This document shows positions 1 to 16,645 of a stretch of 16,645 nucleotides of DNA, one piece after another. This stretch comes from Escherichia coli (GTDB lineage Bacteria; Pseudomonadota; Gammaproteobacteria; Enterobacterales; Enterobacteriaceae), in assembly GCF_003334355.1 (NCBI RefSeq), contig NZ_QOWP01000049.1. One strand, given 5' to 3'. The position numbers and the translations under genes were made by a program. The notes under the pieces were generated by a model, which made no database searches, had not been told where the DNA came from, and saw only the letters and a list, made by a program, of their open reading frames with translations. Positions within the stretch are counted from its first letter, which is position 1, and each line of letters starts with the position of its first letter.

Positions 1-125
1 TGCAGTTGCCATGTTTTACGGCAGTGAGAGCAGAGATAGCGCTGATGTCCGGCAGTGCTTTTGCCGTTACGCACCACCCCGTCAGTAGCTGAACAGGAGG
101 GACAGCTGATAGAAACAGAAGCCAC
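1..125 (-). CDS. insA: IS1 InsA, N-terminal 41 codons (partial, runs off window start)
   Basis: Minus-strand translation from GTG at 125..123 gives [41 protein letters not shown], matching the IS1 InsA N-terminus from memory. Confidence 0.8.
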
Positions 126-180
126 TGGAGCACCTCAAAAACACCATCATACACTAAATCAGTAAGTTGGCAGCATCACC
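1..180 (-). mobile_element. IS1 insertion sequence, partial (terminus at 180, remainder lies beyond window start)
   Basis: Reverse complement of 158-180 is GGTGATGCTGCCAACTTACTGAT, which I recognise as the IS1 terminal inverted repeat, followed by the insA 5' region. Host AT-rich sequence begins at 181. Confidence 0.85.
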
Positions 181-1188
181 CGATTTTCTTATGGGATTAC
201 CGGTGGGAATGTTTTTGTTAGTTGTCTTGTTTTTGTTTTTTTCTATTTCGCAATCTTAATGACAGTGTCAGCAGATATGCCGCTTGTTGACTGTGTTTTG
301 ACTTTGTCACTGTTGGTTTTGCTTATATTTATGGCAGCAAAAGGACTGCGTTATCAGGCCTTGATGACTAGTCTCAAAGGCGTAAGATTTAGTTTTAATT
401 GCTCTTTGAAAGGGTTCTGGTGGGTAACCTTTTTCTTGCCGATTTTAATGGCCATTGGGATGGGGACTGTTTTCTTTATCTCGACAAAGATGCTACATGC
501 CAATAGTTCAAGTAGTGTTATTATATCTGTGGTTCTGATGGCAATAGTTGGTATTGTTTCCATTGGTATTTTTAATGGTACTTTATATAGTCTGGTAATG
601 AGTTTTCTCTGGAGCAATACCAGTTTCGGTATACATCGTTTCAAGGTGAAATTAGATACTACGTATTGTATAAAATATGCCATTCTCGCATTTTTAGCTT
701 TATTACCTTTTCTCGCTGTTGCTGGTTATATTATCTTCGATCAAATATTAAATGCGTATGATAGTTCTGTGTATGCAAATGATGATATTGAGAATTTACA
801 GCAATTTATGGAAATGCAACGTAAAATGATAATCGCGCAGTTAATCTATTATTTTGGGATTGCTGTTAGCACCAGTTATTTAACGGTGTCGTTGCGAAAT
901 CATTTTATGAGCAACCTGTCACTGAATGATGGGCGTATTCGTTTTCGCTCAACTTTAACATACCACGGTATGCTTTATCGCATGTGTGCGTTGGTGGTGA
1001 TATCCGGGATTACGGGCGGTCTGGCTTATCCACTGCTGAAAATATGGATGATTGACTGGCAGGCAAAAAATACGTATTTGCTGGGCGATTTGGATGACCT
1101 TCCTTTAATCAATAAAGAAGAACAACCAGATAAAGGCTTCTTAGCCAGTATTTCACGGGGAATTATGCCTTCTTTACCATTTCTGTAA
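181..1188 (+). pseudogene. 3' portion of a multi-pass inner membrane protein gene (YjgN-like by position), 5' end severed by IS1
   Basis: Frame-1 reading frame is open from the IS1 junction at 181 to TAA at 1186-1188; first ATG is at 259 (309-aa ORF in track). Highly hydrophobic, visibly AT-rich. Convergent with valS, where K-12 carries yjgN (synteny from memory). No start codon or RBS at the junction. Confidence 0.6.
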
Positions 1189-1192
1189 GAGA

Positions 1193-1227
1193 TAAAAAAG
1201 GCCGGAGCATGCTCCGGCCTTCGTTTT
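1193..1227. terminator. Bidirectional intrinsic terminator between the membrane-protein gene and valS
   Basis: Perfect 20-nt palindrome GGCCGGAGCATGCTCCGGCC at 1200-1219, flanked by an A-run (1193-1199) and a T-rich tract (1220-1227), between two convergent stop codons. Confidence 0.7.
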
Positions 1228-1241
1228 CATCACGGTGTTGA

Positions 1242-4097
1242 TTACAGCGCGGCGATAACAGCCTGCTGTTCAATCAGCTTCGCTTTCGCTTCCGCATAGC
1301 CTTCCAGCTTCTCACGCTCTTTCGCGATGACCGCTTCCGGTGCGCGGGCGACAAAGCCTTCATTCGCCAGCTTGTTCTCGATGCGGCTGATTTCGCCTTC
1401 GATCTTCGCCACTTCTTTCGCCAGACGCGCCAGCTCATCTTCTTTGTTAATGAGGCCAGCCATCGGGATCAGCAGCTCTGCGCCGTCGATAATCTTCGTA
1501 ACGGAAACCGGACCTTTGTCATCGGCAGGCAGCACGGTGATGCTTTCCAGACGCGCCAGGGTTTGCAGGAAGCCACGGTTTTCATTTACGCGACGTTCTG
1601 CATCCGCGCTGCAACCACGCAGCAGCAGCTCCAGCGGTTTGCCCGGCGCGATGTTCATTTCTGCACGGATGTTACGTACCGCAACGATCGCCTGCTTCAG
1701 CCACTCGGTGTCGGCCAGCGCCGCTTCATCAACCTGAGATGCATCATACTGCGGGAACGGTTGCAGCATGATGGTGTCGGCAGTGATACCGCAAAGTACT
1801 TTCACACGCTGCCAGATGGTTTCGGTGATGAACGGAATGATCGGATGCGCGAGGCGCAGCAGACCTTCCAGTACAGTCACCAGCGTATGGCGAGTACCGC
1901 GCAGTTCTGCTTCGGTGCCACCGTTCATTACCGGCTTGGTCAGCTCGAGATACCAGTCACAGAACTGGTTCCAGGTGAACTCATACAGAATGCCTGCGGC
2001 GATATCGAAGCGGAAGCTGTCCAGCGCTTCGCGGTACGCTTTGATGGTCTGGTTGAACTCCGCCAGAATCCAGCGGTCCGCCAGCGACAGCGTCATTTCG
2101 CCGCCGTTGAAGCCGCAATCCTGACCTTCTGTGTTCATCAGCACAAAGCGGCTGGCGTTCCACAGCTTGTTACAGAAGTTACGGTAACCTTCCAGGCGCT
2201 TCATATCCCAGTTGATGTCACGACCGGTAGACGCCAGCGCCGCCAGGGTGAAGCGCAGGGCATCGGTACCGTGCGGCTCAATGCCGTTCGGGAACTGTTT
2301 CTCGGTGCGCTTACGGATTTTGTCCGCCAGCTGCGGCTGCATCATATTGCCGGTACGTTTTTCCAGCAGTTCTGGCAGCGAAATACCGTCAACCATATCC
2401 AGCGGGTCGATAACGTTACCCTTGGATTTGGACATCTTCTGGCCTTCGTCGTCACGAATCAGACCGGTCATGTAAACAGTGTGGAACGGCACCTGCGGTT
2501 TGCCATTTTCATCTTTGATGAAGTGCATGGTCATCATGATCATGCGGGCAATCCAGAAGAAGATGATGTCGAAACCAGATACCATCACGCTGGTTGGGTG
2601 GAACTGACGCAGGGCGTCGGTGTTTTCCGGCCAGCCAAGGGTAGAGAAGGTCCACAGCGCAGAAGAGAACCAGGTGTCGAGAACGTCTTCGTCCTGACGC
2701 AGGGCAACGTCGGCACCGAGGTTATTTTCCTTGCGCACTTCTTCTTCGTTGCGGCCAACATAAACATTACCCGCTTCGTCATACCATGCCGGGATACGGT
2801 GACCCCACCACAGCTGACGAGAGATACACCAGTCCTGAATATCGCGCATCCAGGAGAAATACATGTTTTCGTACTGCTTCGGTACGAACTGAATGTCGCC
2901 GTTCTCAACCGCTTCAACCGCCGGTTTCGCCAGTACATCGGCACGCACGTACCACTGGTCGGTCAGCATTGGTTCGATAACTACGCCGCCACGGTCGCCG
3001 TAAGGAACGGTCAGGTCGTGCGGTTTAATTTCTTCCAGCAGGCCGAGTGCGTCAACCGCAGCAACGACTGCTTTACGTGCGGCAAAACGCTCCAGTTTCT
3101 GGAATTCTGCCGGGATCTCGCTGGAATAAACGTCAGATTCGTTACCTTTGGTATCGAACACCTGGGCGCTTTCACGGATATCGCCGTCAAAGGTCAGGAT
3201 GTTGATCATCGGCAGGGCGTGACGTTTACCGACTTCATAGTCGTTAAAGTCGTGCGCCGGGGTGATCTTCACGCAGCCGGTGCCTTTTTCCATGTCGGCG
3301 TGTTCGTCGCCAACGATCGGAATACGACGGTTAACCAGCGGTAGAATGACATATTTGCCAATCAGGTCTTTGTAACGCGGATCTTCCGGGTTAACGGCTA
3401 CACCGGTATCGCCCAGCAGGGTTTCCGGACGGGTAGTCGCAACCACCAGGTAATCTTTACCGTCTGCGGTTTTCGCACCGTCAGCCAGCGGATAGCGGAT
3501 GTGCCACATCGAACCTTTCGATTCGCGGTTTTCCACTTCCAGGTCAGAGATAGCGGTGCGCAGTTTCGGGTCCCAGTTTACCAGGCGTTTGCCACGGTAA
3601 ATCAGGTCTTCTTTATACAGACGAACGAAAACTTCTTTCACCGCATTGGACAGGCCTTCGTCCATCGTGAAGCGTTCACGCTCCCAGTCCACGGAGTTGC
3701 CGAGACGGCGCATCTGACGGGTAATGGTGCCGCCGGATTCCGCTTTCCATTCCCAAATTTTGTCGATGAAAGCTTCGCGGCCGTAGTCGTGACGGGTTTT
3801 ACCTTCTTCTGCGGCAATCTTGCGCTCAACGACCATCTGGGTAGCGATCCCGGCGTGGTCAGTACCGACCTGCCACAGGGTGTTTTTGCCCTGCATGCGC
3901 TGATAGCGGATCATGGTATCCATGATGGTTTGCTGGAAGGCGTGACCCATATGCAAACTGCCGGTGACGTTCGGCGGCGGGATCATGATGCAGAAACTTT
4001 CCTGGCTTTCATCGCCATTAGGCTTAAAGTAGCCCTGCTTTTCCCAGTGCTCGTAAAGCGGCTGTTCGATATCTTGTGGGTTATATGTCTTTTCCAT
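1242..4097 (-). CDS. valS: Valine--tRNA ligase (valyl-tRNA synthetase), 951 aa
   Basis: Full-length ORF with class I aaRS HMGH and KMSKS motifs; N-terminus [24 protein letters not shown] matches E. coli ValS from memory. Confidence 0.97.
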
Positions 4098-4540
4098 TAT
4101 TTCCAGGTTGCCGTATTCAGGTTGAAACCAGCCACGCGGTAGGCTTTATAGCGTTCGCGCGCCAGTTGTTTCAGAGAATCTTCATAAGGAACGAAGTCTA
4201 CCACTTCTGTGAAAGCGGTGGCAAAATCTGCAAAGCTTGTTCGCAGACTAATCAATATATCGCGCGGGCTGCTGCTGCGTTTTTGCGGCCAGGCGATCTC
4301 CACCGGCGCACCGCCGCGCGGTCCTTCTCCCGCTAAATTATGCGGAACAAAGCTTTCTGCCGGACGCGCCCACAGGGCTTCATCCAGCCGGTAAGCCTGC
4401 TTTTCATCTTCACAGGCGATGAGCACGCGCTTACCGCTGCGCCAACGTTCTGCGGCAATTTCACACACCAGTTGCTCAACGGCGCTTAAGCCATCGACGG
4501 TGGTGTCATTGTCCAGAAGGTAGAACGTCGCGTTTTTCAT
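4097..4540 (-). CDS. holC: DNA polymerase III chi subunit, 147 aa
   Basis: 147-aa ORF immediately upstream of valS; its stop overlaps the valS ATG by 1 nt (TAATG). Sequence and position match E. coli HolC from memory. Confidence 0.92.
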
Positions 4541-4570
4541 AAATGGGGCTTCTTGTGGTGGATTTAAATA

Positions 4571-4894
<324 letters not shown>

Positions 4895-4895
4895 A

Positions 4896-6673
<1,778 letters not shown>

Positions 6674-7774
6674 GTGATAATCATAAGATATCTGGTGCGG
6701 GAGACGCTCAAAAGCCAGCTGGCGATACTCTTCATCTTGCTTTTGATCTTCTTCTGTCAAAAGTTAGTGAGGATCCTCGGCGCAGCGGTTGACGGCGATA
6801 TTCCGGCGAATCTGGTGCTCTCCCTTCTCGGGTTGGGCGTGCCGGAAATGGCGCAGCTTATCCTGCCATTAAGCCTGTTCCTCGGGCTGCTGATGACGCT
6901 GGGCAAACTGTATACCGAAAGTGAAATTACGGTAATGCATGCCTGCGGCCTGAGCAAAGCGGTTCTGGTGAAAGCGGCAATGATCCTTGCGGTATTCACG
7001 GCAATCGTCGCGGCGGTTAACGTGATGTGGGCGGGACCGTGGTCATCGCGTCATCAGGATGAAGTGTTAGCAGAAGCGAAAGCGAACCCTGGCATGGCGG
7101 CGCTGGCGCAAGGGCAATTCCAGCAAGCGACTAATGGCAGCTCGGTGCTGTTCATCGAAAGCGTTGACGGCAGCGATTTCAAAGATGTGTTCCTCGCACA
7201 AATTCGACCAAAAGGTAATGCACGTCCTTCTGTGGTGGTGGCCGATTCCGGACATTTAACCCAGCTGCGCGACGGCTCCCAGGTCGTCACTCTCAACCAG
7301 GGAACGCGCTTCGAAGGCACTGCACTGTTACGTGATTTCCGCATTACGGATTTCCAGGATTATCAGGCGATCATTGGTCACCAGGCGGTGGCGCTCGACC
7401 CGAACGATACCGACCAGATGGACATGCGCACATTGTGGAACACTGACACCGATCGTGCTCGCGCAGAACTGAACTGGCGTATCACGTTGGTATTCACCGT
7501 GTTTATGATGGCACTTATGGTCGTACCGCTGAGCGTGGTTAACCCACGTCAGGGACGCGTACTGTCGATGCTGCCAGCCATGCTGCTGTATCTACTTTTC
7601 TTCCTGATCCAGACCTCCCTGAAATCGAACGGCGGTAAAGGTAAGCTGGACCCGACGCTGTGGATGTGGACCGTTAACCTGATTTATCTGGCTTTGGCGA
7701 TTGTTCTCAACCTTTGGGACACCGTGCCGGTCCGCCGCCTGCGCGCCAGTTTTTCGCGTAAAGGAGCGGTGTGA
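6674..7774 (+). CDS. lptF: LPS export ABC transporter permease LptF, 366 aa (GTG start)
   Basis: Begins MIIIRYLVRETLKSQ from GTG at 6674; multi-TM protein; matches E. coli LptF (YjgP) from memory. Confidence 0.93.
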   Translation: MIIIRYLVRETLKSQLAILFILLLIFFCQKLVRILGAAVDGDIPANLVLSLLGLGVPEMAQLILPLSLFLGLLMTLGKLYTESEITVMHACGLSKAVLVKAAMILAVFTAIVAAVNVMWAGPWSSRHQDEVLAEAKANPGMAALAQGQFQQATNGSSVLFIESVDGSDFKDVFLAQIRPKGNARPSVVVADSGHLTQLRDGSQVVTLNQGTRFEGTALLRDFRITDFQDYQAIIGHQAVALDPNDTDQMDMRTLWNTDTDRARAELNWRITLVFTVFMMALMVVPLSVVNPRQGRVLSMLPAMLLYLLFFLIQTSLKSNGGKGKLDPTLWMWTVNLIYLALAIVLNLWDTVPVRRLRASFSRKGAV

Positions 7775-8856
7775 TGCAACCTTTTGGCGTACTTGACCGC
7801 TATATCGGTAAAACTATTTTCACCACCATCATGATGACGCTGTTCATGCTGGTGTCGCTGTCAGGCATTATCAAATTTGTCGATCAGTTGAAAAAAGCCG
7901 GGCAGGGGAGTTACGACGCGTTAGGCGCAGGAATGTATACCTTGCTGAGCGTGCCGAAAGATGTGCAAATATTCTTCCCGATGGCGGCTTTGCTTGGGGC
8001 GTTGCTTGGTCTTGGGATGCTGGCGCAGCGCAGCGAACTGGTGGTGATGCAGGCTTCTGGTTTCACCCGTATGCAGGTTGCGCTGTCGGTGATGAAAACC
8101 GCCATTCCGCTGGTCTTACTGACGATGGCGATTGGTGAATGGGTCGCGCCGCAGGGCGAGCAGATGGCGCGTAACTACCGTGCGCAGGCGATGTACGGCG
8201 GCTCGTTGCTCTCTACCCAGCAAGGCTTATGGGCGAAAGATGGCAACAACTTCGTCTACATTGAGCGGGTTAAAGGTGACGAAGAGTTAGGTGGCATCAG
8301 TATCTATGCCTTTAACGAGAATCGTCGTCTGCAATCCGTACGCTATGCCGCTACCGCGAAGTTTGACCCGGAACATAAAGTCTGGCGTCTGTCGCAGGTT
8401 GATGAATCTGATCTGACCAATCCGAAACAGATTACCGGTTCGCAGACGGTGAGCGGCACCTGGAAAACCAACCTCACGCCTGACAAACTGGGCGTGGTGG
8501 CGCTGGATCCGGATGCACTCTCTATCAGCGGTTTGCACAACTATGTGAAGTATCTGAAATCGAGCGGTCAGGATGCCGGACGTTATCAGCTCAACATGTG
8601 GAGCAAAATCTTCCAGCCGCTATCCGTGGCGGTGATGATGCTGATGGCGCTGTCGTTCATCTTTGGCCCACTGCGTAGCGTACCGATGGGTGTGCGTGTG
8701 GTCACCGGTATCAGCTTCGGTTTTGTCTTCTATGTACTGGACCAGATCTTCGGCCCGCTGACGTTGGTTTATGGCATCCCGCCGATCATCGGCGCACTGT
8801 TGCCAAGCGCCAGCTTCTTCTTAATCAGCCTGTGGCTGTTAATGAGAAAATCGTAA
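7774..8856 (+). CDS. lptG: LPS export ABC transporter permease LptG, 360 aa
   Basis: ATG at 7774 overlaps the lptF stop by 1 nt (TGATG); AAGGAG RBS at 7761-7766. The track ORF starts 3 nt earlier at GTG 7771; the ATG gives the expected 360 aa. Confidence 0.92.
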
Positions 8857-10518
8857 CCGAATGAACGAATAAAGGGAGCGAAAGCTCCCTTTATTATTGT
8901 TAGCAAAGTGTGCTTCGTTCATTCCTGAAAAATAATTAAAATCCAATATATTGCAGTGGTGTAGGCATGATAAGACGCGCCAGCGTCGCATCAGGCAAAG
9001 ACAAATCGCGCCTGACTTACCTTCTTCTTCCCCCAGCAAACTCCCCAACATCCCGCGTACAATCTGATTCGTCACCTGGCGGGCGGCGCTTTTCGCCATT
9101 GTTTGCACCACACCATCTTTCTTCCCGCCGCGTGGTCCGGTAGTGCCAAACAAAATATCCTTCAATCCACCAAGAATGCCGTCATCCACCGCCACCTCTT
9201 TCCCTTTCACGGCAGGATTATTTTGCTGCTCGGCGCTTGCCTGTACGCCTTTTTGCAACATCTCATAGGCGGATTCCCGGTCCACGTCATCCTCGTACTT
9301 GCCATACACCGGAGAGTGATTAATCAAGCCATTACGCTCATCTTCCGTCACCGGTCCCATCCGCGAACAAGGCGCAATCACCATCGCCCGTTCCACCACA
9401 GAAGGGCTTCCTTTCGCATCCAGAAAAGAGATCAACGCCTCGCCGGTGCCCAGTTCCTGAATCGCCTTTTCGGTATCAAATGCCGGATTGACCCGCATGG
9501 TTTGCGCCGCAGCTTTTACCGCTTTCTGATCTTTGGGCGTAAAAGTCCGCAAAGCGTGTTGAACGCGATTACCGAGCTGGCCGAGCACGTTATCCGGAAT
9601 ATCGGACGGATTTTGCGAAACGAACCAGACGCCCACGCCTTTTGAGCGAATAAGCCTTATCACCTGCTCAATCTTATCCAGCAGTACCTGCGGTGCATCG
9701 TTAAACAGCAGATGTGCCTCGTCGAAGAAAAACACCAGTTTTGGTTTCTCCAGATCGCCCGCTTCCGGCAATTGTTCATACAACTCCGAGAGCATCCACA
9801 ACAGGCTGGCGGCATACAGTTTCGGCATCTGATAAAGCTTCTCGGCGCTGAGGATATTGATAACGCCTTTACCGTTGGCATCGGTGCGCATCCAGTCTTT
9901 GATATCCAGCATCGGCTCACCAAAGAAGTGTGCTGCGCCTTGCTGTTCCAGCGACAACAGCCCGCGCTGGATGGCACCAACCGATGCGCTACTGATATTT
10001 CCGTACTGATTCTGGAAAGATTTGGCGTTATCGCCGATGTACTGGGTAATCGCCCGCAAATCTTTAAAGTCGAGCAGTAACAGCCCCTGATCGTCAGCAA
10101 TGCGGAAGATGATATTCAGCACGCCAGACTGCACATCGTTGAGATTCAACAGCCGCGCCAGCAACAGCGGCCCCAGATCCGAAACCGTCGCCCGCACCGG
10201 ATGGCCTTTCTCGCCAAAGATATCCCACACCACCACCGGATTGGCATGCGGTTGCCAGTCATTGACGCCGATATTTTTAAGCCTTGTGAGCAGTTTTTCC
10301 GACGCCGTTCCTGCCTGCGCGATACCGGTCAGATCGCCTTTCACATCAGCCATAAACACCGGCACGCCGATTTCCGACAATGACTCTGCCAGTTTTTGCA
10401 GCGTAACGGTTTTACCCGTCCCCGTTGCGCCAGTAATCAGCCCGTGACGGTTAGCCATTCCCGGCAGTAAAAACAGTTCTGTGTCCGGCGTGCGGGCAAT
10501 TAACAGGGGTTCGCTCAT
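8839..10518 (-). CDS. yjgR: YjgR-type P-loop ATPase; ORF in this sequence is 559 codons, about 59 longer than expected
   Basis: ATG at 10518 with GGAGG RBS; Walker A GATGTGKT near the N-terminus. The ORF continues through the REP element and the lptG terminator hairpin and overlaps lptG by 18 nt; the last ~59 codons are probably read-through. Confidence 0.85.
8871..8895. terminator. Intrinsic terminator hairpin downstream of lptG
   Basis: AAAGGGAGC-GAAA-GCTCCCTTT stem-loop at 8871-8892 followed by T-rich ATTATTGTT, 15 nt after the lptG stop. Confidence 0.55.
8961..8996. repeat. REP element
   Basis: GTAGGCATGATAAGACGCGCCAGCGTCGCATCAGGC is the reverse complement of the same REP consensus seen in the 4571-4894 array. 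Confidence 0.65.
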
Positions 10519-10617
10519 GAGATTTCCTCCAGTTTCCTGCCTGGAGTATAGGCAACGGCTGTGCACTCTTCACCGCTAAATTCAGCAGATTGCGAGACGC
10601 CTTCCAAAGAGATTTAA

Positions 10618-10644
10618 GTGCCGGGCGACAGGCACCCGGCAAAG
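10618..10644 (-). terminator. Candidate ahr terminator hairpin
   Basis: Inverted repeat TGCCGGG...CCCGGCA just downstream of the ahr stop on the minus strand, followed by a modest U-rich tract. Confidence 0.3.
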
Positions 10645-10647
10645 GGA

Positions 10648-11667
10648 TCAGAAGTCGGCTTTCAGGACCACGCGGTAGCGCGCTTTACCATCGCGTACAT
10701 GCTGGATGGCGTCGTTAATTTTCGACATCGGGAACAGTTCGGTGGTCGGCGCAACCTTGCTGCGGGCGGCAAAACGCATCAGCTTACGCAGCTCATAAGG
10801 CGTGCCGGTAGCAGAACCAGAGATGCTGCGGTCGCCCGCAATTAACGTAAAGGCCGGAACAGACAGCGGCGTGAGAACCGCACCGACCGTATGGAAATTA
10901 CCGCCATAGGTCAGCGCCTCAAAATAAGGCTGCCAGTCGAGGCTGACGTTCACAGTATTGATAATGAGATCAAACTGCCCCGACAGGGCTTTCAGTGCCT
11001 GCGGATCGCGGCTATTCACCACTTTATCGGCACCCATCGCCAGTACTTCCTGCTCTTTCGCCGGATTAGAACTAAAGGCCGTCACCTCGCATCCCATTGC
11101 GTGCAGAAGTTTTATAGCGATATGCCCCAGCCCGCCAATACCAATTACCCCAACGCGGCTGGTAGCAGTGATATGGTGCATCAACAGTGGTTTAAAGACC
11201 GTGATACCGCCGCACAACAGCGGCCCGGCGGACTCGATATCAATATTTTCTGGCAGTGGAATCACCCATTGCCAGTCCGCACGCAACTTCTCGGCAAAGC
11301 CACCGCGATTCATAATCGTCGGCACCGCACCTTGCTCGCAGTTGATCTGATTACCGCTAATACAGGCGTCGCAGTGACCACAGCTACGCGCCGTCCAGCC
11401 AATCCCGACACGCTGACCGACCTGCAAACCTTTATCCTGCGCGGCGCTCCCGAGTGCCACCACGCGCCCAATCACCTCATGCCCGGCAACCAGCGGATAT
11501 TGTGAAAATCCCCATTCGTTATCGATCATCGACAGATCGGAATGACAAATCCCGCAGTAATCCACCTGCACTTCAACATCTTGTGGCTTCAGCTCACCGG
11601 GATCGTACTCATAAACTTCCAGTTCGCCGCCCGCTTCTTTTGCGGCATAGCTTTTTATCATCGACAT
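10648..11667 (-). CDS. ahr: NADPH-dependent aldehyde reductase Ahr (YjgB), Zn-dependent alcohol dehydrogenase family, 339 aa
   Basis: ATG at 11667 ([14 protein letters not shown]) with GAAGGA RBS; zinc-ligand region GHEVIGRV and Rossmann [10 protein letters not shown] motif. The track ORF is 14 codons longer from an upstream ATG without RBS. Confidence 0.9.
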
Positions 11668-11805
11668 TTTTGGGTCCTTCTCTGGTGTTGTTTGGGAAGT
11701 GTAGAGCATGGCAGGGCGGGGTGCCTGGAGTGTGACAAAGGTTACATATCGCTGAGTGTAATGCTGAAAATTTCAGCACTTAGCGAGGTGGGTGCAAGCT
11801 GGCGC

Positions 11806-11833
11806 TTGCATGGTGGCGTGCGACAGGTATAAT
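11806..11833 (+). promoter_or_regulatory. Sigma70-type promoter for leuX
   Basis: TTGCAT (11806-11811), 16-bp spacer, TATAAT (11828-11833); predicted start about 22 nt before the mature tRNA 5' end. Confidence 0.6.
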
Positions 11834-11862
11834 CCACAACGTTTTCCGCATACCTCTTCAGT

Positions 11863-11947
11863 GCCGAAGTGGCGAAATCGGTAGACGCAGTTGATTCAAA
11901 ATCAACCGTAGAAATACGTGCCGGTTCGAGTCCGGCCTTCGGCACCA
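11863..11947 (+). tRNA. leuX: tRNA-Leu (anticodon CAA), 85 nt, type II tRNA with long variable arm, encoded CCA
   Basis: Acceptor stem GCCGAAG/CTTCGGC, anticodon loop TTCAAAA, T-loop GGTTCGAGTCC, 3' ACCA. Confidence 0.95.
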
Positions 11948-11960
11948 AAAGTATGTAAAT

Positions 11961-11984
11961 AGACCTCAACTGAGGTCTTTTTTT
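11961..11984 (+). terminator. Intrinsic terminator of leuX
   Basis: AGACCTCA-AC-TGAGGTCT hairpin immediately followed by a 7-T run. Confidence 0.75.
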
Positions 11985-12060
11985 ATGTCTGAAATCCAGT
12001 ATTTATCTACCTTTCCCGCTATATTAACTCTCTCAAGGTCAACCCATATCAACGTACATC

Positions 12061-12120
12061 TACCAACACATGTTGGTACAGATGATGGTATTTCCGGTTC
12101 GATAATGCTTGTACCAACAG
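12061..12120. promoter_or_regulatory. Repeated TACCAACA motifs upstream of the integrase gene (candidate operator or integrase/Xis binding sites)
   Basis: TACCAACA at 12061-12068, its reverse complement TGTTGGTA at 12071-12078 (palindrome with 2-bp spacer), and a third copy at 12112-12119, just 5' of the int RBS. Confidence 0.3.
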
Positions 12121-12133
12121 GGAGGGAATACGC

Positions 12134-13399
12134 ATGGCATTAACAGATATCAAAGTCAGAACAGCCAAGCCAACAGATAAGCAATATAAGCTGACTGATG
12201 GTGGCGGTATGCATCTGCTTGTCCATCCAAATGGTTCTAAGTACTGGCGTTTGCAGTACCGTTATGAGGGAAAGCAAAAGATGTTGGCACTTGGGGTTTA
12301 TCCTGAAATCACACTAGCGGATGCCAGAGTACGCCGTGACGAGGCGCGTAAGCTGCTTGCGAATGGAGTCGATCCGGGAGACAAAAAGAAAAATGATAAG
12401 GTTGAACAGAGTAAAGCACGAACCTTTAAAGAAGTCGCGATCGAGTGGCATAGCACCAATAAAAAGTGGTCTGAAGATCACGCCCATCGTGTGCTAAAAA
12501 GTCTGGAAGATAATCTTTTTGCAGCGCTTGGTGAACGTAATATCGCTGAGTTAAAAACTCGAGATTTATTAGCACCCATTAAGGCCGTGGAGATCTCTGG
12601 ACGTCTTGAAGTGGCAGCTCGTCTTCAACAGCGCACTACAGCCATCATGCGCTATGCAGTACAAAGTGGGTTAATTGATTATAACCCGGCACAAGAGATG
12701 GCTGGGGCGGTTGCTTCCTGTAATCGACAACATCGTCCGGCGCTTGAATTAAAGCGCATCCCTGAGTTGCTTACAAAAATAGATAGCTATACTGGTAGGC
12801 CGCTAACCCGATGGGCGACAGAACTCACTTTGCTGATCTTTATTCGGTCCAGTGAGCTGCGTTTTGCTCGCTGGTCAGAGATCGATTTCGAAGCGTCTAT
12901 ATGGACTATCCCACCGGAGCGGGAGCCTATTCCTGGAGTGAAGCATTCCCATAGAGGCTCAAAAATGCGTACAACGCATCTAGTGCCTCTTTCAACGCAA
13001 GCCCTTGCAATTTTAAAGCAGATAAAACAGTTTTGTGGGTCTCATGACTTGATATTTATTGGTGATCACGATTCGCACAAGCCTATGAGTGAAAATACGG
13101 TAAATAGTGCGTTACGGGTCATGGGGTATGATACAAAAGTTGAGGTTTGTGGTCATGGCTTCCGCACAATGGCCTGTAGTTCATTGATCGAATCAGGTTT
13201 GTGGTCTCGTGATGCTGTTGAACGTCAGATGAGCCACATGGAGCGAAATTCAGTGAGGGCCGCGTATATCCATAAAGCAGAACATCTGGAAGAACGGCGA
13301 TTGATGTTGCAATGGTGGGCCGATTTTCTTGATGCGAACCGGGAGAAGGGTATCAGTCCGTTTGAATACGCAAATGTTAACAATCCGCTGAGAAGGTGA
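12134..13399 (+). CDS. P4-type tyrosine recombinase / integrase, 421 aa, apparently intact
   Basis: Full-length ORF immediately 3' of a tRNA gene; GGAGGG RBS 7 nt before the ATG; sequence resembles P4-family integrases from memory; visibly lower GC than the core genes. Confidence 0.9.
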   Translation: MALTDIKVRTAKPTDKQYKLTDGGGMHLLVHPNGSKYWRLQYRYEGKQKMLALGVYPEITLADARVRRDEARKLLANGVDPGDKKKNDKVEQSKARTFKEVAIEWHSTNKKWSEDHAHRVLKSLEDNLFAALGERNIAELKTRDLLAPIKAVEISGRLEVAARLQQRTTAIMRYAVQSGLIDYNPAQEMAGAVASCNRQHRPALELKRIPELLTKIDSYTGRPLTRWATELTLLIFIRSSELRFARWSEIDFEASIWTIPPEREPIPGVKHSHRGSKMRTTHLVPLSTQALAILKQIKQFCGSHDLIFIGDHDSHKPMSENTVNSALRVMGYDTKVEVCGHGFRTMACSSLIESGLWSRDAVERQMSHMERNSVRAAYIHKAEHLEERRLMLQWWADFLDANREKGISPFEYANVNNPLRR

Positions 13400-13420
13400 C
13401 AGAAGGCTATTCACACACAT

Positions 13421-13442
13421 GCTCTTCCCCATGGGGAAGAGC
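13421..13442. other. Perfect 22-bp palindrome downstream of int (terminator or protein-binding site)
   Basis: GCTCTTCCCCATGGGGAAGAGC, 21 nt after the int stop; a T-run (13460-13472) follows about 18 nt later, too far for a textbook terminator. Confidence 0.35.
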
Positions 13443-13618
13443 AACCTGCTCCAATAAATTTCTTTTTTATTCCGGCTGATAGCACCGCAATCACCCGTTC
13501 CCTTTAAATAGCCACTTAGCATTCGGCGTAAAATTTGACAGAGAAGGACTATCTCAGCAGGAGCTTAAAGTGTGGTTTTAGGCATAATGTCAATTGACTC
13601 ACCATTTGGGAATTGTAG

Positions 13619-13951
13619 ATGATTGACATAGTTTCCCAAACGGAAAAATCACTTCCCTTCTTGGAAGAAAATCTGCGAGCACATATAAAATGGAAACAGC
13701 ACGGCGGCCCTTGTGAAATCCCCAATGGCCTGGCGTTTTGCGCAATTCACCATAAAGTCTTTGATAAAGGATCGATTGGTCTGGATGAAAATATGCGGGT
13801 ACTGGTCTCGGATGTGGTAAACGGCGGAGGGATCGTTGAGAGATTATTCTGGGATTTTGACGGGAAAACTATTGCGTTGCCACAGGTGCGTAAAAATTAC
13901 CCTTTTGAGGGGGTTGTGGAGTGGCATCGGAAAGAGGTTTTTAGGGGGTGA
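13619..13951 (+). CDS. Small ORF (110 aa) carrying only an HNH-type nuclease core; probably a 5'-truncated remnant
   Basis: Motif HGG...PNGLAFCAIHHKVFDKG resembles the C-terminal HNH core (NGLxLCxxHHxxFDxG) of larger HNH endonucleases. An in-frame TAG sits immediately before the ATG and the RBS is weak. Confidence 0.4.
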   Translation: MIDIVSQTEKSLPFLEENLRAHIKWKQHGGPCEIPNGLAFCAIHHKVFDKGSIGLDENMRVLVSDVVNGGGIVERLFWDFDGKTIALPQVRKNYPFEGVVEWHRKEVFRG

Positions 13952-14061
13952 GGTTGATAATACCGTGCCCCCATAATATTGCCATCTCTTGCATTGAGAT
14001 ATTAAAAGCTACAAATGTTCTCCCCATTTTTAAATGTAGACATTTATAGCAATATCAAAAC

Positions 14062-15060
14062 TTACTGTTCAGCTTTTTCAACAACAAAACCATTTTGCCG
14101 TACAAACTCAATCAAGAGTTCAATATTAACAATGCCCCATTGATTAGAAATAGCAACAATTTCACCAGAAGGAAGTGTAATCAACGCATCTTCATTAATA
14201 TGATAGCGACTCTTTTGCTTCTCTGGTATCTGATCGACAAGCATAACCGTCCGTTTTTTAAAGTCTTCACTTAACCCATTTATTAAATCATTATAACTTG
14301 CAGGATTAAATTGATTTATCCAATCGCGTAATAATTCAAGCGCTAATTTACGCTTATTAAGTTCTTTATCTTTATATATATACCACGTATAGTCCTTCTC
14401 TTTTTTCTGACTGCTAATTAGCTGCTCATCACGTTTTTCACGAAATTTAACTTGATATTCTTCCAATTCAGGAACCGGTATGATTTGCTCTGCATTGATC
14501 AGAACATCATCATTAAATCTATAAGGCGTCAGACGAACACATCGAATGTCTACCCCCTTATCTCTTAACCAAATCGCAGTGGTAGTCAGTTCCTTGCTAA
14601 AATCCGATGAAGCCAAAACAATTCTGATATCTTTTCCGAAATCAACAAGCTCAGTTTCATCCAGCTCAACAAATTCAAGTATTTTTTCTTTCGCATCGGC
14701 ATCGCAGTTTTGTTTTTTCAAATACGTCTGGAAATATTCACATGCTTTCGCAAAACTCATTGTGGAAATCATCGCTGCATATCGTAGTGCCTGTAACTCC
14801 ATATGCGCACCAGTTTCATCACGTTTTAATTCGATAACCACTAAATTTGCCTGTTTATCGATTGCCAATAAATCAATTCGCCGACGGCTATCTTCCCAGT
14901 CAGAAAACTCTTCGGAAATCACCAGACAATCAGGAGCAATAATATCTATGTTTTTTTTGATTGCTTCCTGTAAATCATAACGTTCCTGTAATCCTTCCAG
15001 AGTAAAGGTCGTTTTTTCTAAAGCATGTAGTTCTTTATTTGCGATATTGTACAGCGCCAC
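14062..15060 (-). CDS. Uncharacterised protein with N-terminal RecB-like PD-(D/E)xK nuclease motif, 332 aa (GTG start)
   Basis: Uninterrupted 332-codon ORF with AGGAAG RBS; very AT-rich. Residues 61-94 RIDLLAIDKQANLVVIELKRDETGAHMELQALRY give D-x(n)-ExK plus QxxxY. The C-terminal ~200 aa has no motif I recognise. Confidence 0.75.
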   Translation of the reverse strand: MALYNIANKELHALEKTTFTLEGLQERYDLQEAIKKNIDIIAPDCLVISEEFSDWEDSRRRIDLLAIDKQANLVVIELKRDETGAHMELQALRYAAMISTMSFAKACEYFQTYLKKQNCDADAKEKILEFVELDETELVDFGKDIRIVLASSDFSKELTTTAIWLRDKGVDIRCVRLTPYRFNDDVLINAEQIIPVPELEEYQVKFREKRDEQLISSQKKEKDYTWYIYKDKELNKRKLALELLRDWINQFNPASYNDLINGLSEDFKKRTVMLVDQIPEKQKSRYHINEDALITLPSGEIVAISNQWGIVNIELLIEFVRQNGFVVEKAEQ

Positions 15061-15353
15061 GTTTATCTTCCTTTTTTAACTGATTTTACAGGGACTTTAA
15101 CACAGTAAAAATTTTATTTCCTGAGCTGTAATCGATTAAGCTGATGCACTAAATGGGAATCATATAGGGTCATTTCCAGTCTCACTTATAGAAATGGCTA
15201 AAGCATGACTCTCGCCAAAACCGTGTATGTGTTGTACATAACGCGATCATCCCTCTCACAAATTGCCTTTTCTCATGGCATCTCGCCCGGTCCCCCATTA
15301 CAATCACTTTTTGTTTTTTGCGAGCTGCATTCCAGTCTTCAGAGGGTTTTTCG

Positions 15354-15959
15354 ATGATTAAAAATGACAAGGCATGGGTAGGAGACTTGCTGGGCGGGCC
15401 GCTCATGAGCAGGGAAAGCCGCGTCATTGCCGAACTGTTGCTAACCGATCCCGATGAACAGACATGGCAAGAGCAAATTGTTGGCCACAACATTTTACAA
15501 GCCTCTTCTCCTAACACCGCAAAACGTTACGCGGCAACAATCAGGCTTCGCCTGAACACGCTTGATAAAAGCGCGTGGACATTGATTGCCGAAGGTAGTG
15601 AGCGGGAACGCCAACAACTTCTGTTTGTGGCTCTGACGCTACATTCGCCGGTAGTTAAGGATTTTCTGGCTGAAGTGGTGAACGATCTGCGCAGGCAGTT
15701 CAAGGAAAAGTTGCCTGGCAATAGTTGGAACGAATTTGTTAATAGCCAGGTTCGCCAACATCCGGTACTCGCCAGCTACTCAGATTCATCTATTGCAAAA
15801 ATGGGAAACAATCTGGTGAAGGCGCTTGCTGAAGCGGGTTATGTGGATACGCCCCGCAGACGTAACCTGCAGGCAGTTTACCTTTTACCGGAAACTCAGG
15901 CAGTGTTACAGCGCCTGGGGCAACAGGACTTGATATCTATTCTGGAGGGAAAACGGTGA
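15354..15959 (+). CDS. brxA: BrxA-like protein (DUF1819-type), 201 aa; first gene of a BREX-like cluster
   Basis: ATG at 15354 with AGAGGG RBS; ~200-aa, largely helical-looking protein whose stop overlaps the next start (GTGA). Assignment is from size, coupling and gene order, not from a recognised motif. Confidence 0.55.
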   Translation: MIKNDKAWVGDLLGGPLMSRESRVIAELLLTDPDEQTWQEQIVGHNILQASSPNTAKRYAATIRLRLNTLDKSAWTLIAEGSERERQQLLFVALTLHSPVVKDFLAEVVNDLRRQFKEKLPGNSWNEFVNSQVRQHPVLASYSDSSIAKMGNNLVKALAEAGYVDTPRRRNLQAVYLLPETQAVLQRLGQQDLISILEGKR

Positions 15960-16558
15960 TAGATCCCGTTCTTGAATATCGCCTGTCTCAAATCCAGAGT
16001 CGCATTAACGAAGATCGCTTCCTCAAAAATAACGGCTCCGGAAATGAAATTGGTTTTTGGATCTTTGATTATCCCGCGCAGTGCGAACTGCAGGTACGGG
16101 AGCATTTGAAGTATCTGCTCCGGCATCTGGAAAAGGACCATAAATTTGCCTGTCTGAATGTCTTCCAAATCATCATCGATATGCTCAATGAACGCGGCCT
16201 TTTCGAGCGCGTCTGCCAGCAGGAAGTCAAAGTGGGTACTGAGACGCTGAAAAAGCAGCTTGCTGGTCCGTTAAATCAGAAAAAAATCGCTGATTTTATA
16301 GCGAAAAAAGTCGATCTGGCTGCCCAGGATTTTGTCATCCTTACCGGCATGGGCAACGCCTGGCCATTAGTACGCGGTCATGAACTGATGAGTGCCTTGC
16401 AGGATGTCATGGGGTTCACCCCACTGCTGATGTTTTATCCTGGCACCTACAGCGGGTACAACCTTTCCCCGCTCACAGACACCGGTTCACAAAATTATTA
16501 TCGCGCTTTCAGACTGGTACCAGATACGGGACCCGCAGCAACATTGAATCCTCAATGA
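15956..16558 (+). CDS. brxB: BrxB-like protein (DUF1788-type), 200 aa
   Basis: GTG start at 15956 with GGAGGG RBS, overlapping the upstream stop by 4 nt; ~200 aa; followed by a third co-directional gene. Assignment by architecture. Confidence 0.55.
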   Translation: MIDPVLEYRLSQIQSRINEDRFLKNNGSGNEIGFWIFDYPAQCELQVREHLKYLLRHLEKDHKFACLNVFQIIIDMLNERGLFERVCQQEVKVGTETLKKQLAGPLNQKKIADFIAKKVDLAAQDFVILTGMGNAWPLVRGHELMSALQDVMGFTPLLMFYPGTYSGYNLSPLTDTGSQNYYRAFRLVPDTGPAATLNPQ

Positions 16559-16621
16559 AGAGCATAATGAACCGCCCCGGAAATCCTGGAGACTAAACTC
16601 CCTGAGAAAGAGGTAAACAGG

Positions 16622-16645
16622 ATGACTAAAAATACTCGTTTTTCC
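16622..16645 (+). CDS. 5' end of the third gene of the cluster (MTKNTRFS...), runs off the window; would be brxC (large ATPase) if the BREX assignment holds
   Basis: ATG at 16622 preceded by AAAGAGG RBS, 63 nt after the brxB-like stop; only 8 codons visible. Confidence 0.35.

Follow-up and report, generated by a model that had tools for sequence, protein, structure and literature searches.

IS1 insertion in yjgN beside valS in Escherichia coli

Insertion sequence IS1 generates target duplications of 8–9 bp and prefers AT-rich DNA, with no clear motif (PMC5009759), and yjgN is one of the Escherichia coli genes that it is known to disrupt, as in the K-12 strains NCM3722 and LS5218 (PMC5699524). 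Here we analyse a stretch of 16,645 nucleotides of E. coli DNA (contig NZ_QOWP01000049.1, assembly GCF_003334355.1; hereafter the window) that begins within an IS1 copy joined to the 3′ part of yjgN. Gene and element are the same as in NCM3722 and LS5218, but the site differs: the published insertion lies at MG1655 coordinate 4480807, which is yjgN nucleotide (nt) 1078, and the present one at nt 190–198, which rules out that the two are a single insertion. Compared with IS1 of the IS1A/IS1B type from E. coli and Shigella (768 bp), the element has the same repeats, the same insA N-terminus, a 9-bp duplication and an AT-rich target, with nothing material different; set beside the IS-disrupted pseudogenes of IS-rich E. 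coli and Shigella genomes, the locus is an ordinary insertional pseudogene, with contigs broken at the IS copies. Disruption of yjgN by IS1 is already known and the case is a textbook IS1 pseudogene; the one mildly new point is the repeated use of a single 9-bp site, in both orientations.

The IS1 end and the truncated gene

Window positions 1–180 (minus strand) are the left, insA-proximal end of IS1, comprising the first 180 of its 768 bp, and the element runs leftward out of the window. Compared with full IS1 copies, these positions are identical at 179 of 180 bases in strain E47, the single mismatch falling at window position 54, and at 180 of 180 in D72; RefSeq labels both copies as IS1A-family transposase with a programmed frameshift. 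The terminal repeats of IS1 are ~23 bp long and start GGTGATGCTGCC or GGTAATGACTCC. The left repeat (IRL) is in the window at 158–180, where GGTGATGCTGCCAACTTACTGAT, read on the minus strand, is an exact pattern match and the element ends at 180, and the right repeat (IRR) is present on contig NRWB01000195.1 and in E47; the IRL junction is shared with E47, D72 and GCA_964251865. The 5′ part of insA, encoding the zinc-finger N-terminus of InsA, occupies 1–125 (minus strand) with a GTG start at 125–123 and is cut off by the window edge. The reverse strand of 3–125 translates to 41 aa of the InsA N-terminus, which matches NCBIfam NF050000 (IS1/IS1595 N-terminal zinc-binding domain) with 43.5 bits, against a curated cut-off of 28 bits. 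Within IRL, a promoter-like site at 146–173 (minus strand; CTGCCA-16-TATGAT) is directed into IS1 and away from the yjgN remnant; it is located where the insA promoter is expected, and we take it to be that promoter.

Full IS1 copies at the identical junction measure 768 bp in six genomes and carry the annotation ‘programmed frameshift’; the window holds 180 bp, with the insB′ part beyond its edge, and the copy of the window lineage at this junction is divided between two contigs. In loci L017 and L018 the transposase of the IS1 copy matches the Pfam families Zn_ribbon_InsA, HTH_Tnp_IS1 and DDE_Tnp_IS1. All hallmarks of IS1 that are testable in the window or near it are present, and the exact IRL, the 179–180 of 180 identity and the NF050000 match confirm a preliminary description of the window, which had read positions 1–180 as an IS1 end on the minus strand reading outward.

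The junction of IS1 with yjgN lies exactly at 180/181. Intact yjgN has 1,197 nt and encodes 398 aa, annotated as ‘YjgN family protein’ in complete genomes including K-12 MG1655 (b4257), and alignment to intact alleles places window position 181 at nt 190, the first base of codon 64. What remains at 181–1188 (plus strand) is the 3′ fragment of this gene for a DUF898 inner-membrane protein, with codons 64–398 and the stop codon, a pseudogene remnant in an open frame; codons 1–63 are missing. The earlier proposals that the frame begins at the junction without a start codon, and that the intact gene is yjgN of about 398 aa with some 60 codons lost, both held: the exact values are codon 64 and 63 missing codons, with the first in-frame start at 259, and 398 aa is the length in MG1655 and others. 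Over 181–1185, the 335 codons of the remnant differ by a single amino acid from residues 64–398 of a 99.9%-identical intact allele, and this near-undamaged state argues for a recent insertion.

Had IS1 instead landed upstream of the gene, the true yjgN start would lie at or near 181 or 259. This scenario is excluded, because the intact alleles (MG1655, AH21I008, A3 and several other fetched genomes) all encode 398 aa from a start that lies 189 nt before the equivalent of window position 181, and because these upstream 189 nt are present across IS1 in E47. The domain evidence points the same way: Pfam DUF898 (PF05987) matches residues 13–369 of an intact allele (E = 6.2e-47), so that the missing 63 codons are part of the domain and IS1 lies inside the gene. 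The precomputed Pfam match of the 309-aa open reading frame (ORF) that the remnant retains is likewise DUF898, while among NCBIfam models none matched the remnant.

The two halves of yjgN and their linkage

The preliminary description had predicted a target duplication of 8–9 bp beginning at 181, and one of 9 bp is found: CGATTTTCT flanks IS1 in complete genomes and is single in intact alleles. Its right copy occupies 181–189 (plus strand; yjgN nt 190–198) and its left copy is on NRWB01000195.1. E47, which is identical to the window at 140 of 140 bases across the junction, has the layout ...ggacaa CGATTTTCT / GGTAATGACTCC...768 bp IS1...CAGCATCACC / CGATTTTCT tatggg..., and D72 and GCA_964251865 also have CGATTTTCT at both ends of IS1. 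The intact allele reads ...ggacaaCGATTTTCTtatggg..., and the comparison with uninterrupted alleles that had been proposed, in which window position 181 aligns with nt 190, gives one copy of CGATTTTCT. Over 3,700 flanking bases, E47 differs from the window at 42, mostly in valS; the best match to the window among complete E. coli genomes is 98.7% identical.

The 309-aa remnant ORF, whose exact protein has been called on no more than 3 contigs of the public collection, served as an exact-match key to contigs related to the window; the exact ValS protein, indexed in 35,087 blocks, does not discriminate between lineages. One contig of the lineage, NRWB01000056.1 (assembly GCA_003293365.1), has 2 mismatches to the window in 11,000 bases and likewise breaks inside IS1. 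A second key, a 92-aa hybrid ORF made of 66 YjgN residues and 26 codons into the right IS1 end, led to NRWB01000195.1 of the same assembly, which carries the gene for ornithine carbamoyltransferase (OTCase), rraB, yjgM and yjgN nt 1–198; this fragment closes with CGATTTTCT, and after it comes the IS1 right repeat GGTAATGACTCC... Both halves of yjgN, each with a copy of CGATTTTCT and the matching IS1 end, exist in the window lineage; the expectation that the gene is split with its 5′ part beyond the element was thus met by a 5′ fragment on NRWB01000195.1 as well as across IS1 in E47.

We propose that IS1 inserted into yjgN at nt 190–198 with duplication of CGATTTTCT, splitting the gene into an allele that is most likely null and leaving the neighbours unaffected, a reading to which we assign a probability of about 0.93. 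Transposition into yjgN of an E. coli strain would have proceeded from 9-bp staggered nicks at nt 190–198, and the 398-codon gene would have been divided into a 5′ piece of codons 1–66 and a 3′ piece of codons 64–398. The 5′ piece now reads into the right end of IS1 as the 92-aa hybrid ORF, and the insA end adjoins the 3′ piece, so that IS1 transcription is directed away from the remnant.

Both ends of the window are contig breaks at IS copies. Its start inside IS1 reflects the failure of short-read assemblies to pass through repeated IS elements, and its right end lies within an IS3-family element (IS1203/IS629-like), the first ~78 bases of which, at 16568–16645, are 91–97% identical to annotated copies. 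Linkage across such contig ends, each of which marks an IS copy, is unproven.

The IS1 beside the remnant might by now be a recombinant junction, produced by inversion or deletion between IS1 copies, in which case the 5′ fragment would no longer lie directly across it. NRWB01000195.1, from the same lineage, has inverted IS1 ends on both sides: at nt 1–166 and 2758–2902, with both IRRs facing inward, they bracket a 2.6-kb segment (OTCase gene, rraB, yjgM and the yjgN 5′ fragment) in a layout that resembles a composite transposon. Recombination between two inverted IS1 copies could flip this segment, and its present order is unprovable from draft contigs; the second IS1, downstream of the OTCase gene, is absent from E47. 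Rearrangement by IS1 has precedents at this locus, in that GCA_900094025.1 (L017, nt 4199–6621) has the same yjgN 5′ junction followed by IS1 and then an unrelated sulfatase gene, D72 and CEA106S have IS1-associated deletions within yjgN, and a ~20-kb inversion in Shigella sonnei covers the yjgN locus with IS1 (PMC12795559). We nevertheless consider a recombinant junction unlikely, because both halves with CGATTTTCT and matching ends (IRR on the 5′ half, IRL on the 3′ half) are in the assembly, which makes the simple arrangement the most economical, and because E47 and GCA_964251865 are contiguous and have that simple arrangement. Even if it were true, the origin by insertion and the disruption of yjgN would be unchanged.

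Fate of the remnant and its surroundings

The 3′ piece has been left without the native promoter, the ribosome-binding site and the start codon, and what it encodes without the first FxFxG motif and transmembrane helix 1; with these losses the allele is most likely null. It lacks what an intact gene has, namely 398 codons, a start of its own and the upstream region. In the yjgN frame a TAA stands at 163–165 inside IS1, and the next ATG, GTG or TTG is found at 259, an ATG that corresponds to Met90 of intact YjgN and opens the longest ORF in the remnant (309 aa; 259–1188, plus strand). No Shine–Dalgarno sequence precedes this ATG, where the upstream sequence is tttctatttcgcaatcttaATG and the immediate one tttctatttcgcaatctta. 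A consensus promoter scan, itself crude, reported no plus-strand promoter-like site before 497, and the sole such site near the junction is the inward IS1 site on the minus strand. The pair TTGGCA (167–172) and TATGGG, 17 nt apart across the IS1/yjgN junction, was considered as an outward or hybrid promoter and rejected, the conserved final T being absent from TATGGG and the scan not having reported the pair. Because IS1 exerts strong polarity, transcripts started at the native yjgN promoter are unlikely to continue through the element.

That the ATG at 259 might allow a truncated product was also part of the preliminary description. The codon is the first in-frame start and its ORF is open, but it has neither a Shine–Dalgarno sequence nor a promoter-like site; judged by sequence alone, weak expression of a 309-aa product from Met90 is conceivable. 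For the truncated gene to be functional, a 309-aa protein would have to be made from ATG 259 through fortuitous transcription or read-through across IS1. The ORF at 259–1188 is open and nearly undamaged, although recent insertion explains this equally well. The hydropathy scan places peak 1 (TM1), which is lost, at residues 25–43 and peak 2 at residues 74–92, with Met90 at the end of peak 2; judged from these peaks, loss of two transmembrane helices would keep the membrane orientation of the rest of YjgN. FxF-type motifs lie at residues 15, 133 and 217, and YjgN looks as though it is built of repeated units, each a motif with a helix pair, so that a shortened version might still fold. Yet translation would begin without a Shine–Dalgarno sequence, positions 1–497 have no plus-strand promoter-like site, and IS1 transcription runs the opposite way; moreover, with DUF898 starting at residue 13, a product from Met90 would be missing 77 residues of the domain. 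RefSeq marks the yjgN remnants as pseudogenes, the E47 counterpart being annotated ‘DUF898 family protein, missing N-terminus’, which also speaks against a functional truncation. We therefore hold a functional truncated protein to be highly unlikely, and the null allele remains our reading.

Gene order is OTCase gene–rraB–yjgM–yjgN–valS–holC–pepA in all fetched genomes. Here valS, the convergent neighbour of yjgN, is at 1242–4097 (minus strand) and is followed by holC and pepA. A two-way terminator hairpin at 1197–1222, with an 11-bp GC-rich stem and T-runs on both strands, separates yjgN from valS. With valS convergent behind this terminator and yjgM transcribed divergently, the insertion should have no polar effect on either gene, and we infer that it is close to neutral.

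Several features farther along the window were observed in passing. The interval between holC and pepA contains three tandem 98-nt units of the REP/BIME type (4571–4864), two of which reach the Rfam gathering score for naRNA4 (RF02564), and inside pepA, on the opposite strand, an antisense-RNA match to Rfam Ysr276 (RF02850) scores 174.7 bits (5655–5849, plus strand). At 10520–10650, yjgR is directly followed by ahr, and the idnRTODK (L-idonate) genes are absent, as in A3 and TF5; in many other E. coli genomes they lie between yjgR and ahr, and the matching region there is 21 kb. The segment 11863–16558 is an integrated defence island at leuX, with a tRNA-Leu(CAA) at the leuX position, a tyrosine integrase (12134–13399), an HNH endonuclease remnant, a hypothetical gene (14062–15060, minus strand) and then brxA and brxB of a BREX-1 system. 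Immediately past the brxB stop at 16558, at the place where strain A3 has the beginning of brxC, stands the IS3-family element, which may split the BREX-1 defence operon between these two genes.

yjgN as a recurrent target of IS1

The IS1 ends in 18 fetched loci were mapped onto yjgN coordinates. Complete E. coli genomes have IS1 at 13 different positions within yjgN or shortly upstream of it, namely nt 190–198 and 12 others. The mapped insertions lie at nt −190 to −182 (ETEC1746), 7–15 (200088), 111–119 (MRE162), 129–137 (MSB1_1D), 426–434 (B2C), 491–499 (162.2), 513–521 (an ST131 strain), 538–546 (2017.10.01CC), 669–677 (SWYHX138) and 821–828 (Ec1120); IS1 deletion junctions are at nt 807 and 1169 in CEA106S and at 546 and 1169 for the second copy in D72, and the published K-12 insertion of NCM3722 and LS5218 is at nt 1078 (PMC5699524). 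yjgN is thus a recurrent IS1 target. Its GC content is 37.2%, falling to 33% within 50 bp on either side of the insertion site, compared with 50.1% for the window and 55% for valS, and an AT-rich yjgN fits the reported preference of IS1 for AT-rich DNA (PMC5009759).

At nt 190–198, the alleles of E47, D72 and GCA_964251865 share both the 9-bp target and the orientation of the window, D72 having in addition a second IS1 and a deletion in the gene, whereas PRO_A-1412, MLI023K1/K2 and EC23HZZ201 have the same CGATTTTCT duplication with IS1 in the opposite orientation and must represent independent insertions. Alleles of both orientations have fragment lengths of 198 and 1,008 nt. Homologous recombination cannot exchange the ends of IS1 between flanks, so the site must have been hit at least twice independently to give opposite orientations. 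Alleles of both orientations are found on two flanking haplotypes, separated by 14–18 differences in 850 bases, and D72 represents a third; this distribution suggests that the site may have been hit four or five times independently, unless recombination moved alleles between backgrounds. In the public collection, the hybrid ORF of the opposite orientation is indexed in 94 blocks and that of the window orientation is on ~18 contigs.

Whether nt 190–198 is more than one site among many in a favoured gene is a separate matter. With two certain events among ~14 mapped, coincidence at the same site has a probability of ~6% on a uniform model, which is a rough estimate. We lean, with some reserve, towards a true site-specific hotspot of IS1 at CGATTTTCT and its surroundings of 33% GC. 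If that is so, and IS1 is guided there by the local structure of the DNA or by a host protein bound to it, the site could be a natural model for IS1 target choice.

Old reports tie IS1 hotspots to homology with the element. As a side observation, the 5′ junction GATTTTCT/GGT is identical over 11 bases to an internal IS1 segment, GATTTTCTGGT (L001, 2402–2415 and 2958–2969); this identity is probably a coincidence.

We know of no function for YjgN. By megablast, ~15% of complete E. coli genomes (~835) match the yjgN of the window only at the valS end; for a chromosomal gene with conserved genes on either side, yjgN shows unusual polymorphism. An argument for dispensability that took these ~835 genomes to be without yjgN was dropped, since one of them that was fetched, TUM13773, has a divergent YjgN-family allele of 395 aa (L040, nt 2311–3498).

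For annotation, these results mean that the remnant ORF should be flagged as a pseudogene remnant and not as a 309-aa membrane protein. Independent insertions at this one site, in both orientations, mean that the yjgN::IS1 junction could be used as a lineage marker in typing only with caution. To the study of transposition, the reuse of the 9-bp site and the clustering of IS1 in the AT-rich yjgN offer a small natural data set on target choice. Natural null alleles in many lineages suggest that yjgN is dispensable, at least in some niches.

Follow-up and report, generated by a model that had tools for sequence, protein, structure and literature searches.

An IS1-truncated yjgN remnant and a leuX-island defence candidate as AT-rich patches beside a GC-typical Escherichia coli core segment

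The chromosomal segment of Escherichia coli considered here raises the question of why two of its genes differ so strongly in base composition from the core genes that lie between them. The window, by which we mean the whole 16,645-nucleotide stretch of DNA that was analysed, is a contig with IS copies at both of its bounds. A core block of seven genes (valS, holC, pepA, lptF, lptG, yjgR and ahr; positions 1242 to 11709) provides the GC-typical contrast at 54.1% GC, and its individual genes have GC values of 0.525-0.552 and GC3 values of 0.55-0.67. The stretch at positions 181 to 1188 has a GC of 0.375, a GC3 of 0.369, a GC3s of 0.326 and a codon adaptation index (CAI) of 0.271, and the corresponding values for the gene at 14062 to 15060 (minus strand) are 0.362, 0.297, 0.279 and 0.327. 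An earlier note on this DNA had described this contrast and the A/T-ending codons of both genes, and had read them as signs of horizontal origin and possible H-NS silencing. AT-rich, low-CAI genes beside a GC-typical core are the textbook mark of xenogeneic DNA in E. coli.

The contrast is real and statistically extreme. As a background we used 141 ORFs of at least 150 amino acids, taken from four 50-kb segments of the E. coli K-12 chromosome that were chosen arbitrarily, with a CAI reference set of 29 genes (ribosomal-protein genes, tufA and fusA). These ORFs have a GC of 0.520 +/- 0.033, a GC3s of 0.538 +/- 0.063 and a CAI of 0.432 +/- 0.105. Against them, the stretch at 181-1188 has z-scores of -4.4 for GC and -3.4 for GC3s and falls at the 1.4th percentile of CAI. 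The gene at 14062-15060 has a GC value below that of all 141 ORFs (z = -4.75) and a GC3s z-score of -4.1; its CAI lies only at the 12.8th percentile of the 141 ORFs. In a sliding-window comparison, a GC content of 37.5% or less is reached by only 0.77% of the 1008-nt windows of a 200-kb K-12 background. The observation is confirmed, and the interpretation placed on it earlier is partly supported. We consider it likely that both patches are xenogeneic DNA within a GC-typical E. coli core segment, one of them a remnant of the gene yjgN and the other a defence candidate in a leuX island.

There is a simple competing explanation for the first patch, which encodes part of a membrane protein. Perhaps its AT-richness reflects the amino acid composition of a hydrophobic protein (Phe, Ile, Leu, Asn, Lys and Tyr) rather than its history. 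The coding strand of yjgN is indeed T-rich, with an AT skew down to -0.34, and both GC1 (0.40) and GC2 (0.35) are low. Re-encoding the protein with the codon preferences found in the seven core genes gives an expected GC content of 49.2%, which is still about 5 points under the core. However, the observed 37.5% lies another 12 points under this expectation, and GC3s is 0.33 compared with 0.54 +/- 0.06 in the background. Furthermore, 54-55% GC and GC3 values of 0.65-0.67 are found for lptF and lptG, two genes of this window that encode polytopic membrane proteins. Thus, the GC deficit is not simply a membrane-protein effect, and this explanation, which is contradicted by the synonymous-site data, is very unlikely. 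The protein encoded at 14062-15060 gives a similar result on re-encoding with the same seven genes (47.6% GC expected, 36.2% observed), and amino acid composition alone explains neither of the AT-rich patches.

The beginning of the window falls within an insertion sequence. Positions 1-180 (minus strand) are the first 180 nucleotides of an IS1A-type IS1, comprising its inverted-repeat end and the 5' part of insA, as indicated by megablast and by the annotation of strain E47. These nucleotides are 99-100% identical to IS1A ends and finish with the terminal bases GGCAGCATCACC at 169-180; IS1 copies were matched by megablast in all genomes searched. An identical contiguous junction is present in E47, where it is annotated as 'IS1-like element IS1A family transposase'. 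The IS1 end is followed at 181-189 (plus strand) by CGATTTTCT, the right-hand copy of a 9-bp target-site duplication, which corresponds to yjgN nucleotides 190-198. This right-hand copy alone lies inside the window, and the left-hand copy is known from E47 and D72, wherein nucleotides 1-198 of yjgN are located to the left of IS1, nucleotides 190-1197 to the right, and CGATTTTCT on both sides.

Positions 181-1188 (plus strand) contain the 3' 1008 nucleotides of a class I (K-12-type) yjgN, a gene for a DUF898 inner-membrane protein. They correspond to codons 64-398 plus the stop codon, with the IS1 cut at codon 63/64. The fragment carries no internal stop, is 97.6% identical to nucleotides 190-1197 of K-12 yjgN, and coincides exactly with a pseudogene called by PGAP in E47 ('DUF898 family protein, missing N-terminus'). 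A complete yjgN coding sequence is not present, and its 5' 189 nucleotides are outside the window. There are only two genomes among 5426 of E. coli that carry this exact IS1::yjgN junction. In K-12, yjgN (b4257) is intact, encodes 398 amino acids, and occupies the same position beside valS with the same 37% GC; here its first 189 nucleotides, its promoter and the yjgM/yjgN spacer have been split off by IS1.

These features show that an IS1 inserted into yjgN at codon 63/64 and left the stretch at 181-1188 behind. The insertion cut this stretch off from the promoter and start codon and from the part that encodes the first transmembrane helix, and because these are lost the fragment is most likely non-functional. 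What the earlier note took to be a membrane-protein gene is instead a 5'-truncated remnant made by IS1 insertion, and in annotation it is better called an IS1-disrupted yjgN pseudogene.

Since 181-1188 is no more than a pseudogene in the present strain, one might ask whether its low GC content arose by decay after the IS1 insertion. The intact K-12 allele is equally AT-rich, with 37.1% GC, and the fragment differs from it by only 2.4%, with an omega of 0.19 and no internal stop. These values indicate that the composition predates the insertion, which is recent by comparison. Since intact alleles have the same GC content, decay was rejected as the cause of the low GC and has almost no likelihood.

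Another possibility is that the fragment is still expressed, either by read-out from IS1 or by relief from H-NS as in bgl, to give a truncated 309-amino acid protein from the ATG at position 259. An intact ORF of this length does extend from 259 to 1188, and IS insertions are described in a passage of PMC11335895 as activating H-NS-silenced operons such as bgl. However, this ATG corresponds to an internal residue of YjgN (about residue 90), and a product starting there would be without the first transmembrane helix predicted for the protein (residues 25-43) and without the greater part of the N-terminal repeat in the YjgN structure model. In addition, a scan for promoter-like sequences gave no outward site at the yjgN-facing end of IS1, and PGAP treats 181-1188 as a pseudogene. 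Thus, expression of a shortened YjgN seems improbable.

What YjgN does is not apparent from its relatives. The intact K-12 protein matches Pfam DUF898 (PF05987) over residues 13-369 with an E-value of 9.7e-45. Its predicted structure (pLDDT 86.6, pTM 0.81) depicts repeated units, in each of which a beta-hairpin precedes a transmembrane helical hairpin. A PDB sequence search with YjgN gave no match, and a Foldseek search with the model gave no significant one (best E-value 0.045, TM-score 0.30). Likewise, the NCBIfam and PADLOC profiles returned nothing for YjgN, and no functional account was found in a literature search on DUF898. No function is known for this family, and it lacks a relative of solved structure.

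The suggestion of H-NS silencing can be examined with data for the homologous K-12 locus, where an association is documented for the spacer, for yjgM and for the 3' end of valS. The yjgM/yjgN spacer is a Genomic-SELEX H-NS site (PMC3946193, HNS mark in Table 1). In S2 Table of PMC4720273, yjgM is listed as H-NS-bound (TRUE), and valS is TRUE through a region restricted to its 3' end only. The published K-12 H-NS tables examined have no entry for yjgN itself, the supplements of PMC11335895 make no mention of it, and a full-text search for b4257 gave irrelevant matches only. Occupancy of the yjgN gene body in K-12 may be surmised from both flanks and the spacer. In the present strain, IS1 stands between the yjgN fragment on one side and its promoter and the spacer with the published H-NS site on the other.

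There is no enrichment of H-NS motifs or promoters in the DNA analysed here. Matches to the high-affinity motif TCGATAAATT with up to two mismatches number 23 in the window, compared with 17.5 expected, and they are not concentrated in the AT-rich genes. Similarly, a scan of the window for sigma-70 promoter-like sites gave 19, compared with 17.7 expected, and there is no intragenic excess. The yjgN fragment resembles H-NS-bound xenogeneic genes such as bgl, yjgL and yccE in having a GC content 15-17 points below the genome average and a low CAI, and also in its foreign-origin phylogeny and in the published H-NS sites at the homologous K-12 locus. Unlike H-NS-bound island genes, yjgN replaces an ortholog in an ancestral slot, and promoter-like sites and the H-NS motif are not enriched. 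The published occupancy of the homologous AT-rich tract by H-NS would be in keeping with a tract that is transcriptionally damped and favoured as an insertion target.

There are several further examples of IS1 in yjgN. In NCTC9040 an independent IS1 is accompanied by a duplication of nucleotides 975-983, D72 carries a second IS1 together with a deletion, and AR_0374 and STN0717-20 represent further independent events. An IS1 in yjgN has also been reported for the K-12 derivative LS5218 (PMC5699524). IS1-disrupted alleles are rare in spread genome samples (1/60 and 1/25). H-NS-directed targeting is known for IS5-family elements, and for IS1 in plasmid assays. According to a passage of PMC3000339 that cites Shiga 2001, H-NS promotes the insertion of IS1 into AT-rich DNA, and published work makes both the transposition of IS1 and its targeting dependent on H-NS. 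With other AT-rich, H-NS-associated targets of IS1, yjgN shares the IS1 end, the classical 9-bp duplication and the occurrence of several independent insertions, here within a gene of 1.2 kb. Unlike at typical AT-rich targets, however, the AT content within 25 nucleotides on either side of five yjgN sites is just 54-66%, which is not extreme. An AT-rich tract associated with H-NS would plausibly account for the repeated insertions. As disrupted alleles are so few, yjgN is no more than a putative IS1 hotspot, proposed from a handful of independent events.

The position of yjgN is far more stable than its sequence. The arrangement yjgM-yjgN-valS is shared by E. coli and the nine other Enterobacteriaceae taxa that were sampled, and in every genus sampled the yjgN ortholog lies 6.5-17.5 GC points under valS. 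Phytobacter has two tandem DUF898 genes in place of one. Within E. coli, yjgN was found in 5426 of 5426 genomes, and in none of them do yjgM and valS lie 1.1 kb or less apart. Class I alleles, with 95-100% identity, are carried by 4630 of these genomes (85%). The other 796 genomes carry a divergent class that exhibits only about 70% nucleotide identity over 10-31% of the gene. The YjgN proteins of class I and class II are 41.6% identical, whereas the same comparison for valS gives 97.1% identity in nucleotides and 99.8% in amino acids. Although the genes themselves are unalignable, the spacer 3' of yjgN is identical at 35 of 35 positions between the two classes. A GC-rich hairpin at 1197-1222, located between yjgN and valS and resembling a bidirectional terminator with T-runs on both strands, forms the conserved right-hand edge of this variable segment.

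The gene tree departs from those of the neighbouring genes. In a neighbour-joining tree of YjgN, class I groups with Superficieibacter and then with C. sedlakii, and class II groups with E. albertii and then with Salmonella, each with 100% bootstrap support; monophyly of E. coli receives 0%. At the same loci, Escherichia is monophyletic with 100% support in the ValS tree and 99% in the YjgM tree. These results, together with the atypical composition, favour the horizontal origin that had been proposed for the membrane-protein gene, not as the insertion of a new gene but as the replacement of an ortholog in a conserved slot. The sequence comparisons suggest that class I yjgN is a xenologous replacement of the resident allele. 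The idea that it is an older acquisition also fits, as class I is found in 85% of genomes and the dS between the fragment and K-12 is 0.067, similar to that of flanking genes.

In our reading, the yjgM-yjgN-valS slot is ancestral in the Enterobacteriaceae and always holds a fast-evolving DUF898 gene of below-average GC content. A class I xenolog, foreign to the Escherichia lineage, would then have replaced the resident class II allele, itself AT-rich, by recombination in the conserved flanks, and it would have done so early enough to reach its present frequency of 85%. Both classes are under purifying selection, with omega values of 0.13-0.19, and dS reaches 0.37 within class II.

An alternative reading is that yjgN is a resident gene inherited vertically. 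Its low GC content and fast divergence would then have arisen in situ, through weak expression, H-NS, weak codon selection and AT-biased mutation, and the two classes would be an ancient polymorphism or differentially lost paralogs. This fits the presence of the slot in all ten taxa with a gene whose GC content is below that of valS each time, and the failure to find a donor or a plasmid or phage vector. The adjoining yjgM is also unusually diverse within E. coli (dS 0.13-0.74, compared with 0.14 for valS; 0.232 in PMC4720273), and the thesis of PMC4720273, as stated there, is that H-NS-bound genes diversify faster. Because Phytobacter retains two tandem DUF898 paralogs, an unrecognized paralogy followed by differential loss could look like transfer.

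However, class I YjgN shows 66% amino acid identity to the Superficieibacter protein and only 42% to the other E. coli allele; its grouping with Superficieibacter has 100% bootstrap support, and the flanking genes recover the monophyly of Escherichia. Class II, by contrast, shows the gradient that vertical descent would produce, the identity of its homologs falling from 90-97% within E. coli to 85-86% in E. albertii and to 64-66% in Salmonella. There is no tandem of class I and class II among the E. coli loci examined, and the double-match genomes that were checked proved to have IS-split genes. Moreover, extremely long balancing selection would be needed to keep both lineages in one species since before the split of Citrobacter and Superficieibacter. 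We regard a purely vertical history as rather unlikely and prefer replacement by a xenolog. Nevertheless, part of the AT-richness of yjgN may have arisen in situ rather than by transfer, since its orthologs lie under the GC content of valS in every genus.

No donor of the class I allele was found; the nearest homologs outside Escherichia are 62-66% identical and have 47-50% GC. The extreme 37% GC of class I is explained by no sampled source. The contig scan for yjgN relatives used peptide patterns that reach close relatives only. Its single match, a 301-bp contig from a Caballeronia assembly that is 99% identical to E. coli yjgN, is probably contamination. A plasmid vector was considered and rejected, as most of the plasmid matches proved to be chromosomes under a wrong label or replicons of very large size.

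It is tempting to view the yjgM-valS slot as a hypervariable cassette site for DUF898 genes, maintained by diversifying or balancing selection from an antagonist, such as a phage, a colicin or a contact-dependent toxin, that uses or targets the membrane protein. We offer this only tentatively and consider it doubtful. The observations that prompt it are two classes that are 42% identical, one of them probably imported, purifying selection on both, abnormally deep dS (0.37 within class II and 0.74 in the adjacent yjgM) and repeated knock-outs by IS1. Neutral turnover of silenced DNA is an alternative to selection on the slot.

The second AT-rich patch has a different setting. A tRNA-Leu(CAA) gene, leuX, was located with ARAGORN at 11863-11947 (plus strand) and is the integration site of an island. 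It is followed at 12134-13399 (plus strand) by the tyrosine integrase of the island, which has 46.6% GC and is annotated in the 99.7%-identical locus of strain HS30-1. Next is an N-terminally truncated HNH endonuclease pseudogene at about 13679-13951 (plus strand). It matches NCBIfam NF045808 (E-value 2.3e-37) over profile positions 196-284 of 284, is the C-terminal remnant of a phosphorothioated-DNA-binding restriction endonuclease, and is named by PGAP 'HNH endonuclease, missing N-terminus'. Beyond the AT-rich gene, the BREX type 1 genes brxA and brxB (50.2% and 48.2% GC) occupy 15318-16558 (plus strand), as assigned from annotated loci of 99.5-99.7% identity. The window ends, short of the far side of the island, inside the left end of an IS3-family element of the IS1203/IS629-like type at 16568-16645 (plus strand), and positions 16556-16645 match the ends of an 'IS3-like element IS1203 family transposase' in 3548 genomes. 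The match to the island stops at 16567, where brxC starts in related genomes.

These genes have the characteristics of a tRNA-associated island, namely a tRNA gene, an adjacent integrase and a sporadic distribution among strains. Of 5426 complete E. coli genomes, only 29 contain 80% or more of the island segment. The GC content of the island is about 10 points below that of the core, and the gene at 14062-15060 is its most AT-rich part. The adjoining tRNA-Leu(CAA) and integrase and the rarity of the segment bear out the island origin that had been claimed for this gene. The layout of tRNA-Leu(CAA), integrase, brxA and brxB, with a GC content below that of the core, is the same as in the leuX BREX-1 islands of the E. 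coli HS type. Unlike the HS-type BREX locus, there is an IS1203-family element at the expected start of brxC, and the AT-rich gene that separates the integrase from brxA does not belong to the BREX system.

The AT-rich island gene (14062-15060, minus strand) encodes a protein of 332 amino acids that is annotated as a CDS in HS30-1 and is called a 'hypothetical protein' by PGAP (WP_001240354.1). It is a candidate defence protein of the PADLOC class PDC-S11, matching the profile PDLC04909 with an E-value of 5.8e-114 over residues 1-323 and profile positions 1-338 of 347. This match is full-length, although the class itself is a computational candidate. The similarity to NucS-DUF91-like PD-(D/E)XK nucleases is weak, with scores far under the family cutoffs. 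NCBIfam NucS gives an E-value of 3.8e-7 and 29.4 bits (curated cutoff 216), the Cas4 profile 16.9 bits (cutoff 65), Pfam NucS_C an E-value of 0.0027, and a NucS entry in the PDB an E-value of 0.085. The weak signal for a NucS C-terminal nuclease domain or Cas4-like PD-(D/E)XK region lies near the N-terminus, at residues 16-134, and suggests a possible nuclease activity.

The nuclease motif earlier ascribed to 14062-15060 would correspond to no more than this weak signal, and the HNH endonuclease named by PGAP is the neighbouring pseudogene. An apt annotation for the gene would be PDC-S11 candidate, with mention of its weak PD-(D/E)XK-like signal, rather than HNH gene. Homologs are scattered among Enterobacterales, Vibrio, Photobacterium, Shewanella and Aeromonas, and a literature search on PDC-S11 gave mentions in surveys only, with no functional study found. 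This protein may provide a single-gene, nuclease-like candidate defence within an integrase-bearing leuX island beside the BREX-1 operon.

AT-rich patches beside core genes are an ordinary, well-understood xenogeneic pattern, and published K-12 datasets already link H-NS to the yjgM-yjgN-valS junction. The finding as first stated is of little consequence, and its practical value is for annotation. The dimorphism of yjgN alleles is a modest extra, a mildly interesting by-product. It illustrates that an 'orthologous' slot can mask the replacement of an allele by a xenolog, which pangenome pipelines then score as gene gain or loss; yjgN is listed as 'gained' in an ST131 preprint. More broadly, DUF898 may be a family under conflict-type selection.

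There are two AT-rich tracts in the window, a yjgN fragment (181-1188) and an island gene (14062-15060), and both belong to a familiar type of xenogeneic DNA. Sequence comparison identifies the first as what is left, after truncation by IS1, of a probably imported yjgN allele in an ancestral slot, and the second as a defence candidate with nuclease-like features in the leuX/BREX island. The AT-rich contrast described in the earlier note is confirmed, and its interpretation was largely right, although imprecise.

The window comes from the E. coli chromosome; in it, an IS1 end, the yjgN fragment, valS, holC, pepA, lptF, lptG, yjgR, ahr and the tRNA-Leu(CAA) gene leuX are followed by an integrase gene, a truncated HNH pseudogene, a minus-strand gene for 332 amino acids, brxA, brxB and the end of an IS3-family element. 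Positions 1-180 hold the initial 180 nucleotides of a reverse-oriented IS1A-type element, and positions 16568-16645 belong to the IS3-family (IS1203/IS629-like) element. Because both ends lie within insertion sequences, it is most likely a contig from short-read assembly that breaks off at repeats on either side. The idnR-idnT-idnO-idnD-idnK operon, located between yjgR and ahr in K-12, is missing at 10566-10648. It is likewise missing from E. coli strains E47 and D72, and idnK is still kept beside ahr in strain HS30-1, which carries the same BREX island. The holC-pepA spacer (4541-4895) is 355 nucleotides long versus 159 in K-12 because it holds three tandem REP/BIME-type palindromic units (gcctgatgcgacgct...cttatcaggcctac).

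The composition contrast with core genes such as valS, pepA, lptFG and yjgR is real. GC content is 0.375 for the yjgN fragment (GC3 0.369, GC3s 0.326) and 0.362 for the island gene (GC3 0.297, GC3s 0.279), versus 0.525-0.552 for seven core genes (GC3 0.55-0.67), among which lptF and lptG encode membrane proteins and yet are GC-typical. Relative to 141 ORFs from four arbitrary 50-kb stretches of K-12 (GC 0.520 +/- 0.033, GC3s 0.538 +/- 0.063, CAI 0.432 +/- 0.105), the z-scores for GC and GC3s are -4.4 and -3.4 for the fragment and -4.75 and -4.1 for the island gene. Only 0.77% of 1008-nucleotide windows in this 200-kb background are equally AT-rich. With 29 K-12 ribosomal-protein, tufA and fusA genes as the reference set, the CAI of the fragment is 0.271 (1.4th percentile), and that of the island gene is less extreme (0.327, 12.8th percentile). 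About a third of the GC deficit is due to amino acid composition; re-encoding with core-gene codon usage gives 49.2% GC for the fragment and 47.6% for the island gene.

The tract at 181-1188 is not the intact membrane-protein gene it had been taken for. It is 97.6% identical to nucleotides 190-1197 of K-12 yjgN (b4257; 1197 nucleotides, 398 amino acids, Pfam DUF898 at E 1e-44), and at precisely these coordinates the PGAP annotation has a 'DUF898 family protein, missing N-terminus'. The same junction occurs in E47 and D72, where the far side of IS1 carries yjgN nucleotides 1-198, and comparison with these strains reveals a classical 9-bp target duplication, CGATTTTCT. The insertion falls at codon 63/64 and cuts off the promoter, start codon and first hydrophobic helix, and a 309-amino-acid ORF from the ATG at 259 begins near internal YjgN residue 90. 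There are no internal stop codons and omega versus K-12 is 0.19, so the IS1 insertion is recent and the AT-richness is older than the insertion. This exact junction is found in only two of 5426 complete genomes.

Several other IS1 events have struck yjgN independently. These include an insertion in NCTC9040 and relatives, with duplication of nucleotides 975-983, another in STN0717-20, and those published for the K-12 derivatives LS5218 and NCM3722 (PMC5699524). D72 carries two IS1 copies in yjgN with loss of nucleotides 547-1168 (locus L004, 18071-19139). In AR_0374, an IS1B accompanies loss of nucleotides 1-923 (L016, 6289-7274), and a further IS1B lies about 4 kb away beside a chloramphenicol acetyltransferase gene. 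Disrupted yjgN is nevertheless rare, with one case in each of two spread samples (1/60 and 1/25).

The slot occupied by yjgN is ancestral. The order yjgM-yjgN-valS-holC-pepA is kept in Superficieibacter, Citrobacter sedlakii, Phytobacter, Scandinavium, E. albertii, Salmonella enterica, S. bongori and Atlantibacter, and in each of these taxa yjgN lies 6.5-17.5 GC points below valS. YjgN is also much the faster-diverging protein: its amino acid identity to K-12 is 37-66%, versus 94-96% for ValS. All 5426 complete E. coli genomes carry yjgN, and in none are yjgM and valS less than 1.1 kb apart. There are two allele classes. Class I, the type of K-12 and of the window, is present in 4630 genomes at 95-100% nucleotide identity. 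Class II (395 amino acids, about 42% GC) is present in the other 796 (15%), and was seen only with sensitive blastn, at about 70% identity across 10-31% of the gene. The two proteins are 41.6% identical, whereas valS of the same two strains is 97.1% identical in nucleotides and 99.8% in amino acids. The yjgM/yjgN spacer cannot be aligned between classes and the valS-side terminator is conserved. Omega values of 0.13-0.19 indicate purifying selection in both classes.

Class II identities follow a species-tree pattern (90-97% within E. coli, 85-86% to E. albertii, 64-66% to Salmonella), and class II is most simply taken as the lineage allele of E. coli. Neighbour-joining trees (300 bootstraps) speak against vertical descent of class I. 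Class I groups with Superficieibacter (100%) and then C. sedlakii (100%), class II groups with E. albertii (100%) and then Salmonella (100%), and E. coli monophyly receives 0%, versus 100% and 99% for Escherichia monophyly in the ValS and YjgM trees built from those loci. Hidden paralogy, rather than allele replacement, is a possible alternative that draws on a tandem DUF898 pair, 37% identical, in the yjgM-valS slot of Phytobacter/Metakosakonia massiliensis (L013, 6001-7194 and 7380-8582). This pair indicates that the slot can house paralogous cassettes; its second copy clusters with the gene of Atlantibacter (100% bootstrap). Under allele replacement, class I would be a xenolog that displaced class II through recombination in the flanks. 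This event would be old, as class I has reached 85% frequency and accrued species-typical diversity (dS 0.067 between the window and K-12). Thus the proposed older acquisition appears to hold for the allele but not for the slot, where a resident class II allele was probably replaced. A search for the donor found none; the nearest relatives, in Superficieibacter, are 62-66% identical, and class I (37% GC) is far more AT-rich than its nearest relatives (47-50%).

Synonymous divergence of class II yjgN and neighbouring yjgM within E. coli is unusually deep. Three class II alleles, from S22EC, N50 and R32_14_1F (L017, 4965-6152; L018 and L019, 2459-3646), show mutual dS of 0.29-0.37, and yjgM reaches 0.74 between strains versus 0.14 for valS. 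A 301-bp contig assigned to 'Caballeronia mineralivorans PML1(12)' (NZ_AEJF01000364.1) encodes E. coli YjgN residues 4-102 at 99% identity and is almost certainly E. coli contamination of that draft assembly.

The K-12 YjgN structure is confidently modelled by AlphaFold from 36 homologs (pLDDT 86.6, pTM 0.81). The model (m4c9f697a1abb) predicts about five repeats of a unit in which a short beta-hairpin leads into a transmembrane helical hairpin. No solved structure in the PDB matches significantly by sequence or fold (best fold match E 0.045, TM 0.30), NCBIfam and PADLOC searches gave no hits, and no function for DUF898 was found in the literature.

The island gene (14062-15060, minus strand) encodes a 332-amino-acid 'hypothetical protein' (WP_001240354.1) that is matched along its whole length by PDC-S11, a candidate phage-defence family of PADLOC (E 5.8e-114). 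Its N-terminal region has only sub-threshold similarity to NucS/DUF91 and Cas4 PD-(D/E)XK nucleases. The PGAP label 'HNH endonuclease' does not apply to it, but to the neighbouring plus-strand pseudogene (about 13679-13951). This N-terminally truncated pseudogene, between the integrase gene and the island gene, covers positions 196-284 of the 284-position NF045808 profile. It is what remains of a phosphorothioated-DNA-binding restriction endonuclease, a decayed earlier defence gene of the same island. Homologs of the island gene are numerous and patchy, with 91% identity in E. albertii, 76% in Citrobacter, about 70% in Pantoea, Morganella and Hafnia and 63-66% in Vibrio and Photobacterium; others are found in Shewanella and Aeromonas. 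From leuX to the IS1203-family end the island has 43.8% GC (45.8% without the island gene) versus 54.1% for the core block, and at least 80% of the segment is present in only 29 of 5426 genomes. The horizontal origin proposed for this gene is therefore secure. The IS1203-family end directly follows the brxB stop codon (16558), at the brxC start position of related genomes, so the BREX operon may be interrupted in this strain.

The possibility of H-NS silencing had also been raised, and published data support H-NS binding at the homologous locus of K-12, whose yjgN is of the same class. Shimada et al. (2014) place an RpoD-holoenzyme site and a Genomic-SELEX H-NS site in the divergent yjgM/yjgN spacer (PMC3946193). 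S2 Table of Higashi et al. (2016) gives yjgM as H-NS-bound, and in it the binding of valS is confined to the 3' end of the gene, the end that adjoins yjgN; yjgN is absent from their orthologous-gene list, which fits the allele dimorphism (PMC4720273). A non-specific gSELEX peak lies within the yjgN ORF (PMC8249747). In the window, neither H-NS motifs (23 matches, 17.5 expected) nor promoter-like sites (19, 17.7 expected) are enriched, and IS1 stands between the fragment and the spacer with the published H-NS site. Capture of insertion sequences by H-NS-covered AT-rich DNA is established for IS5-family elements (PMC11335895), and H-NS is reported to promote both the transposition of IS1 and the insertion of IS1E into AT-rich repeats (PMC3000339, citing Shiga 2001). 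By extension, such targeting might also account for IS1 in yjgN.

The composition contrast is ordinary, and established knowledge already explains both tracts. No description of a yjgN allele dimorphism with xenologous replacement was found in literature mentioning yjgN, and this deep dimorphism, with its probable replacement, is the one thing that would exceed textbook knowledge. A pangenome study of ST131 counts yjgN, bdcAR, yjgH and chpBS as 'gained' in clade C (bioRxiv 10.64898/2025.12.08.692488). Given the dimorphism, the yjgN 'gain' may be an allele replacement that clustering thresholds counted as a gain.

What the first reader, a model, noticed from the sequence alone, without database searches (positions are those of the whole stretch)
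8839..9018. yjgR reading frame lacks its expected stop and reads through a REP element and the lptG terminator
From the ATG at 10518 the expected 500-codon protein (length recalled from K-12) would end with a stop at 9016-9018. Here that codon is AAG (plus strand CTT), one substitution away from TAG. The frame continues about 59 codons across a REP palindrome (8961-8996) and the lptG terminator hairpin, ending 18 nt inside the lptG 3' end. The tail is cysteine/histidine-rich and unlike coding sequence. This is either a real stop-loss allele or a base-call error.
Basis: partly seen in the sequence, partly recalled or inferred. Interest (0 to 1): 0.5.

Follow-up and report, generated by a model that had tools for sequence, protein, structure and literature searches.

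The report
yjgR frameshift at a poly-G tract
One G has been lost from a short run of Gs five codons before the end of the E. coli gene yjgR, so the protein misses its normal stop and gains a 63-residue tail read from non-coding DNA; this is a real but ordinary, recurrent variant.

Summary
The ORF from ATG 10518 is 559 codons, not 500. It reads through a REP element and the lptG/yjgR hairpin and stops at 8839-8841, 18 nt inside lptG.

The proposed cause (AAG derived from TAG, or a base-call error) is wrong. The normal TAA stop is intact at 9017-9019 but out of frame, because the G tract at 9030-9034 has 5 Gs. In-frame alleles have G6+AA, G7+A (K-12), or G6+A with the first G changed to T (SE11).

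The allele is real. The exact protein occurs in four assembled contigs. One of them is 100% identical to the window over the 7,680 nt compared. A relative 0.4% diverged carries the same G5.

The event is recurrent. About 42-44 of 5,426 complete E. coli genomes (about 0.8%) carry a -1 tract, in several backgrounds giving 559 or 545 aa. +1 (509 aa) and +2 (560 aa) alleles also exist.

The conserved C-terminus GSLLGGR(R/K)R is lost and replaced by non-coding-derived residues.

Inferred consequence: the new stop lies beyond the terminator, so terminated transcripts would lack a stop codon. The product would then be tagged and degraded, giving a weakened or null allele of a non-essential gene.

Ordinary; low interest.

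The parts
8839..10518 (-). yjgR -1 frameshift allele. 559-codon ORF plus stop. Residues 1-496 are normal YjgR; residues 497-559 are read from the former 3' UTR.
   Evidence: Pfam HerA_C covers residues 5-497, which is model positions 3-499 of 502. The exact protein is in NCBI under OWD67549.1, RCQ17340.1, HAH2853308.1 and HAM4701954.1.
9030..9034 (-). Poly-G tract, G5 here followed by AAGAAGAAGG. This is the site of the 1-nt deletion. In-frame alleles have G6+AA, G7+A (K-12) or T+G6+A (SE11).
   Evidence: It is the only G/C run of 5 or more in the window that lies in this gene.
9017..9019 (-). Ancestral TAA stop codon of yjgR, intact but now in the wrong frame.
   Evidence: All five aligned sequences have GGTAAG here.
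8961..8996 (-). REP palindrome, now translated as residues of the tail.
   Evidence: It folds as a hairpin of -14.8 kcal/mol. This part of the query matches at a median of 10 places per E. coli genome.
8871..8892 (.). Hairpin AAAGGGAGC-UUUC-GCUCCCUUU with U-rich runs on both strands. It is a probable bidirectional intrinsic terminator shared by the convergent genes lptG and yjgR, and is now inside the extended ORF.
   Evidence: -17.5 kcal/mol on the yjgR strand and -20.1 on the lptG strand. The simple scanner did not list it. Terminator function is inferred.
8839..8841 (-). New TAA stop of the extended ORF. It lies 30 nt beyond the hairpin and inside the last codons of lptG.
7774..8856 (+). 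lptG, convergent with yjgR. Its last 18 nt (8839-8856) overlap the extended ORF.
   Evidence: Annotation of near-identical loci.

Best explanation
This is a naturally occurring -1 frameshift allele of yjgR, which encodes a HerA-like P-loop ATPase of unknown function.

Shown:
- A run of Gs encoding Gly-Gly, five codons before the stop, has lost one G (G6 to G5). The most likely cause is replication slippage.
- The ancestral TAA at 9017-9019 is now out of frame.
- The conserved terminal residues GRRR are replaced by EEEGKS... plus further residues, 63 in all.
- These residues are read from the REP element, the lptG/yjgR terminator hairpin and the antisense of the last six lptG codons.
- The tail is not evolved coding sequence.
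- The same tract has slipped independently in many E. coli and Shigella lineages, giving 559, 545, 560 and 509 aa products.

Inferred:
- The new stop (8839-8841) lies about 30 nt beyond the terminator hairpin. Transcripts that end at the terminator would therefore carry no in-frame stop.
- They would be handled as non-stop messages: tmRNA tagging followed by proteolysis.
- Only transcripts that read through the terminator could yield the 559-aa protein. A closely following ribosome could favour such read-through.
- The net effect is most likely a weakened or null yjgR allele, tolerated because the gene is dispensable.
For: Lesion:
- Alignment and tract typing give window G5A2, DETEC-E480 G6A2, K-12 G7A1 and SE11 T+G6A1. 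The last three all end LLGGRRR*.

Real rather than an error:
- The exact 559-aa protein is on 4 contigs under 4 accessions.
- Contig LYBG01000796.1 is 100% identical to the window over 7,680 nt.
- NRWB01000056.1 differs by 52 SNPs and 0 gaps in 13,386 nt and has the same G5.
- Against the closest complete genome there are only 5 indels in 16.4 kb. The yjgR indel is the only one inside a gene.

Recurrent:
- The G5A2 tract is in 3 of 5,426 complete genomes.
- The T+G6+A -1 tract is in about 39-41.
- The in-frame G6A2 tract is in 927.
- The 90% cluster of extended proteins has 71 members, with at least four different tail backgrounds among the 15 members listed.
- Further extended clusters of 122, 54 and 44 members exist.
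- A +1 allele (G8A1) gives 509 aa.

Loss of a conserved element:
- The C-terminus GSL(L/M)GGR(R/K)R is kept in E. albertii, E. fergusonii, Citrobacter and Enterobacter.
- The Pfam model runs to the normal end. The match stops at model position 499 of 502, and the tail has no domain.

Tail is non-coding in character:
- GC3 is 0.41 against 0.62, and C+H is 12.7% against 1.6%.

Hotspot in the laboratory:
- In mutS-off K-12 lines, frameshift or nonsense mutations recurred in yjgR in both line types.
- 84-86% of frameshifts in that study were in simple repeats (bioRxiv 10.1101/355404).
Against: - No reads are available, so the tract length in this particular assembly is not directly verified.
- Some -1 calls in complete long-read genomes may be homopolymer errors. 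Six or seven genomes of one submitter series ('UID23.../UID24...'), of different sizes, all carry the tract. This inflates the 0.8% figure.
- The non-stop/tmRNA consequence and the terminator function of the hairpin are inferred, not measured. The simple terminator scan did not flag the hairpin.
- PGAP annotates the 559-aa ORF as an intact protein. Nothing here shows whether the extended protein accumulates or works.
- The positions of the yjgR mutations in the mutator-line study are not given.
Confidence: 0.85

Rival explanations
1. Sequencing or assembly error. The isolate really has G6, and one G was dropped in a homopolymer by the sequencing platform or the assembler.
For: - Homopolymer indels are a classic artefact.
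- Several complete long-read genomes from a single submitter series share a -1 tract.
- No reads are available for this window.
Against: - The exact protein is in four contigs under four accessions. Two are third-party (TPA) annotations.
- A contig from another assembly is 100% identical to the window over the 7,680 nt compared.
- A relative with 52 SNPs in 13.4 kb has the same G5.
- No other gene in the 16.6-kb window carries an indel relative to the closest complete genome.
- The window has no other broken homopolymer. All six G/C runs of 5 or more are listed.
Confidence: 0.05
2. Stop-codon substitution. TAG or TAA at 9016-9018 mutated to AAG, a classical stop-loss point mutation.
For: AAG is one substitution from TAG, and it sits where a 500-codon count from the ATG predicts the stop.
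Against: - All in-frame alleles have the same GGTAAG at this place.
- The stop is the TAA at 9019-9017, and it is unchanged in the window.
- The only difference in this stretch is the missing G in the tract.
Confidence: 0.01
3. Selected reversible switch (contingency locus). The G tract is kept because slipping between frames turns YjgR off and on, or swaps its C-terminus: basic GGRRR, basic-extended [14 protein letters not shown], or acidic-long EEEGKS.... Lineages would benefit from this.
For: - Tracts of G5 to G8 were read directly in DNA, and a G9 is inferred from a 560-aa protein. All three frames occur in natural isolates.
- -1 alleles persist in clones seen on up to 30 contigs.
- In mutS-off lines, yjgR loss-of-function mutations were associated with larger colonies. 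The authors propose repeat tracts as reversible switches (bioRxiv 10.1101/355404).
Against: - The tract is short (6-7) compared with classical phase-variable tracts (own knowledge).
- It is broken by synonymous changes in large parts of the species: GGA in 927 genomes and CTT in the SE11 type.
- It is absent in Citrobacter and Enterobacter, which encode the same Gly-Gly as GGC GGC. The protein end is conserved, not the tract.
- Off-frame alleles are rare, about 0.8% at most.
Confidence: 0.06
4. Functional extension. The 559-aa protein is made, is stable, and its new tail adds or changes a function, for example metal binding through Cys/His or altered hexamer contacts.
For: - PGAP calls it an intact CDS.
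- The tail has 4 Cys and 4 His.
- The same frame is open in both intergenic backgrounds, giving 559 and 545 aa.
Against: - The tail sequence follows whatever intergenic element is present, REP-type or the alternative type. It differs almost completely between the two.
- It has no Pfam match and has non-coding composition.
- An open frame of this length arises by chance in 4.5% of shuffles.
- Tail differences between alleles simply mirror intergenic SNPs.
Confidence: 0.03

Closest known systems
Slipped-strand indels at mononucleotide runs (hotspots of frameshift mutation in E. coli, especially without mismatch repair)
   Same: - Loss or gain of single Gs in a G5-G8 tract.
- Independent recurrence in many lineages.
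- yjgR is repeatedly hit by loss-of-function mutations in mutS-off K-12 lines.
   Different: No difference in kind. This particular tract in yjgR was not described in any of the 25 held papers that mention yjgR.
Phase-variable contingency loci with poly-G/C tracts (Neisseria, Haemophilus, Campylobacter; own knowledge)
   Same: A homopolymer inside a reading frame whose length decides the frame. Several tract lengths coexist in the species.
   Different: - The tract is short and lies at the extreme 3' end, so the whole domain is still translated.
- The tract is not conserved. It is interrupted by synonymous changes and absent in sister genera.
- No evidence of within-clone switching.
Stop-loss / non-stop alleles handled by trans-translation (tmRNA-SmpB; own knowledge)
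   Same: The reading frame has no stop before the predicted 3' end of terminated transcripts. The hairpin is at 8871-8892 and the stop at 8839-8841.
   Different: - The stop codon was not mutated; it was bypassed by a frameshift.
- A stop does exist 30 nt beyond the terminator.
- Whether the message is non-stop therefore depends on terminator efficiency, which was not measured.
YjgR / DUF853 (Pfam PF05872 HerA_C); solved structure PDB 11kk 'HerA like helicase YjgR'
   Same: Residues 1-496 are a full-length match.
   Different: It lacks the conserved terminal GRRR and carries 63 extra residues.

Membership tests
YjgR / HerA_C (PF05872, DUF853) family | Full-length match to the family profile | tested here: met
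   HerA_C E = 1.5e-251, residues 5-497 matching model positions 3-499 of 502. Homologues are 97-99% identical to K-12 YjgR. PDB 11kk matches K-12 YjgR over residues 1-500.
YjgR / HerA_C (PF05872, DUF853) family | Conserved C-terminal end ...GSLLGGR(R/K)R followed by a stop (500 aa) | tested here: not met
   The window ends ...[11 protein letters not shown]... plus further residues, 559 aa in all. Orthologues in five genera or species keep GGR(R/K)R*.
Homopolymer slippage frameshift | The difference from in-frame alleles is a change in the number of identical bases in a run, with no other lesion | tested here: met
   G5 against G6 in otherwise identical flanks. PapM-32-1 differs from the window only by the gap over 71 nt.
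Homopolymer slippage frameshift | Independent recurrence at the same tract | tested here: met
   -1 alleles occur in G6A2-derived and G7A1-derived backgrounds and in two different intergenic backgrounds. +1 and +2 alleles also exist.
Phase-variable contingency locus | Tract maintained by selection (conserved in length, not interrupted) | tested here: not met
   Interrupted by GGA in 927 of 5,426 genomes and by CTT in the SE11 type. Encoded as GGC GGC in Citrobacter and Enterobacter.
Phase-variable contingency locus | High-frequency reversible switching within a clone | not testable with these tools
   Needs deep read data or fluctuation assays.
Non-stop mRNA / tmRNA substrate | No in-frame stop codon before the 3' end of the transcript | tested here: inconclusive
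   The frame is open through the hairpin at 8871-8892, and the first stop is at 8839-8841. The actual 3' ends were not measured.
Sequencing artefact | Not reproducible in independent assemblies | tested here: not met
   The same protein is in 4 contigs under 4 accessions. A diverged relative has the same G5 tract.

The most novel reading that the evidence does not exclude
The Escherichia-specific poly-G tract at the end of yjgR acts as a low-rate reversible switch. It cycles the ATPase between a normal form (basic end), a +1 form (short basic extension) and a -1 form. The -1 form is effectively OFF, because its message lacks a stop before the terminator. The OFF state would be advantageous in some niches, as suggested by larger colonies of yjgR loss-of-function lines in experimental evolution.
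Probability: 0.06. Interest if true: 0.4.

Novelty: new member of a known kind. Interest (0 to 1): 0.15.

Why it matters
The biological weight is small. yjgR has no known function and is dispensable. The allele is a routine homopolymer frameshift that is already present in public protein databases.

It has some practical value:
- Annotation pipelines call the 545-560 aa products intact proteins, although they are frameshift alleles reading into a REP element and a terminator.
- The tract is a convenient natural marker of slippage, and of long-read homopolymer error, in E. coli genomes.
- The geometry, with the stop beyond the terminator, gives a clean natural test case for how non-stop rescue and ribosome-dependent anti-termination compete at a convergent gene pair that includes the essential lptFG operon.

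Tried and rejected
- Counting the G7A1, G8A1 and G7A2 tracts in the 5,426 genomes with 45-nt queries gave 'No match'. This is an artefact of BLAST's low-complexity filter masking runs of 7 or more Gs. K-12 itself has G7A1. The full allele spectrum could therefore not be tallied, and only the G5A2, G6A2 and G6A1 counts are usable.
- In one search, 22 of the 63 matches are the in-frame SE11-type allele (T+G6+A). Two more were ambiguous. This leaves 39-41 true -1 tracts.
- The simple terminator scan did not list the hairpin at 8871-8892. Folding shows it clearly.
- The supplements of the mutator-line paper are not held, so the positions of its yjgR mutations could not be checked.
- Literature searches for yjgR, DUF853, and HerA-like plus YjgR found no functional study.
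- PADLOC and NCBIfam gave only weak generic HerA/VirB4-type matches below the curated cut-offs. There is no evidence that this yjgR belongs to a defence system.
- The idea that the open tail frame is a conserved alternative coding frame was rejected. The tail changes completely with the intergenic element, and such an open frame arises by chance in 4.5% of shuffles.

Full report
**What is in the sequence**

On the minus strand an ORF runs from ATG 10518-10516 to TAA 8841-8839, giving 559 codons. The ORF listing reports 575 aa from an upstream GTG at 10566.

- The in-frame codon at 9018-9016 is AAG.
- From there the frame continues 59 codons, through the REP palindrome (8961-8996) and a strong hairpin (8871-8892).
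- It ends 18 nt inside the convergent gene lptG (7774..8856).

The tail is unlike coding sequence:

| Measure | Tail | Body |
|---|---|---|
| Cys + His | 12.7% (4 C + 4 H in 63 residues) | 1.6% |
| GC3 | 0.41 | 0.62 |

A stop-free run of 62 codons in sequence of this composition arises in 4.5% of dinucleotide-preserving shuffles. The length of the read-through needs no special explanation.

**The cause is not a stop-codon substitution**

I aligned the 3' end with four complete E. coli genomes and typed the tract in all fetched loci. The normal stop is the TAA at 9019-9017. What differs is a run of Gs 11 nt upstream:

| Source | Tract | C-terminal end | Length |
|---|---|---|---|
| Window | CTGGGGGAAGAAGAAGG (G5 + AA, 9030-9034) | ...[17 protein letters not shown]... 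| 559 aa |
| Strain DETEC-E480 | G6 + AA | LLGGRRR* | 500 aa |
| K-12 | G7 + A | LLGGRRR* | 500 aa |
| SE11 | CTT + G6 + A | LLGGRRR* | 500 aa |

The window has lost one G. Residues 497-559 (63 residues) replace G497-R500. The AAG-versus-TAG resemblance is a coincidence produced by counting 500 codons on a sequence that is one base short.

**Real allele or error**

The window turns out to be a whole contig of a draft assembly. Its ends are an IS1 (1-180) and an IS1203/IS629-type IS3-family element (16567-16645). Its length equals the longest contig on record for this exact protein.

Evidence that the allele is real:
- The exact 559-aa protein is deposited under four accessions on four contigs: OWD67549.1, RCQ17340.1 and the third-party annotations HAH2853308.1 and HAM4701954.1.
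- One of these contigs, LYBG01000796.1 of GCA_002190165.1, is 100% identical to the window over the 7,680 nt compared.
- A variant with one extra amino-acid change (P0013) is found in GCA_003293365.1. That contig differs from the window by 52 substitutions and no gaps in 13,386 nt, and carries the same G5 tract and the same IS1 junction.
- Against the closest complete genome (strain A3, 98.7%) the window has only five indels in 16.4 kb. The yjgR indel is the only one inside a gene.

A random base-call error is therefore very unlikely. The allele is inherited in a lineage.

**It is a recurrent polymorphism**

Short queries were built so that every 28-nt seed must span the tract. Results among 5,426 complete RefSeq E. 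coli genomes:

| Tract | Genomes |
|---|---|
| G5+AA (-1) | 3 |
| G6+AA (in frame) | 927 |
| T+G6+A (-1) | about 39-41 |

In one search, 22 of the 63 matches were the in-frame SE11 type and two were ambiguous. This gives about 42-44 genomes (about 0.8%) with a -1 tract. They include O157:H7, APEC, ETEC and laboratory strains.

Two cautions apply to that figure:
- Six or seven of these genomes come from one submitter series and have different genome sizes. That pattern suggests some are long-read homopolymer errors, so 0.8% is an upper estimate.
- Queries with G7 or more returned nothing because of low-complexity masking. They say nothing about those alleles.

In the protein collection:
- The 90% cluster holding the window's protein has 71 members. 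Of the 15 listed, 14 are 559 aa, and they carry at least four different tail backgrounds.
- Individual variants are seen on up to 30 contigs.
- Further extended clusters have 122, 54 and 44 members.
- The main 500-aa clusters each hold hundreds to thousands of members.

Other allele classes:

| Class | Example | Product |
|---|---|---|
| -1 in genomes with a different, REP-less intergenic element | also seen in Shigella flexneri | 545/546 aa |
| +1 (G8+A) | strain A3 | 509 aa, ...[14 protein letters not shown] |
| +2 | P0032, P0042 | 560 aa |

**What is lost**

The family profile HerA_C (PF05872) matches residues 5-497, which is model positions 3-499 of 502. Nothing matches the tail.

The normal end GSL(L/M)GGR(R/K)R is conserved in E. 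albertii, E. fergusonii, Citrobacter amalonaticus, C. koseri and Enterobacter asburiae. Outside Escherichia the two glycines are encoded GGC GGC, so there is no G tract. The protein end is under constraint. The tract is only a codon-choice accident of the Escherichia lineage. This argues against a selected switch.

YjgR has a solved structure (PDB 11kk, six chains, 'HerA like helicase YjgR'). I found no functional study of it.

**Likely consequence (inferred)**

The hairpin AAAGGGAGC-UUUC-GCUCCCUUU (8871-8892) has a folding energy of -17.5 kcal/mol on the yjgR strand and -20.1 on the lptG strand. It is followed by U-rich runs in both directions. It is the probable bidirectional terminator of the convergent pair.

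In normal alleles it lies about 125 nt after the yjgR stop. In this allele it is inside the ORF, and the new stop lies 30 nt beyond it. Two outcomes follow from established knowledge of trans-translation and of ribosome-dependent suppression of terminators:
- Transcripts that end at the terminator have no in-frame stop. Ribosomes would run to the 3' end, be rescued by tmRNA, and the product would be tagged and degraded.
- If a closely following ribosome prevents the hairpin from forming, transcription continues antisense into lptG and the 559-aa protein is made.

Either way the conserved basic end is replaced by acidic residues plus a hydrophobic, Cys/His-rich tail. I consider a weakened or null allele most likely. 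The gene is dispensable. In mutS-off K-12 lines, frameshift or nonsense mutations in yjgR arose repeatedly in both line types and were associated with larger colonies. In that study 84-86% of all frameshifts lay in simple repeats (bioRxiv 10.1101/355404). The positions within yjgR are not given there.

**Context**

The window's lineage shows other signs of gene decay:
- yjgN is truncated by IS1 (309 aa against 398 aa in strain A3).
- An IS3-family element sits right after brxB of a BREX island at leuX.

A tolerated frameshift in yjgR fits that picture.

**Verdict**

The cause is a deletion in a poly-G tract, not a substitution in the stop.
- The allele is real, and the event is an ordinary, recurrent homopolymer frameshift.
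- Interest is low. The only mildly interesting points are the three-frame polymorphism of the tract across the species and the stop-beyond-terminator geometry.

Noticed in passing
window 1-180: The left end of the contig is the end of an IS1 element (100% identical to annotated IS1/IS1A copies). It truncates yjgN (DUF898): 309 aa here (259..1188) against 398 aa in strain A3. The same junction is present in the related contig L013.
   Followed up: partly
window 16567-16645: The right end of the contig is the start of an IS3-family element of the IS1203/IS629 type. It includes the first codons of its transposase (MTKNTRFS) and is inserted just after brxB, where brxC follows in strain A3. The window is therefore a whole draft contig bounded by insertion sequences.
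   Followed up: partly
window 11863-16558: tRNA-Leu(CAA) (leuX, 11863-11947) is followed by a P4-type tyrosine integrase (12134..13399), an HNH endonuclease fragment (about 13619-13951), a hypothetical gene (14062..15060, minus strand), and brxA/brxB of a type 1 BREX system (about 15357-16558). This is a defence island integrated at leuX.
   Followed up: partly
window 10519-10647: yjgR is directly next to ahr (10648..11667/11709). The idn (L-idonate) operon, which lies next to yjgR in K-12 (idnR in L003), is absent here, as it is in strains 21515, DETEC-E480 and A3.
   Followed up: no
window 4648-4723 and 4746-4821: There are two tandem Rfam matches to naRNA4 (CssrE, nucleoid-associated non-coding RNA; 73 and 82 bits) in the repeat-rich holC-pepA spacer. 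This spacer also shows an indel and internal repeats when compared with strain A3.
   Followed up: no
window 5655-5849: Rfam match to Ysr276 (Yersinia antisense sRNA, 174.7 bits, full length) on the plus strand, antisense to pepA (4896..6407, minus strand).
   Followed up: no
L007-L009 (E. coli 2013C strains) against window 8860-9010: The lptG-yjgR spacer exists in two forms in the species. One is the REP-containing form seen here. The other is about 42 nt shorter and has a GC-rich palindromic element (CCCCTCACCCTAACCCTCTCCCCAAAGGGGCGAGGGG) instead. The -1 frame is open through both.
   Followed up: partly
P0016 (579 aa; NCBI, single contig): One yjgR variant carries an in-frame tandem duplication of residues about 18-96, which includes the Walker A region ([19 protein letters not shown]... 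appears twice). It may be a real duplication or an assembly artefact.
   Followed up: no
L014 (GCA_043238235.1, DAYIWB010000080.1): This contig encodes the same P0013 protein, yet aligns to the window with 347 mismatches and 47 gap openings over 13.2 kb. That is far noisier than L013. The reason (a low-quality assembly or a mosaic region) was not examined.
   Followed up: no
window 6611-6661 region (by homology to L006 6681..6731): The 16-codon small ORF ytgA, annotated upstream of lptF in strain A3, is also called in the related contigs (16-aa gene in L005, L013 and L014).
   Followed up: no

Follow-up and report, generated by a model that had tools for sequence, protein, structure and literature searches.

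A 129-bp yjgR-ahr spacer as a probable native empty-site allele of the idn (GntII) locus in Escherichia coli

In Escherichia coli K-12, the GntII/idn locus, composed of idnK and idnDOTR, reportedly encodes the pathway for the use of L-idonate and 5-ketogluconate. Strain-specific segments, the so-called 'K-islands', are reportedly absent from O157:H7. The gene order of K-12 MG1655 is yjgR-idnR-idnT-idnO-idnD-idnK-ahr, where idnK is divergent from idnDOTR and the cassette is made of the five idn genes and nothing else. The idn genes are known to co-vary as an accessory block, being found in 83% of pks-positive and in about 31.5% of pks-negative genomes (PMC8545132). In ST131, idnK is missing from H30 and H22 and present in H41 (PMC5369007). 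In this respect, idn is one co-varying block like the K-islands and the other accessory genes of the E. coli pangenome, with no difference in kind (PMC8545132, PMC5369007, PMC10269509). The presence/absence polymorphism of idn is already known and ordinary; what the present work adds to known pangenome variation is the position of the breakpoints at the base level and the comparison with outgroups. A further feature of the neighbourhood is leuX, described as the centre of a hotspot of homologous recombination and integration (Touchon et al. 2009, PMC2617782).

The DNA studied here, referred to as the window, is a stretch of 16,645 nucleotides of an E. coli contig (NZ_QOWP01000049.1), to which all positions below refer. 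Its gene order is IS1-'yjgN-valS-holC-pepA-lptF-lptG-yjgR-ahr-leuX-integrase island. The yjgR gene (9017..10518, minus strand) encodes a DUF853/HerA-like C-terminal domain ATPase whose N-terminal 495 residues are collinear with YjgR of K-12 and of strain C9. Its start codon lies at 10516-10518 (CAT on the plus strand). The ahr gene, also called yjgB (10648..11667, minus strand), encodes an NADPH-dependent aldehyde reductase of 339 amino acids, as annotated by RefSeq in C9. The protein scored 552.9 bits against the NCBIfam equivalog NF047908, for which the cut-off is 470. The ahr stop codon occupies 10648-10650 (TCA on the plus strand) and the open reading frame reaches upstream as far as 11709. 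The spacer between the two genes, 10519-10647, is therefore exactly 129 bp long, in full agreement with the first-pass annotation, which had counted only 129 bp between the yjgR start and the ahr stop. Both the 5′ end of yjgR and the 3′ end of ahr are intact. The junction is 100% identical over 1.9 kb to that of strain C9, where RefSeq calls both yjgR and ahr. The locus is flanked at a distance of 1.2 kb by leuX (11863..11947, plus strand), a tRNA-Leu(CAA) gene detected with ARAGORN and Rfam. Since the adjacency of yjgR and ahr is a matter of gene order and not a statistical signal, chance is not at issue.

When compared with the GntII/idn locus of K-12, the window shows the same neighbourhood, valS-holC-pepA-lptF-lptG-yjgR on one side and ahr-leuX on the other, with the same yjgR leader and ahr coding sequence. 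However, in place of the five idn genes it has 90 bp containing a terminator-like hairpin that K-12 lacks. Base-level alignment to the K-12 reference, one of the checks proposed in the first-pass annotation, placed the breakpoints. Homology with K-12 ends at 10557 and is restored precisely at 10648, with the stop codon of ahr; the intervening 90 bp (10558-10647) occupy the place of 5,087 bp in K-12. No idn gene or fragment was found anywhere in the window, either by tblastn with the K-12 Idn proteins or by blastn with the K-12 cluster. The sole match of these queries corresponded to the distant paralogy of IdnD and Ahr, at 26% identity. The first-pass annotation had placed idnR-idnT-idnO-idnD-idnK between yjgR and ahr in K-12, and the MG1655 gene order confirms it. 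The accompanying proposal that the strain lacks this accessory cluster holds at the locus and across the 16.6 kb. From established pathway knowledge, loss of GntII is expected to prevent growth on L-idonate or 5-ketogluconate, while leaving the use of gluconate through GntI unaffected. The strain is thus most likely unable to use these two compounds via GntII, a minor niche trait that is variable in E. coli.

It had also been remarked at the outset that the spacer shows no scar or repeat. Indeed, the region 10440-10730 contains no direct repeats, and the two inverted-repeat pairs reported there are long-range and weak. The scar is missing because the spacer is an intact and conserved native ahr-yjgR intergenic region, not the product of a clean deletion. 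The features of a deletion scar are not seen: the window holds no idn remnants, the ends of the flanking genes are intact and the 90 bp are foreign to K-12. Instead, the spacer is homologous from end to end with the spacers of idn-less E. coli and of outgroup species, as an empty-site allele should be.

The spacer can be divided into two parts. The first is a conserved yjgR leader of 39 bp (10519..10557, minus strand), common to the idn-less and the idn-carrying alleles, the sense strand of which reads CGTTGCCTATACTCCAGGCAGGAAACTGGAGGAAATCTC followed by ATG. Within it lie a GGAGG ribosome-binding site, a TATACT hexamer resembling a -10 element and a CTCCAG/CTGGAG hairpin. The leader shows little or no change in K-12, E. 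albertii and three Citrobacter genomes, and is partly conserved in Enterobacter cloacae. The second part, delimited by the K-12 homology breakpoints, is the 90-bp segment specific to the idn-less allele (10558..10647, minus strand). Just downstream of the ahr stop codon, it carries a terminator-like hairpin (10606..10637, minus strand), GCCGGGUGCCUGUCGCCCGGC followed by ACUUAAAUCUCUUU, that was recovered by a pattern scan, by a single-strand fold and by a consensus fold. The terminator pattern matched at 10637-10616 with the tail AAATCTCTTT. In the single-strand fold of the spacer, the hairpin is present in both the MFE and the centroid structures. It is also kept in a consensus fold of six sequences from E. 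coli, E. albertii and Citrobacter, with just one compensatory pair. By sequence and fold, the element corresponds to an intrinsic (Rho-independent) terminator with a weak U-tract; termination itself is predicted. On the minus strand, the order is therefore ahr stop codon, hairpin, about 55 nt of conserved sequence, leader and ATG. A consensus promoter scan of the spacer returned no promoter, the conserved TATACT of the leader being preceded only by a poor -35 element (GTGAAG) 17 bp upstream. The 55 bp of conserved sequence probably carry yjgR promoter elements. The spacer gave no match to an Rfam family. Overall, the 129 bp appear to be a functional intergenic region rather than a scar, with putative terminator and promoter functions. 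In K-12, no terminator-like match was found in the 77-bp idnR-yjgR spacer or at the 3-bp idnK/ahr junction, and yjgR may be read through from idnDOTR in strains carrying the cluster.

The frequency of the two arrangements was determined in a collection of 5,426 complete E. coli genomes. A contiguous yjgR-ahr junction was found in 3,213 of them (59%) and the 90-bp segment in 3,223. The K-12-type idn cluster was found in 2,055 (38%), always on the chromosome and with a median of one place per genome, while about 148 genomes (2.7%) matched neither allele. Hence, the empty allele is the majority state of the species and K-12 carries a minority allele; K-12 is not the default state at the ahr-yjgR locus. 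The idn-less strains examined include O157:H7 and O111:H8. The carriers include K-12, HS, the B-strain derivative BLR(DE3), O104:H4, ST1193, F11 and 83972. In all eight E. coli examples inspected, idn lies between yjgR and ahr, including in an allele with an idnR::yjgR fusion. Some sequences of the locus also occur on plasmids. The 90-bp spacer segment had two plasmid matches, and a piece of the ahr 3′ end (395 bp, 94.7% identity) lies at 83522-83916 of the 120-kb plasmid NZ_CP172870.1, where it is annotated as a zinc-binding dehydrogenase.

In order to place the two alleles among relatives, contigs carrying YjgR were collected by a scan with this protein; the matches listed included E. albertii, two Citrobacter and two Enterobacter genomes, and the sampling did not cover Salmonella, E. 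fergusonii or Klebsiella. In E. albertii and in Citrobacter werkmanii, ahr adjoins yjgR across homologous spacers of 132 and 139 bp, respectively, both of which retain the terminator-like hairpin. The E. albertii spacer differs from that of the window at about 5 positions (about 96% identity), compared with about 89-90% identity (10-11% difference) for the flanking genes. In Citrobacter sp. FP75 and C. amalonaticus, the idn cassette occupies the ahr/yjgR site with a left junction of the K-12 type. In Enterobacter cloacae (8217-9881 of its locus) and Enterobacter sp. Ag1 (8224-9963), the glycerone kinase gene dak (TIGR02361) lies between ahr and yjgR. In Trabulsiella odontotermitis and Mangrovibacter yixingensis, the five-gene idn cassette is found at unrelated loci and homology stops at the idnR stop codon. 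These three kinds of relatives, with idn at the same site, with idn at an unrelated locus or with dak at the site, indicate that the idn cassette is portable cargo and that the ahr/yjgR spacer is a site of variable occupancy. An occupation of this site by idn in Salmonella as well was not supported, as the best Salmonella IdnR-like protein was just 56% identical.

Within the species, the detailed comparison covered seven carriers and eight non-carriers. The maximum nucleotide divergence among the seven carriers was 1.1% for the idn cassette, as compared to 3.7% for lptG, 5.7% for ahr and 6.7% for yjgR, so that the cassette is far less diverse than the neighbouring genes. In the collection, 1,973 of the 2,055 carriers were at least 99% identical to the K-12 cassette; among the matches listed, the lowest full-length one was at 99.0%, with no full-length match below it in the 95-99% class. 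The haplotypes of the flanks do not follow idn status. A search for linkage between the two showed no long allele-specific haplotype: just two sites, both adjoining the stop codon of ahr, have a fixed difference between the alleles. For instance, yjgR of K-12 is closest to yjgR of O157:H7, and DG341, which has no idn, is closest to EC42405, which has it. The window, too, is a mosaic: its stretch 9251-11750 matches strain C9 at every base, and the leuX island (12001-16600) is near-identical to both the idn-less strain A3 and the idn-carrying strain 2018-06-4CC, the yjgR of which differs from that of the window by 4-5%. The diversity of yjgR and ahr (window 9016-11667; compared over loci L085-L096) is unusually high for E. 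coli, up to 6.7% and 5.7% against at most 3.7% for lptG, and is consistent with the leuX hotspot.

The flanks of the locus are thus diverse and mosaic, as described for the leuX hotspot (PMC2617782; Oliveira et al. 2017, PMC5635113). In contrast with the integrations at that hotspot, the idn/empty polymorphism is not located at the tRNA attachment site and has neither an integrase of its own nor att repeats. The signature of a site-specific mobile element is also missing, with no direct repeats in 10440-10730 and only idn genes in the K-12 cassette. The integrase island at leuX lies 1.5 kb from the locus and is distinct from it.

Taken together, we consider it highly probable that the spacer is the native empty-site allele of a long-standing presence/absence polymorphism of idn (GntII), whose alleles are exchanged through homologous recombination of the flanks in the leuX hotspot, the idn allele probably being the younger import. 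In idn-carrying strains, the cassette takes the place of the 90 bp located upstream of the yjgR leader. The ahr hairpin is thereby lost, and yjgR comes to lie 77 bp downstream from idnR without any terminator being recognisable in between. Different E. coli lineages would trade the two alleles through homologous recombination in the core genes on either side, within the leuX hotspot, using flanking homology only and no site-specific mobile element. The idn allele would then be a low-diversity import within Escherichia that spread horizontally, although its low diversity could partly come from selection. As to polarity, we lean towards the empty allele being the older one in Escherichia, because it is found in E. 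albertii, because its predicted functional modules are conserved, because idn diversity is low and because the cassette sits at unrelated positions in other genera.

Other origins of the adjacency were weighed against this reading. The cluster sits at exactly this position in K-12 and in 38% of the genomes, and deletions at the locus are known, as exemplified by the in-frame idnR::yjgR fusion and by strain FCI56, in which ahr is partly deleted. A recent deletion of idn from a K-12-like ancestor, in this strain or in a close lineage, might therefore be envisaged. It is nevertheless very unlikely, since the 90 bp of the window are missing from K-12 and cannot be produced by a simple deletion. 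In addition, these 90 bp are present in E. albertii, in C. werkmanii and in 3,223 genomes of deep lineages, they contain the conserved terminator-like hairpin, and no idn remnant accompanies them in the window. An assembly artefact, or a relocation of the cluster within the same genome, is even harder to sustain and we regard it as extremely improbable. The window does contain at least one possible homopolymer error, and poor assemblies of the region exist, such as that of MLI104K2. Over 1.9 kb, however, the junction matches that of the complete genome C9 at 100%, and it is contiguous in 3,213 complete genomes. As for relocation, the collection has no plasmid-borne idn, the median number of places per genome is one, and every E. 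coli locus inspected has the cluster between yjgR and ahr.

An older event deserves more attention. Between K-12 and Citrobacter FP75, divergence reaches 20% for idn and 17-18% for the flanks. Because these values are similar, idn at this site could be as old as the split between Escherichia and Citrobacter, and the empty allele could come from an ancient deletion. The common ancestor would have carried idn here with the hairpin as the idnR terminator; one precise deletion of 5,074 bp would have given the empty allele, and the idn allele would later have lost about 73 bp. The idn site and left junction shared by E. coli and two Citrobacter genomes agree with such a course, as does an island of identity of 12 nt (sense TCTCTTTGCCGG) between the K-12 idnR-yjgR spacer and the first bases after the ahr stop codon of idn-less strains. 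The island is matched at 12/12 positions in O157:H7 and by an exact run of 9 nt in the window spacer, and its length was reached in 1 of 20,000 shuffles. Its presence suggests two indels between the alleles, roughly 73 bp and 5,074 bp in size, and a common intermediate needed whichever the direction of change; the island is thus consistent with the shared intermediate of an ancient deletion. It was not used as a marker of polarity, because the spacer offers two CAAAGAGA-containing positions to which it aligns. We nevertheless find the ancient deletion unlikely. It sits poorly with the cassette being at unrelated loci in Trabulsiella and Mangrovibacter, with other cargo at the site in Enterobacter and with an idn diversity within E. 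coli 3-6 times below that of the neighbouring genes. Moreover, no extant idn allele with these 73 bp came to light: the 90-bp segment is nearly as frequent as the contiguous junction (3,223 vs 3,213).

Returning to the native empty site, its main use is correct annotation, and little beyond. With cargo swap by flanking homologous recombination graded as the most likely mechanism, the locus would offer a clean example of such a swap near the leuX hotspot. A broader view, which we put forward tentatively as possible rather than probable, is that a conserved site of cargo exchange in the Enterobacteriaceae lies between the stop codon of ahr and the leader of yjgR, with at least three states, empty, idn and dak. 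The idn cassette present in 38% of E. coli would then be a young import, with at most about 1% diversity, spread over phylogroups A, B1 and B2 via flanking homologous recombination in the leuX hotspot, and yjgR would have been rewired from its own promoter to a possible idnDOTR read-through.

The yjgR coding sequence of the window deserves a separate comment. Its C-run at 9030-9034 is one base shorter than in C9 and K-12, which puts the normal stop codon (9017-9019) out of frame. The resulting open reading frame (8839-10518, minus strand) has its last four codons changed and continues for 59 additional codons into the 3′ end of lptG, giving 559 amino acids instead of 500. The region of this C-run had no exact 81-bp match in the 5,426 genomes. 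A variant with one additional base in the C-run occurs in strain A3, with a YjgR of 509 amino acids. The difference in the window reflects either a slippery homopolymer or a sequencing error.

Rare alleles were also encountered. In E. coli GCA_022550575.1 (7001-8671 of locus L100; also seen in L101), residues 1-215 of IdnR are fused in frame to residues 144-500 of YjgR, giving a protein of 556 amino acids. This fusion results from a deletion estimated at about 0.85 kb that took away the 3′ end of idnR, the spacer and the 5′ end of yjgR; the other idn genes are kept. Strain MLI104K2 (8395-9322 of its locus) was considered as an intermediate allele and dropped: its 928-bp yjgR-ahr gap consists mostly of homopolymer junk with idnR and idnT fragments of about 85% identity, and probably reflects faulty assembly or poor polishing of an idn region.

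Several features were observed elsewhere in the window. Positions 1-181 correspond to the end of an IS1 copy, which cuts off the 5′ end of yjgN (259-1188); IS1-mediated rearrangements are found in the corresponding neighbourhood of strain C9. Two naRNA4 repeat units of the REP325 type (RF02564) lie between holC and pepA at 4648-4723 and 4746-4821, and this interval is longer than in K-12 or C9 by about one 100-bp naRNA4 unit. Within pepA, a full-length Rfam match to the antisense RNA family Ysr276 (RF02850) was found at 5655-5849 (plus strand) with 174.7 bits. Finally, the leuX island (12134-16558) contains a P4-type integrase gene (12134-13399), the remnant of a phosphorothioate-dependent/HNH restriction endonuclease gene (13619-13951), a NucS-like hypothetical gene (14062-15060, minus strand), brxA (about 15357-15959) and brxB (15956-16558). 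A BREX type 1 defence system begins with the brxA-brxB pair.

Follow-up and report, generated by a model that had tools for sequence, protein, structure and literature searches.

The DNA from position 11948 onward is very probably the left part of a site-specific island that was put into the 3′ end of the tRNA gene leuX by an integrase of the IntB/P4 family, presumably the very one that is encoded next to the insertion point. The stretch of DNA analysed here (the window) is an entire draft contig, QOWP01000049.1, of 16,645 nt. Its first 180 nt are the end of an IS1 element, which in this genome truncates yjgN, and it finishes inside an IS3-family element; breaks of the contig at both IS elements indicate that both IS types are multi-copy in the genome. 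An earlier sequence-only reading had proposed a tRNA-integrated island at this place, and our analysis bears this out with a P4-family integrase that has 58% identity to P4 Int and retains the catalytic residues. The locus is an already known kind of element, a catalogued mobile defence island at leuX. It illustrates the leuX defence hotspot in textbook form and matters little beyond its correct annotation.

Table 1. Features of leuX and the adjoining island in the window.
Feature	Position	Strand	Basis or remark
leuX, tRNA-Leu(CAA), island anchor	11863..11947	+	ARAGORN; Rfam RF00005, 59.4 bits; colinear with K-12 leuX b4270
attL core GAGTCCGGCCTTCGGCACCA, last 20 nt of leuX	11928..11947	+	same sequence as the annotated 20-bp attP core of phage P4 (NC_001609)
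Island-borne attL arm (P′ arm)	11948..12133	+	carries leuX terminator and three candidate arm-type repeats
Candidate arm-type repeats TGTTGGTA	12061-12068, 12071-12078, 12112-12119	-, +, -	sequence matches
P4-family tyrosine integrase, intact, 421 aa	12134..13399	+	ATG ORF; Pfam domains; identity to P4 Int
Non-coding flank 3′ of integrase, separate mosaic module	13400..13674		homology breakpoints
SBD-HNH phosphorothioate-dependent restriction endonuclease, C-terminal remnant, ~92 codons	13675..13951	+	ORF 13619-13951
PDC-S11, 332-aa candidate single-gene defence nuclease (NucS/PD-(D/E)xK-like)	14062..15060	-	divergent from brxA
brxA, BREX type 1	15354..15959	+	Pfam PF08849, 1.7e-50; PADLOC BrxA, 1.1e-114; RefSeq "BREX-1 system protein BrxA"
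brxB, BREX type 1	15956..16558	+	Pfam PF08747, 6.6e-35; PADLOC BrxB, 4.8e-68
IS3-family element (IS1203/IS629-like), left end, including first transposase codons	16568..16645	+	also contig end

The tRNA-Leu(CAA) gene is the only tRNA found in the window by ARAGORN, and K-12 leuX aligns with it base for base. The left attachment site had been predicted at about 11920-11947, in good agreement with the position of the P4 attP core over the last 20 nt of the gene. Comparison of strains places the first island-specific base at 11948: a genome that shares the same backbone and carries another island (L017) diverges from exactly this base, and a K. pneumoniae genome with the same island is identical from 11856 onward. 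The locus thus has an integrase directly downstream of a tRNA gene and an att core that overlaps the 3′ end of the tRNA. The arm between the core and the integrase gene is nearly identical to the leuX-intB spacer of K-12, and a terminator scan located the leuX terminator within it (stem at 11961-11978 followed by a T-run). All three matches to TGTTGGTA in the whole window, where 0.31 would be expected, lie within this arm, in an arrangement that parallels the annotated arm repeats of P4 attP. The same motif is present twice, directly repeated, 57-76 nt to the left of the distal core in E. coli A3, and we consider these repeats to be putative integrase-binding sites. Under the mechanism that we propose, recombination would occur within the 20-bp core common to the island and the tRNA, the island arm would restore the 3′ end of the tRNA and supply its terminator, and the same arm would bear the arm-type binding repeats immediately upstream of int.

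The integrase, which had been noted as an intact P4-type gene 187 nt after the tRNA, proves to be an uninterrupted ORF beginning with ATG. Its product contains the Pfam domains Arm-DNA-bind_3 (2e-28), Phage_int_M (2e-26) and Phage_integrase (1.5e-19), and is 58.2% identical to P4 Int across its full length. Aligned with P4 Int, it keeps all six catalytic residues (R238, K277, H341, R344, H368 and Y378) unchanged. The protein combines an arm-binding N-terminal domain with the complete catalytic set R-K-H-R-H-Y. The N-terminal domain also matches a PDB entry named 'CP4-like integrase'. The exact protein is present on at least 1000 contigs, under records named for K. pneumoniae and Enterobacteriaceae. 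Over the stretch between leuX and position 13386 the window is 96.2% identical at the nucleotide level to the leuX-intB region of K-12, and homology both to K-12 and to another E. coli genome (L016) ends at this point. Judged by this alignment, the integrase is an intact allele of the K-12 intB pseudogene, the live counterpart of a dead gene. The sequence that follows (13380-13660) is found again, with ~90% identity, behind other integrases of O26/O103 strains, and homology to the BREX cassette begins at 13675. By these breakpoints the island is a mosaic of three parts: the module that contains the integrase, the flank 3′ of that gene, and the BREX cassette.

The window contains only the left end of the element, and full-length copies were found in E. 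coli and Klebsiella pneumoniae, where the island measures 34-38 kb with identity of up to 99.5%. A repeat of the leuX 3′ end at the distal boundary, which the sequence-only reading had named as a check, is present in every full-length relative examined. The distal core matches at 19 of 20 positions and lies 34.35 kb away in E. coli A3, 38.0 kb away in clone D i14 and 37.0 kb away in K. pneumoniae CP139497; one G is absent from it. When only mismatches were allowed, searches of two genomes (L002 and L003) found no further copy of the leuX 3′ end, because the distal copy carries this 1-nt deletion; that copy was recovered by alignment and an indel-tolerant search. Beyond brxB the full-length relatives continue with brxC-pglX-pglZ-brxL, a gene for a 68-aa AlpA-family protein and a CP4-type accessory module. 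The AlpA-family protein is, on its family assignment, a candidate regulator or excisionase. The other genes include those for Hha, a YeeP-like GTPase, Ag43, antirestriction proteins, RadC and CbtA/YeeU modules. No relaxase, oriT, coupling protein or T4SS genes occur between attL and attR in the A3, clone D i14 and K. pneumoniae copies, and the TraG-like genes in two genomes (L048 and L050) fall beyond the distal core. On this gene content of the full-length relatives, we rejected a reading of the element as an ICE or IME.

The cargo next to the integrase begins with what had been called an HNH remnant, and this description is accurate. The ORF matches just positions 196-284 of the 284-position NF045808 (phosphorothioated-DNA-binding restriction endonuclease), RefSeq calls the stretch an N-terminally truncated pseudogene, and the PADLOC match is to HNH. 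The truncation lies at the junction with the integrase module, and two other genomes (L004 and L018) hold an intact 290-aa version of the gene. An ORF with a ScoMcrA_N match near nanS (L043 and L044) was considered as the missing N-terminus and rejected because in L018 the cassette has its intact HNH gene on the other strand, next to a separate plus-strand HNH remnant. The gene previously noted for a nuclease motif can be assigned to PADLOC PDC-S11 (PDLC04909, E = 5.8e-114), with residues 1-323 aligned to positions 1-338 of the 347-position profile, a full-length match to the family. It also has weak NucS-like matches and is called a "PDDEXK family nuclease" in some RefSeq records. To our knowledge, a defence function for PDC-S11 has not been demonstrated.

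The genes first described as BREX-like are true brxA and brxB by both Pfam and PADLOC matches; an NCBIfam search returned no match for either BrxA or BrxB. Both genes of this type 1 system are present and intact, and the BrxB protein is identical to WP_000566901.1 in all relatives. The full-length relatives hold all six BREX genes, in the order brxA-brxB-brxC-pglX-pglZ-brxL, and this contig ends after brxB. The final 78 nt of the window, overlooked in the first reading, form the left terminus of an IS3-family element: matching to every related genome stops at 16567, and the remainder matches IS1203-family transposase loci. Comparison of the junction with a full-length relative (L002) places the insertion point 2 nt upstream of the position of the brxC ATG. 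With the IS element lodged between brxB and brxC in this genome, the BREX genes are unlikely to be expressed as one unit, and the function of the system is probably impaired. If the insertion does compromise BREX, it could affect predictions of phage susceptibility. Separate scans of species-representative genomes for the brxB/IS junction and for the junction between the integrase flank and HNH found nothing.

The same BREX cassette is found inverted beside nanS, with integrase remnants only, in the one such genome examined (L018), and the nanS-HNH junction is common to ~1,255 genomes. Given this nanS-side cassette and the truncation of the HNH gene, the cargo is therefore not always moved by this integrase. 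The island as a whole combines variable presence and foreign composition with occurrence in a second species, and the same island circulates between Klebsiella pneumoniae and E. coli. The sequence-only reading had described everything from the integrase onward as AT-rich; this holds on average, with a GC content of 43.8% for 11948-16567 against 54.1% for the core genes from valS to ahr, but not for brxA (50.2%) or brxB (48.1%); the values for the integrase and PDC-S11 are 46.6% and 36.2%.

Two other origins for this DNA were weighed against insertion by the IntB/P4-family integrase. The region could be ordinary conserved chromosome, with an integrase that is an old, inactive relic and has no connection to the genes downstream, as might be suggested by the dead intB at the same place in K-12 and by the occupation of the leuX-nanS interval in nearly all E. 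coli (PMC12707154). This reading has next to no probability and is refuted by comparisons of strains, genera and composition. The arrangement is present in just 29 of 5,426 complete E. coli genomes, so that the same genes do not occupy this position in all relatives; strains with identical backbones differ in content from exactly 11948; the same island stands at leuX in another genus, with 99.46% identity to K. pneumoniae across 11771-16567; and the GC content falls by about 10 points. It is also very unlikely that the element is a P4-like phage satellite prophage occupying the P4 attachment site. The integration site is identical, the integrase and the layout of the arm repeats are alike, P4-like satellites have been reported at hotspot #37 (PMC10121019), and in strain A3 a true P4-type arm and integrase follow in tandem. 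The gene content of the full-length relatives nevertheless contradicts a satellite, and we rejected this reading: none of them has a primase (alpha), psu, delta, sid or cos-type gene annotated, and they carry instead BREX and the accessory genes listed above, and DNA similarity to P4 is confined to a 330-nt stretch of int with 69% identity.

A different question is whether the island in this genome still functions. It may be a fixed and decaying remnant in which IS events have disrupted BREX and possibly removed the distal att site, leaving neither excision nor defence despite the intact integrase; we put the chances of this at slightly below even. This reading concerns present activity and is compatible with an origin by integrase-mediated insertion. 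It is favoured by the IS3-family end just ahead of the brxC start and the IS1 truncation of yjgN, by the contig breaks at both of these ends, which point to multi-copy IS types, and by the HNH gene already being a remnant. Events of this kind are seen in related genomes: in HS30-1, IS1 has removed everything from brxL to fimH, the distal att site included, and in an IS1-rich genome (L024) only brxA-PDC-S11 remains, flanked by two IS1 copies. On the other side, the intact integrase, brxA, brxB and PDC-S11 do not differ from the copies in full-length, functional-looking islands, and brxC-brxL and attR (TTGAGTCCGGCCTTCGCACCA) would still be in place after a simple IS insertion.

Of the defence hotspots of E. 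coli, leuX is the one best documented. It corresponds to hotspot #37 of Hochhauser et al. 2023, whose left end carries an arm-type integrase; BREX is confined to hotspots #1 and #37 (PMC12707154; PMC10121019). In Salmonella the leuX region is hypervariable and includes the StySA BREX island of S. Typhimurium (PMC9009780). The island described here shares with these loci the leuX anchor, the left-end P4-family arm-type integrase, replaceable defence cargo and a BREX occupant; it is a particular variant, in which int is followed directly by a truncated HNH gene, PDC-S11 and BREX-1, with an IS element after brxB. With P4 it shares the target, a 20-bp core identical to the leuX 3′ end, paired arm repeats flanking the core and an int gene that adjoins it. 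It differs from P4 in its arm repeat, TGTTGGTA in the island and of the ATTGGGGGCAT type in P4, in its size (P4 is 11.6 kb), and in that the full-length relatives are without the P4 replication, capsid-size or cos functions.

The KpLE2 / PR-Y element of K-12 occupies the same site; its attL arm is the same, and its integrase is an orthologue. In K-12, however, intB is a pseudogene that has lost 1 nt ahead of the ATG region and contains an in-frame stop, whereas the int of the island is intact, and in place of BREX the K-12 element has a cargo of IS elements and of fec, sgc and yjh genes. No second copy of the core was found within 49 kb of K-12 leuX. In gene content, we take the full-length relatives to resemble the cryptic E. 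coli elements CP4-57, CP4-44 and CP4-6. On the side of the relatives, this likeness lies in AlpA, the YeeP-like GTPase, Ag43, YeeR, DUF932, an antirestriction protein, RadC, DUF987, YeeU/CbtA, DUF5983 and DUF957. The leuX target and the integrase allele differ from those of the CP4-type elements, and the integrase-proximal cargo of the island is a 15-kb BREX cassette.

To return to the island itself, its distal site lacks the same G in two genera, next to three right-hand flanks that differ from one another. Two genomes (L016 and L017) match this contig with 0-3 mismatches across 11.9 kb, the IS1::yjgN junction included, but have other islands at leuX. We tentatively suggest, while regarding it as rather unlikely, that the island's own att core is one base shorter than that of the tRNA, with crossover by IntB/P4-type integrases in the last 6-7 nt of leuX, and that the island is an active element that now moves between K. 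pneumoniae and E. coli and, through integrase-mediated swapping, replaces other leuX islands within one clonal background. A shorter core of this kind would, if correct, pin strand exchange to those terminal nucleotides of the tRNA gene.

The island at leuX was correctly recognised by the sequence-only reading, whose coordinates and features (the tRNA-Leu gene, the 421-aa ORF downstream of it and the drop in GC) are borne out, and it belongs to a kind of element already known: leuX is E. coli defence hotspot #37 (PMC10121019; PMC12707154), and BREX, which was seen at hotspots #1 and #37 only (PMC10121019), is documented there. The StySA BREX island of Salmonella is likewise at leuX (PMC9009780), and a pangenome study likewise singles out the tRNA-LeuX island as the location with the most defence systems (PMC13379101). 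The best-supported reading of the anatomy has four steps: IntB/P4-type site-specific integration into leuX would have been followed by restoration of the tRNA end by the island, which would have carried in defence cargo, with decay through IS elements coming later.

Features of the window and copies of the attachment core at the distal island end in relatives
Feature	Sequence	Position	Strand	Remarks
IS1 end	Window	1-180		Truncates yjgN
tRNA-Leu(CAA), leuX	Window	11863-11947	+	Sole tRNA gene in window; Rfam tRNA 59.4 bits
Integrase, 421-aa ORF, ATG start	Window	12134-13399		187 nt downstream of tRNA-Leu(CAA)
C-terminal remnant of phosphorothioate-dependent SBD-HNH restriction enzyme	Window	13675-13951		
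PDC-S11	Window	14062-15060	-	PADLOC E = 6e-114; weak NucS-like similarity
IS3-family, IS1203-like element, left end	Window	16568-16645		
Distal core copy	E. coli A3 (L002)	36156-36175		34.35 kb from leuX
Distal core copy	E. coli clone D i14 (L003)	40081-40100		38.0 kb from leuX
Distal core copy	K. pneumoniae CP139497			37.0 kb from leuX
Distal core copy	L047, L049	17830-17850		
Distal core copy	L046, L048, L050	17832-17851		

The tRNA gene is colinear with leuX of E. coli K-12, and the genes 5' of it, in the order yjgN (truncated), valS, holC, pepA, lptF, lptG, yjgR and ahr, are those of the E. coli leuX neighbourhood, with 98-99% identity to complete E. coli genomes. GC content is 54.1% from valS to ahr against 43.8% over 11948-16567 (integrase 46.6%, PDC-S11 36.2%, brxA 50.2%, brxB 48.1%).

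The annotated 20-bp attP core of phage P4 reads, on the relevant strand, GAGTCCGGCCTTCGGCACCA, and equals window 11928-11947, the final 20 nt of leuX, where the left attachment site had been predicted. The junction is sharp: the related contig L017 (GCA_043238235.1) departs from the window at exactly 11948. Both L017 and L016 (GCA_003293365.1) differ from the window by 0-3 mismatches over the 11.9-kb backbone, the IS1::yjgN junction included, and this essentially identical backbone carries three different leuX islands. That of L016 has an integrase 97% identical to the window's, then sulfatase and outer-membrane-protein genes; the integrase of L017 is ~13% divergent. This indicates that islands at leuX turn over rapidly inside one lineage. 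The window's own island is also present in a K. pneumoniae chromosome, in which the adjacent Ahr protein is named Klebsiella, at 99.46% identity over 11771-16567 and with no difference from 11856 on. Given this identity and the divergence of L017, the interval 11948-12133 is island DNA. leuX receives its terminator (stem 11961-11978) from this interval, which also contains all three window copies of TGTTGGTA (0.31 expected), whose layout beside the integrase resembles that of the annotated attP arm repeats of P4. These repeats are candidate binding sites of the window integrase.

The integrase, which probably carried out the integration itself, has Arm-DNA-bind_3, Phage_int_M and Phage_integrase domains (Pfam) and is 58.2% identical to P4 Int over its full length, with R238, K277, H341, R344, H368 and Y378 invariant in the alignment. 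Window 11863-13386 has 96.2% DNA identity to leuX-intB of K-12, and since intB is annotated there as a pseudogene, the window integrase is an intact allele of it. At least 1000 contigs encode the identical protein, with sources named as Klebsiella pneumoniae and Enterobacteriaceae.

At the distal island end, where the earlier reading had proposed looking for a direct repeat of the leuX 3' end, every full-length relative examined has a 19/20 copy of the core. The same G is always missing (CTTCGCACCA where the leuX core has CTTCGGCACCA), and two more bases are gone in three K. pneumoniae copies. Since the 1-nt deletion is identical beside three different right-hand flanks, the missing G travels with the island, and the crossover would fall in the final 6-7 nt of the core. 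A3 also has two direct TGTTGGTA repeats, 57-76 nt to the left of its distal core. In A3 and clone D i14 the island is followed on its 3' side by another P4-family integrase, which places islands in tandem; this integrase shares 58% identity with that of the window in A3 and is a frameshifted pseudogene in clone D i14. The attachment arm and integrase of the A3 tandem element (L002 36000-41300) are near-P4 and are followed by HamA and a DEAD/DEAH helicase (Hachiman-like); in the clone D i14 element (L003 40300-46700) a type III restriction-modification system comes after the integrase.

The cargo begins with the HNH remnant (the intact gene encodes 290 aa in L004 and L018) and PDC-S11, followed by unambiguous brxA and brxB. 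In relatives the brxC start lies 12 nt past the brxB stop; in the window the IS starts 2 nt ahead of the corresponding brxC ATG position and probably impairs BREX expression in the source strain. The window is an entire draft contig (GCA_003334355.1 QOWP01000049.1), and the source genome is readable only to 16645 because the assembly broke at two IS copies. Full islands of relatives continue 3' of brxB with brxC-pglX-pglZ-brxL and, further on, two zinc-ribbon proteins, a Gp2-like protein and Hha; they also encode an AlpA-family protein, a YeeP-like GTPase, Ag43, DUF932, an antirestriction protein, RadC, YeeU/CbtA, DUF5983 and DUF957. PglX ranges from 1180 to 1225 aa, and a ~1.3-kb segment of pglX (L002 11672-13008) is unalignable with L018, L003 and L034 in cassettes otherwise 97-99% identical, consistent with a possible swapping of target-recognition specificity.

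Homology of the window to K-12 and L016 ends at 13386, and 13380-13660 is found again downstream of other integrases. The BREX cassette spans 15.3 kb, from within HNH to ~235 nt beyond brxL. It also occurs inverted beside nanS with HNH intact; in L018, the one such genome examined, the only integrase sequences in that interval are remnants. Among 5,426 complete E. coli genomes, ~1,255 have the nanS-HNH junction, and the window-type arrangement, counted where at least 80% of 11700-16645 is covered, is present in only 29. Secondary recombination therefore joined the cargo to the integrase module and truncated the HNH gene. Beside ythB/nanS, on the + strand, there is another HNH gene, ScoMcrA-like and distinct from that of the cassette (L018 39712-40877; L043 and L044 12275-13014; K-12, L029 41016-42696). 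Its state of decay varies: it is a remnant, an N-terminal ORF of 214-216 aa or, in K-12, yjhR. In the IS1-rich 4.53-Mb genome L024 (CP101233.1), where fimB is followed by IS1 and then uxuA, only brxA and PDC-S11 are left of the BREX cassette, flanked on both sides by IS1 copies next to nanS, which illustrates how IS elements erode it.

The truncated yjgN (259-1188, 309 aa) abuts the IS1 end; the full gene has 1,197 nt in HS30-1. L014 and L016 have the same IS1/yjgN junction (99.98% identity from base 1); the contigs of L015 and L017 stop near the IS1 boundary but have the adjacent backbone too. Junction and backbone mark one clonal lineage. Between yjgR and ahr (10558-10647) the window lacks the idnR-idnT-idnO-idnD-idnK operon, which measures 5.1 kb in HS30-1 and K-12 and is missing here from several other E. 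coli as well. The predicted yjgR ORF is longer at its N-terminus (559-575 aa against 500). The holC-pepA intergenic region (4593-4890) contains 3.1 tandem copies of a 98-bp unit (94% matches), varying in number among strains, that look like a REP/BIME-type array.

Follow-up and report, generated by a model that had tools for sequence, protein, structure and literature searches.

Organization of the leuX–int junction

The window, i.e., the whole stretch of 16,645 nucleotides analysed here, carries the tRNA-Leu(CAA) gene leuX, the target of integration, at positions 11863 to 11947 (+ strand; called by ARAGORN and matched by the tRNA-Leu annotation in matching E. coli genomes), and, 186 bp further and in the same orientation, the gene int (12134 to 13399, +), whose open reading frame encodes a P4-family tyrosine integrase of 421 amino acids. 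The 3' end of leuX (11928 to 11947, +; GAGTCCGGCCTTCGGCACCA) is an exact match to the annotated 20-bp attP core of phage P4 and makes up the attL core or crossover region, which is repeated in degenerate form at the distal end of the island in strains A3 and 536. An intrinsic terminator of leuX, located by a terminator scan at 11961 to 11985 (+), falls on the island side of the junction, and other P' arms either keep such a terminator or have an equivalent hairpin in its place. It is followed by a weak candidate IHF-like site, AATCCAGTATTTA (11993 to 12005, +; 8/9 to WATCAANNNNTTR in a consensus scan), placed between the core and the repeats described below; comparable 8/9 IHF-like sites separate arm repeats and core in the P arm of A3 and in P4 attP. 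The interval between leuX and int contains the whole P' arm, and the window holds the attL side only.

The integrase has an N-terminal arm-binding domain, as it matches Pfam Arm-DNA-bind_3 (PF13356) over residues 3 to 87 (E 2.4e-28) along with Phage_int_M and Phage_integrase, and the PDB arm-domain structures 3ju0 (E 3e-38) and 3jtz/3rmp (E 7e-23). Its identity is 58% to Int of phage P4 and 97% to the integrase of PAI II536, which excises its 100-kb island and reintegrates specifically at leuX (PMC3202238). Of 5426 complete E. coli genomes, 3023 had the leuX–int junction region, K-12-like and B strains among them, and the best match to the window was strain A3, with the same BREX island and an identical integrase protein.

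In order, this part of the window holds leuX, the P4-family int, two features located between int and brxA, and the BREX-1 operon. The first of the two (13619 to 13951, +) is a restriction-enzyme fragment covering the C-terminal part of a phosphorothioated-DNA-binding endonuclease, which matches NF045808 at profile positions 196 to 284 only (E 2e-37), and the second (14062 to 15060, −) encodes an intact protein of 332 aa that weakly resembles NucS/Cas4-like nucleases. Elsewhere in the window, at 10566 to 10648, yjgR is joined directly to ahr: the window and A3 both lack the five-gene idn (L-idonate) operon that separates these two genes in HS30-1, 536 and K-12-like strains.

Repeated motif upstream of int

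An earlier note on this DNA had pointed to three copies of a motif just upstream of the integrase gene, and a sequence search of the window located exact copies of TACCAACA at 12061 to 12068 (+), 12071 to 12078 (− strand, i.e., TGTTGGTA on the + strand) and 12112 to 12119 (+). The trio spans 59 bp between leuX and the int start, and these three are the only exact copies in the 16,645 bp, where 0.41 would be expected by chance; three or more copies anywhere were seen in 2 of 200 shuffled windows. A fourth copy with one mismatch, TGATGGTA (12083 to 12090), follows 12 bp after the second. The repeat unit measures 9-10 nt, since TGTTGGTACA at 12071 to 12080 returns as a perfect reverse complement at 12110 to 12119.

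We refer to the four copies as P'0 (12061 to 12068, −; an exact copy reading TGTTGGTA on the − strand), P'1 (TGTTGGTAC, 12071 to 12079, +), P'2 (TGATGGTAT, 12083 to 12091, +; a one-mismatch copy) and P'3 (12111 to 12119, −; GTACCAACA on the + strand). P'1 and P'2 form a tandem pair with a 12-bp period, P'1 and P'3 a perfect 10-nt inverted repeat. The box GGTTCGAT (12096 to 12103, +) is placed between P'2 and P'3, and P'3 abuts a Shine-Dalgarno sequence read as GGGAGGG (12120 to 12126, +), 7 nt before the ATG at 12134. On the + strand the order is thus CATC TACCAACA CA TGTTGGTAC AGA TGATGGTAT TTCC GGTTCGAT AATGCTT GTACCAACA GGGAGGG AATACGC ATG. The copy at 12112 had been described as direct, which is true relative to the leftmost copy only; relative to the tandem pair at 12071 and 12083 it is inverted.

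An unbiased layout search (a pair of 9-mers at a 12-bp period, followed downstream by an inverted copy; maximum score 27) gave 23/27 in the 130 bp upstream of int, a value equalled in 1 of 2000 shuffles and in none of the 126 other 130-bp tiles of the window. As so few shuffles and no other tile reach such values, the observation is real, and chance is excluded as the source of the repeats.

In a K-12-like strain (locus L199, 1680 to 1745) all four motif copies are kept and one nucleotide is deleted just before the int ATG; RefSeq places the start of the K-12-like integrase ~56 nt further downstream, so the arm-binding domain of K-12 IntB may be truncated.

Homology with the attachment site of phage P4

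The P4 record (NC_001609/X51522) annotates six "attP arm sequence repeat" features around a 20-bp core identical to the leuX 3' end; the P4 arm repeats were described by Pierson & Kahn (1987), as cited in PMC7286903. In an alignment with P4, window positions 12071 to 12079, 12083 to 12091 and 12111 to 12119 fall on the three annotated arm repeats that adjoin P4 int, with P'1 on TTGGGGGCATAA and P'2 on TTGGGGGCATCT, the tandem repeats, and P'3 on the inverted ATGTGCCCCCAA. Upstream of other leuX integrases, these alignment columns are occupied by TGCGGGTAC, TGCGGGTAT and GTACCCACA.

The correspondence goes beyond the repeats themselves. Both elements use the leuX 3' end as a target with an identical 20-bp core and have homologous integrases (58% identity, as above), both have tandem repeats of 12-bp period ~55 bp left of the core and two tandem plus one inverted repeat ~113-123 bp right of it, directly upstream of int, and the −10 annotated in P4 is located at the junction of the two tandem repeats. 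They differ in the sequence of the repeat (TGGGGGCAT in P4 vs TG(T/A)TGGTA(C/T) in the window), in P'0, an additional inverted copy that the window lineage has and P4 does not, and in a further annotated repeat inside P4 int that has no counterpart in the window. A near copy inside the window int, TGTTGGCA (12282 to 12289), was considered as the counterpart of this sixth P4 repeat and rejected: its codon position differs, one-mismatch copies occur at chance frequency in the window (12 seen vs 10.7 expected), and lineages with other motifs likewise keep the KMLALG that it encodes.

The distal island end

Occurrence of the same motif near the distal end of the island had been suggested as a check in the earlier note, and it was found: in strains A3 and 536, two tandem copies of TGTTGGTAT are located 56-59 bp before the duplicated tRNA core. 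In A3, the BREX island ends with TGTTGGTATctgTGTTGGTAT, 56 bp and then GAGTCCGGCCTTCGCACCA (pair at 10080 to 10100 and second core at 10157 to 10175 of locus L198), the corresponding spacing in P4 being 54 bp, and the same arrangement closes PAI II536 (locus L197, 27319 to 27338). Throughout 96.5 kb of A3, tandem motif pairs are confined to the int-proximal and the distal pair. The distal P-arm region was present in 1682 of the 5426 E. coli genomes.

The distal core of A3 is immediately followed by a P4-type int that has GGGGGCA sites of its own, and one viral contig contains a sibling element with TGAGTATA sites upstream of int and the same pair at its far end. The motif therefore follows the integrase and not the locus and, as judged from these sequences, is part of the integrase module rather than of the chromosomal site. 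The leuX gene of A3 (locus L198, 9960 to 11604) is in fact occupied by two tandem islands, each with its own arm motif, i.e., the BREX-1 island with the window-type integrase and then a second one in which HamA-domain and DEAD/DEAH helicase genes (Hachiman-like) come after the P4-type integrase.

Viral contigs yielded little when scanned for the distal arm: there was no match for TGGTA-N40-70-full core, mostly chance matches for the too degenerate TGTTGGTANNNNTGNTGGTA and almost only chance matches for TGGTA-N40-70-GTCCGGCCTTCG. A remnant in strain 0H15 that was examined as a distal arm is a second core plus a decayed P' arm without int. In A3 and 536, GGTTCGAT also occurs ~22 bp before the distal tandem pair, an occurrence given no weight because this 8-mer is frequent in E. 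coli DNA (3 per 16.6 kb).

Some further features of the distal end are worth recording. An IHF-like site between the distal pair and the core is conserved across genera, e.g., AATCATGAGGTTA in A3 (locus L198, 10132 to 10144), and was seen in the distal arms of L204, L232, L293, L300, L250 and L290 (as a perfect WATCAANNNNTTR in the last two), a position that fits a predicted IHF bend in the P arm. Nearly all of the secondary cores seen (compared at L198 10157 to 10175, L007 1478 to 1497 and, near 9790 to 9815, L010, L011, L013, L020, L029 and L033) share the same one-base deletion (CCTTCGCACCA vs CCTTCGGCACCA), strain 536 having CCTTCGACCACA; the deletion may mark the inherited side of the crossover or be a shared ancestral defect. 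The distal arm of E. coli 536 also turned up, identical over the ~80 nt inspected, in a 5.5-kb contig labelled "uncultured Streptococcus sp." (L248), a label that probably reflects contamination or mis-binning.

Putative arm motifs across integrase lineages

Comparison of 28 relatives from viral contigs, together with 16 int-upstream loci that were analysed automatically, showed that the layout is kept across lineages. Two 9-mers at a 12-bp period, a gap of 18-23 bp and an inverted copy were recovered automatically in 16/16 loci, and the distance between P'1 and P'2 was 12 bp in every one of them. The 9-mer, by contrast, differs by integrase lineage, with all copies changing together: five motif types (TGTTGGTA, TGCGGGTA, TGAGTATA, TGCTGGTAA and TGGGGGCA) occupy identical positions in different lineages, and the inverted copy agrees with its own tandem copies at a mean of 7.9/9 positions, as compared to 5.8/9 with those of other lineages. 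Targets of the surveyed lineages include tRNA-Leu, tRNA-Asn, other tRNA genes and ssrA. Arm-domain residues also differ with motif type, and these differences fit the lineages and are inseparable from phylogeny. The 80-bp arm as a whole hardly varies between genera in the window-type lineage, and conservation inside this lineage therefore does not set the motifs apart from their surroundings.

The gap between the tandem pair and the inverted copy carries a TTCGAT-like box (the core of GGTTCGAT in the window), intact in most lineages and degenerate in L015 and L030. TTCGAT forms invariant columns in six aligned int-upstream regions, that of P4 included, while the arm motifs around it differ, and it resembles the T-loop sequence of tRNA; a part of the 5' UTR, a host-factor site and a pseudo-core site are all candidate roles. 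In one genome (L319, around 824) three tandem copies are present (TGTTGGTACAGA twice, then TGATGGTAT); exactly one 12-bp unit is duplicated, in line with a modular 12-bp spacing of the sites.

Species-representative genomes were also scanned with a pattern covering both arm versions. Among the first 121 matches, which were classified, 51 were tandem pairs 0-120 nt upstream of a homologous integrase (26-96% identity), 9 more had an inverted copy, 16 were distal-arm-like (AT-rich, with an IHF-like site) and 45 were other sequences. An independent example comes from a Gammaproteobacteria MAG, in which a 10.8-kb element (L214, on a contig of ~11 kb) is complete at tRNA-Leu(GAG), flanked by a 26-nt direct repeat of that gene, and has the same tandem pair on both arms although its Int is only 43% identical to that of the window.

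A motif of essentially this sequence has been defined in a rather distant system. According to PMC11963761 (and Verdonk et al. 2019 cited there), IntS of the Mesorhizobium element ICEMlSymR7A recognizes five arm motifs with the consensus TGKTGGTATC, each of them necessary for integration, and negatively regulates its own promoter PintS. Compared by eye, P'0, P'1, P'2 and P'3 each match this consensus at 8/10 positions, and the A3 distal copies TGTTGGTATC and TGTTGGTATA at 10/10 and 9/10, respectively. Five sites are present there vs five or six here, and in both cases they extend directly upstream of the integrase gene; the differences lie in the distant host, the 500-kb symbiosis ICE and an RDF gene (RdfS) located far from int. 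The alphaproteobacterial integrases that we found with the motif are ~30% identical to the window Int, and the comparison with R7A is one of motif consensus only. Among the papers covered by a literature search, the motif returned unrelated primers only and no mention tied to E. coli leuX islands.

It could be argued that the tandem repeats are instead the sites of a recombination directionality factor (RDF, a Vis/AlpA-type excisionase) that bends attL and attR for excision and may modulate int expression. RDF sites are typically direct repeats with a spacing near one helical turn (PMC7498355), and the period in the window is 12 bp; in ICEMlSymR7A, the 40 bp bound by RdfS overlap arm site P3 directly before intS (PMC11963761), and a helix-turn-helix protein of 68 aa from the A3 island matches an excisionase domain weakly and below threshold. 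However, the window contains no RDF gene, and the consensus that our copies fit is assigned in ICEMlSymR7A to IntS and not to RdfS (PMC11963761). Excisionase sites are unlikely because the motif is found on both arms and also inverted, as integrase arm sites are, tracks the integrase lineage across unrelated cargo (BREX vs the pap/hly genes of PAI II536) and is common to elements with integrases of no more than 26-43% identity.

Predicted position of the int promoter and probable autorepression

A consensus sigma-70 scan from leuX to int found no promoter, so that an int promoter can be proposed by homology only, i.e., by carrying over through alignment the −35 and −10 annotated for P4 in X05947. 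This procedure, together with hexamer tables anchored on P'1, puts a candidate −35 (CGTACA) at 12053 to 12058 (+) and, after an 18-nt spacer, a weak candidate −10 (TACAGA) at 12077 to 12082 (+), the same position as the P4 −10 CATAAT. Both hexamers are poor, and much better ones are read at the same positions in other lineages after anchoring on P'1 (TATAAT and TACAAT for the −10, CTGACA for the −35). In the predicted promoter, P'0 would lie in the spacer, the −10 would fall on the junction of P'1 and P'2, and P'3 would abut the Shine-Dalgarno sequence. Weak hexamers and a scan without a promoter agree with the almost undetectable signal of the PintII reporter in strain 536 (PMC7286903).

Given that the P' sites overlap the position of the P4 int promoter, it is likely, by analogy, that the integrase represses its own gene through them. 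P4 Int represses Pint by binding DNA near the transcription start (Piazzolla 2006, as cited in PMC2951348 and PMC7286903), and KplE1 IntS (PMC2951348) and PAI I536 IntI (PMC7286903) likewise repress their own promoters. The latter two, i.e., KplE1 IntS at argW (Panis et al. 2010, PMC2951348) and PAI I536 IntI (PMC7286903), resemble the window in having a tRNA gene followed by int in the same orientation, and their arm-type sites lie over a negatively autoregulated int promoter, to which the site layout in the window appears comparable; the integrases and the motifs, on the other hand, are different.

The same position invites the idea that the palindrome TACCAACA-CA-TGTTGGTA (12061 to 12078) is the operator of a separate dimeric repressor of int, the other copies being incidental. 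The palindrome, which the earlier note had pointed out, is perfect (8 + 8), it lies in the presumed promoter spacer, and both of its half-sites are conserved in many Enterobacterales genera, the first central base varying. Nevertheless, it is not the basic unit of the arrangement: its left half is confined to this integrase sub-lineage, being absent from every other integrase lineage even though the tandem-plus-inverted layout is kept, and absent also from the TGTTGGTA-type sub-lineages of Providencia, Erwinia/Pantoea, a Burkholderiaceae MAG and L214. Neither the distal-end copies nor P'3 are palindromic, no candidate repressor gene accompanies the module, and two integrase N-terminal domains bound head to head would explain the palindrome equally well. 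We consider a dedicated operator very unlikely, and P'0 is best seen, from its sequence and distribution, as an added inverted arm site.

Proposed arm-type sites of a P4-family integrase

We propose that the repeats upstream of int are arm-type sites on the P' arm (attL side) at which the P4-family integrase encoded by the island itself would bind, a reading to which we assign a probability of roughly 0.87. The earlier note had already named arm-type sites among its possibilities, and this is the one favoured by the homology with the P4 attP arm repeats, the tandem pair at the distal end, the Arm-DNA-bind_3 domain and the fit to the IntS consensus. In this model, the N-terminal Arm-DNA-bind_3 domain would bind the 9-10-bp sites TG(T/A)TGGTA(C/T), i.e., P'1 (12071), P'2 (12083), the inverted P'3 (12111) and the lineage-specific, inverted P'0 (12061) in the window, and the tandem P1 and P2 at the far island end, ~56 bp before the duplicated core, while the C-terminal domains of Int would bind and cut the core at the leuX 3' end. 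Integrase and host bending proteins would then bridge arms and core into integration or excision complexes, for which the sites would presumably be required, and Int bound over the promoter position would repress its own gene. Together, P1, P2 and P'1 to P'3 would make up the 2 + 3 set that is typical for heterobivalent integrases, with P'0 as a lineage-specific extra site.

Lambda Int, with its heterobivalent intasome, acts on the arm-type sites P1, P2 and P'1 to P'3. The predicted arrangement resembles it in having two P-arm and three P'-arm sites distinct from the core, an N-terminal arm-binding domain, and IHF-type sites between arm and core; it differs in an unrelated motif and arm-domain subfamily (DUF4102/Arm-DNA-bind_3 in the window) and in the location of int, which in the window adjoins attL with its promoter overlapping the arm and in lambda does not.

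One could also regard these as genuine arm-site sequences that are by now functionless relics in a fixed island and are kept through the recent arrival of the module. Many leuX islands are indeed decayed: the distal end of HS30-1 was lost to IS1, 0H15 has kept only a remnant of the arm and lacks int, the int start of K-12-like strains is altered, and the weak promoter hexamers and the hardly detectable PintII reporter (PMC7286903) would also suit an inactive element. In the window, however, the int ORF is intact, its product shares 97% identity with an enzyme for which excision and reintegration of a 100-kb island have been shown (PMC3202238), and the closest genome, A3, has both arms and both cores. 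We regard loss of function as the least probable of the alternatives, and it concerns the present activity of the sites, not their identity as integrase arm sites.

The motifs are most likely integrase arm-type sites, a standard component of the well-known integration of islands at tRNA genes, and no new principle is involved, as the architecture follows phage P4 and the motif was already defined experimentally in a rhizobial ICE. They are the likely integrase-docking sites of a module that more than half of the surveyed complete E. coli genomes have at leuX, that includes PAI II536 and K-12 KpLE2 (intB), and that carries a BREX-1 defence island in the window. The geometry of the sites gives exact island boundaries and a quick check for both arms, and thus for the possible mobility of leuX islands, and their positions are precise mutagenesis targets for studies of island stability.

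A more speculative possibility, which we regard as rather doubtful, is that P4-family integrases sharing the leuX core with re-specified pairs of arm site and arm domain (TGTTGGTA, TGCGGGTA, TGAGTATA, TGGGGGCA) constitute an orthogonality code, with the P'0 palindrome as a recently evolved, operator-like site that tightens autorepression. If so, defence islands could stack at one tRNA gene and be excised singly, each integrase assembling on its own arms only. In a small and non-independent sample, all of the tandem junctions seen (A3, L010, L011, L013, L020/L029 and L033) join neighbours with different arm motifs.

Follow-up and report, generated by a model that had tools for sequence, protein, structure and literature searches.

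The 110-codon open reading frame at 13619-13951 (+ strand, ATG start, from the list of open reading frames) of the Escherichia coli DNA analysed here, a stretch of 16,645 nucleotides which we call the window, is, as judged from its sequence, the 3' remnant of a gene for an EcoWI-like restriction endonuclease. The intact protein has 290 residues, binds phosphorothioated DNA and consists of a sulfur-binding domain and an HNH nuclease domain. Very probably the remnant is non-functional and originated by one internal deletion of 635 bp in a module carried by a genomic island; we infer both the single deletion event and the inactivity of the product. The enzyme family is known and characterised (PMC7461809, PMC6224610), and the locus has already been annotated as a pseudogene by RefSeq. 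It is an ordinary pseudogene.

Gene arrangement of the window

The window runs from valS via idn to ahr, followed by tRNA-Leu(CAA), an integrase gene, the 110-codon frame, a convergent gene for a 332-residue protein, brxA and brxB. The tRNA-Leu(CAA) gene, leuX (11863-11947, +; ARAGORN), is the integration site of the island and marks its attL side; it adjoins an identical integrase in E. coli and in Klebsiella-type loci. leuX is a known hypervariable island anchor, which carries BREX in Salmonella (PMC9009780). The P4-type tyrosine integrase of the island (421 residues, 12134-13399, +; from the list of open reading frames) is annotated as tyrosine-type recombinase/integrase. Downstream of it extends a spacer (13400-13666, +) which is non-coding in relatives, is 80-89% identical to the post-integrase spacers of islands at pheU and pheV and contains the ATG of the 110-codon frame (13619). 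Within the spacer, a perfect 10+10 inverted repeat (GCTCTTCCCC AT GGGGAAGAGC) at 13421-13442 begins 22 nt past the integrase stop codon and is probably the stem of the integrase terminator; it escaped the terminator scan since no T-run directly adjoins it. A block of 37 nt at 13547-13583 (+; GACTATCTCAGCAGGAGCTTAAAGTGTGGTTTTAGGC) is identical in the spacers of the window and of the pheV island, although the spacers overall are only about 80% alike. This block could be a promoter/operator or an integrase-related site. An Rfam search of 13350-14100, which covers the block, returned no family match at E up to 1.

The 332-residue protein is encoded convergently with the 110-codon frame (14062-15060, -) and matches the PADLOC candidate defence family PDC-S11 (PDLC04909, E 5.8e-114). 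It invariably separates the nuclease gene from BREX-1 in about 240 E. coli genomes. Its RefSeq annotation is inconsistent (membrane protein, PDDEXK family nuclease or hypothetical), and in one locus (L022) it was called as two separate genes of 60 and 217 residues. The BREX-1 operon starts with brxA (15357-15959) and brxB (15956-16558), which together occupy 15357-16558 (+) and were assigned by the RefSeq annotation of a matching locus (L001) and by Pfam BrxA/BrxB. Nearly all close relatives cease to match the window at 16567, just before the start of brxC (window 16568-16645); a match through to the end of the window was found in a few genomes only, e.g. in the O111:H8 strain 8234. The break suggests a different 5' allele of brxC, i.e. 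a mosaic BREX operon.

Relationship to EcoWI-like endonucleases

Residues 21-109 of the translated frame aligned with positions 196-284 of the NCBIfam profile NF045808 (PT-DNA_restrict, 284 positions in total) at an E-value of 2.3e-37. With 128.7 bits the match, though far beyond chance, stays short of the curated cutoff (180), i.e. the frame does not qualify as a whole-protein member of the family. When an intact 290-residue allele was compared with the window by tblastn, residues 201-290 were retrieved at 93% identity (E 8.6e-55). Residues 1-200 left no trace in any frame anywhere in the 16.6-kb window. Such a translated search for an upstream remnant had been proposed in a preliminary description of this DNA, which had regarded the frame as a decayed gene devoid of its N-terminal domain; the C-terminal part is all that it yielded. 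In agreement with this view, the homologous part has been given the status of a pseudogene by RefSeq/PGAP ('HNH endonuclease, missing N-terminus'). The homologous stretch is limited to residues 201/202-290, corresponding to 13679/13682-13951 of the window. Over this stretch the DNA is 94-95% identical to intact E. coli alleles, as befits descent from this family. Compared with the individual alleles, the remnant is 93-94% identical to those of the E. coli type and 76-80% identical to those named as Klebsiella.

The intact allele of E. coli MIN10 has 290 residues, of which 5-142 match the sulfur-binding domain of ScoMcrA (5ZMO). This N-terminal domain (PF26340; ScoMcrA fold) is absent from the window. 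The HNH domain is C-terminal in the larger enzyme, as had been anticipated. Pfam HNH_2 (PF13391) matched the intact allele with model positions 1-66 at residues 182-236 (E 4.9e-10). On the 110-codon frame the match comprised model positions 39-66 of 66 only (E 0.0019) and was not that of a full domain. The earlier view of the frame as an 'HNH core' thus needs to be amended: HNH sequence is present, yet the core itself is incomplete since the remnant starts at residue 202.

A search with the full-length allele yielded 4396 homologues at E ≤ 1e-10, and the best 120 of these were nearly all 289-293 residues long and carried PF26340 and PF13391. The normal length of the family was taken from this search. 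The 110-residue query, used in a word-based search, was uninformative on length as it returned fragments only, i.e. short or partial proteins of every length from 63 to 189 residues. Because the short matches came in all lengths and the full-length homologues are nearly all of 289-293 residues, there is no conserved family of small genes of about 110 codons. Widespread, conserved stand-alone homologues of this size had been named beforehand as the finding that would speak for a genuine small gene; what was found instead were mostly partial sequences.

Catalytic and zinc-binding residues

The remnant was aligned with TagI (6GHS). H22 corresponds to TagI H229, the first His of the HNH motif, N36 to N245, the Asn, and H45 to H254, the last His. 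C41 and H44 correspond to C250 and D253, the second half of the zinc site. H22, N36 and H45 occupy columns which are 99-100% conserved in 111 homologues; all three catalytic residues of the HNH motif are therefore retained. The residues enumerated in the preliminary description (H28-G29-G30, N36, C41 and H44-H45) are all present at these positions of the translation, and its assignment to HNH nucleases was correct. Its choice of H28 as the key His was not: the canonical first His is H22, located in 'AHIKW', and position 28 is variable, with His in 43% of the 111 full-length homologues.

EcoWI homologues possess a zinc finger of the type CxxC + CxxH (PMC7461809). In the remnant, CxxH (C41, H44) is kept and CxxC, C182/C185 of the intact protein, is inside the 635-bp deletion, which leaves the zinc site incomplete. 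The deleted cysteines align with C210/C213 of TagI, and the respective alanine mutants of TagI are almost inactive (PMC6212794). The predicted product of the frame would have no sensor domain and no linker, and it would also miss the first strand region of its nuclease fold as well as one half of the zinc site.

The deletion and its junction

The junction separates 13681 from 13682, and 2 nt of microhomology (GC) are present at 13679-13680. Upstream of it, 15 nt of the own 5'UTR of the nuclease gene have been kept (13667-13681, +; GAAAATCTGCGAGCA). They are identical in 14 of 15 positions to nucleotides 7357-7371 of the locus with the intact MIN10 allele (L002), which are situated 47-33 nt upstream of its ATG. 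Downstream, a base-by-base comparison showed that the sequence from 13682 onward (CATATAAAATGG…) corresponds to codon 202 onward of the same allele. The segment 13682-13951 (+) comprises codons 202-290 and the stop codon and encodes the protein from the catalytic His to the C-terminal tail, including CxxH as one half of the zinc site, as delineated by NF045808, tblastn and DNA identity. In the alignments, DNA homology to intact alleles begins at about 13676-13682. Relative to the intact MIN10 allele 635 bp are missing, namely codons 1-201 and the 32 nt of 5'UTR that directly precede them. The gene has thereby lost its start codon and ribosome-binding region, all of the sulfur-binding domain and, from the zinc site, the CxxC half. 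In the undeleted ancestor the spacer would adjoin the 5'UTR sequence …TTGGAAGAAAATCTGCGAGCATGATCGC….

The start of the 110-codon frame has a different origin. Its ATG does not exist in the spacers of the related pheV islands, which read 'TAACTAATC' where the window has 'TAGATGATT'. From the limits of the homology and the junction it follows that the ATG and the first ~20 codons are spacer and 15 nt of 5'UTR which are read in frame by accident. The frame at 13619-13951 (+) accordingly is a chimera of about 20 fortuitous codons with the remnant, as is evident from the list of open reading frames and the comparison of the junctions. An in-frame TAG directly ahead of the ATG, noted earlier, is indeed present (13616-13618). 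Having lost its native start, ribosome-binding region and much of its coding sequence in comparison with a family of conserved length, the gene is a pseudogene.

Island context and distribution

Comparison with related loci that carry the intact gene, as had been recommended, uncovered the same 3' flank: downstream of the intact gene, about 200 complete E. coli genomes encode the same 332-residue PDC-S11 protein and the BREX-1 operon with brxA and brxB. In these genomes the module is oriented oppositely to that in the window and occupies the far end (nanS/fim) of the leuX region. The form present in the window was found in about 36-41 E. coli genomes. Nineteen E. coli genomes have a related integrase at tRNA-Phe, either pheU or pheV, and behind it a similar spacer, the 5'UTR of the nuclease gene with its first ~73 codons, and then unrelated restriction-modification cargo. 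The succession of integrase, spacer and nuclease gene is a natural arrangement because it is present in these 19 pheU/pheV islands; the window has the same minus 635 bp. The 5' stub of the pheU/pheV islands (L009 5192-5411; L010, L011 and L012 7165-7384) is frameshifted, its carriers include ETEC H10407, and the cargo behind it encodes an N6-methylase, an Eco57I-like enzyme and a McrBC-type system. Among 2270 genomes the 3' end of homology varied.

In a public collection, 3762 indexed blocks contain exactly this integrase protein. Among the loci listed for it, all ten have brxA/brxB and a BrxC-family gene downstream, and all ten are at tRNA-Leu(CAA) with the same spacing and a frame of 110 or 112 residues; the gene for the 332-residue protein was called in eight. 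Eight of the ten have non-E. coli flanks (carbonic anhydrase, sulfate transporter, alcohol dehydrogenase) which are of the Klebsiella type. The 112-residue variant occurs in three of these eight and is named Klebsiella pneumoniae in NCBI. The same junction together with an identical integrase in E. coli and Klebsiella-type backbones indicates that the deletion arose once and travels with the island. This disagrees with the earlier suggestion that the truncated gene marks turnover at this particular site. Similarly, the proposal that an older resident gene was truncated upon arrival of the current island content was not supported, as the flanks on both sides are collinear with relatives that are intact or retain the 5' part.

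In strain 2018-06-4CC a 14-nt repeat of the 3' end of leuX was identified 35.5 kb downstream of leuX. The interval encloses the integrase, the remnant, PDC-S11, BREX and CP4-like genes. Outside of this attR-like repeat the strain has a second, non-overlapping stub of the nuclease gene (codons 1-48; L006 21222-21365), which adjoins an intact, divergent gene for a 216-residue HNH protein and a nanS remnant. Within the leuX region examined, 2018-06-4CC consequently has two dead copies and no intact one. The gene of the 216-residue 'HNH endonuclease' (L006 20435-21085; L004 4617-5267) is located at the distal boundary of leuX, where it and the intact nuclease gene are transcribed divergently; in MIN10, PapM-32-1 and WP8-S17-ESBL-05 it is reduced to a stub of 35 codons. 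In PADLOC this protein had weak matches only, to type IV methyl-directed enzymes.

Origin of the remnant

The following sequence of events would account for the data. In the ancestor, an island that targets a tRNA gene would have carried the nuclease gene immediately behind its integrase gene, with PDC-S11 and BREX-1 next in line. A single 635-bp deletion would then have taken away 32 nt at the end of the 5'UTR together with the start codon and the remainder of codons 1-201. By chance, a spacer ATG further upstream would have been in frame with what was left, which created the 110-codon frame. Devoid of the DNA-sensing domain and of half the zinc site, the remnant would since have drifted neutrally, and it may persist because of its position between an integrase and defence genes which are under selection. 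The single internal deletion is deduced from collinearity and not from an observed ancestor, because no undeleted integrase-proximal copy was found. A search of 5426 complete E. coli genomes with the reconstructed intact sequence returned the pheU/pheV 5' stubs only. A conserved 23-mer of the spacer had 0 matches in species-representative genomes, and a 23-mer specific for the junction had 0 matches in JGI metagenomes.

Broken copies of the gene were encountered as a 5' stub behind the integrase (pheU, pheV), as a 3' stub behind the integrase (the window) and as the 48-codon stub at the distal leuX boundary (2018-06-4CC). Because they recur both at the distal leuX boundary and, for three tRNA sites, at the integrase-proximal edges of islands, one may speculate that the EcoWI-like gene is a recurrent recombination anchor at which tRNA-targeting islands and the chromosomal leuX hot spot swap defence cargo. 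The remnant would then be the footprint of an exchange and not of a random deletion. We consider this idea tentative and rather improbable.

Another scenario, which comes closest to the suggestion in the preliminary description and to which we assign a small probability, is that an island equipped with integrase, spacer and a 5' stub, like the present pheU/pheV islands, captured the chromosomal module of nuclease gene, PDC-S11 and BREX by illegitimate recombination at 13681/13682, in which case the gene was cut when the cargo arrived. The 19 genomes with integrase, spacer and 5' stub but no 3' part are such potential recipients. The module is far commoner at the distal (nanS/fim) end of leuX in opposite orientation, hence it must have moved and inverted at some time, and the remnant is of the E. 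coli allele type (see the identities above). The searches for an undeleted integrase-proximal copy, in complete E. coli and species-representative genomes and in JGI metagenomes, likewise accord with a capture. However, 5'UTR and gene body would by chance have had to be joined in line and in one orientation, a coincidence which is not required if the segment was simply deleted. Even so, the remnant would still be incoming cargo and not an older resident of the site, and with the same junction at leuX in another genus it would be no record of turnover at this E. coli locus. We therefore retain the single internal deletion as the preferred explanation.

Decay and selection

The frame is still open in 13 of 13 copies examined, in E. 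coli and Klebsiella-type hosts; these copies with the shared junction are the window, three E. coli loci and nine others. The exact 110-residue protein is recorded on 306 contigs and a P31L variant on 968. One might thus think of a genuine small gene, the product of which would be an HNH nickase of minimal size or would act in a dominant-negative way by poisoning the dimeric full-length EcoWI-like enzymes. The catalytic His, Asn and His and the CxxH pair are kept, and a SprMcrA variant without 87 N-terminal residues is an active, non-specific nickase (PMC7461809), so loss of the sensor alone does not prove inactivity.

The pattern of substitutions argues against this. F40, V47, V66 and V99 of the window are substitutions at columns which are at least 99% conserved in the 111 full-length homologues; P31L and C32F, found in other copies, also change such columns. 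Six sites of the frame vary among the 13 copies (P31L, V47A, V66A, V99F, V99G and TGA→GGA). All six changes are nonsynonymous or stop-loss and none is synonymous. Further variants in the cluster of 131 members are C32F, D79Y and a copy of 92 residues with a divergent, shortened C-terminus. As controls we used the integrase, PDC-S11, brxA and brxB genes. Pooled from pairwise comparisons of three loci (L013, L016, L022) with the window, about 31 synonymous vs 6 nonsynonymous codon changes were counted; the PDC-S11 comparison of L022 was left out because an indel shifts the frame. A rough hypergeometric estimate for 0 of 6 synonymous changes against this control gave p ~1.5e-4. With a small sample of related copies this is strong evidence, but not formal proof, that selection was relaxed after the lesion.

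Other properties of the frame are equally at odds with a small gene. The CxxC pair, which is needed in TagI (PMC6212794), is gone; the N-terminus is spacer, the ATG of which is absent from relatives; and the short homologues of all lengths display no conserved architecture. A scan for consensus promoters produced 3 promoter-like matches vs 2.0 expected from shuffled sequences, nothing above background, and a scan for an own terminator showed nothing above shuffled controls. Altogether, a functional small gene appears very improbable.

Lastly, a large inversion that split one gene into the remnant and the 5' part found at the far end of the leuX region of 2018-06-4CC on the opposite strand was dismissed, as the intervening CP4-like genes show no inversion with respect to the integrase, the two pieces leave a gap between them (codons 1-48 vs 202-290), and the 14-nt repeat of the leuX 3' end between them shows that the distal stub is a separate resident copy outside of the island.

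Comparison with known systems

EcoWI and its homologues are dimeric, cleave next to GpsAAC/GpsTTC, restrict dnd+ plasmids and combine a sulfur-binding region at the N-terminus with an HNH domain at the C-terminus (PMC7461809). Judged by the features described there, the intact alleles resemble them: they have the N-terminal region KPzzLL...PF..L..W, CxxC + CxxH and a mass of ~33 kDa. The last 89-90 residues of the remnant are 93% identical to the intact 290-residue E. coli alleles; it is without CxxC and the first 20 residues of the HNH domain, has neither linker nor sulfur-binding domain, and scores below the family cutoff. The similarity of the intact allele to ScoMcrA, which like SprMcrA is a Streptomyces type IV phosphorothioate-dependent enzyme (5ZMM, 5ZMN, 5ZMO), is that of a distant relation (E about 1e-7). 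ScoMcrA also has an SRA domain, and nothing of its sulfur-binding domain is present in the remnant. SprMcrA-S is a naturally shortened, non-specific nickase with sulfur-binding and HNH domains and without the N-terminal sensor residues (PMC7461809). It lacks 87 residues and keeps the whole HNH domain, whereas in the remnant 201 residues and a portion of the HNH domain are gone and the decay is neutral. The HNH_2-type domain of the SRA-HNH enzyme TagI (6GHS) can be aligned such that each catalytic residue (His, Asn, His) and each zinc ligand has its counterpart; in contrast to the EcoWI-like enzymes the sensor of TagI is an SRA domain, its zinc site is CxxC + CxxD, and CxxC is missing in the remnant.

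Hypervariable BREX islands at leuX of E. coli and Salmonella, such as StySA in S. Typhimurium, share with the window a P4-family integrase at leuX, the BREX cargo and a location in a region of repeated replacement of mobile elements (PMC9009780). The BREX alleles and the island backbone are different. A remnant nuclease gene is not discussed in that paper, and 'HNH' occurs nowhere in it.

In itself the remnant matters little, being a pseudogene of a characterised enzyme family. On more than 1000 contigs, however, the 110-residue frame has been deposited as "HNH endonuclease" or "restriction endonuclease", and it should not be counted as a defence gene. Carriers of the island would gain no phosphorothioate-dependent restriction activity from it, as far as can be predicted from the residues that are left. 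The common junction is a handy marker of single origin with which one BREX-1 island can be traced between E. coli and Klebsiella.

Follow-up and report, generated by a model that had tools for sequence, protein, structure and literature searches.

Background

Whether the nuclease gene beside a BREX cluster in an Escherichia coli genomic island works for BREX, acts on its own against invading DNA, or serves some purpose outside immunity is the question raised by this locus. The window, that is, the whole stretch of 16,645 nucleotides analysed here (RefSeq assembly GCF_003334355.1, contig NZ_QOWP01000049.1), is an E. coli chromosomal segment comprising valS-holC-pepA-lptFG-yjgR-ahr up to a tRNA-Leu(CAA) gene (11863-11947), beyond which an island begins. 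A preliminary description of this sequence had drawn attention to an orphan open reading frame (ORF) with a PD-(D/E)XK signature in the island, and had suggested a stand-alone anti-phage effector, a BREX accessory or regulator, or a modification-dependent nuclease. Our analyses favour, with a probability of roughly 0.58, a stand-alone restriction-like defence nuclease whose target would be set by its C-terminal domain, a candidate function that we infer from genomic context.

The novelty implied in that description did not survive comparison with existing catalogues. The protein matches the PADLOC model PDC-S11 (PDLC04909) with an E-value of 5.8e-114, its residues 1-323 covering profile positions 1-338 of 347, and four further PDC-S11 models match the N-terminal module. 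PDC-S11 is in fact the family itself, as judged by the full-length match, the same two-domain architecture and the same habit of lying beside or inside BREX and type I restriction-modification (RM) loci. PDC families are 'phage defence candidates' defined by their embedding in BREX, DISARM or type I RM loci (bioRxiv 10.1101/2024.01.29.577857), and the family studied here recurs in such locations. In addition, a 2026 survey ranked PD-(D/E)XK restriction endonucleases (REases), stand-alone and fused, first in prevalence among auxiliary effectors adjoining BREX (PMC12839542). Our literature search retrieved no experiment on the PDC-S11 family, at least three of the four papers that name it being genome surveys, and RefSeq accessions of the family were found in no paper of the searchable literature. 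PDC-S11 is a computational defence candidate; given the PADLOC entry and the survey cited above, both the gene and the idea were already known, and it does not represent a new kind of system.

Results and discussion

A low-GC island gene under purifying selection

The complete nuclease gene (14062-15060, minus strand) has a GTG start at 15060, a stop codon at 14062-14064 and a product of 332 amino acids. The ORF call bears out the length and AT-richness first described for it, the GC content of this region (0.33-0.39) being the lowest in the window, compared with about 0.50-0.57 in core genes. A Shine-Dalgarno sequence, AAGGAAG, can be read 6 nt upstream of the start codon, and the start residue is the same as that of the homologues in a 60-sequence alignment. 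The product corresponds to RefSeq WP_001240354.1 and shows no amino-acid difference from the HS30-1 copy.

An indexed search returned more than 7,800 homologous matches, with 3,503 clusters at 50% identity (E<=1e-3), and DNA of the gene was present in 554 of 5,426 complete E. coli genomes (about 10%). Among seven intact E. coli alleles, with dS of up to 0.12, differences were mainly synonymous and dN/dS mostly ranged from 0.03 to 0.07. Because of these thousands of homologues and low dN/dS values, the ORF is a real gene under purifying selection and not a chance ORF. An antisense ORF inside it (14546-14980, plus strand), serine-rich and without support, was rejected.

RefSeq labels for the protein vary among 'hypothetical', 'membrane protein', 'PDDEXK family nuclease' and 'DUF91 domain-containing protein'. 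The membrane label is wrong, since the protein lacks any hydrophobic segment that could span a membrane (maximum 19-residue hydropathy, 1.24). Its lysine (8.4%) and glutamate (10.5%) contents are only moderately high, so that the C-terminal part had been characterized too strongly as rich in these residues.

The surroundings of the gene agree with its earlier placement in an integrase-associated island at a tRNA gene, divergent from brxA. A P4-type integrase gene (12134-13399) lies beside tRNA-Leu(CAA), and brxA and brxB (15357-16558, plus strand; PADLOC BrxA E 1e-114, BrxB E 5e-68) are the first genes of a type 1 BREX cluster that continues past the end of the window. The order integrase, nuclease, BREX was correctly given, but a further element had been overlooked between the first two. 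This is the remnant of an SBD-HNH 'phosphorothioated DNA-binding restriction endonuclease' gene (13619-13951, plus strand; NCBIfam NF045808, profile positions 196-284 of 284), which retains the C-terminal 110 or so amino acids and is convergent with the nuclease gene; a full-length 290-aa gene occupies the same position in O111 11128, 90-9280 and Ec1117. On the other side, a 296-bp intergenic region (15061-15356) separates the nuclease gene from the divergent brxA, and contains the Shine-Dalgarno sequence (15067-15073) and a promoter-like site facing brxA (15275-15304), to be read with the reservation that the promoter and terminator scan gave no more sites than shuffled sequence.

A predicted PD-(D/E)XK nuclease related to, and distinct from, NucS

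The conserved N-terminal module spans residues 1-215 (14416-15060, minus strand) and is predicted to combine a restriction-endonuclease-like core with a helical insert (about residues 103-140) and a conserved beta-hairpin (residues 171-193). The catalytic signature extends over 14779-14985 on the same strand, with E26 at 14983-14985, D63 at 14872-14874, E77-x-K79 at 14824-14832 and Q90xxxY94 at 14779-14793. In the 60-sequence alignment, which reaches down to 35% identity, E26, D63, E77, K79, Q90, R93 and Y94 are invariant and constitute the complete RecB/NucS-type motif set, while D68 is kept in 59 of the 60 homologues; the signature originally read as D63, D68, E77-x-K79 and Q90xxxY94 was hence correctly positioned. 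The only Pfam match was NucS_C (E 0.0027), and the NCBIfam NucS model NF003270 was hit with an E-value of 4e-7 over profile positions 121-200 only, at 29.4 bits against a cutoff of 216. A further weak profile match was to NucS of PDB 2vld, with whose active-site segment the catalytic residues align.

Profile HMMs and structure prediction, the check proposed at the outset, recovered the expected PD-(D/E)XK fold, and both features of the superfamily are present, a restriction-endonuclease-like alpha/beta core in the predicted structure and the conserved D...(D/E)-x-K in the alignment. Sequence profiles, the invariance of the catalytic residues and the fold prediction give full support to the NucS-like assignment, and the gene product is predicted to be a cytoplasmic, metal-dependent DNA endonuclease with a PD-(D/E)XK (NucS/RecB-like) fold. 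The two-part plan first proposed, an N-terminal nuclease followed by some 200 residues of another nature, also stands, but with a different boundary: the module reaches about residue 215 rather than about 130, and the separate domain is limited to the last 114 amino acids.

NucS/EndoMS (PDB 2vld, 5gke), the closest solved relative, differs in architecture and in distribution. NucS carries its nuclease domain at the C-terminus, preceded by a dedicated N-terminal domain for DNA binding and dimerisation, whereas the present protein has an N-terminal nuclease and then an unrelated domain; NucS belongs to the core repair genes, and the gene described here is an island gene in about 10% of E. coli. 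The Shedu (SduA) proteins, stand-alone restriction-fold defence nucleases with exchangeable sensor domains, provide another comparison, although their sensor is N-terminal and the domain order is therefore reversed. Pfam SduA_C (DUF4263) did not match our family significantly (E<=0.1 in 2 of 60 members), and no PADLOC Shedu model matched.

That NucS is a repair enzyme gives some ground for a function outside immunity, whether as a repair or recombination nuclease, as a factor for the maintenance or competition of the island, or as a transcriptional regulator of the divergent BREX promoter. Some homologues have metabolic neighbourhoods, at least one lying inside a leucine-catabolism cluster (a housekeeping context), and the gene is often found beside integrases and insertion sequence (IS) elements. 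Nevertheless, the protein lacks the NucS N-terminal DNA-binding domain and scores far below the NucS cutoff, and its restriction to low-GC islands in about a tenth of E. coli genomes is not what would be expected of such a function. As for regulation, the invariant catalytic residues favour catalysis over mere binding, and the BREX promoter works in K-12 without the nuclease. No helix-turn-helix or WYL domain was detected with Pfam, NCBIfam or PADLOC, so that the architecture is not that of a BrxR/WYL-type regulator, and no notable inverted, operator-like repeats were found in the intergenic region, repeats being limited to the coding region. Overall, a non-immune role appears very unlikely.

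A rapidly diverging and exchangeable C-terminal domain

Residues 219-332 (114 aa; 14065-14406, minus strand) form a predicted alpha/beta domain, which we propose to be the target-recognition domain. Predicted alone, it reached a pLDDT of 94. Within it, D223, K236 and R285 are near-invariant and W308, in an SNQWG motif, is invariant. No Pfam family matched this domain, a comparison with PDB sequences gave only spurious weak matches (NMN adenylyltransferase, lectins), and a profile search against an index of 5.8 billion proteins returned only E. coli fragments. Even so, the initial impression that the C-terminal part matches nothing had to be abandoned: the PADLOC PDC-S11 model spans the whole protein, and the AlphaFold database (AFDB) has many further instances of the fold. 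Foldseek retrieved it there behind nuclease domains of the DUF91, HSDR_N and DUF4297 types, within an AAA ATPase and a DUF4357 protein, and on its own in proteins of about 160 aa. One of the matches, A0A6C7IJ66, is a 245-aa 'inner membrane protein' of Salmonella (S. Typhimurium) D23580, 68% identical to the C-terminal-domain query and the sole D23580 entry among the matches.

The tails of 139 representative relatives carried the same type of C-terminal domain in 92 cases and DUF4268 instead in 16. In the tail alignment identity to the query was about 20-30%, as against about 35-55% for the whole protein, which indicates that the C-terminal domain diverges faster than the nuclease. Fast divergence together with exchange is the pattern that would be expected of a target-recognition module.

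A more specific version of the stand-alone reading holds that the C-terminal domain senses a base or backbone modification of phage DNA and that the nuclease cuts nearby, in the manner of a modification-dependent, type IV-like enzyme. The gene adjoins BREX and type I RM systems, which target unmodified DNA and to which such an activity would be complementary, as well as the type IV SBD-HNH gene, and the pairing of BREX with BrxU offers a parallel (bioRxiv 10.1101/2024.01.29.577857). The alternative tail DUF4268 is common to GmrSD enzymes, having been described fused to these type IV restriction enzymes (PMC4619093), and the invariant Trp and the conserved Arg, Lys and Asp of the C-terminal domain could line a pocket. 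The modification-dependent enzymes AspBHI and MspJI were found among the fold matches of the nuclease domain, but such matches are generic for the superfamily. The C-terminal domain showed no significant similarity to known modified-base readers, among them SRA, EVE, YTH and SBD, nor to recognised DNA-binding folds, and we consider modification dependence in particular to be unlikely.

A linked, non-essential neighbour of BREX in E. coli

In the near-identical HS30-1 locus, the cluster that begins in the window is present as a full brxABC-pglXZ-brxL set. The intergenic region is about 98% identical in six E. coli loci located at four different tRNA sites, and the nuclease gene, the intergenic region and brxA form one block, likewise about 98% identical, at leuX, pheV, selC, thrW and on a Klebsiella IncFII plasmid. 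The nuclease gene is present over at least 80% of its length in 497 E. coli genomes, and in 333 it is contiguous with brxA; since brxAB occurs in 313-399 genomes, nearly every BREX locus of this type carries the gene or a remnant of it. About one third of the E. coli carriers have the nuclease gene without an adjacent brxA. In the arrangements seen among these, either IS1 has removed BREX or the nuclease accompanies a full-length SBD-HNH gene beside a P4-like satellite.

In several genomes the nuclease is a pseudogene, by frameshift or IS insertion, beside an intact BREX cluster (EC958, O111 11128, G3/10, EC14). The same is true of E. coli HS, the model BREX strain, whose nuclease copy is both IS1-truncated and frameshifted (extracted locus L022, 5195-5602). 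The HS BREX clone (340,696-354,491) starts in the intergenic region and excludes the nuclease, and a two-plasmid combination of brxABC and brxXZL is enough for full protection and methylation (PMC6326788). It follows from the broken HS copy, the limits of the clone and the full protection conferred by these genes that the nuclease is neither a core BREX component nor a required activator; none of the PADLOC Brx or Pgl models (BrxA, BrxB, BrxC, PglX, PglZ, BrxL) matched it. Conversely, brxA and brxB are neighbours and not parts of the nuclease system.

An optional role in BREX could still be envisaged, with the nuclease as an auxiliary or backup effector that degrades BREX-flagged DNA or fires when a phage inhibits BREX. 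The conserved block that travels between tRNA sites and a plasmid, the nearly constant association with BREX loci of this type, and the prevalence of PD-(D/E)XK REases among BREX auxiliary effectors (PMC12839542) would all be consistent with such a role. On the other hand, HS BREX protects without the nuclease, the nuclease decays beside intact BREX, and it is kept intact where BREX is absent, observations that weaken the BREX accessory or regulator first suggested. The survey of co-occurrence that had been called for showed a linked block in E. coli; outside Enterobacteriaceae, BREX was adjacent in about 1-3 of 77 loci, compared with 18 loci having type I RM nearby. We therefore regard the BREX auxiliary as rather unlikely.

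Two classes of known companions allow the comparison to be extended. Both BrxU (a GmrSD type IV enzyme) and the auxiliary PD-(D/E)XK REases resemble our nuclease in riding with BREX without being among its six core genes. However, BrxU is of the DUF262/HNH type and has a shown activity against modified DNA, whereas the nuclease studied here differs in fold, is encoded outside the operon and on the other strand, and has an activity that is predicted only.

Some further arrangements of the E. coli block were observed. Plasmid p3B5617 of K. pneumoniae carries the E. coli BREX cluster and an identical nuclease protein on a conjugative IncFII backbone; its block is bounded by IS26, and an IS1 is inserted in the nuclease-brxA intergenic region. 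Ec1117 and PigCaeca_1 lack BREX, and their leuX island holds a P4-like satellite (primase-helicase, Icd-like, ogr/Delta) beside the nuclease and SBD-HNH pair. Given this satellite in the place of BREX, the pair looks like the stable edge of a hotspot for different inserts.

Defence neighbourhoods across bacterial phyla

Selecting one genome per species yielded 80 loci, 77 of them usable, in which all neighbouring ORFs were clustered; the neighbours could not be classified in many of the 77. No universal neighbour or partner gene emerged among these 77 species-level loci. The most frequent neighbour detected outside E. coli was type I RM (HsdR in 15 loci, HsdS in 13, HsdM in 12), followed by P4-type integrases. 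Where at least 5 kb of upstream sequence was available, type I RM genes lay within 10 kb in 17 of 57 loci, mostly upstream and co-oriented. Twenty large neighbours from 15 other loci were also tested, and known or candidate defence genes turned up in seven of these 15, namely a type IIG RM, LeoA/BC, Dsr1, HKD-Snf2, PDC-M33, BREX with SIR2-HerA, and a Mokosh-like helicase.

Vibrio cholerae and V. harveyi carry the homologue within a type I-F3 CRISPR-associated Tn7-like transposon, as cargo placed immediately behind a type I RM operon. Elsewhere, it follows hsdMS and a PLD-helicase gene in Shewanella, adjoins an LlaJI-type RM system in Citrobacter and lies near type I RM, GmrSD and SBD-HNH genes in Morganella. 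Two paralogues occur in tandem in V. cholerae and on Klebsiella plasmids. The family was found in 358 of 72,556 plasmid records as against 2 of 50,697 phage records. The nuclease family thus sits in defence islands of many bacterial phyla without a constant partner gene.

A conserved two-gene system was considered and rejected: the genes downstream of the homologue in Vibrio and Shewanella are unrelated to one another, and the V. cholerae neighbour is a second paralogue. In the extracted Vibrio loci (L005-L008, L017-L018) the homologue, at 10001-10993, has the type I RM operon on one side and tniQ-cas8-cas7-cas6 on the other; the second paralogue (361 aa, also PDC-S11) follows it in V. cholerae, where a candidate pair, PDC-M04A/B, precedes it. 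ScoMcrA-type genes or fragments were seen near homologues in Citrobacter and Morganella, and the nuclease and SBD-HNH genes may form a recurrent pairing in Enterobacterales.

Proposed mode of action and implications

In the stand-alone reading, the nuclease would act alone as a restriction-like enzyme of innate immunity. Its fast-evolving C-terminal domain, in whose place paralogues sometimes have another domain, would recognise a feature of invading DNA and thereby license cleavage by the N-terminal module. Placed beside methylation-based systems such as BREX and type I RM, it may provide a second and mechanistically different layer of defence. No immunity or antitoxin partner that would account for the sparing of self DNA was found in the neighbourhoods examined. 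The frequent inactivation of the gene in E. coli could mean that it is dispensable or costly.

If the nuclease does restrict phages, it would represent a compact single-gene nuclease present in about one tenth of E. coli and in many phyla, and one that naturally accompanies BREX and type I RM; published work on BREX has not examined it, because the E. coli HS copy is broken. Knowledge of its target would help to explain how complementary activities are layered in defence islands, and could yield a new DNA-recognition domain. The new points of practical use are that the HS copy is broken, that intact natural alleles are strongly constrained, and that the C-terminal module recurs with other nuclease domains. 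As a more speculative and distinctly unlikely extension, the C-terminal domain might be an undescribed reader of a feature of phage DNA (a modified base, a backbone modification, or a replication or packaging intermediate), PDC-S11 a widespread new class of single-chain restriction enzymes backing up methylation-based systems, and E. coli BREX islands the carriers of a cleavage arm overlooked because the HS copy is broken and the Salmonella D23580 copy is possibly shortened.

Rearrangements and other elements of the window

The block formed by the HNH remnant, the nuclease gene and BREX is inverted in the window and in HS30-1 as compared with 90-9280 and O111 11128, relative to leuX and the nan/fim genes. 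In HS30-1 an IS1 adjoins brxL and fimH is truncated, which suggests inversion and deletion mediated by IS1. Within positions 1-1188, the left edge of the window also matches IS1, and the ORF at 259-1188 is a low-GC piece of yjgN (DUF898) that was apparently interrupted by this element. Finally, Rfam searches identified two copies of naRNA4, a REP-type nucleoid-associated RNA, between holC and pepA (4648-4723 and 4746-4821), and an antisense match to Ysr276 inside pepA (5655-5849).

What the first reader, a model, noticed from the sequence alone, without database searches (positions are those of the whole stretch)
15354..16645. Start of a BREX-like defence cluster (two coupled ~200-aa genes followed by a third gene)
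Two small genes with overlapping stop/start (GTGA at 15956-15959) are followed 63 nt later by a third gene with a strong RBS. This matches the brxA-brxB-brxC head of type I BREX (brxA, brxB, brxC, pglX, pglZ, brxL). The rest of the system would lie beyond the window. The assignment rests on size, order and island context only.
Basis: inference. Interest (0 to 1): 0.65.

Follow-up and report, generated by a model that had tools for sequence, protein, structure and literature searches.

The report
IS-interrupted head of BREX-1 operon
The two small coupled genes are brxA and brxB of the well-known E. coli HS-type BREX phage-defence operon, but the "third gene" is the transposase of an IS1203/IS629 insertion sequence sitting 2 nt in front of where brxC should start, so this is an ordinary, probably disabled, copy of a known system.

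Summary
The sequence observation is correct.

- **brxA and brxB are real.** Window 15354-15959 encodes BrxA (PADLOC 1e-114; Pfam PF08849 1.7e-50). Window 15956-16558 encodes BrxB (PADLOC 5e-68; PF08747 6.6e-35). The two genes share a GTGA stop/start overlap.
- **They belong to a known system.** BrxB is 100% identical and BrxA 198/201 identical to the experimentally characterised E. coli HS BREX-1 system. The genes lie in a tRNA-Leu (leuX) integrase island.
- **The third ORF is not brxC.** Homology to intact BREX loci stops at 16567. From 16568 the last 78 nt are 100% identical to the left end of IS1203/IS629, including its own RBS and the orfA start MTKNTRFS (ATG at 16622).
- **The insertion site is precise.** In 21 fetched intact loci the spacer reads TGAagagcataacaATG(brxC). 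It is unbroken in 319 of 322 complete E. coli genomes. The IS therefore sits 2 nt upstream of the brxC start codon.
- **The sequence cannot be extended.** The window is the whole 16,645-bp contig QOWP01000049.1 of the E. coli ECOR04 draft assembly, which breaks in IS copies at both ends. Whether brxC-pglX-pglZ-brxL survive could not be read.
- **Likely consequence.** brxC is needed for both methylation and defence, so the system is probably off.

This is a known system and of low interest.

The parts
15354..15959 (+). brxA (BREX-1 BrxA, DUF1819), 201 aa from ATG 15354, with GAGGG at 15343-15347. Some annotations start at ATT 15357 and give 200 aa.
   Evidence: PADLOC BrxA PDLC02439 at 1.1e-114, full length. 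Pfam PF08849 at 1.7e-50. PDB 7ZGE BrxA at 5.6e-48. 198/201 identical to E. coli HS BrxA. RefSeq annotation 'BREX-1 system protein BrxA' on 99.9%-identical DNA.
15956..16558 (+). brxB (BREX-1 BrxB, DUF1788), 200 aa. Its GTG start overlaps the brxA stop (GTGA at 15956-15959), which fits translational coupling.
   Evidence: PADLOC BrxB PDLC02463 at 4.8e-68. Pfam PF08747 at 6.6e-35. PDB 9NV3 at 2.9e-116 and BrxC-BrxB complex entries 9ZLL/9ZN5. 200/200 identical to E. coli HS BrxB.
16559..16567 (+). First 9 of the 11 nt of the native brxB-brxC spacer (agagcataa). The last 3 nt (TAA, 16565-16567) are the expected 3-bp target-site duplication.
   Evidence: Intact loci read TGAagagcataacaATG. Homology to all intact loci ends at 16567. 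IS1203 makes 3-bp duplications in L033 and L034.
16568..16645 (+). Left end of an IS3-family IS1203/IS629 element: terminal inverted repeat starting TGAACCGCCCCGG, the IS's own RBS GAGG, and the first 8 codons of transposase orfA (ATG 16622, MTKNTRFS). It is cut off by the end of the contig.
   Evidence: 78/78 identical to annotated IS1203 copies in E. coli DX6 and in an O157:H7 plasmid. orfA of that copy begins MTKNTRFSPEVRQRA. The 166-nt query spanning the brxB end and this segment matches 23,688 places in 3,640 of 5,426 genomes, where IS-side hits are annotated as IS3/IS1203 transposase.
14062..15060 (-). Context: a divergently oriented 332-aa PDDEXK/NucS-like nuclease gene (PADLOC candidate PDC-S11) that accompanies this BREX cassette.
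   Evidence: PADLOC PDC-S11 at 5.8e-114. Weak NucS matches. A 332-aa gene occupies the same position upstream of brxA in 18 of the 21 intact loci fetched.
11863..13399 (+). Context: the island's integration module, tRNA-Leu(CAA) leuX (11863-11947) and a tyrosine integrase (12134-13399).
   Evidence: ARAGORN. Annotation of the homologous region in HS30-1 and Pfam Phage_integrase on the homologues.

Best explanation
Window 15354-16558 is the brxA-brxB head of a type I BREX (bacteriophage exclusion) operon of the E. coli HS kind, carried on a leuX-integrated island in E. coli ECOR04. In an intact operon BrxA is a small DNA-binding protein. BrxB is an inactive AAA+-like adaptor that binds PglZ tightly and docks onto the N-terminal ATPase domain of BrxC. 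BrxB, BrxC, PglX and PglZ together methylate an asymmetric 6-bp site (GGTAAG in strain HS), and the full set with BrxL blocks replication of unmethylated phage DNA. In this strain a 1.3-kb IS1203/IS629 element has transposed into the 11-nt brxB-brxC spacer, 2 nt upstream of the brxC ATG and in the same orientation as the operon. What looked like the third BREX gene is the IS's own transposase orfA with its own ribosome-binding site.

Shown here: the identity of brxA and brxB, the exact breakpoint, and the identity of the IS end.

Inferred: the insertion separates brxC and everything downstream from the brxA promoter and from the native brxC translation-initiation region. [quoted passage not shown] My estimates are about 0.6 that brxC-brxL are still present but poorly or not expressed, about 0.3 that they were lost by a later IS-mediated deletion or rearrangement, and about 0.1-0.15 that enough read-through expression remains for function.
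For: - BrxA and BrxB profile hits and PDB relatives, including BrxC-BrxB complexes.
- 99.9-100% DNA identity to annotated BREX-1 operons up to position 16567 and no further.
- BrxB 100% and BrxA 98.5% identical to E. coli HS.
- The intact spacer TGAAGAGCATAACAATG is identical in 21 fetched loci, against TGAAGAGCATAA|TGAACCGCCCC in the window.
- The brxB-brxC junction is unbroken in 319 of 322 complete E. coli genomes that carry it.
- The last 78 nt are 100% identical to annotated IS1203 left ends and the orfA start. The IS is 1310 bp with 3-bp target duplications.
- The window equals the whole contig QOWP01000049.1 of GCA_003334355.1, and QOWP01 is ECOR04 (PMC12278908). This explains why the sequence stops inside a repeat.
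- Gene requirements: deleting brxB, brxC or brxZ abolishes both protection and methylation in the HS system, while brxA is dispensable there (PMC6326788). The current model of the BrxB:PglZ:BrxC core is in PMC13326643.
- IS-broken copies of the same cassette exist elsewhere: L017, L019 and L040.
Against: - Nothing downstream of the IS end can be read, so neither the presence nor the expression of brxC-pglX-pglZ-brxL in ECOR04 was tested.
- The IS is co-oriented with the operon, so transcription from the brxA promoter or from the transposase promoter could read through into brxC. IS3-family ends can also contribute outward promoter elements (general knowledge, not tested here).
- The junction was found only in ECOR04-type draft contigs (4 contigs) and in none of 5,426 complete genomes. 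It therefore rests on short-read assembly.
Confidence: 0.85

Rival explanations
1. One reading: an intact BREX-1 head in which the ORF starting at 16622 is brxC and the rest of the operon simply continues beyond the window.
For: The gene order and sizes of the first two genes fit, and an ATG with a good RBS follows.
Against: BrxC of this cassette starts MNIEQIF 11 nt after the brxB stop in every intact locus. The window instead reads MTKNTRFS 63 nt downstream, inside 78 nt that are 100% identical to IS1203 and present in thousands of copies in E. coli.
Confidence: 0.01
2. Orphan remnant: the IS marks the edge of an IS-mediated deletion or inversion, so brxC-pglX-pglZ-brxL are absent from (or relocated in) the ECOR04 genome and brxA-brxB are leftovers.
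For: Relatives show this kind of decay. In L017 an IS1 directly follows brxA, brxB onwards is gone and the neighbourhood is rearranged. H115 has a truncated brxB. The contig is bounded by IS copies on both sides and carries other signs of decay, namely IS1 in yjgN and a frameshifted yjgR.
Against: The IS end is complete and abuts an otherwise untouched spacer, as expected for a fresh simple insertion. A simple insertion with both halves kept is also seen in relatives (L019). There are no data from the other side of the IS.
Confidence: 0.3
3. The insertion is real but BREX still works: brxC-brxL are expressed by read-through from the brxA or transposase promoters or from an outward promoter at the IS right end.
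For: The IS is co-oriented with the operon. In the HS system, brxABC and brxXZL expressed from two separate plasmids still gave full defence, so physical operon continuity is not required (PMC6326788).
Against: The native upstream region of brxC is displaced by 1.3 kb; only CA, or TAACA with the duplication, would remain before the ATG. The transposase frame ends 42 nt before the IS end in the reference copy, so there is no translational coupling. The simple consensus scan was not run on the hypothetical right junction, and no promoter there was demonstrated.
Confidence: 0.12
4. Assembly artefact: the brxB-IS junction is a chimeric contig end and the real genome has an uninterrupted operon.
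For: The sequence is a short-read draft contig that ends 78 nt into a multi-copy repeat.
Against: If brxB-brxC were contiguous in the reads, the assembler would have extended into unique brxC sequence instead of into a repeat. Four contigs carrying the same rare YjgR variant all fall in the 10-20 kb length class. The breakpoint coincides exactly with the first base of the IS inverted repeat.
Confidence: 0.03

Closest known systems
E. coli HS type I BREX (BREX-Ec, brxABCXZL; Gordeeva et al. 2019, PMC6326788)
   Same: BrxB is 200/200 identical and BrxA 198/201 identical. The DNA is 98.7% identical over 15061-16567. The GTGA overlap is the same, and the spacer sequence is the same up to the insertion point.
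   Different: In HS, brxC starts 11 nt after brxB. Here IS1203/IS629 intervenes 2 nt before that ATG, and the four downstream genes were not observed. The chromosomal neighbourhood also differs: HS has an IS1 and a truncated PDC-S11-like gene upstream. The PglX specificity of ECOR04 is unknown, since PglX length varies from 1180 to 1225 aa among relatives.
leuX-island BREX-1 cassette of E. coli HS30-1, EC17CM13 and relatives (integrase - HNH remnant - PDC-S11 nuclease - brxABC-pglX-pglZ-brxL)
   Same: 99.3% identity over window 10648-16567 to HS30-1, and 100% over 15100-16567 to EC17CM13. The order is the same: tRNA-Leu, integrase, HNH remnant, 332-aa nuclease, brxA, brxB.
   Different: Those genomes continue into brxC, pglX, pglZ and brxL. 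The window continues into an IS.
IS1203 / IS629 (IS3 family), as in E. coli O157:H7
   Same: 78/78 nt identical left end, including the inverted repeat, the RBS and the orfA start MTKNTRFS.
   Different: Only the first 78 of 1310 nt are in the window. The frameshift site, orfB (DDE domain), the right inverted repeat and the target duplication are not seen.
Other IS-disrupted copies of this BREX cassette (L017: IS1 after brxA; L019: IS inside brxC; L040: IS1 in pglX)
   Same: The same cassette is inactivated by insertion sequences.
   Different: The IS type and the position differ. The ECOR04 insertion lies between genes, leaves every visible reading frame intact, and would act only through expression.

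Membership tests
Type I BREX (BREX-1) | BrxA (DUF1819 / PF08849) gene present | tested here: met
   PADLOC 1.1e-114, Pfam 1.7e-50, PDB 7ZGE 5.6e-48.
Type I BREX (BREX-1) | BrxB (DUF1788 / PF08747) gene immediately downstream of brxA | tested here: met
   PADLOC 4.8e-68, Pfam 6.6e-35, PDB 9NV3 2.9e-116, and a 4-nt overlap with brxA.
Type I BREX (BREX-1) | BrxC (~1200-aa P-loop/AAA+ ATPase) following brxB | tested here: not met
   Within the window, the ORF after brxB is IS1203 orfA and not brxC. Homology to brxC-bearing loci stops at 16567, 2 nt before the brxC ATG. Whether brxC exists beyond the IS is not readable.
Type I BREX (BREX-1) | PglX N6-adenine methyltransferase, PglZ phosphatase/nuclease and BrxL Lon-like ATPase in the same operon | not testable with these tools
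   The window is a complete draft contig that ends in the IS. Look-ups with BrxC alleles of the closest relatives did not reach ECOR04 contigs.
Type I BREX (BREX-1) | Asymmetric 6-bp m6A methylation of host DNA and phage exclusion | not testable with these tools
   This needs a methylome and plaque assays. It has been shown only for the near-identical HS system (PMC6326788).
IS3 family, IS1203/IS629 | Terminal inverted repeat starting TG, and a leader identical to reference copies | tested here: met
   78/78 identity to two annotated IS1203 copies from the first base TGAACCGCCCCGG.
IS3 family, IS1203/IS629 | orfA (HTH) followed by a -1 frameshift into orfB (DDE transposase), a right inverted repeat, and a 3-bp target duplication | not testable with these tools
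   Only 8 codons of orfA lie in the window. The features are present in the reference copies L033 and L034.

The most novel reading that the evidence does not exclude
The IS1203 insertion exactly between brxB and the brxC start codon may be a selected, potentially reversible off-switch of BREX. It would leave brxA-brxB expressed and all reading frames intact, and it would contribute to ECOR04 being a permissive host widely used for phage isolation (PMC11267873). It would also provide a natural strain in which BrxA/BrxB are made without BrxC, PglX, PglZ and BrxL.
Probability: 0.1. Interest if true: 0.3.

Novelty: already known. Interest (0 to 1): 0.1.

Why it matters
It matters little beyond correct annotation. 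The locus is a copy of the best-studied E. coli BREX system, and disruption of defence operons by insertion sequences is commonplace.

There are two practical points. First, automatic defence-system callers and readers working from drafts will miscount BREX in ECOR04, because the operon is split by an IS at a contig end. Second, ECOR04 is used as a phage-isolation and genetics host, so knowing that its BREX is probably disabled by an IS 2 nt upstream of brxC helps when interpreting host-range data. It also offers a simple natural polar mutant for anyone studying BREX expression.

Tried and rejected
**1. Finding what lies beyond the IS.**
- Exact-protein look-ups with BrxB, the PDC-S11 nuclease and Ahr returned only other genomes, because these alleles are too common.
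- The frameshifted YjgR allele did identify the source contig, but that contig is the window itself.
- Look-ups with BrxC of the two closest relatives (EC17CM13 and HS30-1) did not reach any ECOR04 contig.

**2. Looking for the junction in complete genomes.** None of 5,426 complete E. coli genomes has the brxB-IS junction.

**3. Literature.** I searched for BREX, a methylome or defence calls for ECOR04. These gave only the strain identity and its use as a rough, phage-permissive host.

**4. Collection scans not run.** I did not scan metagenome contigs or genome contigs for the junction. ECOR04 is not a species representative and the junction is strain-specific, so the expected yield did not justify the cost.

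**5. Apparent extra homology upstream of 16568.** Some IS1203 copies seemed to match the window upstream of 16568. On alignment this proved to be chance similarity of A/T-rich flanks and not a longer IS.

**6. Promoter and terminator scan of 14900-16645.** It found no more sites than in shuffled sequence, so no promoter claim is made.

**7. NCBIfam.** It gave no hit for BrxA or BrxB. The library lacks a matching model at its cut-offs, and the Pfam and PADLOC hits are decisive.

Full report
**Observation.**
- One ORF runs from ATG 15354, with GAGGG 6 nt upstream, to TGA 15957-15959 (201 aa).
- A second ORF starts at GTG 15956 and ends at TGA 16556-16558 (200 aa). GTGA at 15956-15959 is therefore a 4-nt stop/start overlap.
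- After 63 nt there is an ATG at 16622, preceded by GAGGTAAACAGG. Only eight codons of this ORF (MTKNTRFS) fit before the window ends.

**The two small genes.**
- The first protein matches PADLOC BrxA end to end (1.1e-114), Pfam BrxA PF08849 (1.7e-50) and the crystal structure of BrxA, 7ZGE (5.6e-48).
- The second matches PADLOC BrxB (4.8e-68), Pfam BrxB PF08747 (6.6e-35), PDB 9NV3 (2.9e-116) and BrxB chains in BrxC-BrxB complex entries.
- NCBIfam returned nothing for either protein. That reflects the library and does not count against the assignment.
- At the DNA level, 15100-16567 is 99.5-100% identical to loci annotated brxA and brxB in 312 complete E. coli genomes.
- In HS30-1 and EC17CM13 these genes head a canonical brxA-brxB-brxC-pglX-pglZ-brxL operon.
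- The cassette is the one studied experimentally in E. coli HS: BrxB is 200/200 identical and BrxA 198/201 identical.
It comprises tRNA-Leu(CAA) at 11863-11947, a tyrosine integrase at 12134-13399, an HNH-endonuclease remnant at 13619-13951, and a divergent 332-aa PDDEXK/NucS-like gene at 14062-15060 that PADLOC lists as candidate PDC-S11.

**The third 'gene'.**
- Every alignment to an intact BREX locus stops at window position 16567.
- In intact loci the brxB stop is followed by an 11-nt spacer and then brxC: TGAagagcataacaATGaatattgaa. This string is identical in 21 fetched loci.
- The junction is uninterrupted in 319 of the 322 complete E. coli genomes that carry it.
- The window reads TGAagagcataa|TGAACCGCCCCGGAAATCC... 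instead.
- A 166-nt query (16480-16645) spanning the end of brxB and these last 78 nt matches 23,688 places in 3,640 of 5,426 E. coli genomes, and hits to the IS part lie under features annotated 'IS3-like element IS1203 family transposase'.
- Aligned to two such copies, one from E. coli DX6 and one from an O157:H7 plasmid, the 78 nt are 100% identical from the first base of the terminal inverted repeat. The flanks are unrelated.
- The annotated transposase of the reference copy begins MTKNTRFSPEVRQRA.... The 'strong RBS' and ATG at 16622 are therefore the IS's own orfA start.
- The reference element is 1310 bp long and makes 3-bp target duplications.
- The IS thus sits 2 nt upstream of the brxC start codon, co-oriented with the operon. 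TAA (16565-16567) is the expected duplicated target.

**Why the sequence stops.**
- A look-up with the unusual YjgR product of the window returned a single locus that is the exact reverse complement of the window. It is the complete 16,645-bp contig QOWP01000049.1 of assembly GCA_003334355.1.
- The prefix QOWP01 belongs to E. coli ECOR04 (PMC12278908).
- The contig begins in an IS1 copy (window 1-181) and ends in the IS1203 copy. The draft assembly broke at repeats.
- No complete E. coli genome in the collection has the brxB-IS junction.
- Look-ups with the BrxC alleles of the closest relatives did not reach any ECOR04 contig.
- Whether brxC, pglX, pglZ and brxL lie on the far side of the IS could therefore not be determined here.

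**How it most likely works.**
- From the literature on this system (PMC6326788; PMC13326643): BrxB forms a tight complex with PglZ and docks onto the N-terminal AAA+ domain of BrxC.
- BrxL is needed only for exclusion. [quoted passage not shown]
- In ECOR04, brxA and brxB remain intact and coupled. brxC has lost its native upstream region and is separated from the operon promoter by 1.3 kb of IS.
- In the reference IS copy the transposase frame ends 42 nt before the IS end, so there would be no translational coupling into brxC.
- I infer that BREX is non-functional in this strain. Either brxC-brxL are poorly expressed after a simple insertion (about 0.6) or they were lost in a later IS-mediated rearrangement (about 0.3). 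Residual function through read-through remains possible (about 0.1-0.15).
- Related genomes show both kinds of decay of the same cassette: IS1 directly after brxA with loss of brxB onwards (L017), an IS inside brxC with both halves kept (L019), and IS1 in pglX (L040).
- ECOR04 is described as a rough strain used to isolate and propagate many coliphages (PMC11267873). That is compatible with a weak defence repertoire but is not evidence for BREX inactivation.

**Comparison and novelty.** This is a copy of the E. coli HS-type BREX-1 head at the protein-identity level, interrupted by a common IS. For BREX-1 membership, the BrxA and BrxB criteria are met. The 'BrxC follows' criterion is not met in the window, and the remaining criteria are untestable. 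Nothing here departs from known biology, so I rate it already known and of low interest.

**Tried without result.** The promoter/terminator scan gave no excess over shuffles. Literature searches for ECOR04 BREX status or methylome data found nothing. Collection-wide scans for the junction were not run because the junction is strain-specific and ECOR04 is not a species representative.

Noticed in passing
window 1-181 and 182-1188: The contig starts inside an IS1 copy (InsA N-terminus on the minus strand). That copy interrupts yjgN: homology to intact yjgN begins at 182, and ORF 259-1188 is only the 3' 309 codons of a 398-aa gene.
   Followed up: partly
window 8842-10518 (-), indel near 9029: yjgR (HerA-like ATPase) has a 1-nt deletion in a C-run a few codons before its normal stop. 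This gives a 559-aa product instead of 500 aa, running through a REP element and overlapping the 3' end of lptG. It may be a real frameshift or a homopolymer error in the draft. This rare product is what identified the source contig.
   Followed up: partly
window 4593-4890: A 98-bp unit is repeated 3.1 times (94% matches) between holC and pepA. It is built from REP-like palindromes (a BIME-type array). Relatives have spacers of different lengths in the same position, which suggests one to three copies.
   Followed up: partly
window 10567-10647 (between yjgR and ahr): The idnR-idnT-idnO-idnD-idnK (gntII, L-idonate) operon present in HS30-1 and EC17CM13 is absent here. yjgR is directly followed by ahr, as in several other E. 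coli genomes.
   Followed up: partly
window 14062-15060 (-): A 332-aa protein with an N-terminal PDDEXK/NucS-like region matches PADLOC candidate PDC-S11 (5.8e-114). A 332-aa gene lies divergently upstream of brxA in 18 of the 21 intact loci fetched, and it is truncated in E. coli HS itself. It is an uncharacterised possible accessory or independent defence gene.
   Followed up: partly
window 13619-13951 (+): A 110-aa ORF that RefSeq annotates in the homologous position as the C-terminal remnant of an HNH endonuclease. Other versions of the island carry a full 290-aa ScoMcrA-like HNH gene there.
   Followed up: no
L017 8308-9705; L019 6191-8491; L040 6188-8642: Other public genomes carry the same BREX cassette broken by insertion sequences at other positions: IS1 right after brxA, an IS inside brxC, and IS1 in pglX. 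IS-mediated inactivation of this system therefore recurs.
   Followed up: partly
window 15354-15359: Public annotations disagree on the BrxA start. Some use ATG 15354 (201 aa) and others the non-canonical ATT 15357 (200 aa, the RefSeq WP_ proteins), although the DNA is identical.
   Followed up: yes
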